From: Myxococcaceae bacterium JPH2
Lineage (GTDB): Bacteria > Myxococcota > Myxococcia > Myxococcales > Myxococcaceae
DNA length: 64,000 nt
Assembly (NCBI GenBank): GCA_016458225.1
Contig: JAEMGR010000010.1
Span: forward strand, 59,969-123,968
Direction of reading: 5' to 3'
Positions 1-64,000 of the stretch are shown piece by piece. The stretch's first letter is position 1, and each line of letters starts with the position of its first letter. Position numbers and translations under genes: made by a program. Below the pieces are notes generated by a model that was not told the origin of the DNA, made no database searches, and worked only from the letters and a program-made list of their open reading frames with translations.

Positions 1-320
1 CCGGGCGGCATCCCGCGAAGCACTCGCCAGCGCCAGCGCGAAGGAAGCGCATGCAGGCACGGCCGAACCAGCAGGCCCTCCCTCTCGACACCCACCAGGC
101 CGGCACCGGGCCCTGCGAGGCCCAACGCGGGCGAGACAGGCGGCTACACGGCGCGAGGCCGCGACCCGTCGAGCGTCGTCAAGCAAGCCTCCCTGGGTCG
201 GACGACCTCTCATCAGCGCGACCCGCACAGGATGCGAGCGGCCTCGCTGGCGCCTCGTGCCCCCAAAAGGTGAAGGCCCTGGAGTCACCGGCTTTGACAC
301 CGGAACTCCAGGGCCTTCGA

Positions 321-397
<77 letters not shown>

Positions 398-480
398 GCG
401 TTGCCGTCGTGAAACGGTGCGCCCTTATGCCCCTACACGACGACGAGGTCAAGCAAGAGCAGCGGGCACCGTGTGAAAAC

Positions 481-867
481 TCAATCCTCCCCCTCGTCCA
501 TGCCCTCGTCGAAGTCCTCGCCACGCGCCTCGGCCGCATCCAACGCAGCCTCCTCGCGCGCGTCGATCTCCGCGTGATCCTCGGGCGGAGCCTCGCCGTT
601 CAGCGCGCTCTTCAACACCTGGCTCGGCCGAAAGGTCAGTACGCGACGGGCGGAGATCTCGATCTCCTTGCCCGTCTGCGGATTGCGGCCCACCCGCGCC
701 TTCTTCTGGCGCACCTGGAAGTTTCCGAACCCGGAGATCTTGATCTTGTCCCCGCGCTCCAACGTCTCCTTCAAGGTGTCGAACACGAGTTCCACGATCT
801 CCGCCGACTCCTTCTTGGAGAAGCCGACCTTCTCGTAGACCCCCTCGATGATGTCCGCCTTCGTCAT
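481..867 (-). CDS. ihfA: Integration host factor subunit alpha (IHF-alpha/HU family) with an acidic C-terminal tail
   Basis: Translation MTKADIIEGVYEKVGFSKKESAEIVELVFDTLKETLERGDKIKISGFGNFQVRQKKARVGRNPQTGKEIEISARRVLTFRPSQVLK is canonical IHF-alpha. An Asp/Glu-rich extension follows. It sits directly downstream of pheT as in many bacteria. The track ORF (to 942) is N-terminally over-extended; start taken at the MTKAD Met. Confidence 0.85.
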   Translation of the reverse strand: MTKADIIEGVYEKVGFSKKESAEIVELVFDTLKETLERGDKIKISGFGNFQVRQKKARVGRNPQTGKEIEISARRVLTFRPSQVLKSALNGEAPPEDHAEIDAREEAALDAAEARGEDFDEGMDEGED

Positions 868-964
868 GCGAGCCCCTCTGGCACCCTTCCGCGCGGTGAA
901 ACGCGGGGGACGATGCTGGCAGCCTTCCAGGAGGCGTGTCAACCTCCTGACTTCATTCAGGAAT

Positions 965-3379
965 TCAGGCTCGCAGCGCGGCCCCCAGCCGCTGGTTCAC
1001 CTCGGTGATGATCCGCTGGTGCGCCGTGGTGACCTCCACGTCCGTGAGCGTGCGCTCCGGTGAGCGGTAGCGCAGCGCGTACGCGAGGTTCTTCTTCCCC
1101 TCGGGGATGGGCTTGCCCGTGTACACGTCGAACACGAGCGCGTCCTCCACCAGCGGCGCCCCCACTTCCAGGATGACCCGGCGAACCTCCTCGTTCGCCA
1201 GCTCCACCGGGACCACCACCGCGAGATCTCGCAGCACCGCCGGGTACTTCGGCAAGGGCTGGCTCTCGGCCACCAGACGCGACGCCGCGTACAGCGGCTC
1301 CGTGTCCAGCTCGAACACGAGCACGCCCTCGGGCAGCCCCAGCGCCTTCGTCACGCGGGGATGAACCTCGCCCACGTGCCCCAGCACCGTCCCGTCCGCG
1401 AGCGCCACCTGGGCACACGTGCGCGGGTGGTATGCCGGCCGCTCGGCGGACGAGAAGGTCGCGCCCGTGACGTGCAGCTCGTGGAGCAGCGCCTCCACGG
1501 CGCCCTTGGCGTCGTAGAAGTCCATCCGCGCGTCCTTCTGCGTCCAGCTCCGTCCCCCGCCGCGGAGGCCCCAGAGCAGGCCCGCCACACGCGGCACCTC
1601 GCGCGCGGCCGGGCGCATCCCCTGCCCGCCCTGCGCGTCGCGGTAGTAGGCCCGCCCCGTCTCGTACAGGGCCACCGACTCCACCTGGTGGCGCACGCTG
1701 CGCGAGAGGTTCTCCAGCAGGCCCGGCAGCAGGCTCGTCCGCATCACCGACTGCTCGACGCTGAGCGGATTCACCAGGGCGATCGGCGCGTCCTTCGCCC
1801 CGAGAACCTCCAGGCTCTTTGGCGCGACGAACGAGTAGTTCACCACCTCGTTCAGCCCCGCGCCGCTCAGCGCATGGCGCAGGCGCCGCTCGGCCTCCGC
1901 GGAGGCAGGCTCGGGCACCAGCGTGTCCAGGCCACGCGGCAGGCGGGCCGGGATGTTGTCGTAGCCGAAGACGCGAGCAACCTCCTCCATGAGGTCCTCC
2001 TCGCGCTCCACGTCCACGCGCGCCCGAGGCACGTCATACGTCGTCTGCCCCTCGCCCTCCTCCACGGCCTTGAACCCCAGCGCGCCGAGGATGCGCCGGC
2101 ACTCGGCCTCCGCCACCGCCACACCGAGCACGCGCTCCACGCGGCCATAGCGCAGCGTCACGCGACGCGCGGGCTTGGGCTCGGGATAGACGTCCACCCG
2201 CCCCGGCGCCACCGTGCCACCCGACAGCTCCGCGATGAGCTGCGCGGCCCGATCCACCGCGGGGATGACGGCATCCAGGTCCGTGCCTCGCTCGAACCGG
2301 TGCGACGCCTCGGTGTGCAGCGCGTGCCGCTTCGCCGTGCGCCGCACGCTGGAGCCCACGAAGTGCGCCGACTCCAGCACGATGCGCGTCGTGCCCTGCG
2401 ACACCTCGCTGTCCCCGCCTCCCATCACGCCCGCGATGGCCTGCGGCCGGTCGCGATCGCAGATGAGCAAGTCATCCGGATCCAGCGCGCGCTCCCTGCC
2501 ATCGAGCGTGTGCATCTTCTCGCCGCGCCCTGCCGTACGCACGACGATCTCCGGGCCCGCCAGCTTGTCCAGGTCGAACGCGTGCAGCGGCTGCCCGTAC
2601 TCGAGGAGCACGTAGTTGGTGACGTCCACCACGTTGTTGATGGCGCGCACGCCGCACGACTTCAGCCGCTCCTGCATCCACGCCGGAGACGGGCGAATGG
2701 TGACGTTCTCCACCACGCGCGCCGCATAGCGCGTGCAGCGGGTCGCGTCCTCGATGCGCACCTTCACGCGCTCGGAGGCCGGAGCACCGGACTCGGCCAG
2801 CTTCGGCTGAGGCAGCTTCAGCGCGGCGCCCGTCACCACGCCGACCTCACGCGCCACGCCCAGGTGGCTCAGCGCGTCCGGTCGGTTCGGCGTGACGTTC
2901 ACCTCCAGCACCGAGTCATCCAGCCCCAGCGCCTCGGCCACCGGCGCGCCCAGCTTCGCGTCCGGCGCGAGGATGAGCAGCCCCGAGGAGTCCTCGGTGA
3001 GGCCCAGCTCCTTCGCCGAGCACAGCATGCCGAAGCTCTCCACGCCTCGGAGCGCGGCCTGCTTGATCTCCATCCCGTTGGGCAGCTTCGCTCCCGCCGT
3101 CGCCAGCGGAACGCGGTCGCCCACTTTGTAGTTCTTCGCGCCGCACACCACTTGGAGCATCGCGGAGCCGCCGATGTCCACCTGGGTGACGGACAGCTTG
3201 TCCGCGTTGGGGTGCTGCACGGACTCGCGGATCTGCGCCACCACCACGCCGCGCAGTCCCTCGCCCGGGCGCTCCACGCCCTCGATCTCCAGCCCCGCCG
3301 CGGTCAGCTTGCGCGCCAGCTCGTCCACCGACGGCGGCAGCGCCACGTAATCGCCGAGCCACTTCACCGAAATCTTCAC
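965..3379 (-). CDS. pheT: Phenylalanine--tRNA ligase beta subunit
   Basis: 804-aa ORF with a GTG start (MKISVKWLGDYV...). It shows PheT hallmarks: tRNA-binding, B3/B4, B5 and FDX-ACB domains. It follows pheS with a 30-nt gap. Confidence 0.93.
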   Translation of the reverse strand: MKISVKWLGDYVALPPSVDELARKLTAAGLEIEGVERPGEGLRGVVVAQIRESVQHPNADKLSVTQVDIGGSAMLQVVCGAKNYKVGDRVPLATAGAKLPNGMEIKQAALRGVESFGMLCSAKELGLTEDSSGLLILAPDAKLGAPVAEALGLDDSVLEVNVTPNRPDALSHLGVAREVGVVTGAALKLPQPKLAESGAPASERVKVRIEDATRCTRYAARVVENVTIRPSPAWMQERLKSCGVRAINNVVDVTNYVLLEYGQPLHAFDLDKLAGPEIVVRTAGRGEKMHTLDGRERALDPDDLLICDRDRPQAIAGVMGGGDSEVSQGTTRIVLESAHFVGSSVRRTAKRHALHTEASHRFERGTDLDAVIPAVDRAAQLIAELSGGTVAPGRVDVYPEPKPARRVTLRYGRVERVLGVAVAEAECRRILGALGFKAVEEGEGQTTYDVPRARVDVEREEDLMEEVARVFGYDNIPARLPRGLDTLVPEPASAEAERRLRHALSGAGLNEVVNYSFVAPKSLEVLGAKDAPIALVNPLSVEQSVMRTSLLPGLLENLSRSVRHQVESVALYETGRAYYRDAQGGQGMRPAAREVPRVAGLLWGLRGGGRSWTQKDARMDFYDAKGAVEALLHELHVTGATFSSAERPAYHPRTCAQVALADGTVLGHVGEVHPRVTKALGLPEGVLVFELDTEPLYAASRLVAESQPLPKYPAVLRDLAVVVPVELANEEVRRVILEVGAPLVEDALVFDVYTGKPIPEGKKNLAYALRYRSPERTLTDVEVTTAHQRIITEVNQRLGAALRA

Positions 3380-3409
3380 AGGTCCACCTTCTTGCTCACC
3401 AGGCTGGAA

Positions 3410-4459
3410 TCAGAACTGCTCGAGGAAGCGCGCGTCGTTCTCGAACATCATCCGCAGGTCGTCGATGCGGTAGCGCAGCATCGCGATGCGCTCCACGCCC
3501 ATGCCGAACGCGTAGCCCGTCACCTCGCCCGGGTCATAGCCCGCCGCGGTGAACACGTTGGGATGCACCATCCCGCTCCCCAGGACCTCCAGCCACCCCG
3601 TCTGCTTGCAGATGCGGCAGCCCTTGCCGCCGCACGACGTGCAGGAGATGTCCACCTCGGCCGACGGCTCGGTGAACGGGAAGAACGAGGGACGGAAGCG
3701 CGTGCGCGTGTCCGCGCCGAAGAACGCGCGCACGAACGCGGCCAGCGTGCCCTTCAGCTCCGCGAAGCTCACGTCCTTGTCCACCAGCAGGCCTTCCACC
3801 TGGTGGAACATCGGCGTGTGCGTGATGTCCGAGTCGCGGCGGTACACGCGCCCCGGCATCACCGCACGCACCGGCGGCTTCTTCGCCAGCATGTGCCGCA
3901 CCTGGACCGGCGACGTATGGGTGCGCAGCAGCGACGGGCTGTCCGCCTTGCGCGCGTGCCCCAGCGTGGACTCGTCCACGTAGAACGTGTCCTGCATGTC
4001 CCGCGCGGGGTGATCCTTGGGCAGGTTCAGCGCCTCGAAGTTGAAGTAGTCCAGCTCGATCTCCGGACCCACCGCCACCTCGAACCCCAGCCGCGCGAAC
4101 GTCCGGACAATGTCCTCCATCGTCCGCGACACCGGGTGCCGACTCCCCGGCGCCACGCCGCGCCCAGGCAACGTCACGTCCAGCTTCGGGCCCTTGAGCT
4201 GCGCCTCCAGCGCGGCCTCCTCGGCCCGGCGCGTGGCGTCCGCCAGGAGCTGCTCCAGCTCCGCCTTCACGCTGTTGGCAATCTCGCCCAGCGCTCTGCG
4301 CTCATCGGGAGGCAGCTTGCCCATCCCGCCCAGGACACTGGACAGCTCACCCTTCTTGCCCAGGTAGCGAATCCGCAGCGCTTCCACCGCGGGCAGCTCC
4401 GAGGCGCCGGCAATCTCCTGCCGGGCCGCGTCCGCCAGCGCCTGCAACCGGTCTCGCAT
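3410..4459 (-). CDS. pheS: Phenylalanine--tRNA ligase alpha subunit
   Basis: 349-aa ORF. The class II aaRS core (…[22 protein letters not shown]…[15 protein letters not shown]…[14 protein letters not shown]) is typical of PheS. Confidence 0.93.
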
Positions 4460-4504
4460 GGTCCTCTTCCGCCTTCCGTTTCACACTCCGTGCGCCCCAA
4501 GGCG

Positions 4505-4550
4505 ACGGGCAAAAAAAAGGGCCGCCCCGTCACCGGAGGCAGCCCGTTTC
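4505..4550 (-). terminator. GC-rich hairpin followed by a U8 tract in the rplT-pheS intergenic region (rho-independent terminator/attenuator candidate)
   Basis: Minus-strand transcript reads ...GGGCTGCCTCCGGTGACGGGGCGGCCC-TTTTTTTT-GCC (plus strand shows the A8 run near 4511-4518). It lies between the rplT stop (4618) and the pheS start (4459), where enterobacteria have the pheM leader/attenuator. Boundaries approximate. Confidence 0.6.
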
Positions 4551-4617
4551 GTCCAGCGGGGCGACCTTCCGGCCACCCTCGCGTGTTCTGGTCGCCGGCT
4601 TTCGAGCCGGACGTGTA

Positions 4618-4965
4618 TCAGGCCGCCTTCGCGATGTTGGCGACGGCCGCAAAGCCCGCGGGATCCGCGATGGCCATGTCGGACAGGACCTTGCGGTCCA
4701 GCGCGACCTGCGCCTTGGCGAGCCCGGCGATCAGCTTCGAGTAGGACATGCCCACGGTACGGGCCGCCGCGTTGATGCGAACGATCCACAGCGAGCGGAA
4801 GTTCCGCTTGCGGGCCGCACGGTCACGAGCAGCGTAGTCCAGAGCGCGCTCGACCGCCTGGTTGGCGCGCTTGTAGCAGTTCTTCCGGCGGCCGCGGTAA
4901 CCCTTGGCCAGCTTCAGAATCCGATTACGACGGCGACGAGCCTTGAAACCCTTCTTGACGCGCAT
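4618..4965 (-). CDS. rplT: 50S ribosomal protein L20
   Basis: [82 protein letters not shown]... is canonical L20. Confidence 0.95.
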
Positions 4966-5053
4966 GACACACTCCTGACTGCTTCAGTGGCGGTCCCGGG
5001 CGCCGGCTTCTCGCCGCTCCTCCAGGACTCACGGATGATCCAGGCCCGACTGC

Positions 5054-5260
5054 TCAGGCCCCGTAGGGGAACAGCTCCTTGATGACCTTCTTCGCGTCCA
5101 TGTCGCGCAGGTGGCTGGTGCCACGGTTGCCGCGCTTCGACTTGGGCGTCTTGGAGAAGGTGAACAGGTGCTTGCTGAAGGCCTTACCAAACTTGACCTT
5201 GCCGCCCTTCTTCACCTGGAAGCGCTTCTTCGCGCTGCTACGGGTCTTCAACTTGGGCAT
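5054..5260 (-). CDS. rpmI: 50S ribosomal protein L35
   Basis: MPKLKTRSSAKKRFQVKKGGKVKFGKAFSKHLFTFSKTPKSKRGNRGTSHLRDMDAKKVIKELFPYGA is canonical L35. The track ORF begins 7 codons upstream; start set at MPKLKT. Confidence 0.9.
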   Translation of the reverse strand: MPKLKTRSSAKKRFQVKKGGKVKFGKAFSKHLFTFSKTPKSKRGNRGTSHLRDMDAKKVIKELFPYGA

Positions 5261-5355
5261 TGTCCCAATCCTTCCTTCCACTCAGTAAGCCGTCGGCATC
5301 GCGGCGTCCGGCATGTTGCGCCTAAGGCTTCAGCCGCAGCCGACAGCCTGTATCA

Positions 5356-6081
<726 letters not shown>

Positions 6082-6205
6082 GTGAACATCCTCCGAAATC
6101 GGGAGGTTGGGCCTGCCTCCCCCCCTCGAAAGTGCGCCAACATACTTAGGTGCGACAGGGAGTCAAGGCCCTACAGCAGGGGTCTCGACGGATCTGCCGC
6201 CCGCT

Positions 6206-8140
6206 TTACGGGAGGGCGCCCTCCTTGGCCAGGACCGCCTCGAAGTCCGCGAGCTTCATGCTCTTGAGGTCCTCTCCGCCATAGCGGCGCGGGGCCACGC
6301 CGCCCGCTTCGACCTCGGCGTCACCCACCACCAGGGTGAACGGAACCTTCTGGATCTGCGCCTCGCGAATCTTCGCGTTGAGCGTCATCCCGCGCTCATC
6401 CACCTCGACGCGGTAGCCCTTGGCCCGGAGGTCGTCGCGGACCTTCCGCGCGTAGTCGAGCTGGCGGTCCGCCACGGTGACGAGCACCGCCTGGATCGGC
6501 GCCAGCCACGCCGGGAACGCACCGGCGAAGTGCTCGATGAGGATGGCCGTGAAGCGCTCGAACGAGCCGAAGATCGCCCGGTGCAGAACCACCGGCCGGT
6601 GCTCGGCGTTGTCCTCGCCGATGTAGTTCAGGTCGAAGCGCTGCGGCGCCAGGTAGTCCAGTTGCATGGTACCCAGCTGCCAGCGGCGGCCGATGCTGTC
6701 AGACACCGTGAAGTCGATCTTCGGGCCATAGAAGGCGCCATCGCCCGGAGCCAGCTCGTACGCCAGGCCCAGCGACTCCAGCGCCGTCTTCAGGCCGCCC
6801 TCGGCGCGATCCCAGAGCGAGTCATCCCCGAGGCGCTGCTCGGGACGCGTGGACAGCTTCACCGCATAGGTGAGCCCGACCGCCTTGTAGACGCGGTCCA
6901 GCAACTTCACGAAGCGCCGCACCTCGTCGGTGATCTGGCTCTCCATGCAGTAGATGTGGGCGTCGTCCTGCGCGAACTGGCGCACGCGGGTGAGGCCGCC
7001 GAGCGAACCCGCCGCCTCGTTCCGGTGCAGCACATCCTGCGTGTGGAGCCGCAGGGGCAGGTCGCGATAGCTGTGCCGCTTGAAGCCGAAGTACAGGTGA
7101 TGCGACGGGCAGTTCATCGGCTTGAGCGAGAAGTCGTGCTCCCCCGTCTCGTTGTCGAGCACGAGGAACATGTTCTCCTTGTACTTGCCCCAGTGGCCGC
7201 TGGTCTCCCAGAGCCCCTTGTTGAACATCAGGGGCGTCTTGATCTCCACGTAGCCATCGCCCGCCGTCAGGCCGCGCATCCAGTCGGAGAGCGTCTGGTA
7301 GAGCGCGGTGCCCTTCGGGGTCCAGAAGGCGGCGCCAGGCGCGTACGGGTGGAAGTGGAAGAGATCCAGCTCCTTGCCCAGCTTGCGGTGGTCGCGCTTC
7401 TTCGACTCCTCGATGCGCGTCACGTACTCCTGCAGCGCCTTCTTGTCGAAGAAGGCCGTGCCGTAGATGCGCTGGAGCATCGGGTTGCGGTGGTCGCCGC
7501 GCCAGTACGCGCCGCTGGAGGAGAGGATCTTGATGACGCCGATCTTCCCGGTGCTCGGAGCGTGGGGCCCCAGGCAGAAGTCCACCCAGTCGCCGTGGGT
7601 GTAGAGCGTGAGCGTCTTGGCGCCCTTCGCGGCGATGTCCTTGACGATCTCGACCTTGAAGGTCTCGCCCTTCTGCTCGAAGAGGCGAACGGCGTCCTCC
7701 ATGGAGATCTCGGTGCGGACAAACGCCTCGTCCTTCTTCAGGAGCGCGTTCGCCTCGGCCTCGATCTTCTCCAGGTCCTCCGGCGTGAAGGGCTTCTCGC
7801 GGAAGAAGTCGTAGTAGAAGCCCTCCTCCGTCGACGGGCCGATGGTGACCTGCGTCCCGGGGAAGAGGCGCTGCACGGCGCTGGCCACCACGTGGGCCGC
7901 GTCATGGCGGATGAGGTCCAGACCCTCGGGGCTCTTGGAGGTGAAGATCTGGAGCTTCACGTCCTCGGTGAGCGGGCGGGACATGTCCATGTCCTGACCG
8001 TTTGCCCGCGCGAAGAGCGCGGCCTTGGCCAACCCGGCCCCGATGCCCTCCCGCACGAAATCGCCGATGGTGGTTCCCCGGGCCGTCTGCTTCTGGCTGC
8101 CGTCGGGGAGCGTCACCGTGATCATTTCGGACATGAGCAA
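6206..8140 (-). CDS. thrS: Threonine--tRNA ligase
   Basis: 644 aa: a TGS domain ([12 protein letters not shown]...), a second additional domain, a class II catalytic core and a C-terminal anticodon-binding domain. The start may be one of three near-N-terminal Met codons (8140/8134/8125). Confidence 0.93.
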
Positions 8141-8210
8141 GACCTCGGAAATGCCGCGGGCGGCAGGCTTGTGGAAGCCATGCCGCCCGCTGTTTAAACG
8201 CTTACTGTGT

Positions 8211-8282
<72 letters not shown>

Positions 8283-8295
8283 GTCGTGCTGAGGT

Positions 8296-8331
8296 GCGCG
8301 GGGAATAGCAGTGGGCTCCCTCACCTGTCAA
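8296..8331 (-). promoter_or_regulatory. Candidate sigma70-type promoter for tRNA-Val(-thrS)
   Basis: Minus strand reads TTGACA (plus 8326-8331), a 17-nt spacer, CTATTC (plus 8303-8308), about 20 nt before the tRNA 5' end. Sequence-only prediction. Confidence 0.4.
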
Positions 8332-8383
8332 GAGAACACCGACACATGCCTGCACTCTTCTTTCGGCGCGCTCCAAACCGGCC

Positions 8384-9070
8384 TCACGCCCCGCTCGCCA
8401 GCAAGGTGTGAACGCGGGCCATCACTGCGTCGAACATGGCTGGGGTGAGCCGGCCGGTCTGCGTGTTCTGCTGGCTGACGTGGTAGCAGCCCACCAGCGT
8501 TCGCCCGCCCGGCAGGGGCAGCTCGGCGCCATGGCCGAACGCTGGTCGCGGCGAGGGAATCACGACGCCGGTCCGAGCCAACGCCACCAGCGCGGCGTTC
8601 CAGCCAATGGCCCCCAGCGCGAGCAGCACCCGAGCGGGCAGCAGCGCCAGCTCCCGGTCCATGAAGGGGGCACAGCGGGCCAGCTCCTCCGGCTCGGGCT
8701 TGTTGTCCGGGGGCGCACACCGCCCCGCCGCGACGATGAACGCGTCCTTCAGGCGGAGCCCGTCGTCGCGATGCTCGCTCGTCGGCTGGTTCGCGAAGCC
8801 CGCGCGGTGAAGTCCCGCGAAGAGGAAGTCCCCGGAGCGGTCGCCCGTGAACATCCGCCCTGTCCGGTTCGCCCCATGAGCGGCTGGCGCCAACCCCACC
8901 AGGACGAGCCGAGCCCGCGGATCACCAAACCCCGGCACGGGGCGGCCCCAGTAGGTCCAATCCCGGTAGGCCCGTCGCTTCACCCGGGCCACTTCCTCGC
9001 GCCACTCCACGAGGCGAGGGCAGGCACGGCACTCCACGATGTCCTGATGCAGCCGCTCCCACTTCGTCAC
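8384..9070 (-). CDS. Uracil-DNA glycosylase, family 4 (4Fe-4S type)
   Basis: 228 aa with a GTG start. It carries the N-terminal Cys motif ([14 protein letters not shown]...), [37 protein letters not shown], and a conserved C-terminal [14 protein letters not shown]. The GTG overlaps the upstream gene's TGA (GTGA). Confidence 0.85.
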
Positions 9071-9894
9071 TGCGCGCCTCCACGCACCGCGGCCTCCAGC
9101 CGCTCCACCCAGGCCCGAGCCATCGCCAGCGACTTCGCGTCGTCACCGACCTCCAGCTCCAGCTCGGCTCCGGGCGTCAGGCTGAACAGCGCGACCAGGG
9201 CCTCCTCATCCGGGGGCCCCTGGACACGCACCCGCCTGCCCAGCGCCCAGCGCCGCGGCGGTCTCACGGTGCCCTGCCCTTCCATCCAGGCCACCCGGGC
9301 CCAGGATCCACGAAGCCCCTGCCACCACTCCACGGGGGCTGTGGAGGACTCAGCGGCTGGAGGCTCGGGCGGATTCGGCGTGGCTTCGGAGGGCTCCTTC
9401 GACGCGACCTGGGAGAGATCCACCACCTTCATCCCTGGGAGCCAGACGAGTTCTCCCCAGGCCGCCAGCGTCGCTTCGTCGCGGGTGCGGGGCATCCAGG
9501 TCACCCGCCTCGGCCGCAGCGCGGCGATCCGCGTGGCCTGATCCGTCTCCAGGCTTCCCCGGATGTCCACGGCCACCGGGCGCGGACCGAGCCGATACCA
9601 ATCCCCCGAGACCATCGCCGCGTCCAGCCACACTCCTACCCGAGGCGCGTGGCGGAACTGCTGGACCTGGGCATCTCGCAGTGGAGGACGCAGCTCGACG
9701 TAGGCCTCGGGGAAGCGCGCCACGGCATCCATCGTCGAATCCCGCAGCATGTTCGAGTGCGTGCGCAGCCACAGCACGGTTCCGCTGGCGGCCAGACTCC
9801 GCAGTTGCTCGGGATCCACTGACTCGTTGACGCGCAGGTGCAGACGGTATCCGGACAACGCCAGGGTCCGAGGCCCCGGAGACTGCGCGAGCAT
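9067..9894 (-). CDS. Hypothetical protein (~276 aa), translationally coupled to the UDG gene
   Basis: The track ORF (to 10197) overlaps the AI-2E gene in another frame for its first ~100 codons, which look like low-complexity artefact. A plausible start is the Met of MLAQSPGPRTLALSG at 9894, just after the AI-2E stop (9921). I recognise no family. Confidence 0.45.
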   Translation of the reverse strand: MLAQSPGPRTLALSGYRLHLRVNESVDPEQLRSLAASGTVLWLRTHSNMLRDSTMDAVARFPEAYVELRPPLRDAQVQQFRHAPRVGVWLDAAMVSGDWYRLGPRPVAVDIRGSLETDQATRIAALRPRRVTWMPRTRDEATLAAWGELVWLPGMKVVDLSQVASKEPSEATPNPPEPPAAESSTAPVEWWQGLRGSWARVAWMEGQGTVRPPRRWALGRRVRVQGPPDEEALVALFSLTPGAELELEVGDDAKSLAMARAWVERLEAAVRGGAQ

Positions 9895-9920
9895 CGCCGC
9901 CACCACCAGCGCCGCGGGCG

Positions 9921-11033
9921 TCACGGGCCTCGCGCCTCGCCCAGATACAGCGCCGTGCGGCGATAGCGCTGAATGACCACGCGCAGCACCACCTTCAGGA
10001 TGGCACTGGCGGGCACCGCGAGGAGGATGCCCACGAAGCCGAACAGCTCTCCGAAGGCGAGCACCGCGATGATGACCGCCACCGGGGCCAGCCCCACCTT
10101 CTCGCCCACCACGCGCGGCGTGATGACGAGCCCTTCGGCAGCCTGCGCGACGATGAACGTGGCAGCCACCACGGCGAACTGCCACGGGCCTTGCCACGAC
10201 AACAGGACGCCCAGCAACGACAGCACCACTCCGATGCCCGTCCCCAGGTACGGCACCATGTTGCCGAAGCCCGCGAGCACGCCGATCACGATGGCCAGGT
10301 CAATGCGGGCCACCGACAGCCCCGACACGTACAGCACCGACAGGATGGCTCCAACCGTGAGCTGGCCTCGCACGAACGCGGACAGCACCTCATCCACTTC
10401 GCGGAATCGGCCACTCACGAGCGTCACGGCTCGACGGGGCAGCAGCGCCTGCACGCGTTCGACGAGCGCGGGGTAGTCCTTGAGGAAGAAGAACGCGAGC
10501 ACCGGCACCACCGCCAACCCCAGCAGCGTGGCCACGAAGCGCGCTGTGTTGCCCGCGAAGCTCGCGACCAATCGCGCCGCGGTGGGGCCCGCGCTCTGGA
10601 GCAGCTCGGAGGCCTTCTCGCCCATCTCCGCCGCGCGACGGCTCACCAGTTCGGGCAGGGAGACACCGAGGAGCGCCTCGATTCGCGGCACGACCTCGGT
10701 GCTCGCGCGCTGGAAGAACTCTGGCAGCTTCGCCGCCTCGTCGCGGAACACCGGCACGAGGTAGAGCATCGCGCCCACCCACACGAGCAGGCCCGCGACG
10801 AAGACACATGTGGTCCCCAGCGCTCGCCGCATCCCTCGTCGCTCGAGCGCCGTCACGAGCGGGTTCAGGGCATACGCGCCCGTCAGCGCGAGCAACACCG
10901 GCACCGCCACGCCCCCGAAGACGGACAACAGCGCGAACACCCAACCCAACGAGCCCACCATCACCGCGGACCAGATGAAGTCGATGCGACGTCCCTCGGC
11001 TTCAGGCAAGGACTCCGACTCCACGAGGTGCAA
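9921..11033 (-). CDS. AI-2E family transporter (PerM/YhhT-like permease)
   Basis: 370 aa, polytopic membrane protein with the typical AI-2E layout (…LNPLVTALERRGMRRALGTTCVF…; C-terminal GELFGFVGILLAVPASAIL). Confidence 0.8.
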   Translation of the reverse strand: MHLVESESLPEAEGRRIDFIWSAVMVGSLGWVFALLSVFGGVAVPVLLALTGAYALNPLVTALERRGMRRALGTTCVFVAGLLVWVGAMLYLVPVFRDEAAKLPEFFQRASTEVVPRIEALLGVSLPELVSRRAAEMGEKASELLQSAGPTAARLVASFAGNTARFVATLLGLAVVPVLAFFFLKDYPALVERVQALLPRRAVTLVSGRFREVDEVLSAFVRGQLTVGAILSVLYVSGLSVARIDLAIVIGVLAGFGNMVPYLGTGIGVVLSLLGVLLSWQGPWQFAVVAATFIVAQAAEGLVITPRVVGEKVGLAPVAVIIAVLAFGELFGFVGILLAVPASAILKVVLRVVIQRYRRTALYLGEARGP

Positions 11034-11144
11034 GTGTGGCTCGGGGGCGGGAGCGGGCTTGGGCTCTACCCGAGGATTGCTCGCGCGGCCACGACCTTGG
11101 ATGCGACGTGCGATGACGTTCTCCTCCCGAAGCTACGGCTGGGG

Positions 11145-11921
11145 CTACGGCGCCTTCGTTGGCTGATTGCGCTTCACGAACTGCCCGAACGCATCGTTCG
11201 CCACCTTGCGGTCCAACGCACCGACCGTGGCCTTGCCCAGCTCACCGTCCACCCGGACCTGACGGTCCTTCTGAAGCTGGATGAAGGTCTGCTCCCACTC
11301 ATCCAGCGACACTTCATGCGGCCCATCCACCTGCACGCGCCCCGACGGTCCGGGCTTGGGAGGTGCTGTTCCGCCCTTCCCCGCGGCCTTTCGCACGCGC
11401 GCCGCGACCTGCACCTGCCCCTCCGAGACCTGCACCAATGTCGAGGGAGACAGCGCGCCCGCGACGGTCGGCGCCGCGGCATCCACGCGGAACATCGTGC
11501 CGCGCACACCCGCCACCGCTCGGTCCGTCTCCACCTCGAACTTGGCGGAGGAGCCCGCCAGCGCCTTCTTCACGCTCGCCCAGACCTTGCCCAGGCCGAG
11601 CCTGGCGACGAAGCCCTTGCGTTCCTGTCCCTCGAAGTCCGCCTCGCTGATGAACAACCGGCTGCGCTCCCCGAGCATCAGCACGCTGCCATCGTTCAAC
11701 ACGAGCTTGAGGTTCGACGCGGCGCCCACCTCCAGCGTGTCCCGCACCTCGATGTCCGAGCCCACGTTCAGCGACTGCGCGGAACCTTGCTCGGGTGCTC
11801 GCGAGGCCGTGCCTTCGAGCACTTCCACGCGACCGATGGCCGCGAAGGCCCAGCTTGGAGCCAGCACGACGAGCAGCAGCCACCGAGCGAATTGAAGCCA
11901 TCCTCCGCGCTGTCGCGTCAC
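11145..11921 (-). CDS. FecR-domain protein with N-terminal signal peptide
   Basis: The track ORF is over-extended. A GTG at 11921 overlaps the upstream gene's stop (GTGA) and gives VTRQRGGWLQFARWLLLVVLAPSWAFA (signal peptide). This is followed by a FecR-like beta domain (…DIEVRDTLEVGAASNLKLVLNDGSVLMLGERSRL…). Confidence 0.6.
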   Translation of the reverse strand: MTRQRGGWLQFARWLLLVVLAPSWAFAAIGRVEVLEGTASRAPEQGSAQSLNVGSDIEVRDTLEVGAASNLKLVLNDGSVLMLGERSRLFISEADFEGQERKGFVARLGLGKVWASVKKALAGSSAKFEVETDRAVAGVRGTMFRVDAAAPTVAGALSPSTLVQVSEGQVQVAARVRKAAGKGGTAPPKPGPSGRVQVDGPHEVSLDEWEQTFIQLQKDRQVRVDGELGKATVGALDRKVANDAFGQFVKRNQPTKAP

Positions 11922-12283
11922 GGTGTCCCTCCCCCGCTGGGGGTGCCCGAGGCGCGCAACTGAATGTGCAGCGTCGCGCGCGCGCCACTGGCCTCGTAGT
12001 AGGTCGTGTAGGGCCAAAAGCCCTGCTTCCGCACGTCGATCTGGTGCAGGCCCTCGCCCACGCCGAGCCCTCGTGGAGAGCCCGCGAAGTCGCGACACAT
12101 GCCCTGCGGCACCCCGTCCAACGACACCTCGGCGTCCGATGGATCGCACCGCAGCACGAGATCACCGCGTGGAGTGCCCGCCGTGCGCATCAGCTCGCGC
12201 GCCCGCGCCATCGTCGCGGGCTCAGGCTGGCTCGACGCGCAGCCCGTCCAGGCCACCACTCCCATCCAAAGCACGAACCTCAT
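11918..12283 (-). CDS. Small lipoprotein (121 aa), unknown function
   Basis: MRFVLWMGVVAWTGCASSQ... has a lipobox with Cys. The ATG overlaps the upstream stop (ATGA) and its stop overlaps the downstream GTG start. Confidence 0.55.
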   Translation of the reverse strand: MRFVLWMGVVAWTGCASSQPEPATMARARELMRTAGTPRGDLVLRCDPSDAEVSLDGVPQGMCRDFAGSPRGLGVGEGLHQIDVRKQGFWPYTTYYEASGARATLHIQLRASGTPSGGGTP

Positions 12284-13482
12284 CGCGCCACGGTCAGCTC
12301 GAGTCGATTGCCACTCACCGCCGTCACCCGCACCTTCCGCTTCTGATACGTCGCCGCGCCCAGGCTCTCCGCCAGCGTGTCGGTCCCACCGAGGTACGTC
12401 ACGTCGAAGCGCGCCTTGCCCTCGGCGAACTCGCCCGCCTTGACGTCTCGCACGCCTTGAACCGACTGCGCGAGGACCTTCTGGAACGCGCGCACCGCCG
12501 CGTAGTCCGGCAGCCCCACCACCGTCATCGCCACCACGTTCCCGTTCTGCTCGGCCTGCGCGAGGTGCTCCAGCACCGCCTTGCGCACCTCGGCGACAAT
12601 CTTGGCGCCGCGCACCTTGGCGATGTTGAACGACGTCCGCTCATACGACGTCACGGGCGCCTGTCCGGTGCTGGCGTTCCCGCTGTTGAACGCGTCCGTC
12701 AGCCGCGCGAGCTGCGTGCCCGAGTCCGTGGCGAACACCGCCAGCTCCCACTCGCCCGCCACCGGGTAATAGCCAACGTCCTTCACCAGCTCCTTCGTGG
12801 TGCCGAGCACGCCCTCATGCCGGAACGTCACCGTCCCCGAGATGACGTAGTCCGCCACGCGCAGGTCCTGGATGATCTTCTTGTCCGGCGTCGTCAGAGA
12901 GACCCCTGAACTCACCTCCAGTTTCCCGGCCGCGAACGAGGGGTCGATGATCCGCCAGCCGTCCTTGCGAAACGTCTCGGTGAGCACCTGGGTCAGTACG
13001 GAGCTGCTGGTGATGACCTTCTCGGGACTGATGGACTGCTCGCTCAAGACGATGAGCAGCTTGCTGCCCCCGAGCCTTCGCACCAGGGCCTGCGCGGCCT
13101 GGAGATCCTTGTCGAGTTCAGCGGTGCCGACCTCCGCGCGCACCGTGACGCGCGTCACTCCGCCCTCGTCCTTGCGCTCCAGGACCTCGTACTTGCGCAC
13201 GTAGCCCGCGCTGTTCGTGAAGACGCGATCGCTGAGCAACTGGCTGTTCGAGGTGAGCGTGTCCGAGGACACCAGCACTCCCGCCACCTGCTCCACCGCT
13301 TCGCGGAGCGCCGCGTTGCGCGCATCGGTGAAGGCCTTCTCGCGGTTGCCGTCGACGATGGCGGCCTCGCCCGTCGCTTCCTTCACCACCGTCGCGGGCG
13401 CCGTGGGTTCCGCGGCCACGGCCAGGCAGGACAGCAACACGCATAGGACAGAGAGCTTCCAGGACATACGTCGCGTCCTCAC
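12280..13482 (-). CDS. Secreted protein with N-terminal LPP20-like domain (400 aa)
   Basis: Signal peptide MSWKLSVLCVLLSCLAVAAEP. It is followed by an LPP20-like pattern (…AIVDGNREKAFTDARNAALREAVEQVAGVLVSSDTL…GYVRKYEVLERKDEGGVTRVTVRAEV). Family call is by motif recognition only. Confidence 0.55.
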   Translation of the reverse strand: MRTRRMSWKLSVLCVLLSCLAVAAEPTAPATVVKEATGEAAIVDGNREKAFTDARNAALREAVEQVAGVLVSSDTLTSNSQLLSDRVFTNSAGYVRKYEVLERKDEGGVTRVTVRAEVGTAELDKDLQAAQALVRRLGGSKLLIVLSEQSISPEKVITSSSVLTQVLTETFRKDGWRIIDPSFAAGKLEVSSGVSLTTPDKKIIQDLRVADYVISGTVTFRHEGVLGTTKELVKDVGYYPVAGEWELAVFATDSGTQLARLTDAFNSGNASTGQAPVTSYERTSFNIAKVRGAKIVAEVRKAVLEHLAQAEQNGNVVAMTVVGLPDYAAVRAFQKVLAQSVQGVRDVKAGEFAEGKARFDVTYLGGTDTLAESLGAATYQKRKVRVTAVSGNRLELTVAR

Positions 13483-13486
13483 AGGA

Positions 13487-14356
13487 CTACTGGGTGACGA
13501 TGACGACCCGGCCCTCGGCCAGGAAGCGCGTGTTCACCTCGGACAGGGCTCGCGCGCCCTCGGCGGCGAGCACCAGGTCCGAGCCCTGGAGCTGCTGGGC
13601 CTTCACCACCAGCGGCTTGTCCCCGACGAGCGCCGCCTTCTTCGCCGCGTCCAGGCTGTCCATCCACGAAGCCACCGCCGTGGTCGAGCGAGCCTCCTGG
13701 GACAACGCCGCAGAGCCATAGAGCGCCTTGCCCGCGGTATCCACCAACCGAGGCGCCAGCACCGGCTTCGCGTTCAAACCTCGCGCATCCACCACGAGCC
13801 CCGTGTAGCGACGGGCCCCTTCGGCGTTCAGCACGATGGCGGGCTCCGCGGCCGGAGCGGCGAGCGCGGAGGTGATGGCGGCCAGTGGCACCTCCACGTC
13901 CATCTCCACGCCGCTGTCCGAGAAGTACCGCTTGGCCACGACCTTGTAGCCCTTGATGGCGCCCTCGACGCGGCCACGCACCTCGTCGCGCCCCATCTCG
14001 TCGCCCACCGTGCGGGTGGCGCTGACCTGGATGCCGCGCGCCTGCTCGATGAGGTTGCGGAAGGCGTCCAGCTTGGCGGCACGCTCGGCGCCCAACCGGG
14101 CCTGCGCCGGATTCGCCGCCTTGAGGTCCGGCGCTCCCGAGCCCGTGGCCCGAAGCACCTGGCCCTCCCAATTGACCCCGCGCGTCGCCGAGCGCACGGC
14201 TTCGGTGGCAGCGGGTGTGGCGGGCTTCACGTCCTTGCCCTGGCCCAGCGCCGTCAACGGCACGGCCAGCAACAACCCCCACAACGAGTGCCTCACGGGA
14301 ACTCCTCCGGGACTCACCGCGTCACCAGCGAGCCGACAGGACAGAATCGCTGGCAT
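13487..14356 (-). CDS. LPP20-family lipoprotein-like secreted protein (289 aa)
   Basis: Hydrophobic signal (…HSLWGLLLAVPLTALGQG). The LPP20 signature is clear (…ANPAQARLGAERAAKLDAFRNLIEQARGIQVSATRTVGDEMGRDEVRGRVEGAIKGYKVVAKRYFSDSGVEMDVEVPL). Confidence 0.6.
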   Translation of the reverse strand: MPAILSCRLAGDAVSPGGVPVRHSLWGLLLAVPLTALGQGKDVKPATPAATEAVRSATRGVNWEGQVLRATGSGAPDLKAANPAQARLGAERAAKLDAFRNLIEQARGIQVSATRTVGDEMGRDEVRGRVEGAIKGYKVVAKRYFSDSGVEMDVEVPLAAITSALAAPAAEPAIVLNAEGARRYTGLVVDARGLNAKPVLAPRLVDTAGKALYGSAALSQEARSTTAVASWMDSLDAAKKAALVGDKPLVVKAQQLQGSDLVLAAEGARALSEVNTRFLAEGRVVIVTQ

Positions 14357-14448
14357 TCAAGGGGGGCGCTTCGCGGGAAGTCAAGGCGAGCCGCCGCCGC
14401 GAACCCCTTCGGACGACCGTGGGTCCGCACGCGGCGCGACACCTCGCG

Positions 14449-14784
14449 TCAGCCCTCGTCGTTGTGGCTATCGACGTAGTCGTCGATCATCCGACGGTGC
14501 CGCTCGGTCAGCAGCGTGAAGCGCACGCCCGAGCGATCCGCCTTGCGCGGCGTCTCCAGCCAGTCCCGCACCACCTCGCCCTCGGCGTAGATGATCTCCT
14601 CCGAGCCGGGGAGCTGGAACTGGAGGCCCACGCGACGCGCGTGGTGCTGCGGCTCCAACAGCCGCGAGAGGCTCACGCCCTCCTGGCTGATGTCCGCCGC
14701 GCGCGCCATGTACGGCACGCCGCCCATGTACTTGTTCAGATAGATGTCGAGGGGCGCCCGCTTCGACTTCCGCTTCTCGCTCAT
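14449..14784 (-). CDS. PilZ-domain protein (putative c-di-GMP receptor)
   Basis: 111 aa with RxxxR (KRKSKR) and D/NxSxxG (DISQEG) motifs in canonical spacing. It is first in line upstream of the LPP20/FecR genes on the same strand. Confidence 0.7.
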   Translation of the reverse strand: MSEKRKSKRAPLDIYLNKYMGGVPYMARAADISQEGVSLSRLLEPQHHARRVGLQFQLPGSEEIIYAEGEVVRDWLETPRKADRSGVRFTLLTERHRRMIDDYVDSHNDEG

Positions 14785-15060
14785 CGGTCATGGCCTCCGG
14801 CTGGTGCAACAGGATGCTTCGTCGTTGAAGCAGCGCGGCCAGGGTAGAGGCACTCACTCCCCACGCAAGAAAACGACCGGCCTCCGCGCATGAGGGCTCG
14901 CGAGCGGGCCATTCGCAGCGCCGCTCGCTGGATTCTTCGCGCGGGACTGTGTGCGCGGGCCATCACTCGCGCTCGCCTCCGATGTGCGCCGCGCGCGTTT
15001 CACACACGAGGCCACATGCGCACCCCCTATAGTCGCGCCGCTCTCTTGAAAGGCGGAAGC

Positions 15061-15816
15061 ATGCGAAGGACGACATGGATGACGGCCCTGGTGCTCGCGC
15101 TCGGCGCGACGGGCGTCCAGGCCCAGACGGCTCCGGCCGCGAAGCCGGCCCCCAAGGCCAGCAAGCCCGATACGGGCACGAAGCCCTCGACGACCGAGGC
15201 CGCGACCTCGTCGGCCGGGCTGGAGACGGAGGACCAGAAGACCGTCTATGCCCTGGGCCTGTCGGTGGGGAAGGACCTGTCCCTGTTCGCCCTCTCCCCG
15301 GCCGAGGTGGAGGTCCTCCACCGGGGCATGCAGGACGGACTCAACGGCGCGACGCCCGCCGTGAAGCTGGAGGACTACGCGCCCAAGATCCAGGCGCTCG
15401 CGAAGTCGCGCCAGGCGCAGGTCAACGCGAACTACCTGGAGCGCGCGGCCAAGGAGCCGGGCGCGACGAAGCTGCCCTCGGGCGTCATCTACCGCGAGGT
15501 GAAGGCCGGCCAGGGCAAGACGCCGCGCGCCACCGACACCGTGAAGGTGCATTACCGCGGCACGCTGGTGGACGGCACCGAGTTTGACAGCTCCTACGGC
15601 CGTGGCCTGCCCGTCGAGTTCCCGCTCAACGGCGTCATCCCCTGCTGGACGCAGGGCGTGCAGAAGATGAAGGTGGGCGGCAAGGCCAAACTGACGTGCC
15701 CGGGCAGCACCGCCTACGGCGAGCGCCCGCCCCAGGGCTCGCGCATCCCGCCCAACGCCGTGCTCGTGTTCGACGTGGAGCTGGTGGAGATCCCCGGAGA
15801 TACGTCCGCGAAGTAG
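15061..15816 (+). CDS. FKBP-type peptidyl-prolyl cis-trans isomerase (FkpA/Mip-like), periplasmic
   Basis: Start at MRRTTWMTALVLALGATGVQA (signal peptide); the track ORF is over-extended upstream. N-terminal dimerisation helix region is followed by the FKBP domain (…GVIYREVKAGQGKTPRATDTVKVHYRGTLVDGTEFDSSYGRGLPVEFPLNGVIPCWTQGVQKMKVGGKAKLTCP…AVLVFDVELVEI). Confidence 0.88.
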   Translation: MRRTTWMTALVLALGATGVQAQTAPAAKPAPKASKPDTGTKPSTTEAATSSAGLETEDQKTVYALGLSVGKDLSLFALSPAEVEVLHRGMQDGLNGATPAVKLEDYAPKIQALAKSRQAQVNANYLERAAKEPGATKLPSGVIYREVKAGQGKTPRATDTVKVHYRGTLVDGTEFDSSYGRGLPVEFPLNGVIPCWTQGVQKMKVGGKAKLTCPGSTAYGERPPQGSRIPPNAVLVFDVELVEIPGDTSAK

Positions 15817-15871
15817 CGCTCCGCGCGCGGTGCCTCCCCGCCTCCTGCGCGGGAAGGCACCGCCGCGGCCC

Positions 15872-17998
15872 TTACGGCTGCTTCACCGCCGTCTCGGTCG
15901 CGCGCAGCAGCGAATCGGCGCTCACCGGGGCCCCCGTCGCGTTGCGCATCCACTCATCGGGGGTCACCGCGCCCTCCTTCGCCATGCGCTCGAACTCCGC
16001 GCCCAGCGGACCCTTGCGCTTGAGCTGCTCCTCGATCTGGAACGCGATGAGGTGGCCGATCGGGTAGTCCGGCAGGTACAGCGGGTAGCTGATCATGTGG
16101 CTGTAGATGCCGAGCAGCGGGCTGCCCTTCCCGCCCAGCACCGGCGCGTAGTACCGGTCCCACGTGTCCCGCGAGATGGCCACCACCGCGTCGCGCAGCT
16201 GCGCGGGCGTCGCGTCCGGGTGCTCGTACATCCAATGCCACGTGGCCATGTCCACCAGCGCCACGCCGGCGATCTCCCAGGCCTGCCAGAAGTCGTTGAG
16301 CACGCGCTCACGCTCGCTCGACGCGTCGGACTTGCCCAGCCCCAGCAGCTCCAGGTCGCGGGCCTGGAACACGAAGGCCAGCGCCTCCGTGAAGGCGTTG
16401 TTGGGCACGCCCGCGAGCAACGTGTGGTCCACCTCGTAGAGGCTGAACACCTGCTCCACGTTGTGCCCCAGCTCGTGCACCGCGATGTTGTAGCCCTTGT
16501 AGTTCATGCCTCCGGGCTCCACGCGCGTGCGCAGGTGCGGGAAGTCACCGCGCCGCATGGCCTGCTGTGCGTGGCCCGCGCCGCGCGAGGGGTCCACCCG
16601 GATGTGCTCGGCCAGGAACTGCGCCTTCTCCTTCGTGAAGCCCAGGCCCTGGAGGATGCGCGGGATGTCCTTCGCGAAGGCGTCCGCCGTGGGATAGCGC
16701 TTGCGCGTGAGGGCATCCAGCTGCGCCTCGGGCACCTTGCCGCCCGGCTTGAAGCCCGCGAACCAGAGGTCCTGCGGCTCCAGCGGCCGCCCCAGGCGCG
16801 TCTGGATGATGCGGGCCACCTGCGGCACCAGCGGCGACGTGAGCAGCTGCGTGAGCATCGCGCGCACGCGCTCCTCGGGCAGCTCGCGCCCCAGCTCGAA
16901 GCTGCGGGCGATCTGCGTGGGCGCCACCGGCGAATAGGGGTCCGCCTCGCGCGCCGTGCGGTAGTTCCCCAGCAGCCGCGCGTAGCGGGTGTCCGGCTCC
17001 GGAGCGAGGTCCGCCTTCGCCTCGCGGGCCGGCGCGTTCTCCTCCACCTCGGCGGCGGGCGCCACCGTCACCGCGTTGGTGAAGGGGTTCCAGTCCACGC
17101 GGGGATTGTCGATGACGGCCGCTGGAATCGTCTGCGTGACGATGCGCTCCATCACCTGGATGATCATCCGCTGCTTGGCGATGCCCTGCGGATCCGCGTA
17201 GTCCGCCTTCAGCTCGTCGCGCAGGTTCCAGTGGCTGATGAGGCGCAGCCCCTTGGGGAACAGCCGCTGCCCCTGCGCGTCCAGCAGGTGGTGCATCCAG
17301 ACGTTGTACTCGGCGATGTAGAGGTTCGCGGCCGCGATGGACTGCGCCTGGTGCTGCTGAACCTCCGCCGGGATGCGCCGGTTGAAGCGCGCGGTGAGGC
17401 GCGCCTCCGCCCACTGACGCCGCGTCCACGTGGAGCCCTGCGTCGTGCGCTCCGCCAGCGTGCTCTGCGGGAAGTTGAGCAACACCACGAAGCCCACCCG
17501 CGCGCGGAACAAGTCCGACACCAGGTTCGACGAGGGGTCATACGCCGCCAGCAACGGCTCCACCGGCAACAGCGGCCCCAGGTCCAGGTCCGTGTACCAC
17601 TGGAGCTCGCGCCCCATCTCGTTCATGTGCCCATCGAGCTGCTCGAACAGCCGCTCCATGCGCGCGAACGTCGCGTCGAGCAGCTTCGGATCCGAGACGA
17701 ACTGCTCCCGCGCGAACTCGGCCAGGTCCCCATCCTCGGGCCGCCAGAGCGCTGCCACCTGCGTCAGGCCTCGCTCGATGCGCGCGCGCTGCGCCTCGCC
17801 ATGCTTCGCGACCAGCTCCGCCTTCAGCGCGGAGAGGTCCGCCTGAGGTTGAGGTGCGGTGGCGGCGGGCGGTGGCGCCGGGGCGGCCTCCTTCGACGGC
17901 GAAGGGGCTGCGGGCACGGGAGACGTGGTCGCGCAGCCGAGCGCGGCCAGCAGCGGAAACAGGCGGGCGCGAGAGGCCCGGGATTTTCTCAGGGACAC
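15872..17998 (-). CDS. Zinc metallopeptidase lipoprotein (HExxH), family not assigned
   Basis: VHELGHNVEQ is an HExxH motif. A GTG at 17998, 5 nt after GGAG, gives VSLRKSRASRARLFPLLAALGC, a lipoprotein signal. The longer track ORF (to 18049) would start inside the cspA terminator hairpin. Confidence 0.65.
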   Translation of the reverse strand: MSLRKSRASRARLFPLLAALGCATTSPVPAAPSPSKEAAPAPPPAATAPQPQADLSALKAELVAKHGEAQRARIERGLTQVAALWRPEDGDLAEFAREQFVSDPKLLDATFARMERLFEQLDGHMNEMGRELQWYTDLDLGPLLPVEPLLAAYDPSSNLVSDLFRARVGFVVLLNFPQSTLAERTTQGSTWTRRQWAEARLTARFNRRIPAEVQQHQAQSIAAANLYIAEYNVWMHHLLDAQGQRLFPKGLRLISHWNLRDELKADYADPQGIAKQRMIIQVMERIVTQTIPAAVIDNPRVDWNPFTNAVTVAPAAEVEENAPAREAKADLAPEPDTRYARLLGNYRTAREADPYSPVAPTQIARSFELGRELPEERVRAMLTQLLTSPLVPQVARIIQTRLGRPLEPQDLWFAGFKPGGKVPEAQLDALTRKRYPTADAFAKDIPRILQGLGFTKEKAQFLAEHIRVDPSRGAGHAQQAMRRGDFPHLRTRVEPGGMNYKGYNIAVHELGHNVEQVFSLYEVDHTLLAGVPNNAFTEALAFVFQARDLELLGLGKSDASSERERVLNDFWQAWEIAGVALVDMATWHWMYEHPDATPAQLRDAVVAISRDTWDRYYAPVLGGKGSPLLGIYSHMISYPLYLPDYPIGHLIAFQIEEQLKRKGPLGAEFERMAKEGAVTPDEWMRNATGAPVSADSLLRATETAVKQP

Positions 17999-18006
17999 GA
18001 GGGCTC

Positions 18007-18046
18007 CAAAAACACGAAGGTCCGACCCTGGGAAGGATCGGACCCT
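18007..18046 (-). terminator. Rho-independent terminator downstream of cspA
   Basis: Minus strand reads GGGTCCGATCC-TTCCCA-GGGTCGGACC followed by TTCGTGTTTTTGG, immediately 3' of the cspA stop (18085). Confidence 0.6.
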
Positions 18047-18084
18047 CATGTTGAATCAGGAAGTCGTCCGAACGACAGACGGGA

Positions 18085-18288
18085 TCACGCCGCGCGAACG
18101 TTCTGCGCCTGCAGACCCTTCGGGCCGCGGGTCACGTCGAACTCCACCTTCTGGCCCTCGGCCAGGGTGCGGAACCCGTCCATGTTGATGGCCGAGTGAT
18201 GGCAGAACACGTCCTCACCGCCACCGTCCTGGGTGATGAAGCCGAAGCCCTTCGCGTCGTTGAACCACTTCACGGTACCAGTCGCCAT
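18085..18288 (-). CDS. cspA: Cold-shock protein (CspA family)
   Basis: [62 protein letters not shown] has canonical RNP1/RNP2 motifs. A >100-nt purine-rich 5' leader is present, as in cold-shock genes. Confidence 0.95.
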
Positions 18289-18406
18289 TGCCTTCTTCTT
18301 CTTTCCATCTCGGACGCGAAGATCCGCCGCCCGGTCTCGGCAGAGTCAACCCAGCAAGACGGGCGAGAATTTATTCGTCCAGGTTTCCCACGTCTAGCCC
18401 GCAACC

Positions 18407-20227
18407 TCACCAGCCACACTTCTGGCCCTGGTTCTGCTCCTGGAGCCAGCGGCGCAGCGGCGCGAAGTACTCGAGCATCGGGGTGGCATCCATCTGCCGC
18501 GTGCCCGTCATGGCGTAGAGCGCGTCGGGCCACGGCTTGCTGGCGCCCATCTCGAGCATGGCCTGCAGCCGCTTTCCGGCCTCCTTGTTCCCGTAGATGG
18601 AGCACTCGTGGAGCGCGCCCTTGTAGCCGGCCGCCTCGCACAGCGCCTTGTGGAACTGGAACTGGAGGATGCGCGCCAGGAAGTAGCGCGTGTACGGCAC
18701 GTTGGCCGGCACGTGGTACTTGGCGCCCGCGTCGAAGTCCTGCTCGTTGCGCGCCACCGGGGCGCTGACGCCCTGGTACTTCTCGCGCATCGCCCACCAG
18801 GACTTGTTGTAGTCCGCCGGCTTCACCTTCCCGGAGAACACGTCCCAGCGCCACTGATCCACCAGCAGGCCGAAGGGCAGGAACGCGACCTTCTCGAGGG
18901 CGTCCTTCAGCTGCAGGTTGATGAGGTTCTTGTCGTTCTTCTCCACCGCCTTGAGCAGGCCGAGCTGCTGCAGGTAGGCCGGGGTGATGGAGAGCGTGAG
19001 CGCGTCACCGATGGCCTCGTGGAAGCCGTCGTTGGCGCCCGCCTGGAAGAGCACCGGGAGCTGGTAGTAGTAGGTGTAGTAGTAGTTGTGGCCCAGTTCG
19101 TGGTGGATGGTGATCAGATCCTCCTCGGTGGGCTTGATGCACATCTTCACGCGCAGATCGTTGTCGAACGAGACGTCCCACGCGCTGGCGTGACAGACGA
19201 CGTCGCGGTCGCGCGGCTTGGTGAACTGCGAGCGCTCCCAGAACGACGGCGGCAGCGACTTGAGGCCCATCGAGGTGAAGAACTTCTCGCCGAGCTTCAC
19301 CATCTTCTGCGCGTCATAGCCCTGCGCCTGCATGGCGCCATCCACGTCCAGGCTGGCCTGACCGGGGTACGGCTCGACGAGCGGGTAGATGTTGTTCCAC
19401 TCCTGCGCCCACATGTTGCCGAGCAGGTGCGCGGGGATCGGCTTGCCCGCGGGCACGTTGGCCTCGCCGTACTGCTTGGCCAGACGGCCGCGCACGTAGC
19501 AGTGCAGCTCGTCGTACATGGGCTTGACCTGGCCCCAGAGCCGCTGCGCGTCCTTCTCGAACTCCGCGGGCGTCATGTCGTAGCTGGAGCGCCAGAGCGT
19601 GCCCAGGTCGTTGAAGCCGATGTCCTTGGCGCCCTCGTTGGAGAGCGTCACGAGCTGCTCGTACAGCGGGCGCATGGGGCGCGAGATGGCGTGCCAGCCG
19701 CGCCACGCGTCCAGCAGCTCCTCGTAGTTGCGGCTCTTGGCCATCACATCGGACAGCTCCTCCAGGTCGCGGCAGGTGCCCTTGCCGTCCTTGCCGCAGT
19801 ACTTGCCCTTGCCGTACAGGCCCTCCAGCTTCGCGGCCGTGGCGGCGAGCTGCGCGCGCTTGCCCGCGTCCGCCGGGGCCGGCAGCGTCTGGGACACCTG
19901 GAGCAGGTGGATCATCCGGGCGGTGTCCGGATCCAGCTTCAGCCCGTCAAAGCGGCGGGACGCCTTGATGGCGGTGTTGGTGAAGGCCATGACCTCCTCG
20001 TTGACGGAGGCGGCGTTCCGCTCGGTGTCGTCCGTGATGTACGTGGACTTGATCCACTCGGCGGTCGACTGCTTCACCCACAGCCGCTTGAGGTCGGCGT
20101 TCAGCGACTGGACGAACTTCTTCGCCTCTTCGGGGGTGGCCTTGGCGGCCGGAGCGCGCGGAACACGCGTCTCCTGAGCCGCCGACGGCAGGGCCGTCAG
20201 CGCGAGGACGGCCAGGAGCGCTCGCAT
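18407..20227 (-). CDS. Peptidyl-dipeptidase A (M2 family, angiotensin-converting-enzyme-like), secreted
   Basis: [10 protein letters not shown]…EAIGD is the M2 zinc site. Start chosen at [19 protein letters not shown] (signal peptide); an alternative Met lies 10 codons upstream at 20257; the track ORF runs to 20353. Confidence 0.85.
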
Positions 20228-20418
20228 CCGGGGCTGCACAGTGAGGGGTCGGGTCATGGGGGCGGACAGTAGAAGAACCGCCGCCCTCCGGCATCCCGGA
20301 AGTGCGGGGCCGCCACCCGCCCTGGGCCGTCCGAGGGCCGAGCAGCCCCCCAACCCCTCTCCCGAGGTGTTCGAGGATGGGACGAGTCCTTCGACCGGAT
20401 GCGCTATGAAGGGCGGTC

Positions 20419-20964
20419 ATGCTCCGCTCGCCCTTCGCGCTCGCCCTGCTCGCCGCCCCGCTGCTCGCTTGTGGCTCCACCACGCCGCAGCCAGAGCCCG
20501 AGCCGCAGGACTGCAGCCGCTTCACCATCACCACGTCCGAGCCCGCCTCCGCGAACCACGTCGCGACGTGCATCAGCACCGGGTGCGGCAACGGCGAGGA
20601 GCCGCCCAACGCCGGCCCCCACTGCCCCACCTGGCTGTCCTGCCGCGAGTACACCGAGGAGCAGCCGCGCTGCTCGTGGCTCCACAACCTGGAGCATGGG
20701 CACGCGGTGTTCCTCTACAACTGCCCGGAAGGTTGCCCCGACGAGGTCGCCAAGCTGCGCGAGGCCCAGGCCCAGGCACTGGCGGGCTCCAACGGCGTGC
20801 ACCGGGCCCTCATCGCGCCGGATCCCCGCCTCCCCAAGCGCGTGGCGGCCCTGCTCTGGCGGCACACCTATCTCGCGGACTCCGCCGACCCCGAGGCCCT
20901 GCGCTGCCTCTTGAAACTGCAGGACGTGGACGCCAACGAGCCTGGCCTGGCGTGCTCCCCCTGA
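20419..20964 (+). CDS. DUF3105-family lipoprotein
   Basis: Lipobox signal MLRSPFALALLAAPLLACGS. A Cys-rich mature region carries the DUF3105-like motif WLHNLEHGHAVFLYNCPEGCPD. Confidence 0.6.
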   Translation: MLRSPFALALLAAPLLACGSTTPQPEPEPQDCSRFTITTSEPASANHVATCISTGCGNGEEPPNAGPHCPTWLSCREYTEEQPRCSWLHNLEHGHAVFLYNCPEGCPDEVAKLREAQAQALAGSNGVHRALIAPDPRLPKRVAALLWRHTYLADSADPEALRCLLKLQDVDANEPGLACSP

Positions 20965-21059
20965 GCCCCGAGCCCGCGCCGATGATTGCTACGCCAAGCG
21001 TCACGACCCGAGCACCGGGACGTGCAACGGCGTCACGGCTGCCCTAGCGTGCCCCCTCC

Positions 21060-22172
21060 GTGGGACCCTCGACACCTCTGCTTCCTGTTTCGCGCGAGCG
21101 CGTGCGGGCCATTGATTGGCTGCGCGGGCTCGCGGTGCTGGTGATGATCCAATGCCATACGCTGGCGCTGCTCACGCCCGAGCTGCGCCGAAGCGCGTGG
21201 ACCGGCCGGCTGTTGAAGCTGGATGGGCTGGTGGCGCCCGCGTTCATCTTCTCCGCGGGCTTCGCGCTGGCGCTGGTGATGGTGCGCAGCGCGGCCGATG
21301 GCGTCCTGCGCGAGCGCGTGCCCCGCAACCTGCGCCGCATCGGCGAGGTGCTCGTGGTGGCCACGCTGGTCAACTGGGCCTGGTTCCCGCTGCTGCGCGA
21401 GCCGAAGTGGATCCTCCGCATGGACATCCTCCAGTGCGTGGGCGTGTGTCTGCTGCTCGTGCTGCCCGTGGCCGCGGGGCTCGCGTTCCGTCCCCGGGTG
21501 TTGGGCGCGGTGGCGTTCCTCTTGGCCATGGTCGCGTTCGCGCTCGCGCCCCTGGGGGACATCGCGCCTGAGCCGTGGGCGTCCTTCCTGCGCAAGTCCT
21601 CGTGGGCGCCCTTCCCGCTGCTGCCGTGGGTGGGCTTCGCGTGGCTCGGTGCCTTCGCGGGGACCGCGGCGGGCGCGTGGGGTCGCGCGGGGCTGGCTCG
21701 CGCGCTCGTGTTCCTGGTGGGGCTGGGCATCGTGGGGACGCTGGCCGCGCGTCCGCTCTATGCGCTGTATCCCGCGCACCGGTTCTTCGTGGCCAACCCG
21801 TCCAACTCGGCGGCGCGCTGGGCGTGGGTCTGCGCCGCGCTGCTCGTCCTTGTGTGGCTGGAGACGAAGCGGGCCTCGGATGCGCCGCCGAGTCGCTCGC
21901 GGCGCTTCATCGAGGTGTTCGGGACGTCGTCCCTCTCCGCGTACTTCTTCCACCAGATGCTGCTGTTCTACCGGACAGCGGGCGTCTTCTCGTTCCAGCG
22001 CTTCTGGGGCGACCGCAGCGGCTGGCTCCTCTACACGGGGCTGACGCTCGCGATCATCGTGCTCACGTACCTGCTGTGCCGGGCCTATGACTGGCTGGAG
22101 CGCGCGGTGAAGCAGGGCTTCGGGAGCGTGCGCAAGCACCTGCGCCCCCGAACCCCCGCCTCGTCCCAGTGA
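21060..22172 (+). CDS. DUF1624 / HGSNAT-like acyltransferase-family membrane protein
   Basis: Polytopic (~10 TM). The N-terminal RVRAIDWLRGLAVLVMIQCH motif is typical of the DUF1624/heparan-alpha-glucosaminide N-acetyltransferase-like family. Confidence 0.6.
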   Translation: MGPSTPLLPVSRERVRAIDWLRGLAVLVMIQCHTLALLTPELRRSAWTGRLLKLDGLVAPAFIFSAGFALALVMVRSAADGVLRERVPRNLRRIGEVLVVATLVNWAWFPLLREPKWILRMDILQCVGVCLLLVLPVAAGLAFRPRVLGAVAFLLAMVAFALAPLGDIAPEPWASFLRKSSWAPFPLLPWVGFAWLGAFAGTAAGAWGRAGLARALVFLVGLGIVGTLAARPLYALYPAHRFFVANPSNSAARWAWVCAALLVLVWLETKRASDAPPSRSRRFIEVFGTSSLSAYFFHQMLLFYRTAGVFSFQRFWGDRSGWLLYTGLTLAIIVLTYLLCRAYDWLERAVKQGFGSVRKHLRPRTPASSQ

Positions 22173-22184
22173 GGCGACGCGCGG

Positions 22185-22670
<486 letters not shown>

Positions 22671-22819
22671 GGCGCGGACCGTCGCAAATGGGCCCTCGCC
22701 ACGCAAGCGTCCGACACGTCCGAGGGAACCGTCCCGCCGCCGAATAATCGGGGAATAAAACCCATTTCCAAGGTCGTGCGTTTCGAGGCCCCGACCTACT
22801 CGCAGCCCTCGGAGCCCCC

Positions 22820-24592
22820 ATGTCCTCGACCTTCCAGAAGCGCCGCGCGACCCGATGGGGCTGCGCCATCCTAGCCGCCAGTCTGCTGTCCTCCTGCTCC
22901 TCGCAGCTCGCCCCCGTCGAGTCGAAGACCGCGCCGCGGGTGAGCAATGGCAGCCTCTCCAGCACCGGCCCTGCCACACCGAAGCCGGAGGGTGCGAGCG
23001 CCGAAGCGGACGATGCCCCTCAGGCCACAGGCGCCATCGCACAACCCTCGACGCCCCCGCCGCCTCCCGCGCCGAAAGACGTGGCCCCCGCAGCCGAGGC
23101 GGTCATGGTGATGCGTTCAAGCGGCGCTCCTGCCCCTTCGGCGGCTCGCCGTGAGGCGCCCTCCAAGAAGGTCCCCGCGTCCGAGAAGTTCATGCAGGAC
23201 AAGGACGGCGACGCGCGCGCCTCCGCGGGCGGCAACACGTTCGAGGCGTACAAGCCCAACGCCTTCACGGAGACCGCGAAGGACGCGCTGTCCACCTTCG
23301 CCGCGGACGTGGACACCGCCTCGTACACGGTGGCGCGGCGCTACCTGCAGCAGGGCCAACTTCCTCCCACCAGCGCCGTGCGCGTGGAGGAGTTCGTCAA
23401 CTACTTCAAGTTCCGCTACGCCCCGCCCACCACCGGCGCCTTCTCGGTGCATCTGGAGGGCGCGCCCTCGCCGTTCAATCCGCGCCGCCACTTCCTGCGC
23501 GTGGGTGTGCAGGGCAAGGTCGTCTCGCGCTCGCAGCGCAAGCCCGCGCACCTCGTCTTCCTCGTGGACACCAGCGGCTCCATGCAGTCCGAGGACAAGC
23601 TGCCCCTGGCGCGCGAGGCGATGAAGATCGCCGTGAAGAACCTCAACGAGAACGACACGGTGGCCATCGTCACCTACGCGGGCTCCACGCGGGATGTGCT
23701 GCCCCCCACGCCGGCCACGGACGTCCAGCGCATCTACTCCGCCATCGACACGCTGTCGGCGGGCGGTGGCACCGCGATGGGCTCGGGCATGCAGATGGCC
23801 TATGGGCACGCGGTGAAGAAGGCCGCGGGCGGCGTGGTGTCTCGCGTCGTCGTGCTCACCGACGGTGACGCCAACATCGGCCCCAACCTGGGCGCCGATG
23901 CCATGCTGGAGAGCGTCCACAAGTACGTGGCCGAGGGCGTCACCCTCACCACGGTCGGCTTCGGCATGGGCAACTACCGCGACGACATGATGGAGAAGCT
24001 GGCGGACAAGGGCAACGGCAACAGCTTCTACGTGGACAGCCTCAAGGAAGCGCGCAAGGTCTTCGAGACGCAGCTCACCGGCACGCTGGAGGTCATCGCC
24101 AAGGACGTGAAGTTCCAGGTGGAGTTCAACCCGAAGTCGGTGAGCCGCTACCGCCTGCTCGGCTACGAGAACCGGGACATCGCGGACAAGGACTTCCGCG
24201 ACGACAAGGTGGACGCCGGCGAGATTGGCGCGGGCCACAACGTCACCGCCCTCTACGAGGTCGAGCTGACGGGCGCGGCCCAGGAGCTGGCCACGGTGCG
24301 CATCCGGGCCAAGGCGCCCAACGGCACCGAGGCCGCCGAGCAGTCCTTCCCGCTCACCCGTGCGCAGGTGCACACCTCGCTGGATGAGGCCTCGCCGGAC
24401 TTCCGCTTCGCGCTCGCCGTGGCCGCCACCGCGGACATCCTCCGCGCCGCGCCCGCCGCCGAGGGCTGGAGCCTGGGCACCACGCAGAAGCTGGCCGAGG
24501 GGTCCGCCAACGGTGACGCGGATCGCACCGAGTTCGTTCGATTGGTGACACAAGCCCGCGCGCTCTCTGGCGCCTCGGCGCGCGGCAACTGA
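22820..24592 (+). CDS. von Willebrand factor type A (vWA) lipoprotein, YfbK-like
   Basis: Lipobox LLSSCSS. A Pro/Ala-rich linker is followed by a vWA domain with a MIDAS motif ([17 protein letters not shown]…) and a YfbK-type C-terminal region. Confidence 0.8.
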
Positions 24593-24690
24593 CGTCCGGG
24601 GGGACGTCAGAACCCAGGGGGGAACACCGCCCACGTCCGACCTGCTCGGGCGTGGGCGGTGTCTTTCATGCGGCGTGTATGCTCGCGCGC

Positions 24691-25380
24691 ATGAACCGAC
24701 GCCCTGCTCCGCGCCTTGCCGTGTCGTTGGCCGCCACCGCCCTGCTGACCGGGCTCGCCTGTGGAGACGATCCCTCTGGCGGAGGTCTCCCGCTGGGCGA
24801 GCAGCAGAAGGGCATCGCCACCTTCTACGACGCGACGGGCGCGGGGAACTGCAGCTTCGATCCGAGCGGTGACTTGATGGTCGCCGCCATCAACACCGCG
24901 CAGTACGCACGCAGCGCCACGTGCGGCCAGTGCGTCGACGTGGTGGGCCCCAAGGGCACGGTGCGCGTGCGCATCGTCGACCAGTGCCCGGACTGCGACA
25001 AGGGCCACCTGGATCTCAGCCGCGAGGCGTTCGCGAAGGTCGCGGACATGAGTCTGGGTCGCGTGGACATCTCATGGACGCCCGTGTCCTGCGATGTGGC
25101 GGGCAACATCGAGTACCACTTCAAGGACGGCAGCAACCCGGACTGGACGGCCATCCAGATCCGCAACCACCGGCTGCCCATCCAGAAGCTCGAGTGGAAG
25201 CGGGACGGCGACTGGAAGGCCATTCCTCGCGAGGACTACAACTACTTCGTCGCGAACAGTGGCGTGGGCACCGGCAGCTTCCAGGTGCGCGTCACCGCGA
25301 GCGACGGACAGCAGCTCACCGACACGCTGCCCAAGGTGCTCGACAACTCCAGCGTCCAGGGCAGCGCGCAGTTCAAGTGA
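24691..25380 (+). CDS. Bacterial expansin (EXLX1/YoaJ-like) lipoprotein
   Basis: Start at MNRRPAPRLAVSLAATALLTGLACG. DPBB domain (GIATFYDATGAGNCSFD…CGQCVDVVGPKGTVRVRIVDQCPDCDKGHLDLSREAF) plus a C-terminal CBM63-like beta-sandwich with aromatic residues (…WTAIQIRNH…WK…). Confidence 0.8.
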   Translation: MNRRPAPRLAVSLAATALLTGLACGDDPSGGGLPLGEQQKGIATFYDATGAGNCSFDPSGDLMVAAINTAQYARSATCGQCVDVVGPKGTVRVRIVDQCPDCDKGHLDLSREAFAKVADMSLGRVDISWTPVSCDVAGNIEYHFKDGSNPDWTAIQIRNHRLPIQKLEWKRDGDWKAIPREDYNYFVANSGVGTGSFQVRVTASDGQQLTDTLPKVLDNSSVQGSAQFK

Positions 25381-25389
25381 GCCGTGGGC

Positions 25390-28300
25390 CTATCTGCGCA
25401 GCATGCCGCGCAGGACCTCCAGCGCCTCCGTCACGCCCTGCCAGACCTGGAGCGCCTTGACGGCCTCCTCTTCGCCTTGAATGGCTCGGCGAGACGCGCG
25501 CTCCAGCGGCAGCAGCGCGCCCTCCACCAGTTCGATCTGCCGACTCAACTCCGCGGGTGACGGTGCCACCGGCCCACGCGCGACTGGCTCGGAGGGAGTG
25601 ACCGTGACGTGGGCCGGGCGATCCGCCAGCGAGGCGATGGCCCGGGTCAGCTCGGCCAGGTGCGGGCTGACGTCCGGCGCACTCGCGGGCGGGGCCACGA
25701 CGGGCGCCGCGGCGCGCTCCGTGAGGGCCTTGAGCAACTGGGCCAGGTGCTTCACGTAGGGCGACAGGTCCAACGCGGGCGCCTGTTGCGGTGCCGGGGC
25801 CTCTGCCCCAGAGCGCGCCACGTCGAGCAGCGCCTCGCGGAGCGAATCGAGCCGAGGCGCCAACGAGTCCTGCTCCGAGGCACGGGGCCGCGCACGCGAG
25901 GCCGCCTCCACGAGCGCATCCCGCACGGTGCCGAGCCGCTCCTCGATGGCCCCGAGCTGCCCGGTCACGCGCGCCACGGGGTCGTCCTCCTTGCCCCCCA
26001 TGCGCTTGACGCGCGCGAAGCCCTGCTTGATCTCCTCCCAGCGCTTCGCCTGCGCCTCGCTCAGTCGCCCGCGCAGCTCCGCGAGCTTGAGCAGGTTCTG
26101 CTCGGCCGCCGTGGTCAGCGTCTGGGACTCGCCCTGGTAGTGGTCATCGATGCGCCGCTCCAGCTCCTCGTCGGTCATCGCCGCGACGACCTTCTCCGTG
26201 AGCTTGTTCATGTTGCGGTAGCTGCCCTGCAACTTGAACGCGGGCTCCGAGCGGAAGCGCTCATCCTGCGCCGCGGAGGCGATGTACTGGAGGTTCACCT
26301 TCAGCAGCACGCGCTGCACATGGAAGAGGCGCTGGAACACCGCGATGACTTCCTGAAGCTCCGCCGCCGAGTAGCCGTGCTTCAGCTCGCCCGAGGGCAC
26401 CTCTTCGCCCTTCGCCATGCGCAACAGGCGGTGCACGTCGCCAGGGTCCCGCGTCGCCAGCGGCGCGAGCACCGCGTTGGAGGTCAGCGAGTTCTCCAGG
26501 TAGCTCAGCGCGAAGAGCTCCTCCTTGCCATCCAGGATGTCGCCGAGGTTGTAGGTATCCGCGCGGTTGGCGAGCATGTCCGGGATGCGGAAGCGCTCGC
26601 CCGTCTCGGTGTAGGGATTGCCCGCCATCACCACGCAGAACTTCTTGCCGCGCAGGTCATACGTGCGCGTGCGGCCCTCCCAGACGCCCTCGATGCGGCG
26701 CTGGCCGTCGCACAGCGAGATGAACTTCTGGAGCAGCTCCGGATCCGTGTGCTGGATGTCGTCGAGGTAGAGCATCACGTTGTTGCCCATCTCGAAGGAC
26801 AGGTTGATGCGCTCCACCTCCTGCCGCGCGGTGGCGTTGGGCGCCTCGGCGGGGTCCAGTGACTTCACCGCGTGGCCGAGCGCCGGACCGTTCACCTTCA
26901 CGAAGGTGAGCCCCAGGCGGCTGGCCACGTACTCCATCAACGTCGTCTTGCCGTAGCCCGGCGGAGACATGAGCAAGAGCATGCCCATGCGATCCGTGCG
27001 CTTGCCCTCCCCCGCCGCCCCGAGCTGCTTGGCGAGGTTCGCGCCGATGAGGGGCAGGTACACCTCGTCGATGAGGCGGTTGCGCACGAAGCTGGTCAGC
27101 ACCTTGGGCGTCAGCTCTTCCAAGCGAAGCTTGCGCCGCTCGCGCTCCAGCAGATCCCGCAGCAGCCCGCGATACGCGAGGTACGCGGGCACGCGCGTCC
27201 GACGGAACGCCTCCAACCGAGCCAGGTACTCATCCAGCCGCAGCACCAGCTTCCGGTCCTGGATGCGCGCGTGGCTTCCCAACAGGCCCGTCACCTCCGT
27301 GGACGTCAGCGCGCCCGCCGTGGTGCGCTCCAGCTTGCGCTCCGTGACGAGCAGCACCGCCGCCTCGTCGACCAGGAGGCGCGCGTCACCGGGGCCCTCC
27401 TCCCGCCGCGACAGGGAAGCCTCCAGCCACGCCCGCGCGAGCAGGAGCCGCTCGGGCAGGTTCTTCTCCAGGCCCCGGAGGTCATCCTCGAACGCCGCGC
27501 GCGACCCTTGCTTGTCGAGCTGCGCGAGGAACGCATCCCGCAGCGCCACCGTCTCCCGCGCGGTGGTGAACCGGGGGCGCTCCACCGCCAGCTCCTCCAC
27601 GAGGTAGCGGCCCGCTTGCCGCGCATCCGCTTCCGCATGCGCGAGCCCATGAGCGCGGAGGAACGCCTCGACGCGCTCGCCCAGCGCATCGCCCAGGGCG
27701 CTCAGCTCCGAGGACGAAGCGAACACCGTGCGCAGCCGCGCGAGGCTGCGCGCCCGACGATGGAGCACCGCGCGCGCCGCGTCGTCCGAGTCGAAGGCCC
27801 AGTACAGCGCCGCCCAGGCGCGCGCCGTCGGAGAGAACCGCAGCAGGCCCGCGCCCTGGTACAGCCCGAGCAACTTCTCCAGGATGGCCGCCGCGTCCGC
27901 GTCGTGGACGCCTCGCTCGTAGCCCTCGTCGAACCGCTCGGCCGCGAGCGCACGCACCTTCTCCATCAGCGTGCCTTGCGCGACCGCCTCTTGGAGCGAA
28001 GACAACGAACTGCCCCGCTCGCCGTCCTCCGCGGCCGAGAGCACGCACGCGGCCAGATACTCGGCGCGGTACACCTCGGCCGACTCCGAGACGAGGTGCT
28101 GCTCCCAGAGGTCGCGGTACTTGAGCAGCTCCGGGTCCTCCAGCTTCCGCGTGTAGTCCGTGCCGGTGAGCTGGAGGAAGAGCGCGCCATCGCGCGGAAT
28201 CAACGTCAGGTCGAGCGACTGCGTGTTGACGTGGAAGCGATAGGGCCCCAGCTTGATGAGGCCCTCGCCGCCCTCGTACAGGTCCTGGCGATCGCGAAGC

Positions 28301-30837
28301 GCGCGCAGGGCCTCCTGCTTGGCGGACTTCACGCGCGACAGGATTTCATCCGCGCGCACGCTGTCCTGCAGCTCCAGCAGCTGATCGGCGAGCTGCCGCA
28401 GCTTCTGGATCATCGCGTCCGAGGCGAAGTACGCGTTCAGCGCGTCATCCGACGGGAACGACTTCGCGCGGCGCAGGACACCCTGAAGGATGCGCTCCGC
28501 GGCACCGAACAGGTTGCTCGCCCGGCGCTGACGCTCGTCCACCAGCGCTTGCTTCCGCGCGCCGAAGGCCTCGAGCAGCTCCTCGCGCTTCTGGGTGATC
28601 TGCCCGAGGAACTCGTCGAACTCCCCGAAGCGGCCCTCCAACTCCTCCAGGAGCACCGTGAGGCGAGACATCGCCTCGTCACAGCGCGCGGGAGTGTCCG
28701 ACTGGGTCAGCGCGCTCTCGATGCTCTGGCCCAGGAGCTTGAACTGGGCACCGAACTCCGCCCGCTTCTCCTTGCCACTCAGCTCCTTGCGCCGGGCCTG
28801 GACGCCCGCCCGCACGCGGTTGACGCGACTGAACAACTCGGAGATGCCCTCGAGGATGCGGGCACGAGCCAGCGGGTCGCCCACCTGGAGTCCGCCGACC
28901 ACCTCGCCCAGCACCTCCAGGCCCTTGCCCGTCATCTCCACGTCCTGCGCCAGCGGCGCCAGCTCCATCGTGGTGGTGATGGGCTCCAAGCGGCCCAGCA
29001 GCTCATCGAGGCGCTGAGCGATGGGCTGGAGCGATTCGCCCTTCTGGAGGAACTCCACGCACGCGGTGCTGACGCGGCCAGAGGCCTCCTCCACGGCGGC
29101 CTCCAGGACGTCCACCCGCGCCACGTCCATGTAGCGGATGTCCTTCAGGGTGATGAGGTGGCCGCGATGCTGGCGCAGCTCCGCCAGCGCCCGCATGTAG
29201 CCCTCCGCATCCACGAGCCCCTCGGGCTGCACCTGGAGCAGCAGCGCGTCCTGCTTCTTCTCCGCCTCGGCGAGCGAGTCGGTGGCGCGACGGCGCAGCG
29301 CGAGCACCTTCTCGAACTCATCGATGATGAGCTCGGCCGTGCGGCGAAGCTGCTCGACGTGCGACTGGAGCCCCACCTCCGCGTGGTTGAGCCAGTAGTA
29401 CGCATCCAGCGCGCGCGTGGCCGCGGAGACGAGGTCCTCGTACGTGCGCCGCGAGGGCTGATTCGTCTTCGCGATGCGCTGGAGCGTCAGCGCGTCCGAG
29501 ATGCCGCGCACCAACTCCGCGTTGCCCACCTTGCCCAGGTAGCCCGGCACCGGCGGCGTCGCGGCGGCGTGCTCAGCCGAGACGAACGGCGTCTGCCACA
29601 CCTGCATCGGATGCACGCGGGTGGGCTCGGCCGAGGTCGCGCGGAAGACGACGAGGCGCCCGTCCGCGAAGAGGCTCATGCCGTGACCCACGAGCGGGTT
29701 CTGCACCTCCTTGCGCACGAGGTTGTACGCGAACAGCACGTAGGCCCCCTCGTCGCGGCGGTGGAAGACGTAGAGGACGTCCTCGCCGTTGGGCGAGCGC
29801 ACCGCCTGATGGAACTCCATCCCCTCGGAGGCACCCTCGAAGACCTTGAAGTCCCCCGTCTGGAGGTAATAGCCGCCCGGGAAGACGATGCCCTGGTCCT
29901 CCGGCAGCCGCACACACGACTGACCGATGGCATCGATGCGCACCACATGCTGCGTGCGCGAGTTGAAGACGAGGTAGCGGTAAGCCTTCTCGCGGAACGG
30001 CAGCACGCGCAGCAGGATGAGGCCGCCTACCTGCGCCCAGGCGAACTCGGCGTCATCGAGCGACTGATCCGGATCCTCCACGGGCTCGCTGTAGATGCCC
30101 AGCCCCGTGGTGGTGTTGTTCTCCACCTTGACGGTGAGGTCACCCTTCACCGTCTCTACGAAGACCTGATCCAACACGTTGACGTGCGGGTGCTGGCCGA
30201 GCACGTAGTGCTCACGCGTGGCCACCGTCCACTCGAAGTCCTGCGCGGGCGGGAAGACGTGGTCGCGCTCGCCCTGGTTGTCCAGGTACGTGGCGCGGCC
30301 CTCCACGTCCACGTTGAAGCGGAACACCTTCACGTCCCGCGCGGACTGCCCCGTCTGGAAGACGGCCAGCAGGCGCGAGTCCCGGCGCCGGAGCTGAGTG
30401 AGCCGCGTGTCCTTGTAGTACTTGTACAGCTCCCCAAAGTCCTTCACGAACCGAGGGTCCGCCAGGAAGCCGCCGGCCTCGGTGTGCGGCACGGCGGACA
30501 GGTCGAACCCCTCCGCCGTCGCCTCGAAGCGGTGCAGCGAGAAGACGTCCGAGACGGCCGTCTCCTTCTTCAGCCCGATGAAGACGTTGTAGCCAAAGAG
30601 GACGTACTTGCCGACGCTGACGATGTCGCGCGGGACGCAGTTGTTCTCGGTGCGCACGCGCTCGTTGCCGATGACGGACAACTCCGTGCCGCCGAACAGC
30701 GTCTTGCGCCGCGCGTTGAGGTCATTCGCCTGGGTCGCCAGCGCGTCCGCGTGCGCCAGCAAGCGCGTGCGGATGACCTCGTAGCTGCCGCCCTCCAGCG
30801 TCGCCTCGCCCGAGGCCCTGTCGCCGCCACTTGCCAT
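25390..30837 (-). CDS. Giant (1815 aa) multidomain protein with a central AAA_5 (MoxR/dynein-like) ATPase domain; function unknown
   Basis: Walker A LLLMSPPGYGKTTLMEY. Walker B/sensor region VMLYLDDIQHTDPELLQKFISLCDGQRRIEG (MoxR-like DEINRA…LLxxMQE pattern). Arg finger region …VMAGNPYTE…. A ~480-aa N-terminal beta-rich region and long helical or coiled-coil stretches flank the ATPase. It lies downstream of flotillin on the same strand with an 83-nt gap. Confidence 0.75.
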   Translation of the reverse strand: MASGGDRASGEATLEGGSYEVIRTRLLAHADALATQANDLNARRKTLFGGTELSVIGNERVRTENNCVPRDIVSVGKYVLFGYNVFIGLKKETAVSDVFSLHRFEATAEGFDLSAVPHTEAGGFLADPRFVKDFGELYKYYKDTRLTQLRRRDSRLLAVFQTGQSARDVKVFRFNVDVEGRATYLDNQGERDHVFPPAQDFEWTVATREHYVLGQHPHVNVLDQVFVETVKGDLTVKVENNTTTGLGIYSEPVEDPDQSLDDAEFAWAQVGGLILLRVLPFREKAYRYLVFNSRTQHVVRIDAIGQSCVRLPEDQGIVFPGGYYLQTGDFKVFEGASEGMEFHQAVRSPNGEDVLYVFHRRDEGAYVLFAYNLVRKEVQNPLVGHGMSLFADGRLVVFRATSAEPTRVHPMQVWQTPFVSAEHAAATPPVPGYLGKVGNAELVRGISDALTLQRIAKTNQPSRRTYEDLVSAATRALDAYYWLNHAEVGLQSHVEQLRRTAELIIDEFEKVLALRRRATDSLAEAEKKQDALLLQVQPEGLVDAEGYMRALAELRQHRGHLITLKDIRYMDVARVDVLEAAVEEASGRVSTACVEFLQKGESLQPIAQRLDELLGRLEPITTTMELAPLAQDVEMTGKGLEVLGEVVGGLQVGDPLARARILEGISELFSRVNRVRAGVQARRKELSGKEKRAEFGAQFKLLGQSIESALTQSDTPARCDEAMSRLTVLLEELEGRFGEFDEFLGQITQKREELLEAFGARKQALVDERQRRASNLFGAAERILQGVLRRAKSFPSDDALNAYFASDAMIQKLRQLADQLLELQDSVRADEILSRVKSAKQEALRALRDRQDLYEGGEGLIKLGPYRFHVNTQSLDLTLIPRDGALFLQLTGTDYTRKLEDPELLKYRDLWEQHLVSESAEVYRAEYLAACVLSAAEDGERGSSLSSLQEAVAQGTLMEKVRALAAERFDEGYERGVHDADAAAILEKLLGLYQGAGLLRFSPTARAWAALYWAFDSDDAARAVLHRRARSLARLRTVFASSSELSALGDALGERVEAFLRAHGLAHAEADARQAGRYLVEELAVERPRFTTARETVALRDAFLAQLDKQGSRAAFEDDLRGLEKNLPERLLLARAWLEASLSRREEGPGDARLLVDEAAVLLVTERKLERTTAGALTSTEVTGLLGSHARIQDRKLVLRLDEYLARLEAFRRTRVPAYLAYRGLLRDLLERERRKLRLEELTPKVLTSFVRNRLIDEVYLPLIGANLAKQLGAAGEGKRTDRMGMLLLMSPPGYGKTTLMEYVASRLGLTFVKVNGPALGHAVKSLDPAEAPNATARQEVERINLSFEMGNNVMLYLDDIQHTDPELLQKFISLCDGQRRIEGVWEGRTRTYDLRGKKFCVVMAGNPYTETGERFRIPDMLANRADTYNLGDILDGKEELFALSYLENSLTSNAVLAPLATRDPGDVHRLLRMAKGEEVPSGELKHGYSAAELQEVIAVFQRLFHVQRVLLKVNLQYIASAAQDERFRSEPAFKLQGSYRNMNKLTEKVVAAMTDEELERRIDDHYQGESQTLTTAAEQNLLKLAELRGRLSEAQAKRWEEIKQGFARVKRMGGKEDDPVARVTGQLGAIEERLGTVRDALVEAASRARPRASEQDSLAPRLDSLREALLDVARSGAEAPAPQQAPALDLSPYVKHLAQLLKALTERAAAPVVAPPASAPDVSPHLAELTRAIASLADRPAHVTVTPSEPVARGPVAPSPAELSRQIELVEGALLPLERASRRAIQGEEEAVKALQVWQGVTEALEVLRGMLRR

Positions 30838-30875
30838 GAAGATTCACCGGATAGAACCGACTGCGTCTCGACGAA

Positions 30876-30897
30876 GGGGGCCCGCGAACGGGCCCCC
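30876..30897. repeat. Perfect palindromic hairpin between the flotillin and giant ATPase genes
   Basis: GGGGGCCCG-CGAA-CGGGCCCCC is a 9-bp GC stem in the 83-nt intercistronic gap. No U-tract follows on the transcribed (minus) strand. Confidence 0.6.
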
Positions 30898-30920
30898 TGT
30901 CCCAACCGCCAGCGTGAGGG

Positions 30921-33119
30921 TCAGCCCTGCTTGTCGCTCTTGGGCTGTCCGTCCGCGTTCACCAGCGCCTTGAGGTTGCTCGCGGCGGAGGCGGTCGGGT
31001 TGACGTTCATGCGGTTGAGCAGCGAGGCCACGGCCAGGTTCTGCACGTCGTTCGTCAGACCGGGCTTGGAGAGGATCTCCTTGATGTCCGACGGCAGGTC
31101 CTTCTCACCGGAGAGGTAGCCACCCAACGCCTTCTTGAGCGACTCGCTGTGGTCCAGCGCGCCGTCCACCGAGGAGCCGAAGGAGACCGCCTTGACGAAG
31201 CGCTCGAAGAACTCGCCGTCGCCGCCGACGATCTGGAACTTCGCGTTGGCGAGCGCCTTGGAGAGGACCTCCGCCTGGGCGTGGGCGATGTCCTTGCGCA
31301 CGCGGATGGACTCCAGCTCCACGTCGCGCTCCTTCTGGAGCCGCAGGCGGAACTCCTCGTGCTCGCGGCCCACGCCGTCCAGGGCCTTCATCGCGGCGGC
31401 CTTCTCGGCCAGACCGCGCGCCTCGGCCATGAGCTTCTCCTGGATGGCGGCGGCCTCCGCGAGCAGCTTCTCCTTCGTGGCGAACGCCTCGGCCTCGCCG
31501 CGCTTGTGGATGGCGCTGGCCTCGGCCTCCTGGATGCGCGCGCTCACCATGCCCTTCTCCTGGGCACCGGCGGCCTCCGCGAGCAGCCGCTCCCGGACGA
31601 CCACGGCCTGGGCCTGTCCCTGCTTCTCGATGGCGCTGGCCTCGGCCTCCTTCACGCGCACCTGCGCCATGCCCTGCTTCTCGGTGGCCACCGCGTCCGC
31701 CTCGCGCACCCGCACGTTCGCGAGCCCCGCCGCGGCCGCCTCGGCCTGGACGCCCTCGGCGAGCCGCATCTTCGCCTTGGCCGTCTTGTCCGCGGCCTCG
31801 AGGTCCGCGTCCGCCAGGGTGAGCTTCTCGCGCGCGGTGAACTTCGCCACGTCCGCGCTCGTCTCCGCCGCCTTGAGATCCTTGACCAGCTTCTCCTGGG
31901 CCTGGCCCTCGGCGGTGATGACCAGCGCGTCCTTCTTGCGGCGCGCCTCGGCCGTCACGCGCAGGTCCTTGATGCGCTCCTCCTCCTCGGCCACCGTCTT
32001 GTCCACGGCGACGCGGGCGCGCACCACGTCCGCGATGAGCTTCTTCTCGCCCTCGACGGCCTTCTCCTTGGCGATGCGCTGCAGCTCCGTCTCACGCTCG
32101 CGGTTGATGGCCTCCAGGGCGCGGTCCTTCTCCACGCGCTCGGCCTCCACGCCCACCACGCGCTCGCGGTTCTTCTGGGCGACCTCCACCTGCCGAGACT
32201 TGTTCTGCTCGGTGATGAGGATCTCCTCCTCGGCCTTGATGCGCGCCAGCTCCGCCTTGGCGTGCTCCTCGCTCTTCACGCGGTCGGCCTCGGCCGTCTC
32301 GCGGGCCTGGATGCTTTCGATCTCGCGCTTCTGCTTCGCCGCGGCCTCCTGGCGCTGACGCTCCAGCGCGAAGATGGCCTCATCGGCCTCCACGTTGCGC
32401 TTGGTGACGGCCATGCGCTCGCTCTGGCGCAGCTCGTTGGTGAAGACGTTCTGCTCGGTGGTGAGCTGGGTGATCTTCCGGATGCCCTGCGCGTCGAGGA
32501 TGTTGTCCTTGTCCAGCATCTCGACCGGGGTCTGCTCCAGGAAGTCGATGGCGCAGTCCTCCAGCATGTAGCCGTTGAGGTCGCGGCCGATGACGCGGAC
32601 CACCTGGTCCTTGATCTCCTCGCGCTTGGTGTAGAGCTCCTCGAAGTCGAAGCTCTTGCCCACCGTCTTGAGGGCCTCGGAGAACTTGGCCTCGAAGAGG
32701 TTCTCCAGCGTCTCCTGATCGCTGGCGCGCGCGCACCCGATGGACTGGGCCACCTTGAGCACGTCCTCGCGCGTCTTGTTCACGCGCACGAAGAAGGTGA
32801 CCTTGATGTCCGCGCGGATGTTGTCCTTGCAGATGAGGCCTTCCTTGCCGCGCCGATCGATCTCCACCGTCTTGAGCGAGATGTCCATCACCTCGGAGCG
32901 GTGCACGATGGGCAGCACCACGGAGCCGGTGAAGGTGACGACGGGCTCGCTCTTCAACGTGTTGACGATGAGCACCTTGCCCTGGTCGACCTGCCGATAG
33001 AACTTCGCGACCGTGACGAAGATGCCGAAGAGGATGATGACTCCGCCACCGATGATTGCGACCAGCGTGATGGGATCCATGGCCTTTCCTGTGAAGTGAA
33101 TGGGCGGGCCTTGTACCAA
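30921..33119 (-). CDS. Flotillin-family SPFH protein (YqiK/FloT-like)
   Basis: N-terminal TM helix, SPFH/Band 7 domain, and a long Glu/Ala/Lys/Arg-rich coiled-coil region with EA repeats; C-terminal region typical of YqiK. The start may be the internal Met of MDPITLVAII (33080). Confidence 0.85.
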   Translation of the reverse strand: MVQGPPIHFTGKAMDPITLVAIIGGGVIILFGIFVTVAKFYRQVDQGKVLIVNTLKSEPVVTFTGSVVLPIVHRSEVMDISLKTVEIDRRGKEGLICKDNIRADIKVTFFVRVNKTREDVLKVAQSIGCARASDQETLENLFEAKFSEALKTVGKSFDFEELYTKREEIKDQVVRVIGRDLNGYMLEDCAIDFLEQTPVEMLDKDNILDAQGIRKITQLTTEQNVFTNELRQSERMAVTKRNVEADEAIFALERQRQEAAAKQKREIESIQARETAEADRVKSEEHAKAELARIKAEEEILITEQNKSRQVEVAQKNRERVVGVEAERVEKDRALEAINRERETELQRIAKEKAVEGEKKLIADVVRARVAVDKTVAEEEERIKDLRVTAEARRKKDALVITAEGQAQEKLVKDLKAAETSADVAKFTAREKLTLADADLEAADKTAKAKMRLAEGVQAEAAAAGLANVRVREADAVATEKQGMAQVRVKEAEASAIEKQGQAQAVVVRERLLAEAAGAQEKGMVSARIQEAEASAIHKRGEAEAFATKEKLLAEAAAIQEKLMAEARGLAEKAAAMKALDGVGREHEEFRLRLQKERDVELESIRVRKDIAHAQAEVLSKALANAKFQIVGGDGEFFERFVKAVSFGSSVDGALDHSESLKKALGGYLSGEKDLPSDIKEILSKPGLTNDVQNLAVASLLNRMNVNPTASAASNLKALVNADGQPKSDKQG

Positions 33120-33206
33120 GGCCCCGGAGTCCCCCGCGAAAGCGCTCCGGAGCGAGTTGTCACATCGGCCCGACAGTCGGGTCGTGACGCGAAACGATTC
33201 AAGGAC

Positions 33207-33989
33207 TCATCGCGCTCGAACCCGGGCGCGAGCCAAGGCCTGGGCCTCGCTGGGATTCCCCAGGCGCGCCGCTTCCTCGGGCAGGAGCCAGTCCACGGGC
33301 TCCACTTCGTAGACGTCTCGGCTGGCGTCGTAGCCGAGGATGAGCGCGGGCTCGCCGCGCTTGAGCGTGTTGGCCTTGGCGCAGACGATGTTGAGGATGA
33401 GGCCCGCGCCACCATCCTCGAAGGTGCCGTGGCCGAAGCGCTCCGTCACGGAGCCGCTGGAGACGACGCACACGCGGCCCATCAGCGCTTCACGCCCCGG
33501 GGCCCGCTTGGCCACGAAGACCGGCCGCAGCGGCCGCACGAGCACGCTCGCGACCAGCGTGCCCGCGATGAAGCACAGCAGCCCCAGCCCCGCGCTCACC
33601 AGCGCCGAAGGCAACGCGCTCAGCGCCGCGTGCACCGCCTGCCCGCTCGCCACCGACAGCGCCCAGGACAGGAAGACGACCAGGCTCACCGACACCGTCA
33701 CCGGAATCCCACTGAAGCCCAGCAGTCCGAAGAGACCCGCGGCCGCCTCCGCGTCATCGAGGTGCGAATGCGACGCGTCCCCGTGTCCCGCCACCGCCTT
33801 GGCCCCACCCTGGATCGCGCCCCCCACCGCCTTGGCCCCGGACTCCACGTCCAGGTGCACGTCGCCATCCAGCACGTCGATGCCCACGGCCCCGATGATG
33901 ACGAACAGCCAGTAGCTCAACACCACCCCGAGCAGGATGGTGAAGACGGCGGTCGGAAAGGCCAGCAGGGCTTCGAGCAACGCGCTCAT
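33207..33989 (-). CDS. NfeD/YqiJ-like membrane protein (flotillin partner)
   Basis: Start at MSALLEALLAFPTAVFTILLGVVLSYWLF. Several TM helices followed by a C-terminal soluble beta (OB-like) domain (…GRVCVVSSGSVTERFGHGTFEDGGAGLILNIV…). It lies directly upstream of flotillin, as in yqiJ-yqiK and nfeD-floT pairs. Confidence 0.7.
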   Translation of the reverse strand: MSALLEALLAFPTAVFTILLGVVLSYWLFVIIGAVGIDVLDGDVHLDVESGAKAVGGAIQGGAKAVAGHGDASHSHLDDAEAAAGLFGLLGFSGIPVTVSVSLVVFLSWALSVASGQAVHAALSALPSALVSAGLGLLCFIAGTLVASVLVRPLRPVFVAKRAPGREALMGRVCVVSSGSVTERFGHGTFEDGGAGLILNIVCAKANTLKRGEPALILGYDASRDVYEVEPVDWLLPEEAARLGNPSEAQALARARVRAR

Positions 33990-34123
33990 TCGGCTCGGTG
34001 GTGGAAGGAGGTAGGAGTCGCAACGAACTCTAAACGACCACACCGAGAGAGAAAAACGCGAGCGGTCGCTTTTCCGGCGGCTTGGCTGACCCGTCACCGA
34101 GGCATCTGGAATAGCCTTGCCCC

Positions 34124-34855
34124 GTGCGCGACTTCGTGACTCGGCGCAATGCCTTCTCCAATAACGAACGGGTCGCCCTGCGCGATGCCTTGCTGGGTTC
34201 GCGCTTCGTGGCGCGCAGCCCGCTCATGGGGACGTTCCGCGCCAGCCGCGGCTTCGCGTTCATCTTCACGCACGAGGGGCGCGCCGCGCTCGAGCAGCGC
34301 TTCCCCTTCCTGGGCACCTATCTCTCGCGCGTGCTCGATCCCGAGAGCGCGCGCGGACTCTGGCCCTGGCGAGAGCGGTGGTGGGGGCCGCGCGCGGATC
34401 GCCCGCGCCCCAACGCGTACTACCTGAACCTGCTGCTGCTCGACGCGGGCACCGAGGTGGGCCGCCACATCGACGCCACGCTGCAGGATCCCAGCGGCGT
34501 GCCCGGCGCGATGCCCGAGCATGTCAGCGTCCTGTATCTCCAGTTCCCGGAGAAGGCACGCGGCGGCGCGCTGCACCTCTTGCGCGACGATCGCTCCGTG
34601 GGCGAGGTGAAGCCCCGACCCGGGATGCTGGTGCACTTCCGAGGCGACCTCCAACACGAGGTGCGCCCCTTCACGGGCGGTGGTCCGGGCGAGCAGCGAG
34701 CGAGCCTCGTCTGTGAGCAGTACGCCTTCGCACCCGAGGCCCTGGCGCGGCTGCCCACGCTGCGCATCCAGTCCAAGGCGGGCTTCGCTGCCTACTTGGA
34801 TGCCCAGCGCGAGCGGCCCGCCGACGCGCGCGCTGAGCTCCAGCAGGAAGAGTGA
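34124..34855 (+). CDS. 2OG-Fe(II) oxygenase superfamily protein
   Basis: HxD…H facial triad candidates (VGRHIDATL … LVHFRGDLQHEV) and a C-terminal RxS-like region. Confidence 0.55.
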   Translation: MRDFVTRRNAFSNNERVALRDALLGSRFVARSPLMGTFRASRGFAFIFTHEGRAALEQRFPFLGTYLSRVLDPESARGLWPWRERWWGPRADRPRPNAYYLNLLLLDAGTEVGRHIDATLQDPSGVPGAMPEHVSVLYLQFPEKARGGALHLLRDDRSVGEVKPRPGMLVHFRGDLQHEVRPFTGGGPGEQRASLVCEQYAFAPEALARLPTLRIQSKAGFAAYLDAQRERPADARAELQQEE

Positions 34856-34935
34856 GGCGCGGCGTGCCTCCTCGCCCTCGGAACGACCCACGCGCGTGAG
34901 TTGCCCGAGCCCTCGCGGCCCCCAACCCTTGTGCG

Positions 34936-35157
34936 GTGGGACGACGCGCGGAGAGCACGAGCATGGCCAGGAAAAAGCTTCACGAGGGCTACGGAGAGAC
35001 GAGCGAGCAGCGTCAGCGCCACCTGGAGGGTGACAACTTCTCCGAGCGGGCGCCGCAGACGCCCGAGGAGTTGGACGAAGTCCGCAGCGCGTCCGACGAT
35101 CCCCACGAGGTGGTCACCCTGCATCCACTGGCCCCGGACATCCCCCCCGAGGAATAG
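34936..35157 (+). CDS. Small acidic hypothetical protein (73 aa)
   Basis: Intergenic ORF with a GGAGAG 6 nt before the ATG. No recognisable domain. Confidence 0.3.
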   Translation: MGRRAESTSMARKKLHEGYGETSEQRQRHLEGDNFSERAPQTPEELDEVRSASDDPHEVVTLHPLAPDIPPEE

Positions 35158-35229
35158 CGGCGGACATGGGGCGCGCGGGGACACGATGGCTCGTCCCCAC
35201 GCTGGCCCCGGCGCTCGCGCGCGGTCCGC

Positions 35230-37119
35230 CTAGAACTGCCCCGTGAGCCTCACGTTGGAGTACGTCGGGTAGCCCCGGAGCATCACGTAGAACGTCCCCG
35301 CGGTGCTCCTCGGCGCCATGAAGCACACCTCACTGCTGCCGTTGAGGTACGGGCGGCAGTCATACGCATCCGACGTGGGCGCGGCCCCGAACCGCACGTA
35401 CAGGTCCGCATCCCCCGTGCCGCCGGTGATGGCGAACGTCACCGGCGTGTTGGCCGGCACGTCCAGGCTGTACAGCGTGCCGTGGCCGATCTCGGAGTCC
35501 GAGCCGGTGACGCTCTCGCCGTTGACCAGCGCGATGGATTCAGGCGGCGGGAGCACGACGCCCACGCCCACCGCGTCCCACGCGGCCTTCACCGCGTCCT
35601 GCGTCGCCTGATCGTAGCCAAGGTCCGCGGCGGCCAGCATGGTCCACGCCCGAGCCTGCTCGAAGGTCGTCAGCTCCGAGTAGAAGACCGTGTTCGCGTA
35701 GTACCAGATGTGCGCCGCCTTCTCGACGCCGATGCCCGGCACCTGGACGGTGGAGCGCCCGCGCGGATGCGTGCCGCCCTTGGAGAGCAGCGCGAACGCG
35801 AGGTTCGGAATGCCCGACGAGTAGTGCGGATCCGTCCCCGAGCTGAAGTCCGGCGCGTAGTCGAGCGAGTCCCCATCCGCGAACGGGTCATCCATGTAGC
35901 GAAGCGCATCGCCCGGAACCGCGGGCGTCCAGATGTCCTCGCCAATCTTCCAGATGTCCGCGTCGGTGCTCCACGTGCCCGACTTCCAGCTCTCGCACAC
36001 CGCGCTGAACGTGTCGGACATGGCCTCGTTGAGCCCCCCGGACTGGCCGAAGTAGAGGAGGTTCGACTCGTTCTGCGTGACAGCGTGGGTGAGTTCATGG
36101 ACCGTGACGTCGCCATCGCGCCCCAGCGGCCCCGAGTTCACGCCGTCTCCGTCGCCGTACACCATCTGCTCGCCGTCCCAGAAGGCGTTCACGAAGTTGA
36201 AGCCGTAGTGCACCGAGCTGACGTACGTGTGGCCCTCGTTGTCATACGAGTCGCGGCCGAAGTTCTCCTGGTAGCACCGGTACGTGTACCCGAGCATGTC
36301 GAAGTTCGTGTCGGCCGTGGTGTCGCCGGTGGGCGCGTCGGCCTCGGCACGCATCAGCTCGCCCGGCAACAACAGGCCGTGCCCGTCATAGACCTCGCGG
36401 TTCAGCGCGGAGTGGATCTCCGGCACGCGCAGCAGCACGGCGCCATCCGCCGCGCTCACGTAGACGCGATCGCGCAGCGGCATGCCCTCGCCCTGCCCCA
36501 CCACGCGCGTCTCCCACGCCAGGCGAAGCTGACCGTCCTCGGTGCGCAGGTACACCAGCCGAGGCGTCCCCTTCAGCGAGAGGTCCGTGCCGTGCGTGGC
36601 GCGCAACGCCGCCGCGCTCGCGCTGGAGGCCGCCACGCTCGGACGCGCGGACAGGTTCACCCCATCCCGCGCCGAGCCGTTCGCCATGTACACCGTGCCA
36701 TCCCGACGGACGTGCACGAGGAGGTTGCCGCCCACCACCTCGAGCCCGTTCTTCGTCTGCTGGTAGCGCAGGTGCTCATTGCCCTGGGCATCCGTGCTCG
36801 CCTTGCGGAACACCAGGTCCTTCGGACTCAGGCGGAACACCGGAGCCACCGCGGCGAGCGCGGGCGCCAGGGACTGCTCCGCGGACAGGCCCGCGCGGCC
36901 TCGCTCCACGTGCGCCAGCTCTCCACGAATCGTGTCGGGGATGACGCCCTCCACCTGCGTCCCCAGCACCTTCGCGCCCCCGAGCGCACCCAGAGCGGAG
37001 CGGATGTCCTCACCCGAGGTCCCCGGCTTCGCGCGCGGGGCTTCGTCCCCACAAGCCGCGAGCGACAGACCCAACCACGCCATCCCCAACACCTTCCAAT
37101 ATCGATGATCCAACGCCAT
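35230..37119 (-). CDS. M4-family (thermolysin-like) zinc metallopeptidase, secreted/lipoprotein, with C-terminal PPC-like domain
   Basis: VTVHELTHAVT…GGLNEAMSD is the M4 HExxH + E(xxx)D site. FTP/PepSY-like propeptide. C-terminal beta-sandwich (…GDADLYVRFGAAPT…). Signal …MAWLGLSLAACG. Start Met uncertain (37119 chosen; GGAGG is too close to it). Confidence 0.8.
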   Translation of the reverse strand: MALDHRYWKVLGMAWLGLSLAACGDEAPRAKPGTSGEDIRSALGALGGAKVLGTQVEGVIPDTIRGELAHVERGRAGLSAEQSLAPALAAVAPVFRLSPKDLVFRKASTDAQGNEHLRYQQTKNGLEVVGGNLLVHVRRDGTVYMANGSARDGVNLSARPSVAASSASAAALRATHGTDLSLKGTPRLVYLRTEDGQLRLAWETRVVGQGEGMPLRDRVYVSAADGAVLLRVPEIHSALNREVYDGHGLLLPGELMRAEADAPTGDTTADTNFDMLGYTYRCYQENFGRDSYDNEGHTYVSSVHYGFNFVNAFWDGEQMVYGDGDGVNSGPLGRDGDVTVHELTHAVTQNESNLLYFGQSGGLNEAMSDTFSAVCESWKSGTWSTDADIWKIGEDIWTPAVPGDALRYMDDPFADGDSLDYAPDFSSGTDPHYSSGIPNLAFALLSKGGTHPRGRSTVQVPGIGVEKAAHIWYYANTVFYSELTTFEQARAWTMLAAADLGYDQATQDAVKAAWDAVGVGVVLPPPESIALVNGESVTGSDSEIGHGTLYSLDVPANTPVTFAITGGTGDADLYVRFGAAPTSDAYDCRPYLNGSSEVCFMAPRSTAGTFYVMLRGYPTYSNVRLTGQF

Positions 37120-37540
37120 GCCTCCGCGACCGACCACGCCAACCCAACAGGCACCGGGGCCACCCCGGGCCCTGCTTCTGGGAGAGCAACCTCTGGCGAT
37201 GCCGGTCCGAGAACTGAAGTGCGGAAGCAACGGGAACGTTGAACGAGGGACAGCGAGTCCCCGCCATCGCTCCCGCAATCAACAGCCGCTCCCCCCGCGC
37301 GGCGAGGGCAACTTCCAGTCCCTCACCTTCCGCCTCCCGCAAGGCGAAACATCCGCATGCAAATGCAAGCGCGTTCTTCCGAGCGCGGCGGTTCGTTGCG
37401 ATTTGATGATGACTTGTGTCCGGAAAATCCATCAATCATTGCATACGCAACTGAGTTGCCTGTTTCCCGGATACTTCGGTTGCGCAGGGCGTCCACGCCG
37501 GACGTCCGCCGCACACCCGAGTGTGACTCTGGAGGCAGAC

Positions 37541-39829
37541 ATGACGAGGTGGCATCTCCCGCTACGGCGTTCCCTGGGCGCCGTGACCCTGGCCGCGAGC
37601 CTCGTGGCGGGTTGCAGTGGCCCTGAGCAGACCCCGGCGGCACCCGCTCCCGAGACTCCCACCGCGGAGCTGAACGTCGCCCTGGACGAGGCGTTCGTCG
37701 CCATTCCGCGCACGGTGAGCACGGAGCAGCAGCAGGTGGTCCAGCAGAAGCTGGATGGCGCGGTGGAGGACTCGGGGCAAAGCTTCTACATCGCCATTCG
37801 CAAGAGCGAGCTGGCGCAGAAGTGGTTCCTGTCCGCGTTCCTCAAGCAGAACTTCCCCGGTGGCGTGAGCTACTCCGCGGCGTCCTCGCTGGGCACCCGC
37901 GTGGTGAGCTTCAAGGTGCAGAACGGGAAGCTCTTCGTCTTCGACGTGGATGACCGCAAGGCGAACAGCGACGTGTTCGATCCGCAGGTGCTCGTCGAGG
38001 CCTATCCGGTCGTCACGAACTACGACGCGTTCAACCGCACGCGCGGCTCGGATCAGTACGTGCTGTTCGATCCCACCGCGGGCCTCAACCACTTCGGGGT
38101 GGTGGGCGATCAGTTCGGCGAGTACGCGCAGCGCTTCCAGGTGGAGCTGAGCTTCGCGCAGCGCTTCCGTCGCATCGCGGACGGCGTCACCTTCGAGCAG
38201 GTCTTCACGGGCTACTCGGACACGCCGGACCCGGGCTCGGGCGACCTCCTGGAGAAGAACCAGTTCCGCACGTCCGGAACGCTGGGCATCGGCCTGCGCA
38301 AGTACGCCGAGGGCTCGGGCTACACGCCCACCGAGCTGCCGCCCCAGGAGTACTTCTTCCGCAGCGAGCCGCGCATCATCCCGAACACGGGGGCAATCAC
38401 CCAGACGGCCGCCAAGTGGAACGTGCACCCGGGCATGAAGCCCATCAAGTGGTACATCACGGACAACATCAAGGCCGTCCAGGCCGACCCGCGCTACGCC
38501 AACTACGACGTGGTGGCCGCGGTGAAGCGCGGCATCGAGAACTGGAACGCGGTGTTCGGCTACAAGGTCTTCGAGGCTGTCGTGGCCGACAGCTCGCTGG
38601 GCTTCGCGGATGACGACAAGAACGTCCTCATCTTCGATCCGGATGACTCCGTGGGCTTCGCGTTCGCCAACTGGCGCACCAACCCCAACACCGGCGAGAT
38701 CCGCGGCGCCAGCGTGTACTTCAACACGCTGTGGCTCGAGTACGCGGACTCCGAGCTGGGCGGCGGCGCGAGCGCCACGGCCAAGACCACCGCCAAGACG
38801 CAGCGCCCCACGCGCCTGACGTGGGCGGGCATGAAGTCCGACTCGCTCTGCGAGCTGGCGGCGCCGCAGTTCCGCCCGGACACCCGCGGCCGCGCTCCCG
38901 CCGAGAAGGCCGGGACGGCTTCCGCCGCGGCCACCGCGCTGACCAAGAAGCAGATCGTCGAGAACTACGTGACGCACGTGGTGCTCCACGAGGTCGGCCA
39001 CACGCTCGGCCTGCGCCACAACTTCGCGGGCTCGCTCGCGTTCGACGGCTCGCCGAGCACGCCGCGCTCCAGCTCGGTGATGGAGTACATCTACGATCCG
39101 GACGCGGTCTACGTCAGCACGCCCGGCCCGTATGACGTGCAGGCCATCCGCCTGCTGTACGGCCTGTCCTCGGACCTGCCCACGTACCCGTTCTGCACCG
39201 ACGAGGACACCGAGCTGGATCCGTACTGCCTCCCGTACGATCGCTACGACGACCCGCTCACCTACTGGGTCGGCCCGTATCACCAGCTCGTGCTCGACCT
39301 CATCCTCACGGGCAGCGCGTCGTACTCCGAGCTGGCGCGCGCCTTCGACTACTACGGCAACCGCGAGTTCGGCTTCATCCGCGCCGGAGACGCGGGCACG
39401 CAGGCCTACGCCTACGACATCGCCATGGCGCAGGTCCGTCCGCCGCTGGCCGTTCCGGACGACATCCCGGGCTACGGCGCGCGCGCCGACTTCCTCGCCA
39501 CGCGCATCCTGTCCCGCCTGTACCTGGATCCGGCCGCCGCGCGCGGCAGCTTCGTCAACAATCCGGCCAACACGCAGCCGCTGACGTCCATGGTCATCGC
39601 CGACCTGAGCGGCATCGTGCTCAACGTGGACGGCATCCGCAGCCCGGCCTCGCGCCGCACGGCGGTGGACATCCTGAAGACGCACCAGTCGCTGGCCGCC
39701 TACTCGGCCCTTCGCACCGCGAAGGACACCCTGGTGGCCCGGCTGCCCACGCTGAGCGGTGACGAGCTGCTGCGCACCGAGGACCTGCTGGCCCGCATCA
39801 ACGCGGCCATCTCGCCCTACTACCGCTGA
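37541..39829 (+). CDS. Met-zincin-type zinc metalloprotease lipoprotein (DUF4953-like)
   Basis: GGAGG lies 5 nt before ATG 37541. MTRWHLPLRRSLGAVTLAASLVAGCSG is a lipoprotein signal. Active site is VVLHEVGHTLGLRHNF with a downstream SVMEY (Met-turn). Confidence 0.8.
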   Translation: MTRWHLPLRRSLGAVTLAASLVAGCSGPEQTPAAPAPETPTAELNVALDEAFVAIPRTVSTEQQQVVQQKLDGAVEDSGQSFYIAIRKSELAQKWFLSAFLKQNFPGGVSYSAASSLGTRVVSFKVQNGKLFVFDVDDRKANSDVFDPQVLVEAYPVVTNYDAFNRTRGSDQYVLFDPTAGLNHFGVVGDQFGEYAQRFQVELSFAQRFRRIADGVTFEQVFTGYSDTPDPGSGDLLEKNQFRTSGTLGIGLRKYAEGSGYTPTELPPQEYFFRSEPRIIPNTGAITQTAAKWNVHPGMKPIKWYITDNIKAVQADPRYANYDVVAAVKRGIENWNAVFGYKVFEAVVADSSLGFADDDKNVLIFDPDDSVGFAFANWRTNPNTGEIRGASVYFNTLWLEYADSELGGGASATAKTTAKTQRPTRLTWAGMKSDSLCELAAPQFRPDTRGRAPAEKAGTASAAATALTKKQIVENYVTHVVLHEVGHTLGLRHNFAGSLAFDGSPSTPRSSSVMEYIYDPDAVYVSTPGPYDVQAIRLLYGLSSDLPTYPFCTDEDTELDPYCLPYDRYDDPLTYWVGPYHQLVLDLILTGSASYSELARAFDYYGNREFGFIRAGDAGTQAYAYDIAMAQVRPPLAVPDDIPGYGARADFLATRILSRLYLDPAAARGSFVNNPANTQPLTSMVIADLSGIVLNVDGIRSPASRRTAVDILKTHQSLAAYSALRTAKDTLVARLPTLSGDELLRTEDLLARINAAISPYYR

Positions 39830-39889
39830 GTCATCCTCCGAGCGGGCCGGAGTCCCTGGCCCGCTCGGAACCCTCGGGCGGAAGGCGCC

Positions 39890-41584
39890 TCACGCTCCGC
39901 CCGGGGGCCGCAGCTCCGCCGTCGGCACGAACGCAGGCGGCCGGCGATGATGCGTGGCCTGCTCGAAGGCATACGCCAGCCGCAACAAGGTCGGCTCGCT
40001 CCAGGTCCGACCGAAGAACGAGATGCCCACGGGCAGCCCTTGCACGTAGCCCGCCGGCACGGTGATGGACGGGTAGCCCGCCACCGCCGCCAGCGTCGAG
40101 CTGCCGCCGAGCCAGTGGTCTCCCATCACCAGGTCGATGAGCCCCGGTGGACCCTGCGTCGGCGCGACGAGCGCGTCCAGCTTGTGCTTCGCCATGACCT
40201 CGTCGATGCCACGCTCGCGCGACAGGCTCCGGCACGTCTCCAGCGCCTTGCGATAGGCCTTGTCCGTCAGCGGCCCCTTCGCCTGCGCTTGGATCAGCAA
40301 TTCCTGTCCGAAGTACGCCAGCTCCTGATCCGCATGCGCCGAGTTGAAGCGGATGAGGTCCGCCAGCGTGCGCACGGACGACGCGGCGCCCAGGCCCGAC
40401 AGATAGGTCTCCAGGTCCGCCTTGAACTCGTACAGCAGGACCACTTGCTCGGGCTCGTCCAGCTTCGCCAGCGTGGGCAGTGACACCGGATCCACCAGCA
40501 CCGCGCCGCGCGAGGCCATCAGCGACAGCGCCTCTTCCACCAGTCGGTCCGTCGCGGGGTGATAGCCAAACAGCCGCTCGCGCGGCACGCCGATGCGCGC
40601 CCCCTTGAGGCCATCGCCATCGAGGAAGCGCGTGTAATCCGCCGCGAGGTGTCCCTGTGCGGCGGCGGTGGTCGGGTCTCGCGGATCCACTCCCGCCAAC
40701 ACCCCCAGCAGCGCCGCGGCGTCCGCCACCGTGCGCGCCATCGGGCCGGCCGTGTCCTGGGTATGCGACAGCGGGATGATGCCCGAGCGGCTCACGAGCC
40801 CCACCGTCGGCTTGATCCCCACCAGCGAGCACGCGGCGGCGGGCGAGACGATGGAGCCGTCCGTCTCCGTCCCCACCGACACCGCGCACAGGTTCGCGGC
40901 GGTGGCCACGCCCGAGCCCGAGCTGGATCCCGAGGGCGTGCGATCCAACGCATACGGATTGCGGCACTGCCCTCCCCGTCCACTCCAACCACTGGTCGAG
41001 CGCGTGGAGCGGAAGTTGGCCCACTCGCTCAGGTTCGTCTTGCCGAGGATGACCGCGCCCGCCGTGCGCAGTCGCTCCACGAGGAAGGCATCGCGCGTCG
41101 GCACCGCGCCCACGAGCGCGAGCGAGCCCGCCGTGGTCTGCAGCTTGTCCGCCGTGCCGATGTTGTCCTTCAGCAGGACGGGGACGCCGTGCAAGGGGCC
41201 ACGCGCGCCCTGGAGCTTGCGCTCGGAGTCCAACGCGGTGGCCAGCGCCAGGGCCTCGGGGTTCAGCTCGATGACGGAGTTGAGGGGCAGCTCTCCGGAA
41301 CGGTCCAGCTCCTTGATGCGCGCCAGGTACAGCTCGGTCAGCGACTGCGCGGTCTGCTTGCCCGCCTGCATGGCGCGCTGGAGGTCCACCAGCGTGGCCT
41401 CCTCCAGCTCGAACGGGCGCCGAGTTCGTTGCGACCCGCTCTCCGACGCGGCGGCCCGCCGGAAGGTCGGCTCCTTCGCGTCGACTTCGCCCGCGACGAG
41501 GGCGCTCGCGGCCACCGCCCCGCCCAGGAAGGTTCGACGGCTGAGTGTGCGGGCCTCGACATCCGACGAGCTGGGCTTCTTCAT
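39890..41584 (-). CDS. Amidase-signature family enzyme with Tat-type signal peptide
   Basis: Start at MKKPSSSDVEARTLSRRTFLGGAVAASALVAG (twin-Arg). AS-family Ser-cisSer-Lys core (…GGSSSGSGVATAANLCAVSVGTETDGSIVSPAA…). Confidence 0.8.
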   Translation of the reverse strand: MKKPSSSDVEARTLSRRTFLGGAVAASALVAGEVDAKEPTFRRAAASESGSQRTRRPFELEEATLVDLQRAMQAGKQTAQSLTELYLARIKELDRSGELPLNSVIELNPEALALATALDSERKLQGARGPLHGVPVLLKDNIGTADKLQTTAGSLALVGAVPTRDAFLVERLRTAGAVILGKTNLSEWANFRSTRSTSGWSGRGGQCRNPYALDRTPSGSSSGSGVATAANLCAVSVGTETDGSIVSPAAACSLVGIKPTVGLVSRSGIIPLSHTQDTAGPMARTVADAAALLGVLAGVDPRDPTTAAAQGHLAADYTRFLDGDGLKGARIGVPRERLFGYHPATDRLVEEALSLMASRGAVLVDPVSLPTLAKLDEPEQVVLLYEFKADLETYLSGLGAASSVRTLADLIRFNSAHADQELAYFGQELLIQAQAKGPLTDKAYRKALETCRSLSRERGIDEVMAKHKLDALVAPTQGPPGLIDLVMGDHWLGGSSTLAAVAGYPSITVPAGYVQGLPVGISFFGRTWSEPTLLRLAYAFEQATHHRRPPAFVPTAELRPPGGA

Positions 41585-41682
41585 GGGATGCAAGGGACTA
41601 CAGCAGCGCGGGTCGGGCATCGCAAGGCGCGGCCCGTCAGTCAGGCTCCGTCGCCCACCGGCTGCTAGCGTGCCGCGCCGCG

Positions 41683-42747
41683 ATGAGCACGAGCCTGACC
41701 CTCCTGGCTGGCCCCGACGCGCTGCGCCTGATTCGCGAGCGCGGCCTGCGCGCCGATGACGTGGACGTCGTTCCGGGCGCATCGGGAGGACCGAAGTGGC
41801 TGGTGCTCGCCGGCCTCGACCGCGTCCTCTTTGGTGAGTTCTTCCGCGCGCCACGCTCGCGCCCGCTCCACCTCCTGGGCAGCTCGATTGGGAGCTGGCG
41901 GCTGGCGTGCCTGGCGAATCGAGACCCCGTCGCCGCGTTGGACCGCTTCGCGTCGGCCTATGTCGCCCAGCGCTATCCGCCCAAGCCGCCCCCGACCCTG
42001 GTGAGCGAGACGAGCGCGGCCATCCTCGAGAAGCTCCTGGGTGACACCGGCGTGGAGGACATCCTCACGCACGCGTGGGCACGCCTCCACGTGGTGACCG
42101 CGCGCTGCCGAGGGTGGATGGCCCTGGAGAATCCCACCCTTCAGGCGCTCGGCTTCGGCGTGGGAGCGCTGGGCAATCTGATCAGCCGCCGCACGCTCGG
42201 CCTGCATCTGGAGCGCGTCCTCTTCCACACGGGCGGGGACACCTCTCCCTTCGCGGCGCTGAAGGACCTGCCCACCGCGCACCATCCGCTCACGCGCGAG
42301 AACTTGCGCCCCGCCCTGCTCGCCTCGGGCTCCATCCCCATGGTCCTGAGCGGTGTGCAGGACATTCCGGGCGGACCTCCAGGGATGTACCGGGATGGCG
42401 GCGTCATCGACTACCACCTCGACGTCGACTACGGCGCGGGCGAGGGGCTCGTGCTGTATCCGCACTTCTATCCCCACGTGGTGCCTGGCTGGTTCGACAA
42501 GTCCCTGCCCTGGCGGCGCGCGAGCCCCTTGAACTTCCGGCGCGCCCTGATCATCGCGCCGTCGCCCGCGCACCTGGCGCGGCTCCCGGGCCGCCGCATT
42601 CCCGACCGCGACGACTTCGTGAAGCGCTCCGACGCCGAGCGCACGCAGGCCTGGAATCAAGTGCTCGACGAGGGCCGCAGAATGGGTGACGAGCTGCGCG
42701 AGCTGCTTGCGACCGGCCGCATCGCGGACCACCTCCAGCCGCTGTAG
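41683..42747 (+). CDS. Patatin-like phospholipase
   Basis: Start at MSTSLTLLAGP. Oxyanion GASGGPKW, GxSxG serine (LGSSIGSW) and the DGG aspartate (YRDGGVIDY). The opposite-strand ORF 41665..42753 is the artefact. Confidence 0.75.
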   Translation: MSTSLTLLAGPDALRLIRERGLRADDVDVVPGASGGPKWLVLAGLDRVLFGEFFRAPRSRPLHLLGSSIGSWRLACLANRDPVAALDRFASAYVAQRYPPKPPPTLVSETSAAILEKLLGDTGVEDILTHAWARLHVVTARCRGWMALENPTLQALGFGVGALGNLISRRTLGLHLERVLFHTGGDTSPFAALKDLPTAHHPLTRENLRPALLASGSIPMVLSGVQDIPGGPPGMYRDGGVIDYHLDVDYGAGEGLVLYPHFYPHVVPGWFDKSLPWRRASPLNFRRALIIAPSPAHLARLPGRRIPDRDDFVKRSDAERTQAWNQVLDEGRRMGDELRELLATGRIADHLQPL

Positions 42748-42756
42748 CGCCACGCC

Positions 42757-45144
42757 TCAGAGCGTCACCTGGTCGACGTAGCACCAACCCCAGTCCTCTC
42801 CCGGCTCCACGGAGCGGATGAGCGGATGCAAGGTGTCCTGGTGGTGCTTCGTCGCGTGCCGGTTCTTCGAGTCGTCACAGCACCCCACGTGCCCGCACGT
42901 CAGGCACAGCCGCAGATGGACCCAGCGGTCATGAAGCCGCAGGCATTCCTCGCAGCCTCGCGTGCCCGGACGCACCGGATGAATCTGCGCGAGATGCGAG
43001 CACGGCGGCGCCCCCGGATGGGGCTCGAACACGATGGTGGCCTCGGTGTCGATCCAGTCCGCCACTTGAGGAGGTCGCGAGTCCGCGTTCGCGGGCGGCT
43101 CGACTGACGCGTCTCCAGAAATCGGAGCGCGGAACAACGACGCGCCCCGAGCGAACGCCTCCGCGTCCCCCACGAGCGTCACGTCGTCTCCGACCTCCAA
43201 TCGGAGAGATTCCGCCACGCCGTGCAGCTTCATGCCCTCGCGCTGCACCTCCACCACGCGCAAGGCATGGGTCTTCTCCAGGTCCAGCTCCGCCACGGTG
43301 CGCCCCGCCACGGGCGCCCCCGCGCGCACCGTGACCTCGCGCGAGTCCAGACAGTCCTCGCCCAGCGAGCACACCACCACGGGCCTCGCATCACCCGAGG
43401 GCTCGCGCAGCGCCGCATAGCCCGCGCGGCGGACCGCGGCCTCGTGGGCATCGATCTCCTCGGCGGGCAGGCGGTAGTCGCGCAGCACCGCGACCAACAT
43501 GCTGACGATGCTCTCCATCTCCTCGGTGATGACGATGTCCGCTCCCGCCTCGGTCAACGGCGCCACGTCCGCGACGGAGCGCGCGCGCAGCACCACGCGC
43601 ATGGTCGGATTCACCGTCCGAGCCACCGCCACCGCACGACGGGCCATGGAGATTTCATCATCCGCGACGACGAGCACCTTGGCCTTCTGCGCGCCCACGA
43701 GCAGCAGCGTGCGCTGGCGGGCGTAGTCGCCGCGCAGCACGGGCATGTCCTCGGACTCCGCCTCCGCCGCGCCCGAGGGACTCAGGGTGGTGATGACGAA
43801 GGGAATGCCCGAGCCGCGCAGCACGCGCACGAGTCGCCGAGCCCCATCGCCATAGCCCGCGACGATGACATGGTTCTCCAGCGCCCCGAATCGCTCGCTC
43901 GCGGCTTCGTCGTTCGCGCCCTCCTCGCCGGCCGCGACCTCCGCCGCGCGCTCCTGGCGGCGCACCACCATCCGCCCGGCGAGCCAGCCCCCCAGCCACG
44001 AGACCAGCGGCGTGAGCACCATCAACATCACCGTGGCGGCGATGAAGGCCTGCGAGCCGTCGGGCACGCCCGCGAAGAAGAGCCCCTGTGCCCGACCCGA
44101 ACGCTCCAGGACGAAAGAGAACTCGCCGATCTGCGCCAGGGCCAGGGCGCTCGCCACCGCCACCGGAGGACGAAAACCGAGCGCCAGCACGCTCGCGCCC
44201 GTGGTCAGCACCTTGAGCAGGAGGATGGCCACGATGGATGCGCCCACCACCGGCAGGTGCGTGAACAGGAAGTGCACGTCCAGCAGCAGCCCCACCGACA
44301 CGAAGAACGTCGCGCTGAAGAGAATCTGCAGCGGGAGGATCTCCCCGAAGGCGTGCTCGCTGAAGCGGCTCTCGCTCACCACCAGCCCCGCCAGGAACGC
44401 GCCCAGGGACAGGCTCACCCCCGCGAGGCTGGTGAGGTAGGCCGTGCCGAAGCACACGGCGATGAGCGTGAGCAGGAACAGCTCGGGCGAACAGGTGCGG
44501 GCCACCGACTCCAGCAGCGGTGGCATCAACCGGCGTGCCGCCACCAGCACCGCGACGATGATGGCCAGGGCCTTGGCCAAGGCCCACACGAGCGCCCAGC
44601 CTGAGCCCCCCTTCCCCGTGAGCATCGGCACCACGAGGACCATCACCACCACCGCGAGGTCCTGGAAGATGAGCAGCCCCAGCGATACCTGCCCTGGCTG
44701 CGTGGACGTCTCGCCGCGGTCGCCCAGGAGCTTCAGCACGATGGCGGTCGAGGACAGCGCCACGAGGAAGCCAGTGAACACTCCGGCGCGCCAGTCCACG
44801 CCGAACGAGGCCAGCAGCAGCCACGTCGCCGCCGTGGCCAGCCCCACCTGAAGTCCGCCGCCGCCGAAGATGAGCTTCTGGAGGCGCGCCAGCTTCTCCA
44901 GGCTGAACTCGATGCCGATGCTGAACAGCAGCAGGATGACGCCCACCTCGGCTGCCGCGCTCACCAGCTCCAGGTCCTGCACCAGCCCCAGACCGTGGGG
45001 CCCGATGACGACGCCCGCGAGCAGAAACCCGACGATGGGCACCAGGCGAAAGCGGTGGCCCACGTACGCCATCACCGCGCCCGCGACGATGATCGCGACC
45101 ACTTCCGGAAAGAACGGCGGCGCGGCGGAGGCAAACAGGAACAT
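42757..45144 (-). CDS. CPA2 (Kef-type) cation:proton antiporter with RCK/TrkA domains and a C-terminal UBP-type zinc finger
   Basis: About 13 TM helices of the Na+/H+ exchanger family, then TrkA-N (VIVAGYGDGARRL…) and TrkA-C segments. The last ~90 aa carry the Cys/His pattern of zf-UBP (…CSHL…CEECL…HLRLCLTCGHVGCCD…H…H). Confidence 0.8.
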   Translation of the reverse strand: MFLFASAAPPFFPEVVAIIVAGAVMAYVGHRFRLVPIVGFLLAGVVIGPHGLGLVQDLELVSAAAEVGVILLLFSIGIEFSLEKLARLQKLIFGGGGLQVGLATAATWLLLASFGVDWRAGVFTGFLVALSSTAIVLKLLGDRGETSTQPGQVSLGLLIFQDLAVVVMVLVVPMLTGKGGSGWALVWALAKALAIIVAVLVAARRLMPPLLESVARTCSPELFLLTLIAVCFGTAYLTSLAGVSLSLGAFLAGLVVSESRFSEHAFGEILPLQILFSATFFVSVGLLLDVHFLFTHLPVVGASIVAILLLKVLTTGASVLALGFRPPVAVASALALAQIGEFSFVLERSGRAQGLFFAGVPDGSQAFIAATVMLMVLTPLVSWLGGWLAGRMVVRRQERAAEVAAGEEGANDEAASERFGALENHVIVAGYGDGARRLVRVLRGSGIPFVITTLSPSGAAEAESEDMPVLRGDYARQRTLLLVGAQKAKVLVVADDEISMARRAVAVARTVNPTMRVVLRARSVADVAPLTEAGADIVITEEMESIVSMLVAVLRDYRLPAEEIDAHEAAVRRAGYAALREPSGDARPVVVCSLGEDCLDSREVTVRAGAPVAGRTVAELDLEKTHALRVVEVQREGMKLHGVAESLRLEVGDDVTLVGDAEAFARGASLFRAPISGDASVEPPANADSRPPQVADWIDTEATIVFEPHPGAPPCSHLAQIHPVRPGTRGCEECLRLHDRWVHLRLCLTCGHVGCCDDSKNRHATKHHQDTLHPLIRSVEPGEDWGWCYVDQVTL

Positions 45145-45240
45145 GGAGCCTCACAGCAGACCCCACGCATTCCTTCAGCGCATCCGCGCGAAAACCCTCA
45201 CGTGCGCCTGAAAACACAATCGTGGCGCGGCCCTGCGCAC

Positions 45241-45290
45241 CAAAAACAAAACCCCGTCCTCCAGGTTCGGAGGACGGGGCCTTGTTTTAC
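45241..45290 (-). terminator. Bidirectional rho-independent terminator ending the tRNA-fMet array
   Basis: CAAAAACAAAA-CCCCGTCCTCC-aggttc-GGAGGACGGGG-CCTTGTTTTA is an 11-bp GC stem flanked by A-run and T-run. On the minus strand the stem is followed by TTTTGTTTTTG. Confidence 0.8.
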
Positions 45291-45292
45291 GA

Positions 45293-45367
<75 letters not shown>

Positions 45368-45397
45368 GCACCATCTGTCTTGTATGTCTTTCAACAA

Positions 45398-45433
45398 CTG
45401 AGGCCCGATCCTGCATTCAAAATCGGGCCTCAG
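45398..45433 (-). repeat. Inter-tRNA spacer hairpin (12-bp stem), repeated in each of the three 75-bp spacers
   Basis: CTGAGGCCCGAT-cctgcattcaaa-ATCGGGCCTCAG. It repeats identically at +149 (45547..45582) and +298 (45696..45731). Likely an RNase processing structure in the polycistronic precursor. Confidence 0.7.
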
Positions 45434-45441
45434 CTTACTGA

Positions 45442-45516
<75 letters not shown>

Positions 45517-45590
45517 GCACCATCTGTCTTGTATGTCTTTCAACAACTGAGGCCCGATCCTGCATTCAAAATCGGGCCTCAGCTTACTGA

Positions 45591-45665
<75 letters not shown>

Positions 45666-45739
45666 GCACCATCTGTCTTGTATGTCTTTCAACAACTGAG
45701 GCCCGATCCTGCATTCAAAATCGGGCCTCAGCTTACTGA

Positions 45740-45814
<75 letters not shown>

Positions 45815-45820
45815 GCGAAG

Positions 45821-45857
45821 TGAGAGGGTTAGTACCTCCCACACCCTGGACCGTCAA
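45821..45857 (-). promoter_or_regulatory. Candidate sigma70-type promoter of the tRNA-fMet array
   Basis: Minus strand reads AAAAAGGTG-TTGACG-(17 nt)-TACTAA-ccctctcacttcg-[tRNA +1]. The -35 is plus 45852-45857 and the -10 is plus 45829-45834. An A/T-rich UP-like tract and an imperfect hairpin lie further upstream (45860-45895). Confidence 0.55.
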
Positions 45858-45913
45858 CACCTTTTTCGGCACCCCTTCATGTATCGGCAAGGGGCGCCGA
45901 AAAAGAGTCACCA

Positions 45914-47986
45914 CTACTTCCGCATCTTGCTGAGCAGATCCGCGAAGGTGCCGAAGCCCTTCTTGCCAGCGCCCTGCGGCTGCTGCGTCTTCTGCCACGC
46001 CTCGACCTCGGCGCGCTCCTCGGCGCGCTGCGCGGCCGGGATGGAGAGGCGGATCTTGCCCGAGGCGTCGATCTCCAGGATGGCGACCTTCACCTCCTGG
46101 CCCAGCGAGAAGTGCTTGCGCAGATCCGTGCCGCGATCCGTGCCCGTCTCACTCGCGGGGATGAGCCCCTTGCCGCCCGGGAACGCGAGGAACACACCGT
46201 ACTGCTCGATGCGATCCACCTTGCCCACGACGACCTGACCCGGCTGGGGACGCGGCGCGGCGGGGGCCGCGGGCGCGGCGGCAGCGGCGGCCTGAGCCGG
46301 ACGCTCCTCGGGAGGACGCGACGCCTCCTCCTCCGTGATGCGGCGCAGGCCGATGCGCTTGTCGTTCGGGTCGATCTTCTCGATCACCACCCAGACGACC
46401 TCGCCCTCCTTCACCACGTCGCGCGGGTGCGCGATGCGGCGGTCGCTCAGCGCGGAGATGTGCACCAGGCCATCCACGCCCGGACGCAGCTCCACGAAGG
46501 CACCGAACGGCTGGAGCCGGACGACCTTGCCCTGCAGGCGGTCGCCCTCCTTCAGCTCGGTGAGGGCCTTCTTGAACGGATCCTCCTGACGGGCGCGCAG
46601 CGAGAGCGTGATGCGCTCCTTCTGCTTCGACTTGTCCGGAGAGTTCGGCTGGGCGGCCTCCATGCGGAGGATCTCCACCTCGACCTCGTCGCCCTGCTTG
46701 ACGACCTCGCTCGGGTGGCCGACGCGCTGGTAGGACAGCTCGGAGACGGGGATCATCCCCTCCACGCCGCCCAGGTCCACGAACACGCCGAAGTCCCGGA
46801 CGCCCGAGACCTTGCCCTTGACGACCTTGCCGTCCGCCAGGTTCTTGCGCGTCTCGGTGGCCAGGCGGCGCTGCTCGTCCTCGAGCAGCGAGCGGCGCGA
46901 CAGCACCACGTTGCGGTCACGAACCTCGGTGACGCGGAACTGGAGCTTCTCGCCGATGAACTGATCCGGCTTCTCCACGAAGCGGATGTCCAGCTGGCTG
47001 ATGGGGCAGAACGCGCGCACGTCGCCGATGGCGACCTCGACGCCGCCCTTGTTGACGGCCAGGACCATGCCTTCCACCGGCATGCCCGAGGCGCGCGCCT
47101 CGGCCAGCATCGCCATGGAGGCGTTGCCCTTGGCCAGCGCCCGGCTCAGCAGGATGCCGCGCGCGCCCATCTCCACGACGTGCGCCTCGATGCGGTCACC
47201 CACGCCGAAGCGCAGGATGCCCTCGTCGTCCTTGAGCTCGCGCAGCTCGATCATCGCCTCGCTCTTGGCCGAGCCATCGAGCGACACGAACGCGGTGTCC
47301 GCGCCGAGCTGGAAGATGGTGCCCGCGACCTTCTCGCCCACCCGAACCGAGCGACGACCGGGAGCGCCTCCGTCCTTCACCTGCGCCTCGAACATGTCGG
47401 CGAAGGACTCGGACTCGGCGACCTCCTCGTACAGCGCGCTCGAGGGCGCCGGAGTCGGAGCCACCGGACGCGGCGCCGGCGCCGGAGCGGCCGCGGAAGC
47501 CTCCGCCGTGGCGGTGGTCTCCTCGGCGGTCGCGGTCGCATCGGCCGGCTTGTCACCCGCCGGGCCACGCGTCTCGATGACGCCCGAGGCGCGCTTCACG
47601 ACGACCATGGGCCCCTGCGGACGGCGCTGACCTGCGTCGCCTCCTCCGGGGCCACGCTGCTGGCCACCGCGGTCGTTGCCACCGCGCGGACGGCGGTCAT
47701 CCCGCGCCGACGCGGCAGCATCACCCTGGGGACGAGGCTGTGCGTCGCGCTCGCCGCCACGGCCCGGTCCGCGATTGTCCCGGCCCTCTCCCCGGCCGCC
47801 GCCACGCCCACCGCGCTCGTCGCTCCGGCCGCCCGAGGGAATTCCGAGCATCACGTCGCCGAAGGTGGCCTTGGGCTTCTTCGGACCGAAGCCACCAGGA
47901 CCACCCGAATTTCCGCCGCTCTTCTCGTCGCTCACTGCCGAGACCTTCCGTAGACGATGTCGACCCAGACTTCCGGTGAAGTCCAA
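45914..47986 (-). CDS. S1 RNA-binding domain protein (five S1 repeats) with Arg/Gly-rich disordered N-terminus; RpsA-like
   Basis: 690 aa. The N-terminal ~180 aa are an RGG/RG-rich low-complexity region. Five S1 folds follow (e.g. GKVVKGKVSGVRDFGVFVDLGGVEGMIPVSELS; GDRLQGKVVRLQPFGAFVELRPGVDGLVHISALS). Start codon uncertain. Confidence 0.75.
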   Translation of the reverse strand: MDFTGSLGRHRLRKVSAVSDEKSGGNSGGPGGFGPKKPKATFGDVMLGIPSGGRSDERGGRGGGRGEGRDNRGPGRGGERDAQPRPQGDAAASARDDRRPRGGNDRGGQQRGPGGGDAGQRRPQGPMVVVKRASGVIETRGPAGDKPADATATAEETTATAEASAAAPAPAPRPVAPTPAPSSALYEEVAESESFADMFEAQVKDGGAPGRRSVRVGEKVAGTIFQLGADTAFVSLDGSAKSEAMIELRELKDDEGILRFGVGDRIEAHVVEMGARGILLSRALAKGNASMAMLAEARASGMPVEGMVLAVNKGGVEVAIGDVRAFCPISQLDIRFVEKPDQFIGEKLQFRVTEVRDRNVVLSRRSLLEDEQRRLATETRKNLADGKVVKGKVSGVRDFGVFVDLGGVEGMIPVSELSYQRVGHPSEVVKQGDEVEVEILRMEAAQPNSPDKSKQKERITLSLRARQEDPFKKALTELKEGDRLQGKVVRLQPFGAFVELRPGVDGLVHISALSDRRIAHPRDVVKEGEVVWVVIEKIDPNDKRIGLRRITEEEASRPPEERPAQAAAAAAPAAPAAPRPQPGQVVVGKVDRIEQYGVFLAFPGGKGLIPASETGTDRGTDLRKHFSLGQEVKVAILEIDASGKIRLSIPAAQRAEERAEVEAWQKTQQPQGAGKKGFGTFADLLSKMRK

Positions 47987-48160
47987 GTCCCATGAAAAAG
48001 GCGGCGCACTCTACACGCGCGCCACCTTTAGAGGAAGATCGATACGCACACGCCGAGCGCACCGATGCTCCCGGGACAACTTACACGTCGGGAACAATCA
48101 TCCCGTTGCGCCTCAAACCTTTGCCCGGAAGCCCGCCTGGGCCCCGAGCGACGAGGCGCG

Positions 48161-49777
48161 TCAGCGAGCGATTCCGAGCCGGCGCCCCACCTTGCGGAAC
48201 ACGGCGCCCGCCTCGGGGACGCCCAGGGCGGCCGCGAGTGCGAAGTACACGGCCCCAAAGGGAATCGCCACGGCGAGCAGCGACAGGACGGGGTTCAGGT
48301 GCGGCGGAACGAGCAGGTGCCCCCCCCACTCCGCTGTCACCCCGGGCATGGGTCCCAGCCACCGGGCCAGCCCCAGCTTGATGCCGAGTCCGACGAGGCC
48401 GGCCACGCCCGCCGCCAGCCACAGCCGGGGCAGCAGTCCCGCCGGCAGGCCCACGGGCCCCAGGCGCTGCACGAGCTTGCGGCGCAGGAGGGTGGTCTCC
48501 AACCAGGCCACGATGCCGCTCGACAGGGTGAGAAATGCGGCCCCCAGCTCCCGGGGCACACCGAGCCAGTCGGGCAACCACAGCGCCAACACGTACGCCT
48601 TCGCCGTGCCCAGCGCCACGCGCAGCACGGCGTAGCGCAGGGGCGTCTTCGGGTCCTTCAGGGCATAGAAGGCGGAGGCGTACAGGCGCCCCACCGTGGA
48701 AGCCACGAGCCCGACGGCCGCGCCCATGAGCAGGTACCAGAGGTAGCGGGAGTCCGCCGCGTCGAAACGCCCCGTCTGCAGCAGCGCCGCGCTCACCAGG
48801 TCGCCCACGAAGAGGAACGCCGCGGCCGAGGGCACCACCCAGAAGGCGATGCGCCGCGCGCCCCCATCGATGCGCGTCCGCAACTTCACGTGGGCATCCG
48901 CGTCTCCTTCTCCCGTGGCCCGCGCCATCTCGGGAAGCTCGGCGGCCGAGACCGCCATGCCGAAGAGGCTCACCGGGATGAGGTAGACGGTCTGCGCGTA
49001 CAGCAGGGAAGACAGGGCGCGGCTGGAGATGAGCGACGCGAAGGCGGTGTCCACCCAGGCGCTGAACTGCACCACGCCGCGGCCCAACACCACGGGGCCG
49101 AAGTTGCGCAGCACCTGTCGCACGGACGCGTTCGCCAGCGACAGCGCCGGGCGGAAGCGCCCCAGCAGGCGCAGCACCGTGGGGAGCTGCACGGCGAACT
49201 GGAAGAAGCTGCCCACGCCCACGCTGTAGGCGAGGATCTCCGCCAGCTTCTCCTCGCCGTAGCGGCCACCCGCCCCGAGCAGCGTGGCGATCATCACCAC
49301 GTTCCACACCACGGGGGCCAGATACGAGAGCAGGAAGCGCCGGTGGCTGTTCAGGATTCCAAGACACCAGGCGCTCAGTACGAGGAGCCCCGTGCCCGGG
49401 AAGATGATGCGCACCAGCCGGATGGCCAGCTCACGCTCTTCCCCATGAAAGCCCGGGGCGATGATCTCCACGAACATCGGCGTGGCGAGCATGCCCATCG
49501 CCACCGTCAGGCCCGTCACCAGCGCGAGCAGGCCGAACACCGCGCCCGCCACCCGGTCCGCTTCCTCCGCGTCCTTCTTGCCCAACAGCTGGGCATAGAC
49601 GGGGATGAAGGAGCCGGACAGCACGCCCTCACCAAAGAGGTTCTGCAGGAAGTTGGGGATGCGCAGCGCGGCCTTGAAGACGGCGGCCGCGGCGGCGTTG
49701 CCCAGGTAGTGGGCGAACACGCGCTCGCGCACGAGCCCCATGAGGCGCGAGGCCAGGATGCCGATGGCGACGAGCAT
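48161..49777 (-). CDS. murJ: Lipid II flippase MurJ (MviN)
   Basis: Start at MLVAIGILASRLMGLVRERVFAHYLG (conserved MurJ N-terminus RxxGxxRD). 14 TM helices. The track ORF is over-extended by 203 codons of low-complexity sequence. A possible Pro/Ala-rich extension from a GTG at 49870 cannot be excluded. Confidence 0.85.
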   Translation of the reverse strand: MLVAIGILASRLMGLVRERVFAHYLGNAAAAAVFKAALRIPNFLQNLFGEGVLSGSFIPVYAQLLGKKDAEEADRVAGAVFGLLALVTGLTVAMGMLATPMFVEIIAPGFHGEERELAIRLVRIIFPGTGLLVLSAWCLGILNSHRRFLLSYLAPVVWNVVMIATLLGAGGRYGEEKLAEILAYSVGVGSFFQFAVQLPTVLRLLGRFRPALSLANASVRQVLRNFGPVVLGRGVVQFSAWVDTAFASLISSRALSSLLYAQTVYLIPVSLFGMAVSAAELPEMARATGEGDADAHVKLRTRIDGGARRIAFWVVPSAAAFLFVGDLVSAALLQTGRFDAADSRYLWYLLMGAAVGLVASTVGRLYASAFYALKDPKTPLRYAVLRVALGTAKAYVLALWLPDWLGVPRELGAAFLTLSSGIVAWLETTLLRRKLVQRLGPVGLPAGLLPRLWLAAGVAGLVGLGIKLGLARWLGPMPGVTAEWGGHLLVPPHLNPVLSLLAVAIPFGAVYFALAAALGVPEAGAVFRKVGRRLGIAR

Positions 49778-49975
49778 GGCCCCCCGTCCGCTCCCTCGCT
49801 CCGGGGGGGCCTGGGTGGCGACGGCGGGCTTCGGCGGCTCGGCGGGCGATGCGGGTGCTGGGGCGGTCACGCGGGCGCGGACTCTAGCGCCGTGTCCAGC
49901 GCCATGAAGCAGGAAACCCACCGAGCCCTCTTTCACTTGACGGTGCCCCCAACGGATTGCGAGGGTCGCGCCCCC

Positions 49976-50434
49976 ATGGCCGGAAACTCCGACACCGAGC
50001 GGTCTGACGTGGCGCGCATCCGCGCCGTGCTGGCGCGCGAGCTGGAGACCATCAACGAGTACGAGGCGTTCGCGGAGGCCTCGACCAATCCGGAAGTCCG
50101 CGCCTTCTTCCTGCACCTGGCGGCCGAGGAGAAGGAGCACGTCTTCGAGGCCACCCACATGCTGCGCATGCTGGATGCCGGACAGGACGCGCACTTCACG
50201 CACCCCATCGCGCCCGGGCACTTCCAGCAGGCCATCGCGGGAGGAAAGGCCGCGGCGTCCGCGCCGCCTCCCTCGCCCTCCACGGCCGCGCCCCATGGCC
50301 GCACGCCTCCCGAGCCGCTGACTCCCCTGCCCCCCCACCGCCTCATCTACGGCATGCCGGCCCCGCCCCCTTCCGAGGGCAGCCATCCGCTGACCGTGGG
50401 TCCCCTGCGCCGAGGCGGCGGCGGTGGACGCTGA
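49976..50434 (+). CDS. encB: Ferritin-like/rubrerythrin-like encapsulin cargo protein (EncB-like) with C-terminal targeting peptide
   Basis: This is a sub-ORF of an artefactual 789-aa track ORF. MAGNSDTERSDVARIRAVLARELETINEYEAFAEASTNPEVRAFFLHLAAEEKEHVFEATHMLRMLD is a four-helix-bundle di-iron ExxH pattern. A Pro/Ala-rich linker follows. The C-terminus …HPLTVGPLRRGGGGGR resembles family-1 encapsulin cargo-loading peptides. It lies 50 nt upstream of encA. Confidence 0.75.
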   Translation: MAGNSDTERSDVARIRAVLARELETINEYEAFAEASTNPEVRAFFLHLAAEEKEHVFEATHMLRMLDAGQDAHFTHPIAPGHFQQAIAGGKAAASAPPPSPSTAAPHGRTPPEPLTPLPPHRLIYGMPAPPPSEGSHPLTVGPLRRGGGGGR

Positions 50435-50484
50435 GCCTCTTTCGATTCTCCTCCCGTTTGTTGCCGTCGTGACGGAGCCTTCCG

Positions 50485-51351
50485 ATGCCTGACTTTCTTG
50501 GACATGCCGAGAACCCGCTGCGCGAAGAGGAGTGGGCGCGCCTGAACGAGACGGTGATCCAGGTCGCCCGCCGCTCGCTCGTCGGCCGCCGCATCCTGGA
50601 CATCTACGGTCCGCTCGGCGCGGGCGTGCAGACGGTGCCCTACGATGAGTACCAGGGCGTGTCCCCCGGCGCCGTGGACATCGTCGGGGAGCAGGAGACC
50701 GCGATGGTCTTCACCGACGCGCGCAAGTTCAAGACCATCCCCATCATCTACAAGGATTTCCTGCTGCACTGGCGGGACATCGAGGCGGCGCGCTCGCACA
50801 ACATGCCGCTGGACGTGTCCGCCGCCGCGGGTGCCGCCGCGCTGTGCGCTCAGCAGGAGGACGAGCTCATCTTCTACGGCGACACCAAGCTCGGCTACGA
50901 GGGCTTGATGACGGCCGTGGGCCGACTCTCGGTCTCGCTCGGAGATTGGACCGCCGCGGGTGGCGGCTTCCAGGCCATCGTCGAGGCCACGCGCAAGCTC
51001 AACGAGCACGGCCACTACGGCCCCTACGCCGTGGTGCTGTCGCCGCGCCTGTACTCGCAGCTGCACCGCATCTACGAGAAGTCGGGCGTGCTGGAGATCG
51101 AGACCATCCGGCAGCTCGCCTCGGATGGCATCTTCCAGTCCAACCGCCTGCGCGGTGACTCGGGCGTGGTGGTGTCCACCGGCCGCGAGAACATGGACCT
51201 CGCGGTGGCCATGGACATGGTCACCGCCTACCTGGGCGCCAGCAAGATGAACCACCCGTTCCGGGTCCTGGAGTCGCTGCTGTTGCGCATCAAACACCCG
51301 GACGCCATCTGCACCATCGAGGGCACTCCCTCGGCCCCGCGCCAGTCGTAG
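50485..51351 (+). CDS. encA: Family-1 encapsulin shell protein (HK97-fold; EncA-like)
   Basis: 288 aa. [56 protein letters not shown]… matches my recollection of M. xanthus EncA almost residue for residue. GGAG lies 7 nt before the ATG. Confidence 0.88.
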
Positions 51352-51362
51352 GCCCCGCGTCC

Positions 51363-52784
51363 ATGGCCAAGGTCCTGGTAATCGACGACGAGGCCAACCT
51401 GCGCAAGGTGCTGGCCGCGCTGCTGCGCCGGGACGGCTTCGACGTCACCGTCGCCGAGAACGGCGAGCAAGGGCTCGCCGAGTTCCACAAGAACGGCGCG
51501 GACATCGTGGTGACGGACCTGGTGATGCCCAAGGTGGGCGGCATGGAGGTCCTCGCCTCCGTGCGCGCGGCCAACTCGGACGTGCCCGTCATCATCATCA
51601 CCGCGCACGGCACGGTGGACTCCGCGGTGGAGGCCATCAAGGCCGGTGCGTTCGACTACATCACCAAGCCGTTCGATCAGGCCGAGCTGTCCTCCGTCGT
51701 GGCCAAGGCCGCCAAGACGAACGAGAGCGCCAAGCGCTCGGTGCGCCCGGACCACAAGGCGCGCGCGGCCATCATCGGCGAGTCCCCGACCATCCAGGAC
51801 GTCTACAAGATCATCGACAAGGTCGCGGACACGCCCTCGACGGTGCTGATCACCGGAGAGAGCGGCACGGGCAAGGAGCTCATCGCCACCGCGCTGCACG
51901 GCGCCTCCAGCCGGCGCGACAAGCCCTTCATCAAGATCAACTGCGCGGCCATCCCCGCCACGCTGCTGGAGAGCGAGCTGTTCGGCTACGAGAAGGGCGC
52001 CTTCACCGGGGCGGTCACCTCCAAGCCGGGCCGCTTCGAGCTGGCCGACGAAGGCACCCTCTTCCTGGACGAGATCGGCGAGATCCCCGTCGAGATGCAG
52101 GTGAAGCTCCTGCGCGCGCTCCAGGAGGGCGAGTTCGAGCGCGTGGGCGGTATCAAGACGACGCGCGTGGATGTGCGCCTGGTCGCGGCCACCAACCGGG
52201 ACCTGCAGGCGGAGATTGAAGCGGGACGCTTCCGCAAGGACCTGTACTACCGCCTGGCGGTGGTCCCCATCGTGTTGCCCGCGCTGCGTGAGCGCCGGAG
52301 CGACATCCCCATGCTCGCCCAGCATTTCGTCGACAAGTACAACCGGCGCCTCAACAAGAAGATCGAGGGCATCGCGGACGACGCGCTGGCCCTGCTGCAG
52401 ACCTACGCGTGGCCCGGCAACATCCGCGAGTTGGAGAACCTCATCGAGCGCGTGCTGCTCTTCGCGGATGGTCCCCTCATCACCGCGAAGGACCTGCCCG
52501 AGCCCGTGCGACAGGGCACGAGCATGACCGCGGGCGCGGGCACGTCCTCCTCGGCCACGCTCGAGGTCCCCACGGGCGAAGTGGGCCTCAAGGACATCGT
52601 CCGGATGAAGGCGGCCGAGTTGGAGCGCGACCTCATCGTGAAGAAGCTCGATGAGACGGGCGGCAACGTGACGCGGGCCGCGCGCCTGCTGCAGATCAGC
52701 CGCAAGTCGCTCCAGACGAAGATGAAGGAGTTTGGCCTCCGCGACCCGTCGCCGGAAGGCCAGGACGAGGGGCCGGACGAGTAA
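51363..52784 (+). CDS. Sigma-54-dependent response regulator (NtrC family: REC-AAA+-HTH)
   Basis: REC domain (VLVIDDE…DLVMPKVGG…). Sigma54 AAA+ core with GESGTGKE Walker A, GAFTGA, and the [12 protein letters not shown] motif. C-terminal Fis-type HTH. It starts 11 nt after the encA stop. Confidence 0.9.
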
Positions 52785-52882
52785 CCCCTCGCTGTTCCCC
52801 ACCCACGACCGCGGGCCGAAATATCGCCGGAATGCCGGCGGTTTCGGGCCCGCGTACCCATTGCCACCCTCCGGGAGCCTGC

Positions 52883-53947
52883 ATGCGGCCGAACCTTCCC
52901 ACCCTCGGTGCCCCACCGAAGCGCAACCCCTTCGGACCGGTGGTCGCCGTCTCCGTCATCCTCGGCGCGGCCGCGGGAGGCGTGTGGTGGTGGAAGCAGC
53001 GCATGGCGCAGGCCACGCAGGAGGTCAGCGCGGAGGCGCAGGCCGCTCCGCCCGATGCCGGCACCCCGGCGCCCCAGCAAGCGACCGCCGCCGCGGCCCC
53101 CACCGGCGCGACGCCCACCGCGACGCCGGAGACCCCGGCGAAGGCCGCGGGCCTGGAGCACGCCTCCATGCGCATCAACGGTCCGCTGGAGACCGCGTTC
53201 GTCCAGGCCGCCGGCTCGGACGTGGGCCCCGCGCTGTCCCAGGTCGTCACCCGCACGCTGGTGTGGTGGGTGCGCGTCCCGGGCGAGGTGCTCCGGGGTG
53301 ACACGCTCGACGTCATCTACCAGCGCCGCGACGGCGAGGAGCCGCTCGTGTACGCGGTCCGGTTCGTCAGCGCGAAGACGGGCCAGACGCACCGGGCCTA
53401 TCGCTTCCAGCCCGAGGGCGAGGCCAACGCCCGCTACTACCTGCCCACGGGCGAGGAGCTGGAGCTGCGGCTCGAGCACTCCCCCATCGACACGTATGAG
53501 CAGGTGACGTCGCTGCTGCGCGACGGCCGCGGACACAAGGGCGTGGACTTCCGCGCCCCGGTGGGCACGCCCGTCAAGGCGCCGTTCGCCGGCGTCATCA
53601 AGCGCAAGAACTGGAACTGGGGCAGCAACGGCAACTCACTGGAGCTGGTCGAGTCCGGCGGCAAGGCGCGCCGCGCCCTCTTCCTGCACCTGTCCGAGCT
53701 GCCCAAGAGCCTCCAGGCCGGGGCGCGCTTCAACGTGGGCCAGGTGCTGGCCCACAGCGGCAACACGGGCCACTCCTTCGCGCCCCACCTGCACTACCAG
53801 CTCATGACGCAGGATGACCGCGTACTGGACCCCTTCGATCAGCACAAGACCTACCGTGGCGCACTTAAGGCGACGCAGAAGTCCGCCTTTGAACAGGAGG
53901 TCCGCCGGCTCGATGGACTCCTGGGGACCCCGGTCGCGGGCAAGTAA
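52883..53947 (+). CDS. M23-family (LytM-domain) peptidase, membrane-anchored
   Basis: Start at MRPNLPTLGAP (GGGAG upstream). N-terminal TM segment and a Pro/Ala/Thr linker. M23 motifs HKGVDFRAPVGTPV and HLHYQL. Confidence 0.8.
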   Translation: MRPNLPTLGAPPKRNPFGPVVAVSVILGAAAGGVWWWKQRMAQATQEVSAEAQAAPPDAGTPAPQQATAAAAPTGATPTATPETPAKAAGLEHASMRINGPLETAFVQAAGSDVGPALSQVVTRTLVWWVRVPGEVLRGDTLDVIYQRRDGEEPLVYAVRFVSAKTGQTHRAYRFQPEGEANARYYLPTGEELELRLEHSPIDTYEQVTSLLRDGRGHKGVDFRAPVGTPVKAPFAGVIKRKNWNWGSNGNSLELVESGGKARRALFLHLSELPKSLQAGARFNVGQVLAHSGNTGHSFAPHLHYQLMTQDDRVLDPFDQHKTYRGALKATQKSAFEQEVRRLDGLLGTPVAGK

Positions 53948-54022
53948 ACGCCATCTGATTCTTGACACCCCTCCGAGGGCACGGCTAGCTGACAGCCCTG
54001 GCCATTTGTCGTCGGAGGTCGG

Positions 54023-55318
54023 ATGCACAGGCTTCGCGCCGTTCTCGCCGCGCTGACGCTCAGCGCGCCGTTGGCCGCCAGCGCGGCGGATATCACGCGG
54101 ATCGCGTCCTCGTTCGAGGATGACGATCCGTTCGATCTCTTCATCGACGTGGGGTTCGAGCGGACACAAACCCGCGCAAAGCTCGTCCGGGAGCAGGCTC
54201 CGTCGGTCGACGGCGGCCACCTCCAGGAGAGCAACGAGCTCTGGTACAAGGGCGTGGACTCGCGCCTGAACCTGCGGCTGGCCTTCGGCCTCTACCGCGA
54301 CCTTGAGTTCTCCTTCGCGGTCCCCATCGTCTTCCAGCAGAACGAGCGCTGGGACTTCGTCAGCGGCACCACGCTGGCCAACTCCACCATCACCAACAAC
54401 TGCATCAACGCGGACGGCTCGACCATTCCGGGCTGCCTCGCGGACCCGGCCGGGCTGGGGCATCCCCTGTTCGGCGTGCCGCAGGAGAGCTTCCGCGGCG
54501 GCCTGGGCAACATGCACTTCGGCATGGCCTACGCCTTCTTCAACCAGGAGAAGGACGACACCAAGCCCACGTGGATCATCGGCCTGGACTGGGAAGCCCC
54601 CACCGCGAAGCAGCGCGACCCGAGCGTGGACACCACGGATCCGGACAACCGCGGCAACGTGGGCGACCGGGTGCACAAGTACCAGATCTACACGTCGTTC
54701 TCGCGGCGCATGGGCATCGCGGACCCGTACTTCCGCGCCTCGTACACCATCCCGGTGCGCGGCCCGAAGTTCTACTCCAACTGCGATCAGCGCGACGCCT
54801 CGCCCCCCAACCTGGGCGCGCCAGAGAACTGCCTCACGGGCCCATGGGATCGCAGGGAGACGGGCATCAAGTCCCCCACGCAGGCCAGCATGCTCTTCGG
54901 CGTGGAGCTGGTGCCCTTCCAGAACGACAAAAAGTTCCAGAAGTTCGCCTTCGACCTGCGCGCCATCGGCAACTACGTGGGCAAGGGCCGCTACTACAAC
55001 GAGCTGTCTTCGGCGCTGCGCAAGCTGCTGACGTCGGAGGACTACTTCCAGGTCGGTGGGCTCGTGGGTGTCTCGGCGCGCGCCGCCGAGGCCTTCAGCA
55101 TCCGCGCCTCGGGGACGTTCCTCTACAACTCGGACCACCTGCTGACGTCCGAGACCATTGGCAAGGACGAGGACAGCAGCGGCAACGTCAACGTGGCGGC
55201 GAACCCCTCCGAGGTGAATCCGAACTTCGACTGGCGCTACGACGTGGCCGGCCGTCGCTTCCGCGCCACGGAGAGCACCACGTTCCGCTTCGACCTCTCG
55301 GCCAGCTTCAGCTTCTGA
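54023..55318 (+). CDS. Outer-membrane beta-barrel protein, unknown function
   Basis: Signal peptide MHRLRAVLAALTLSAPLAASAAD. Alternating amphipathic beta strands, rich in aromatic and Gly residues. C-terminal …DLSASFSF, an OMP beta-signal ending in Phe. Confidence 0.6.
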   Translation: MHRLRAVLAALTLSAPLAASAADITRIASSFEDDDPFDLFIDVGFERTQTRAKLVREQAPSVDGGHLQESNELWYKGVDSRLNLRLAFGLYRDLEFSFAVPIVFQQNERWDFVSGTTLANSTITNNCINADGSTIPGCLADPAGLGHPLFGVPQESFRGGLGNMHFGMAYAFFNQEKDDTKPTWIIGLDWEAPTAKQRDPSVDTTDPDNRGNVGDRVHKYQIYTSFSRRMGIADPYFRASYTIPVRGPKFYSNCDQRDASPPNLGAPENCLTGPWDRRETGIKSPTQASMLFGVELVPFQNDKKFQKFAFDLRAIGNYVGKGRYYNELSSALRKLLTSEDYFQVGGLVGVSARAAEAFSIRASGTFLYNSDHLLTSETIGKDEDSSGNVNVAANPSEVNPNFDWRYDVAGRRFRATESTTFRFDLSASFSF

Positions 55319-55361
55319 CCGAGGGCCTCGGCCCTGGGGCACGCGTGCCCTGGGGCTTGTC

Positions 55362-56195
55362 TTAACGCTGCTTCAGTCCCAGGCCGAGCCGGTACACTTC
55401 CTGACCGGCCCAGCCCGCGCGGCGAGCCAGCTCGGTGCTCAGCGCCTTGAGCTTCTCGCCCCGGCTCAGCCCCTCTTGGAGGGCACGCTGAATCTCCTCC
55501 TCGGACCAGCGCCGCTCACCAGTGCGTCCTTCCACCAGGACCACGACTTCGCCCCGAGCCTCTTCGGCGGCATAGCGCGCGGCCAGCTCCGACAGCGGCG
55601 CTCGAACGAACTCCTCATGGAGCTTGGTCAGCTCGCGGGCCACGCAGGCCCGCCGCTCGCCCCAGGCCGCGTGGAGATCCACGAGCGTCTCGCCCAATCG
55701 ACGGGGTGACTCATAGAGAACCAGCGTGGCGGACAGCGGAGCGACTTCCTCCAGCATCGCGTGGCGCTCAGGTCCCTTCCGAGGCAGGAAGCCCAGGAAG
55801 TGGAACCGCCCCGTGGGCAGGCCAGACGCACTCAGCGCGGCCACCAGCGCCGTGGCACCAGGAACCGGCACCACCGTCACCCCGCGCTCCAGGGCCTCGG
55901 CGACCAGCTTCTCCCCGGGGTCGCTGATGCCAGGGCTCCCGGCGTCGGTGATGAGGGCGCAGTCCTCGCCCTCCACGATGCGCTCCAGGATGCGCCCGGC
56001 CCGCTGGCCCTCGGCGAAGGCAGGCAGGCTCACCAGGTCCTTGCCCCCAATCCCAAAGTGGTCGAGCAACACCCGCGAGTGCCGCGTGTCCTCGCAAGCG
56101 AGGAAGCGCGCCGAGCGCAGCGTCTCCAGCGCCCGCGAGGTGATGTCCCCCAGGTTTCCGATGGGAGTGGCGACGAGATAGAGCGTTCCAGCCAT
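55362..56195 (-). CDS. rsmI: 16S rRNA (cytidine1402-2'-O)-methyltransferase
   Basis: Start at MAGTLYLVATPIGNLGDIT (conserved RsmI N-terminus), verified ATG at 56193-56195. Tetrapyrrole-methylase fold (…FLACEDTRHSRVLL…). Confidence 0.88.
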   Translation of the reverse strand: MAGTLYLVATPIGNLGDITSRALETLRSARFLACEDTRHSRVLLDHFGIGGKDLVSLPAFAEGQRAGRILERIVEGEDCALITDAGSPGISDPGEKLVAEALERGVTVVPVPGATALVAALSASGLPTGRFHFLGFLPRKGPERHAMLEEVAPLSATLVLYESPRRLGETLVDLHAAWGERRACVARELTKLHEEFVRAPLSELAARYAAEEARGEVVVLVEGRTGERRWSEEEIQRALQEGLSRGEKLKALSTELARRAGWAGQEVYRLGLGLKQR

Positions 56196-56205
56196 GGGGC
56201 GTTCC

Positions 56206-56598
56206 TCACATACCGGCGTCGAAGGCGCCAGGAATGTGTTCCACCGTGGCGTGCGCGCCGCGCCCCACCACGGAGATGACGTCGAAGCGCACCATGCGCT
56301 CGCGCACGTCATACTTGAAGAGGTAGTGCATCGCCGCCTTCACCACGCGGCGCTGCTTGGCGAACGACACCGTGTCCACGGGCTCGCCGCACGCGGTGGA
56401 GGAGCGCATGCGCACCTCGACGAAGCACACGAACTCGTCGCGCTCGGCCACCACATCCAGCTCACCGTAGCGACATGTCCAGTTGCGGGCCCGCACGCGC
56501 CACCCCTGTGCCTCCAGGAAGCGCACCGCGCTGTCTTCCGCCGTACTCCCCCACCCGCGCCGCTCTCCCGGCGCCGCCGCCCGTCCCATCCCACACAC
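56206..56598 (-). CDS. yraN: YraN-family (UPF0102) endonuclease-like protein
   Basis: …AEDSAVRFLEAQGWRVRARNWTCRYGELDVVAERDEFVCFVEVRMRSS… matches the YraN/UPF0102 core. Start likely a few codons into the track ORF. Confidence 0.75.
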   Translation of the reverse strand: MCGMGRAAAPGERRGWGSTAEDSAVRFLEAQGWRVRARNWTCRYGELDVVAERDEFVCFVEVRMRSSTACGEPVDTVSFAKQRRVVKAAMHYLFKYDVRERMVRFDVISVVGRGAHATVEHIPGAFDAGM

Positions 56599-56635
56599 TC
56601 CCCGAAGGCGTCTCGCGCGGACCGCCTCGCACCGC

Positions 56636-58534
56636 CTAGACGTTAACGGTGCCGTCCGACATCTGCGCGAAGCCGGGGTGCGCGGTGACGTGAAGCACCT
56701 GGGTCAGCGTGCCGAGGTGCTTGAGCATGCGCGCCACCAGCGGCAGCTTCGCCTCCTCCACGCCCGTCAGTACATCCTCGAGCAGGAACGGCTGCTTCAC
56801 GCGGGCGCTCGCCTTCTCGACGACGGTCATGCGCAGAGCCAGGTAGTAGAGGTCCAGGTCGCGCGGCGGCAACTCGCCCACGGGGGTGCGCTTGCCAGGG
56901 GCCAGCGCGAAGGCGCGGCCCTCTTTGTCCCACTCGACGCCCTGGTAGCGGCGATCCGTCAGCGCCGTGAGGTACTGAACGCAGCGGTCGCGCAGCAGCG
57001 CCTGCGTGGCCAGGATGTCCAGCGTCAGCAGGTCCGCAGCCTGCGCGAGCACCGCGGGGGATGGATCTTCCAGCGGCTCGGCGGGAGTGCCCCCGGACTG
57101 GGAACCGGGCGCGGCCGCGGCGGGAGGTGCCTTGGCCAGCAAGATCGACTCCTTGATGCGCGCGATCTCCCGCTCCACTTCACGCAGCTCGCGGACGTAG
57201 GCGCCCTTCTGGGAGAGCTGACCGTTGAGGCCCTCGAGTTCATCCTTCAGCCCCTGGCGCCGGGCAGATGCGGCGACGAACTCGGGATCCGCCTCCATCT
57301 GCTCGAGCTGGACCTGGAGCTCCCCCACGCGAACGCCGAGCAGATCCTTGCGCTCCAGTGCGCCGGGGATGTCGTCGATGTTCTCCAGCCCGAGCGCCTT
57401 GAGGGCCATGCGCACCGGCGCGGCCTCGGCCTCGAACTCGTCGTAGATCTTCTTCTCGCGCGAGTCGAAGCGGCCTTCCTTGCTGCCTCGCCGCGTGGAC
57501 TTCTGGAGGTCGTCCACGTAGCGCAGCGCCATGAGCGCCGCCGTGCCGAAGGCAGGAATGTTGAACAGGGCGAGGTAGCGCCACAGCGGCCCCACCGACA
57601 GCCCCAGGCCCACGCTCAACGCGAGGAAGAACACCCCCGCCCCCAACCCCGCCCAGAAGATCCGATTCTGCGTCAGGGGCTCGACGGACGAGGGCACGTC
57701 CTGCGCCTCGACCTCGCGATCCGCGTTGAGCTTCATCAACGCGTCGTCGCGCTTCGCCACCGCCTTCGGGTAGCGCTGCACACGCGAGATGATGTCCTGA
57801 GGCAGCCCGAGCGTCTCGGGCGCGGGTGCCGCGCGCCACGCCGCCTCCGCGTCCGCGACAGCGACCTTCAGCCCCTCCGTGCTCTTGAGCTTCGAGTCCG
57901 CCTCGAAGATGAGCGAGTTCAGCTCGTCGACGCGGAACTGGATCTGATCCACCTCACGCGCACTGACCGCTTCGGTCTCCAGCGCGCGAAGCTTCGCCTC
58001 GGCCGCGGGGATGTCCTCGGCGGCCTGCACCGAGGCGGCCTGGGCCAGTGAGGGGAACTTGCCCGTCGTCTTCGGATCCACCTTCGCGGCGGCAGCCGAC
58101 TTTCGCGGGCGTCGCGAGGGCAACATCGCCAGTTGGAGGCAGTACACCTGCTCGAACGTGCCACGCGGCGGGAGGCCCGCCTGCCCGCGCAGATACTGGC
58201 TAATCTCCGCGGCATCCGAAGAGATCAGCTCGGGCTGACCCGCGCCTGCGCCCATGCGATGCAACGTCCCCGAGCCACCCAGCTCGCGAAGCACGCGGTA
58301 CGTGGCGCCGTCCTGCCCCACGAACGTGAGCGCGGCCTTGCCCGACTTCCCGCCCGGCCCGACGTAGGCCACGTCACCGCCGCGTCCATCGGCGAACAGG
58401 AGCGAGATCGTCAGCCCCGCGAATGGCGCCGCCTCCGCGGGTGGCTTGAGGACGAGGTACCCGGTCTTGAGCGGAAAACGCCCCGCTGGAGAGAAGCCCC
58501 GGACGTTCTGAACGGCAACCTCGACGAAGTGCAT
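56636..58534 (-). CDS. Hypothetical 632-aa protein: N-terminal P-loop-like motif, long coiled coil, two central TM helices
   Basis: MHFVEVAVQNVRGFS…YVGPGGKSGKAAL resembles an SMC/RecF-type N-terminus with a degenerate Walker A. A heptad-rich helical region follows. Then hydrophobic segments IFWAGLGAGVFFLALSVGLGLSV and ALFNIPAFGTAALMAL. No confident family. Confidence 0.5.
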   Translation of the reverse strand: MHFVEVAVQNVRGFSPAGRFPLKTGYLVLKPPAEAAPFAGLTISLLFADGRGGDVAYVGPGGKSGKAALTFVGQDGATYRVLRELGGSGTLHRMGAGAGQPELISSDAAEISQYLRGQAGLPPRGTFEQVYCLQLAMLPSRRPRKSAAAAKVDPKTTGKFPSLAQAASVQAAEDIPAAEAKLRALETEAVSAREVDQIQFRVDELNSLIFEADSKLKSTEGLKVAVADAEAAWRAAPAPETLGLPQDIISRVQRYPKAVAKRDDALMKLNADREVEAQDVPSSVEPLTQNRIFWAGLGAGVFFLALSVGLGLSVGPLWRYLALFNIPAFGTAALMALRYVDDLQKSTRRGSKEGRFDSREKKIYDEFEAEAAPVRMALKALGLENIDDIPGALERKDLLGVRVGELQVQLEQMEADPEFVAASARRQGLKDELEGLNGQLSQKGAYVRELREVEREIARIKESILLAKAPPAAAAPGSQSGGTPAEPLEDPSPAVLAQAADLLTLDILATQALLRDRCVQYLTALTDRRYQGVEWDKEGRAFALAPGKRTPVGELPPRDLDLYYLALRMTVVEKASARVKQPFLLEDVLTGVEEAKLPLVARMLKHLGTLTQVLHVTAHPGFAQMSDGTVNV

Positions 58535-58643
58535 GGCACCCTCAGTCTAGCCTGAACGAAAAAAGGAGCGTCCATCGCTGGACGCTCCTTTTCGCTCGCG
58601 GACTCATGCCGCGAAGGGGACGGTCAAGACACCGTCCGGATGC

Positions 58644-59033
58644 CTACGCGCCCTTGGCGGCCTTGGCGGCGGCCTTCGCGTCCGAGTCCTCCTGGACCGC
58701 CACGCGCGACGCCTTGCCCTTCAGGCCGCGGAGGTAGAACAGGCGGTTGCGGTTCACGTCGCCGTGGGTCAGGACCTCGATCTTCTCGTAGCGCGGGCTG
58801 TGCAGCGGGAAGATGCGCTCCACGCCGACGCCGAAGGACATCTTGCGCACGGTGAACGTGGCGCGGTGCTGGCCCTTCTTCTTCCGGATGACGACGCCCT
58901 CGAACGCCTGAACGCGCTCCTTCTCGCCCTCCTTCACCTTCCAGTGAACGCGAACGGAGTCACCGGTACGGAACGAGGTGACGTCCTGGCGCAGGTACTT
59001 GCTTTCAACGTGCTGAATGAGGTCGCGGCGCAT
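58644..59033 (-). CDS. rplS: 50S ribosomal protein L19
   Basis: MRRDLIQHVESKYLRQDVTSFRTGDSVRVHWKVKEGEKERVQAFEGVVIRKKKGQHRATFTVRKMSFGVGVERIFPLHSP… is canonical L19. Confidence 0.95.
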   Translation of the reverse strand: MRRDLIQHVESKYLRQDVTSFRTGDSVRVHWKVKEGEKERVQAFEGVVIRKKKGQHRATFTVRKMSFGVGVERIFPLHSPRYEKIEVLTHGDVNRNRLFYLRGLKGKASRVAVQEDSDAKAAAKAAKGA

Positions 59034-59151
59034 AACGGACTCCAGAATACAGAACTTGACGCGTAGGACGCGTGGAAAGAGCGGGCCGTACTAGCAGAGA
59101 CAAGCGTCTCGGACAAGCCCGCTGATCGGCTCCGGACGAGAACAGACAGCG

Positions 59152-59889
59152 TTACAGCTCTTCCTCGCGCTTGGCGAGAAGTTTCTGATCCGCGCGGTCC
59201 AGCGCCACACGCTCGAACAGCTCGGGGCGACGCTCCCGCGTGAGCATGAGCGCCTTCCACCGGCGCCACCGCGCGATGCGCGCATGGTCGCCCGACTGGA
59301 GGGCGGCGGGCACCTCGGCCCCTCGGAACAGCGGCGGGCGCGTGTACTGCGGGTACTCGAGCAGCCCCTCTTCGAAGCTCTCCGACACCGACGAGGCCAC
59401 GTTGCCGAGGACCCCCGGCACCAGGCGCGCCACCGCGTCCACCACGGCCAGCGCCGCCACTTCGCCACCCGTCAGCACGAAGTCGCCCAGGGACACTTCT
59501 CCGTCGAGGAACGGCATCACCCGCTCGTCCACGCCCTCATAGCGGCCACACACGAGGATGAGCCCCTCCGCGTGCGTCGCAAAAGCCTTCGCGGTCGTCT
59601 GGTTGAAAACAGGCCCCCGCGGGCTCATCAACAACACCTTGGCGCCCGGCAGCCGCTGTCGCGCCGCCTCGATGGCCGCCACCAGTGGCTCGGGCTTCAT
59701 CACCATCCCCGCGCCGCCGCCGTAGGGCGCGTCGTCGGTGACGCGGTGCTTGCCCTCCGCGAACTCGCGGATGTCCGTGAGGGTGACGGCGAGCAGACCC
59801 TTCTCCTGGGCCTTCCCCAGGATGCTCGCCCCCAGATAGCCCGACACCATGCCCGGAAAGAGGGTGAGGATCTCCACCGGGTAGCTCAT
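59152..59889 (-). CDS. trmD: tRNA (guanine37-N1)-methyltransferase
   Basis: SPOUT fold (…[21 protein letters not shown]…[17 protein letters not shown]…). 4-nt overlap with rimM. Confidence 0.93.
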
Positions 59890-60425
59890 GGGTCTCCGCT
59901 GGACTCCGAGTCATCCGCGTCCAGGAACCGAGGCGGACGGATGACGATGCGCCGCGCGGCCATGTCCACAGCCGGGACGAACTCGTCCGCGAACGGCACC
60001 ACCATCTCCTCGGCGCCCGCGGCGCGGATCACCAGGTTCGGCACCTCGCCGGTGGCCCAGATCTCCTCCACCGTCCCCAGCGCCTTGCCAGCCTCGTCCA
60101 CGGCCGTGAGCCCCACGAGGTCGCCCTGGAAGAACTCGCCCTCCTCGGGCGGCTCCAGGTCCTCGCGGAAGACGAACACGGTGGCGCCCACCAGGGCCTC
60201 CGCATCCATCCGGGAAGAGACCCCCACGAGGACGACGAGGTCCTCCTTGGGAGCGGCGCGCAGGGCCTTCACGCGCAGCTCGCGCTCCTCGCCCGAGCGC
60301 AGCCGCACGAAGATGCGCTCCACTTCGTCCAGCGTCTGCGACCCGGGGTCGAAGCTGCGGATGGCAACCTCGCCCTTGAGGCCATGCGCACGCGCGACGT
60401 ATCCAAACTGCAGATGCGGCGTCAC
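59886..60425 (-). CDS. rimM: Ribosome maturation factor RimM
   Basis: [25 protein letters not shown]… plus a PRC barrel C-domain. 4-nt overlaps with both neighbours. Confidence 0.9.
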
Positions 60426-60709
60426 GGCGCGTCGCTCGGCGAGGACGGCGCCACGGGCCCACTGGCCGCATTGCGCCGGTCATCCAGGATCTCGAGGCGG
60501 ACCTTGTGGCCCTGCTTCTGGGCGGCGGCGCCGATCAGCGTCCGGAGGGCGTTCACGGTGCGCCCGTCACGGCCGATGACCTTGCCGACGTCCTCGGGAG
60601 CGACCTTCAGCTCGAAGAGCTGTCCGCCGTCCGCCTCGGAGATGCGCAGGCTCACCTGGTCTGGTTGGTCGACCAGGGCCTTCGCTAGATACGTGAGAAG
60701 CGGCTCCAC
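60422..60709 (-). CDS. KH-domain RNA-binding protein (YlqC/UPF0109)
   Basis: …VGKVIGRDGRTVNALRTLI… carries the KH GxxG loop. Conserved position between rpsP and rimM. Confidence 0.85.
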   Translation of the reverse strand: MEPLLTYLAKALVDQPDQVSLRISEADGGQLFELKVAPEDVGKVIGRDGRTVNALRTLIGAAAQKQGHKVRLEILDDRRNAASGPVAPSSPSDAP

Positions 60710-60732
60710 GTCTTGTCCAGACGGGTGCGCGC

Positions 60733-60993
60733 TCAGGCGGTGGTCGCGGGCTTGGCCTTCTTGGCGACCTTGATCAGGTCCGAAACGGTCTCGGAGGGGG
60801 TCGCGCCCGTCTTCAGCCAGTAGTTCAGCCGCTCCTCGTTGAACTCCACCTTCGGCGGCGAGATGTTCGGGTCGTACGCACCGACCGCCTCGATGAACTT
60901 GCCATCCCGGGGGTTCCGGGAGTCGGTGGCGACCACGTGGTAGTACGGCATCTTCTTGGCGCCCGCGCGGGCAAGACGGAGGACGACGGCCAT
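60733..60993 (-). CDS. rpsP: 30S ribosomal protein S16
   Basis: MAVVLRLARAGAKKMPYYHVVATDSRNPRDGKFIEAVGAYDPN… The track ORF starts 4 codons upstream. Confidence 0.93.
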   Translation of the reverse strand: MAVVLRLARAGAKKMPYYHVVATDSRNPRDGKFIEAVGAYDPNISPPKVEFNEERLNYWLKTGATPSETVSDLIKVAKKAKPATTA

Positions 60994-61081
60994 GGAGAAC
61001 TCCAACGAACAGGTTACGTCAGACTAAGAGGGGGGCGCTCTTAGCGCCCCTCCTAGCGGATTGTCAAGGAAGCTCGGGTGC

Positions 61082-62209
61082 TTATGTCACTTGGGGCGCG
61101 GCTTCTCCCCGATTGGCGAGCTGACCGCACGCCCCTGCGATGTCCCGACCCCGATTCCGCCGAATATAGGCAGCGACATGCCCCTCGGCGAGGATGGCCC
61201 GGAACTCCTCGGCGCGCTGCTCGCCGGTGGTCTGGAAGCCCAGGCCCGGGTTCTCGTTGTACGGGATGAGATTCACCTTCACCGGGATGTCCCGGAGCAG
61301 CTCCATCAACCGGTACGCATCCTCGTCCGTGTCGTTGAAGCCCTTGAGCAGCACGTACTCGAAGGTGATGCGCCGGCCCTGGCGCAATGGGAACTTGCGG
61401 CAGGCGTCCAGCAGGGCCGCGATGTTCCACTTCCGGTTGACCGGCATGGTCTGGCTGCGCTGCTCGTCCGTGCTCGCATTGAGCGAGATGGCCAGCTTGA
61501 CGTCGGTCTCCTGGCCAAAGCGTTCAATCATGGGCACCAGGCCCACGGTGGAGACGGTGATGTGCCGGTGGCTGAAGTTGGGCCCGTCCTCGGACTGGAG
61601 GATGGAGAGCGCCGTCTTCAGGTTCTCGAAGTTGTGCAGGGGCTCGCCCATGCCCATGAACACCAGGTTGGTGAGCGGGCGGAGCGTCTCCAGGCTCTCG
61701 TTGCGGCGCACCTCGCGATTGACCGCGTGCACCTGCGCGACAATCTCGCCGGGCGTGAGGTTGCGCTTGAGCCCCAGCGTGCCCGTCATGCAGAAGGTGC
61801 ACGCCATGGCGCAGCCCACCTGGGTGGACACGCAGAGCGTCTTACGGTCCTCGGAGGGCATGTAGACGGACTCGATGAAGCGCCCGTCCCGCGTCTTGAA
61901 GCGGTACTTGATGGTGCCGTCGATGCTGCGCTGCTCCAGGTCCTTCACCAGCGGGACGATCTCCGCCTGGGCGCGCAGCTTCTCGCGCAGCACCTTGGAC
62001 AGGTCGGTCATCTCGTCGAAGGACGTGGCGCCGCGCTGGTGCAGCCATCGGTAGAGCTGGGCCGCGCGAAACGCGCGCTCGCCCAGTCGCTCGGTGAGAA
62101 AGCGCGTCAGCCCGTCGAGCGAGAGGCTGGCCACATCGACGAGCTTCGCCGGCGCGGGCGCGGCCAGCGGCTCGGTGACAGGGAGGGCAGTGGCAGAGGG
62201 CTCGGACAT
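61082..62209 (-). CDS. rlmN: 23S rRNA (adenine2503-C2)-methyltransferase / tRNA m2A37 methyltransferase, radical SAM
   Basis: …TLCVSTQVGCAMACTFCMTG… is the CxxxCxxC radical-SAM cluster. The RlmN-specific C-terminal Cys is in …GQLAN…. Confidence 0.92.
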   Translation of the reverse strand: MSEPSATALPVTEPLAAPAPAKLVDVASLSLDGLTRFLTERLGERAFRAAQLYRWLHQRGATSFDEMTDLSKVLREKLRAQAEIVPLVKDLEQRSIDGTIKYRFKTRDGRFIESVYMPSEDRKTLCVSTQVGCAMACTFCMTGTLGLKRNLTPGEIVAQVHAVNREVRRNESLETLRPLTNLVFMGMGEPLHNFENLKTALSILQSEDGPNFSHRHITVSTVGLVPMIERFGQETDVKLAISLNASTDEQRSQTMPVNRKWNIAALLDACRKFPLRQGRRITFEYVLLKGFNDTDEDAYRLMELLRDIPVKVNLIPYNENPGLGFQTTGEQRAEEFRAILAEGHVAAYIRRNRGRDIAGACGQLANRGEAAPQVT

Positions 62210-62403
62210 CGTTCAGTCGACTGTAACGGAGGGTACGCGGCAGTCCCTTCCCATACCTGGGCCCGGCAAGTCAAAGCGCCCCCGTCCCCTCCCCTGCCCG
62301 GTCAACGCACCGAGGGGAGTGGTTGCCACAACGACAGCGGCCCGGCCCCACGCGTGACGTGGGAACCGGGCCGGAGTCGTCGGCGGCGGAGCGCCGGACG
62401 GGA

Positions 62404-62841
62404 CTACTTCGTGTACGTGTAGCTCTGGATCTCGGTCTCGCGGAAGAAGTACGCGATCTCGTTCTTCGCGTTCTCCAGGCTGTCCGAGCCGTGCACCGTG
62501 TTCTTGTCGATGCTGGTCGCGAAGTCCTTGCGGATGGTGCCCTCGGCCGCGTTGGCCGGGTTGGTGGCACCCATGATGTCGCGGTTGGCCAGGACGGCGT
62601 TCTCGCCCTCCAGCACCATCAGGACCACCGGGCCGGAGATCATGAACTGCACCAGGTCCTTGAAGAAGGGGCGGGCCTTGTGGACCGCGTAGAAGCCCTC
62701 GGCCTCCTTCTGGGACAGCTGCTGCAGGCGGATCGCCACCGGCTTGAGGCCCTTGCCCTCGAAGCGGGTGATGATCTTGCCGATGACGCCCTTCTCCAGA
62801 CCGTCCGGCTTGATGATGGACAGCGTACGCTCGATGGCCAT
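62404..62841 (-). CDS. ndk: Nucleoside-diphosphate kinase
   Basis: [14 protein letters not shown]…NAVHGSDS with the active-site His. 145 aa. Confidence 0.95.
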
Positions 62842-62876
62842 GTCGGTGAGTCCTTGTGTGTTCGCGTGAGTAGCGG

Positions 62877-63776
62877 TTAGCGGTTCTTCTTGGGGGCGCC
62901 GCGCTTCAGCGCCTCCTGGAGCGTGGTGCCCAGCTCGGCGGGGCTCGCGGCCATCAGCACGCCCGCGGCCTCCATCGCCTTGATCTTCTCCGACGCGGTG
63001 CCCTTGCCGCCGGAGATGATGGCGCCCGCGTGGCCCATGCGCTTGCCCGGGGGCGCGGACTGGCCGGCGATGAACCCGGCGATCGGCTTGGTGAACTCGC
63101 GCGCGATGTACTCCGCGCCAGCCTCCTCGGCGCTGCCGCCGATCTCGCCGATCATGATGACCGCGTCCGTCTCCGGATCCGCGTTGAACAGGCGCAGCAC
63201 GTCCACGAAGTCCGTGCCGTTGACCGGGTCACCGCCGATGCCCACCGCGGTGGACTGGCCCAGGCCCAGCTGCGTGAGCTGGTGCACGGCCTCGTACGTC
63301 AGCGTGCCCGAGCGGGACACCACGCCGATGCGGCCCGGCTTGTGGATGTGGCCCGGCATGATGCCGATCTTGCACTTGGCGCCGGGGGTGATGACGCCCG
63401 GGCAGTTCGGCCCGATGAGGCGCACCGGCTTGCCCTGCAGGTAGCGCTTGGCGCGCACCATGTCGTTGACCGGGATGCCCTCGGTGATGGTGATGATGAG
63501 GGAGATGCCGGCGTCGGCGGCCTCCATGATGGAGTCCGCGGCGAAGGGGGGCGGCACGAAGATGACGGAGGTGTTGACCCCCGTCTGCTTCACGGCGTCC
63601 GCCACCGTGTTGAACACGGGGACCTTGCCCTCGAAGTCGGTACCGCCCTTGCCCGGCGTCACGCCGGCCACCAGCTTCGTCCCGTAGTCCAACATCTGCT
63701 TGGCGTGGAACGAGCCCGCCGAGCCGGTGATGCCCTGGCAGAGGACCTTCGTGTTCTCGTTGACGAGGATGCTCAT
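62877..63776 (-). CDS. sucD: Succinate--CoA ligase [ADP-forming] subunit alpha
   Basis: CoA-binding Rossmann (…[14 protein letters not shown]…), phospho-His loop (…[15 protein letters not shown]…). 299 aa. Confidence 0.95.
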
Positions 63777-63817
63777 GGCGTTCCTTCAGGAAAAGAGTTC
63801 GAAGACGGTGCGCGCGA

Positions 63818-64000
63818 CTACTTGATCGCCGCCACGGCCTTCTCCGCCGCCTGGCGCAGGTTGTCCGCAGGGGTGATGGCGAGCCCGGAGTTGCGCAGCA
63901 GCTCCTTGCCCTTCTCCACGTTCGTGCCCTCGAGCCGCACCACGAGCGGAATCTTGAGCTGCACTTCCTTGGCGGCCGCGATGATGCCCTCGGCGATGAC
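63818..64000 (-). CDS. sucC: Succinate--CoA ligase subunit beta, C-terminal fragment (runs off the window)
   Basis: Minus-strand reading ends …[54 protein letters not shown] with a TAG at 63818-63820. It lies immediately upstream of sucD, the conserved sucCD arrangement. Confidence 0.8.

Follow-up and report, generated by a model that had tools for sequence, protein, structure and literature searches.

The window analysed here is a stretch of 64,000 nt from Myxococcaceae bacterium JPH2 (contig JAEMGR010000010.1), in which murJ on the minus strand is followed, across a divergent intergenic region, by five co-oriented genes: encB for a ferritin-like cargo, encA for an encapsulin shell, a gene for a sigma54 enhancer-binding protein (EBP), an M23 metallopeptidase gene and a gene for a 431-aa protein, 3' of which rsmI lies convergently on the opposite strand (Table 1). 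The coordinates and sizes that an earlier note had given for encB, encA and the EBP gene, with gaps of 50 and 11 nt between them, were all correct, and the control region of about 200 nt over which it had described encB and murJ as divergent measured 198 nt. That note had also placed both encapsulin genes inside a spurious 789-aa open reading frame, which is true of encB, the 3' end of this frame (48065-50434), but not of encA, which is listed as an open reading frame of its own of 288 aa. Upstream of encB the 789-aa frame runs antisense to murJ, and it is taken to be a shadow frame there because of its codon-position signature (GC1 0.92, GC3 0.71); GC3 was 0.93 in murJ and 0.93 in the EncB N-domain. 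Rfam and tRNA scans of the locus found no RNA elements.

Table 1. Features of the encapsulin locus, with positions counted from the first nucleotide of the window.
Feature	Position	Strand	Evidence or remark
murJ (lipid II flippase), divergent neighbour	48161..49777	-	Pfam MurJ E=1.6e-85; TIGR01695 300.7 bits (cutoff 235.6)
Divergent control region, intergenic, 198 nt	49778..49975	.	conserved blocks; length kept across loci
Conserved blocks GGACTCTA (reverse complement TAGAGT) and CATGAAGCAGGAA	49879..49916	-	70-90% column conservation
Putative -35 box TTGACG of encB promoter	49937..49942	+	conservation and fixed spacing to ATG; inferred
Putative -10 box GAGGGT, after 18-nt spacer, 9 nt before ATG	49961..49966	+	inferred
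encB, EncFtn-type ferritin-like cargo, 152 aa	49976..50434	+	EncB profiles, 7S5C match, ferroxidase residues
EncB tail motif 1 RLIYGMPAPP, aa 122-131 (consensus R-h-h-Y-G-h-P-A-P-P)	50339..50368	+	conservation island
C-terminal targeting peptide PLTVGPLRR, aa 138-146, then GGGGGR	50387..50413	+	matches published peptides
encB-encA spacer, 50 nt	50435..50484	+	Shine-Dalgarno GGAG at 50474-50477
encA, family 1 encapsulin shell (HK97 fold), 288 aa	50485..51351	+	NF041155, PF04454, 4PT2/7S20
NtrC-type sigma54 enhancer-binding response regulator (EBP), 473 aa	51363..52784	+	domain matches, motifs
M23 metallopeptidase, encF-like	52832..53947	+	Peptidase_M23 E=1.2e-18
431-aa protein, encG-like, last co-oriented gene of cluster	54023..55318	+	no Pfam family

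As expected from the earlier identification of encA as a shell gene, its product matched Linocin_M18 (PF04454, E=2.9e-68, 230 bits against a cutoff of 24.3, residues 3-265) and the NCBIfam model encap_f1 (NF041155, 290 bits against a cutoff of 100, residues 7-278), and it matched the solved M. xanthus shells 4PT2/7S20 over residues 1-286 (E=5.5e-178, of the order of 1e-178). Judged by this near-identity to solved structures, EncA is a member of the HK97 fold, and the adjacent cargo gene of a family 1 encapsulin is present in encB, whose product ends in ...PLTVGPLRRGGGGGR. Compared with the 287-aa EncA of M. xanthus AM003, EncA differed at 25 positions (about 91% identity), and none of these fell on R29, R35, D39, N106, D214 and D244, the residues of the targeting-peptide pocket published for M. 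xanthus as R28, R34, D38, N105, D213 and D243. The nearest EncA was that of Citreicoccus inhibens M34 (99% identity). It is scarcely conceivable that encA is instead a degenerate prophage capsid gene and not part of a cellular nanocompartment: the HK97 fold is common to encapsulins and weak secondary Pfam matches to Major_capside (E=8e-7) and DUF6260 were present, but Linocin_M18 and encap_f1 scored about 200 bits higher, no flanking phage genes (portal, protease, terminase) were seen nearby, encA is paired with a cargo that bears a targeting peptide, and it is vertically conserved beside murJ across the family.

The encB product exceeded the cutoffs of the NCBIfam models EncB (NF058678, 269.1 bits, cutoff 210) and EncB_fam (NF058679, 100.8 bits, cutoff 90) and of PF22277 (E=3e-7, 30.6 bits, cutoff 27), and matched the solved M. 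xanthus EncB 7S5C (E=9e-38); TIGR04535 stayed below its cutoff (47.6 against 125). The ferritin-like di-iron ligands proposed earlier for this protein were present in an alignment to Rhodospirillum rubrum EncFtn, with 4 of 4 ferroxidase residues kept: E22 (50039-50041), Y29 (50060-50062), E52 (50129-50131) and H55 (50138-50140) align to Glu32, Tyr39, Glu62 and His65, whose ferroxidase roles have been described (PMC5012862). An in-frame ATG at 49904, which would add 24 codons to encB, was rejected as the start, since the added stretch holds the conserved -35 box, differs in length between species by non-multiples of 3 and lacks the ATG in some of them, and since the NCBIfam EncB model and the 7S5C construct share MAG as their first residues.

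EncB has the C-terminus ...HPLTVGPLRRGGGGGR. When this tail was compared with known loading peptides, as the earlier note had advised, PLTVGPLRR matched PLTV(I)GS(T)L, the targeting peptide of M. xanthus EncB (PMC11202242), and the minimal loading signal of that species, the 8-aa LTVGSLRR, which alone suffices (PMC5959871). Of the 64 orthologue tails listed, 63 ended in a TVG-type peptide and the remaining one came from a disrupted locus (L076); the targeting peptide was 70-90% conserved over the 64 orthologues, with poor conservation of the Ala/Pro linker (aa 86-117). Motif 1 forms a conserved island within this poorly conserved linker, placed 6-7 aa before the targeting peptide in 47 distinct loci, with synonymous codon variation. 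Two loading motifs had been suspected in the tail; the upstream one is indeed conserved, yet it does not repeat the targeting peptide. The targeting peptide reads GPL here and GSL in M. xanthus (Pro for Ser), and no EncA columns tracking this change were found across 64 loci.

Taken with the profile matches, the matches to 4PT2 and 7S5C agree with the M. xanthus EncA/EncB pair that the earlier note had named, and nothing contradictory to this identity was met. We conclude with high confidence that the EncB/EncA operon of M. xanthus, which encodes an iron-storage encapsulin, has its orthologue in this locus, the host being closest to Citreicoccus inhibens. The T=3 system of M. xanthus, EncA/EncB(/EncC/EncD) (McHugh 2014; Eren 2022; PDB 4PT2, 7S20, 7S2T, 7S5C), has the same cargo type with an N-domain about 80% identical and the same ferroxidase ligands, the same tail architecture of linker, motif 1, targeting peptide and Gly-rich end, murJ as the 5' neighbour and the same encB-encA order, whereas the genus is another one, the linker has diverged and LTVGSLRR stands in place of LTVGPLRR. 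Counterparts of the M. xanthus cargos EncC and EncD were not visible within the window, where a six-frame search for further proteins bearing the targeting peptide returned EncB only. The EncFtn systems of R. rubrum and Haliangium ochraceum (PDB 5DA5, 5N5F, 7OE2) share the two-helix fold, the Glu/Tyr/Glu/His ferroxidase centre, loading by a C-terminal targeting peptide and a cargo gene directly upstream of the shell gene, but they have T=1 shells, a targeting peptide SLGIGSLK instead of PLTVGxLRR, and weak similarity to the present cargo (E ~1e-5).

By orthology to M. xanthus, where this has been shown, EncA would self-assemble into a T=3 shell of 180 HK97-fold subunits, and EncB, as in that species, would form ferroxidase decamers in which E22, E52 and H55 of two chains make up the di-iron centre. 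PLTVGPLRR, at the end of the disordered Ala/Pro linker, is predicted to dock between the P-domain of EncA and its N-terminal helix on the inner face of the shell, and through this docking EncB would be captured during shell assembly. Fe(II) would then enter via the shell pores and be oxidised by the cargo into an iron/phosphate core as in M. xanthus, and formation of this core would shield the cell against oxidative stress.

The murJ-encB intergenic length ranged from 141 to 277 nt in 58 loci and was mostly 180-210 nt. In the alignment of these loci CTTGACGG was at least 90% conserved, and in 46 of them the distance between the -35 box and the start codon was 31-35 nt. The putative -10 hexamer is weak in the present sequence and reads AATGGT or GATGGT in Archangium and Hyalangium. 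Together this suggests a sigma70-type promoter of encB, TTGACG-18-GAGGGT, and, because the putative -10 box lies just 9 nt before the ATG, it suggests that the encB mRNA is leaderless or near-leaderless; a Shine-Dalgarno sequence is absent before encB and encA has GGAG. The conserved blocks at 49879..49916 may represent the murJ promoter (TTCATG-16-TAGAGT, minus strand) or regulator sites. Generic scans were uninformative at the 69% GC of this DNA: that for sigma70 promoters gave no site meeting its criteria, and that for terminators gave two terminator-like matches in 49500-53200, both on the minus strand, none in 52700-56500 and none on the plus strand in the cluster.

The protein encoded 11 nt after the encA stop is, by its sequence, an NtrC-type activator, with a receiver (Response_reg, PF00072) carrying the aspartate of D-L-V-M-P at residue 52, an AAA+ domain (Sigma54_activat, PF00158, 250 bits, followed by AAA_lid_14) with Walker A GESGTGKE at 165 and GAFTGA at 212, and a C-terminal Fis-type HTH (HTH_8, PF02954). 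No NCBIfam equivalog reached its cutoff, so it is not AtoC, NtrC or ZraR proper, and its identity among the named Myxococcaceae genera is 85-94%. Kim et al. in 2019 (J Microbiol) reportedly named the M. xanthus cluster encBAEFG, which we take to be MXAN_3557-3553, the counterpart of the EBP next to encA presumably being encE/MXAN_3555. The M. xanthus cluster has the same order of encB, encA, NtrC-type EBP, M23 metallopeptidase and 431-aa protein, then convergent rsmI, without structural difference, and what the present analysis adds to it are the gap statistics over 69 loci and the promoter footprint. Searches returned no papers on MXAN_3555 or on a link between encapsulins and an EBP.

The tight linkage of the EBP gene to encA had been read as a sign of co-transcription or of dedicated regulation, and the two parts of this claim fared differently. 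Dedicated regulation would mean that the EBP binds upstream of encB and activates a sigma54 promoter in the 198-nt region, with positive autoregulation. The linkage is tight and conserved, the GAFTGA loop, Walker A, receiver aspartate and HTH are all intact, and conserved blocks are present 60-115 nt upstream of the putative start, but the search for a -24/-12 element of the type TGGCAC-N5-TTGC that had been recommended for 49778-49975 found no GG-N10-GC site above 5/12, the best site in 49700-50000 having that score, which is the background mode. No sigma54 element was found in the encB-encA or encA-EBP spacers and nothing above background in any spacer of the cluster; the maximum anywhere in the window was 8/12, and 0 of the sites with that score lie inside the cluster. 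The sole strongly conserved promoter element is the sigma70-type TTGACG at a fixed distance to the ATG. Moreover, deletion of cluster genes other than encA and encF reportedly did not reproduce the encA phenotype in the 2019 work. We therefore regard a dedicated sigma54 regulator as improbable.

Co-transcription of encA and the EBP gene, by contrast, is supported by sequence comparison: the gap between them had a median of 22 nt, did not exceed 32 nt in 64 of the 69 loci and gave way to a 4-nt stop/start overlap in two (L046, L052), although short gaps and conserved synteny are no proof, unrelated murJ and rsmI being equally syntenic. About 60 Myxococcaceae loci share the order murJ<-|encB-encA-EBP-M23-431aa|rsmI; M. 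xanthus is among them, its loci L014 and L017 being laid out as here, so that the arrangement is not new. The M23 gene follows the EBP gene in 63 loci, and the 431-aa gene follows the M23 gene in 62 of these 63 (in M. xanthus L014 at 9530-10825). The EBP, M23 and 431-aa genes could, on the other hand, be mere syntenic neighbours within a conserved core-genome block, with no functional tie to the encapsulin. Besides the equally conserved position of the housekeeping genes murJ and rsmI, this is favoured by four distant Myxococcota EncA loci (L070-L073, 56-57% identity) with a cargo gene but without EBP, murJ or M23, and by one locus (L054) in which 5.5 kb have been inserted between encA and the EBP gene. 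Against it, the gap in those 64 of 69 loci leaves no room for a terminator together with a separate promoter, codons overlap in two loci, and the M. xanthus delta-encF mutant, according to a secondary account (PMC9321382), has the same developmental defect as delta-encA. We consider such a neighbourhood without a functional tie rather unlikely, though it deserves to be kept in mind. The preferred reading is that transcription from the sigma70-type promoter, which would end 9 nt before the encB ATG and yield a leaderless or nearly leaderless mRNA, most likely runs through encA into the EBP gene and perhaps on into the M23 and 431-aa genes, so that the activator would be expressed along with the compartment instead of driving its expression through a local promoter of the sigma54 type.

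The encapsulin locus was thus correctly recognised from the start, but it is ordinary and the system is already known: structures have been solved for the shell and the cargo of this textbook encapsulin, NCBI has dedicated models for it, and in M. xanthus the neighbour genes already have names and deletion mutants, so the discovery value is little. Its practical value lies in a naturally occurring GPL form of LTVGSLRR, a loading tag in wide use, in an additional conserved motif of the tail that engineers leave out as a matter of routine, and in a promoter footprint from which a leaderless transcript of the sigma70 type, and not sigma54 control, is predicted. Further, we offer as a doubtful proposal, and an unlikely one at present, that the EncB tail is bipartite, with motif 1 making a second contact, specific to EncB, to the shell or to a partner cargo, and, separately, that a leaderless sigma70-driven operon co-expresses an orphan sigma54 activator; neither was found described in the searchable literature. 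If true, the contact through motif 1 could determine the stoichiometry or position of EncB, or it could bias the shell toward T=3, and co-expression of the activator would couple iron/oxidative status to sigma54-dependent development and phase variation.

Among the downstream genes, the 431-aa protein has, by eye, a signal-peptide-like N-terminus, and the true start of the M23 gene is possibly the conserved MRPNL methionine at 52883.

The locus at 49778-52784, which the earlier note had read as an encapsulin locus with a linked sigma54 activator, was correctly identified and represents a known system, here in a sister genus; all of its coordinates matched the ORF table and the sequence. The shell protein EncA was assigned to Linocin_M18 (Pfam, E=2.9e-68) and to the family 1 encapsulin equivalog (NCBIfam, 290 bits, cutoff 100), and its residues 1-286 matched M. 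xanthus EncA (PDB search: 4PT2, 7S20 and others, E=5.5e-178). The cargo protein EncB was EncFtn-like in Pfam and reached the EncB-specific model of NCBIfam (269 bits, cutoff 210), its N-domain matched M. xanthus EncB (7S5C, E=9e-38), and its E22, Y29, E52 and H55 aligned with the residues of the di-iron ferroxidase centre in R. rubrum EncFtn (Glu32, Tyr39, Glu62 and His65). The window EncA differed from EncA of M. xanthus AM003 by 25 substitutions, none of which affected the residues that Kwon et al. assigned to the targeting-peptide pocket (R28, R34, D38, N105, D213 and D243, corresponding to 29, 35, 39, 106, 214 and 244 in the window EncA).

Coordinates and layout of the features of the encapsulin locus (EBP: NtrC-type sigma54 enhancer-binding protein)
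Feature	Position	Strand	Size	Remarks
murJ	start 49777	-		divergent from encB; 198 nt between the two start codons
Conserved non-coding blocks GGCGGTCA, GGACTCTA, CATGAAGCAGGAA	49862-49916			three blocks upstream of the inferred encB promoter; intergenic alignment
encB	49976-50434	+	152 aa	C-terminal end ...HPLTVGPLRRGGGGGR; ORF table and sequence
encB-encA spacer			50 nt	GGAG 7 nt 5' of encA ATG
encA	50485-51351	+	288 aa	ORF table and sequence
encA-EBP spacer			11 nt
EBP gene	51363-52784	+	473 aa	ORF table and sequence
M23 metallopeptidase gene	52832 or 52883 to 53947	+		downstream of EBP gene
431-aa protein gene	54023-55318	+	431 aa	signal-peptide-like N-terminus (by eye)
rsmI				convergent, 3' of 431-aa gene

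Every required element is conserved at the sequence level. By orthology with M. xanthus, 180 EncA copies would form a T=3 shell, inside which EncB decamers would be tethered through the targeting peptide, docked in the EncA pocket between the P-domain and the N-terminal helix; the decamers would oxidise Fe(II), the iron would then be stored as an iron/phosphate core, and the shell would guard against peroxide stress. We infer assembly, loading and activity of the window EncA and EncB from this orthology.

Both genes had been described as buried inside a 789-aa ORF (48065-50434), which was true of encB, the end part of that ORF, and wrong for encA, a separate ORF in the ORF table. The part upstream of encB is a shadow of murJ, with GC by codon position of 0.92/0.49/0.71, and GC3 was 0.93 in both murJ and the EncB N-domain. 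An in-frame ATG upstream of encB (49904-49975, 24 further residues, MKQETHRALFHLTVPPTDCEGRAP) could mislead gene callers; cross-species comparison argues against it as the EncB start.

When the cluster proteins were searched by tblastn on 78 related loci, the order murJ<-|encB-encA-EBP-M23-431aa|<-rsmI was common to about 60 Myxococcaceae genomes, M. xanthus included, in genera such as Myxococcus, Corallococcus, Pyxidicoccus, Archangium, Hyalangium and Vitiosangium. Four loci from distant Myxococcota, with EncA at 56-57% identity, lacked the EBP, murJ and M23 genes. The nearest genome was Citreicoccus inhibens M34 (EncA 99%, EncB 95%, MurJ 96%). In 62 of 63 loci the 431-aa gene was conserved and closed the cluster (44-100% identity), and Pfam returned no family for its product. 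The M23 start is ambiguous, with orthologue alignments starting near residue 15 and a conserved MRPNLPTLG methionine at 52883, and leaves a gap of 47 nt after the EBP gene, or 98 nt with the latter start. We take the five genes to be encBAEFG (MXAN_3557-3553), the M. xanthus cluster reportedly described by Kim et al. in 2019; the linked activator belongs to a cluster already named there. What the analysis adds is modest and inferential, namely the gap statistics favouring an operon, a conserved sigma70-type, probably leaderless, promoter with no sigma54 promoter, and a conserved second motif in the EncB tail. Also in the window, four identical tandem tRNA-Met(CAT) genes lie at 45293-45814 (- strand) with a 149-nt period.

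The EBP has receiver, sigma54-interaction AAA+ and Fis-type HTH domains (Pfam), with D52, Walker A and GAFTGA all present; no NCBIfam equivalog reached its cutoff, so we call it an unnamed NtrC-type activator. The close spacing of encA and the EBP gene was right, and their co-transcription is the most likely reading, because the gaps are short or overlapping (median 22 nt over 69 loci, <=32 nt in 64 of them, a 4-nt codon overlap in two) and the terminator scan predicted none on the + strand. The idea of dedicated sigma54 regulation was not supported, as the search of the murJ-encB control region (49778-49975) gave no -24/-12 element, the best score of 5/12 being the background mode. In the two overlapping loci (L046, L052), the EBP start codon lies over the encA stop, and the extracted encB end, possibly inexact, reaches 8 nt past the start of encA; such overlapping genes suggest that translation is coupled in this clade. 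Another locus, from a MAG (L054, 6850-12410), has no detectable encB, and its encA and EBP gene are separated by a 5.5-kb insertion whose translation resembles a P-type ATPase by eye; the locus may be misassembled, given a run of N close by.

The control region of about 200 nt, divergent from murJ, was as described. In the intergenic alignment of 58 loci, CTTGACGG was at least 90% conserved. A [G/A]A[G/T]GGT hexamer lies 18 nt after the putative -35 box and ends 9-10 nt before the encB ATG (31-35 nt from box to ATG in 46 of 58 loci). A Shine-Dalgarno sequence was absent before encB and present before encA. We infer a sigma70-type promoter, predicted to yield a leaderless or near-leaderless encB mRNA. 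The three conserved blocks may be a murJ promoter on the - strand (TTCATG-16-TAGAGT) or regulator binding sites.

The terminal peptide of the window EncB, PLTVGPLRR, differs from the known targeting peptide of EncB by a Ser-to-Pro change. The GPL variant also occurs in an unrelated MAG clade, and no EncA columns tracking the change from GSL to GPL were found. Of the two loading motifs proposed for the tail, the upstream one, RLIYGMPAPP (aa 122-131), does form an island of conservation within a linker that otherwise varies. Across 47 distinct loci R-h-h-Y-G-h-P-A-P-P lies 6 or 7 residues N-terminal of the targeting peptide, and its codons vary synonymously (TAC/TAT, GCN, CCN), so selection acts at the protein level. 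As a repeat of the targeting peptide it was rejected, not being a copy, and it would be dispensable for loading as such, since the 8-residue LTVGSLRR alone is sufficient to load foreign cargo (PMC5959871). In two EncB orthologues (L056 and L066) the terminal targeting peptide is preceded, at a distance of about 30-40 residues, by a true second [LF]TVG copy; these are, by sequence, natural double-targeting-peptide variants.
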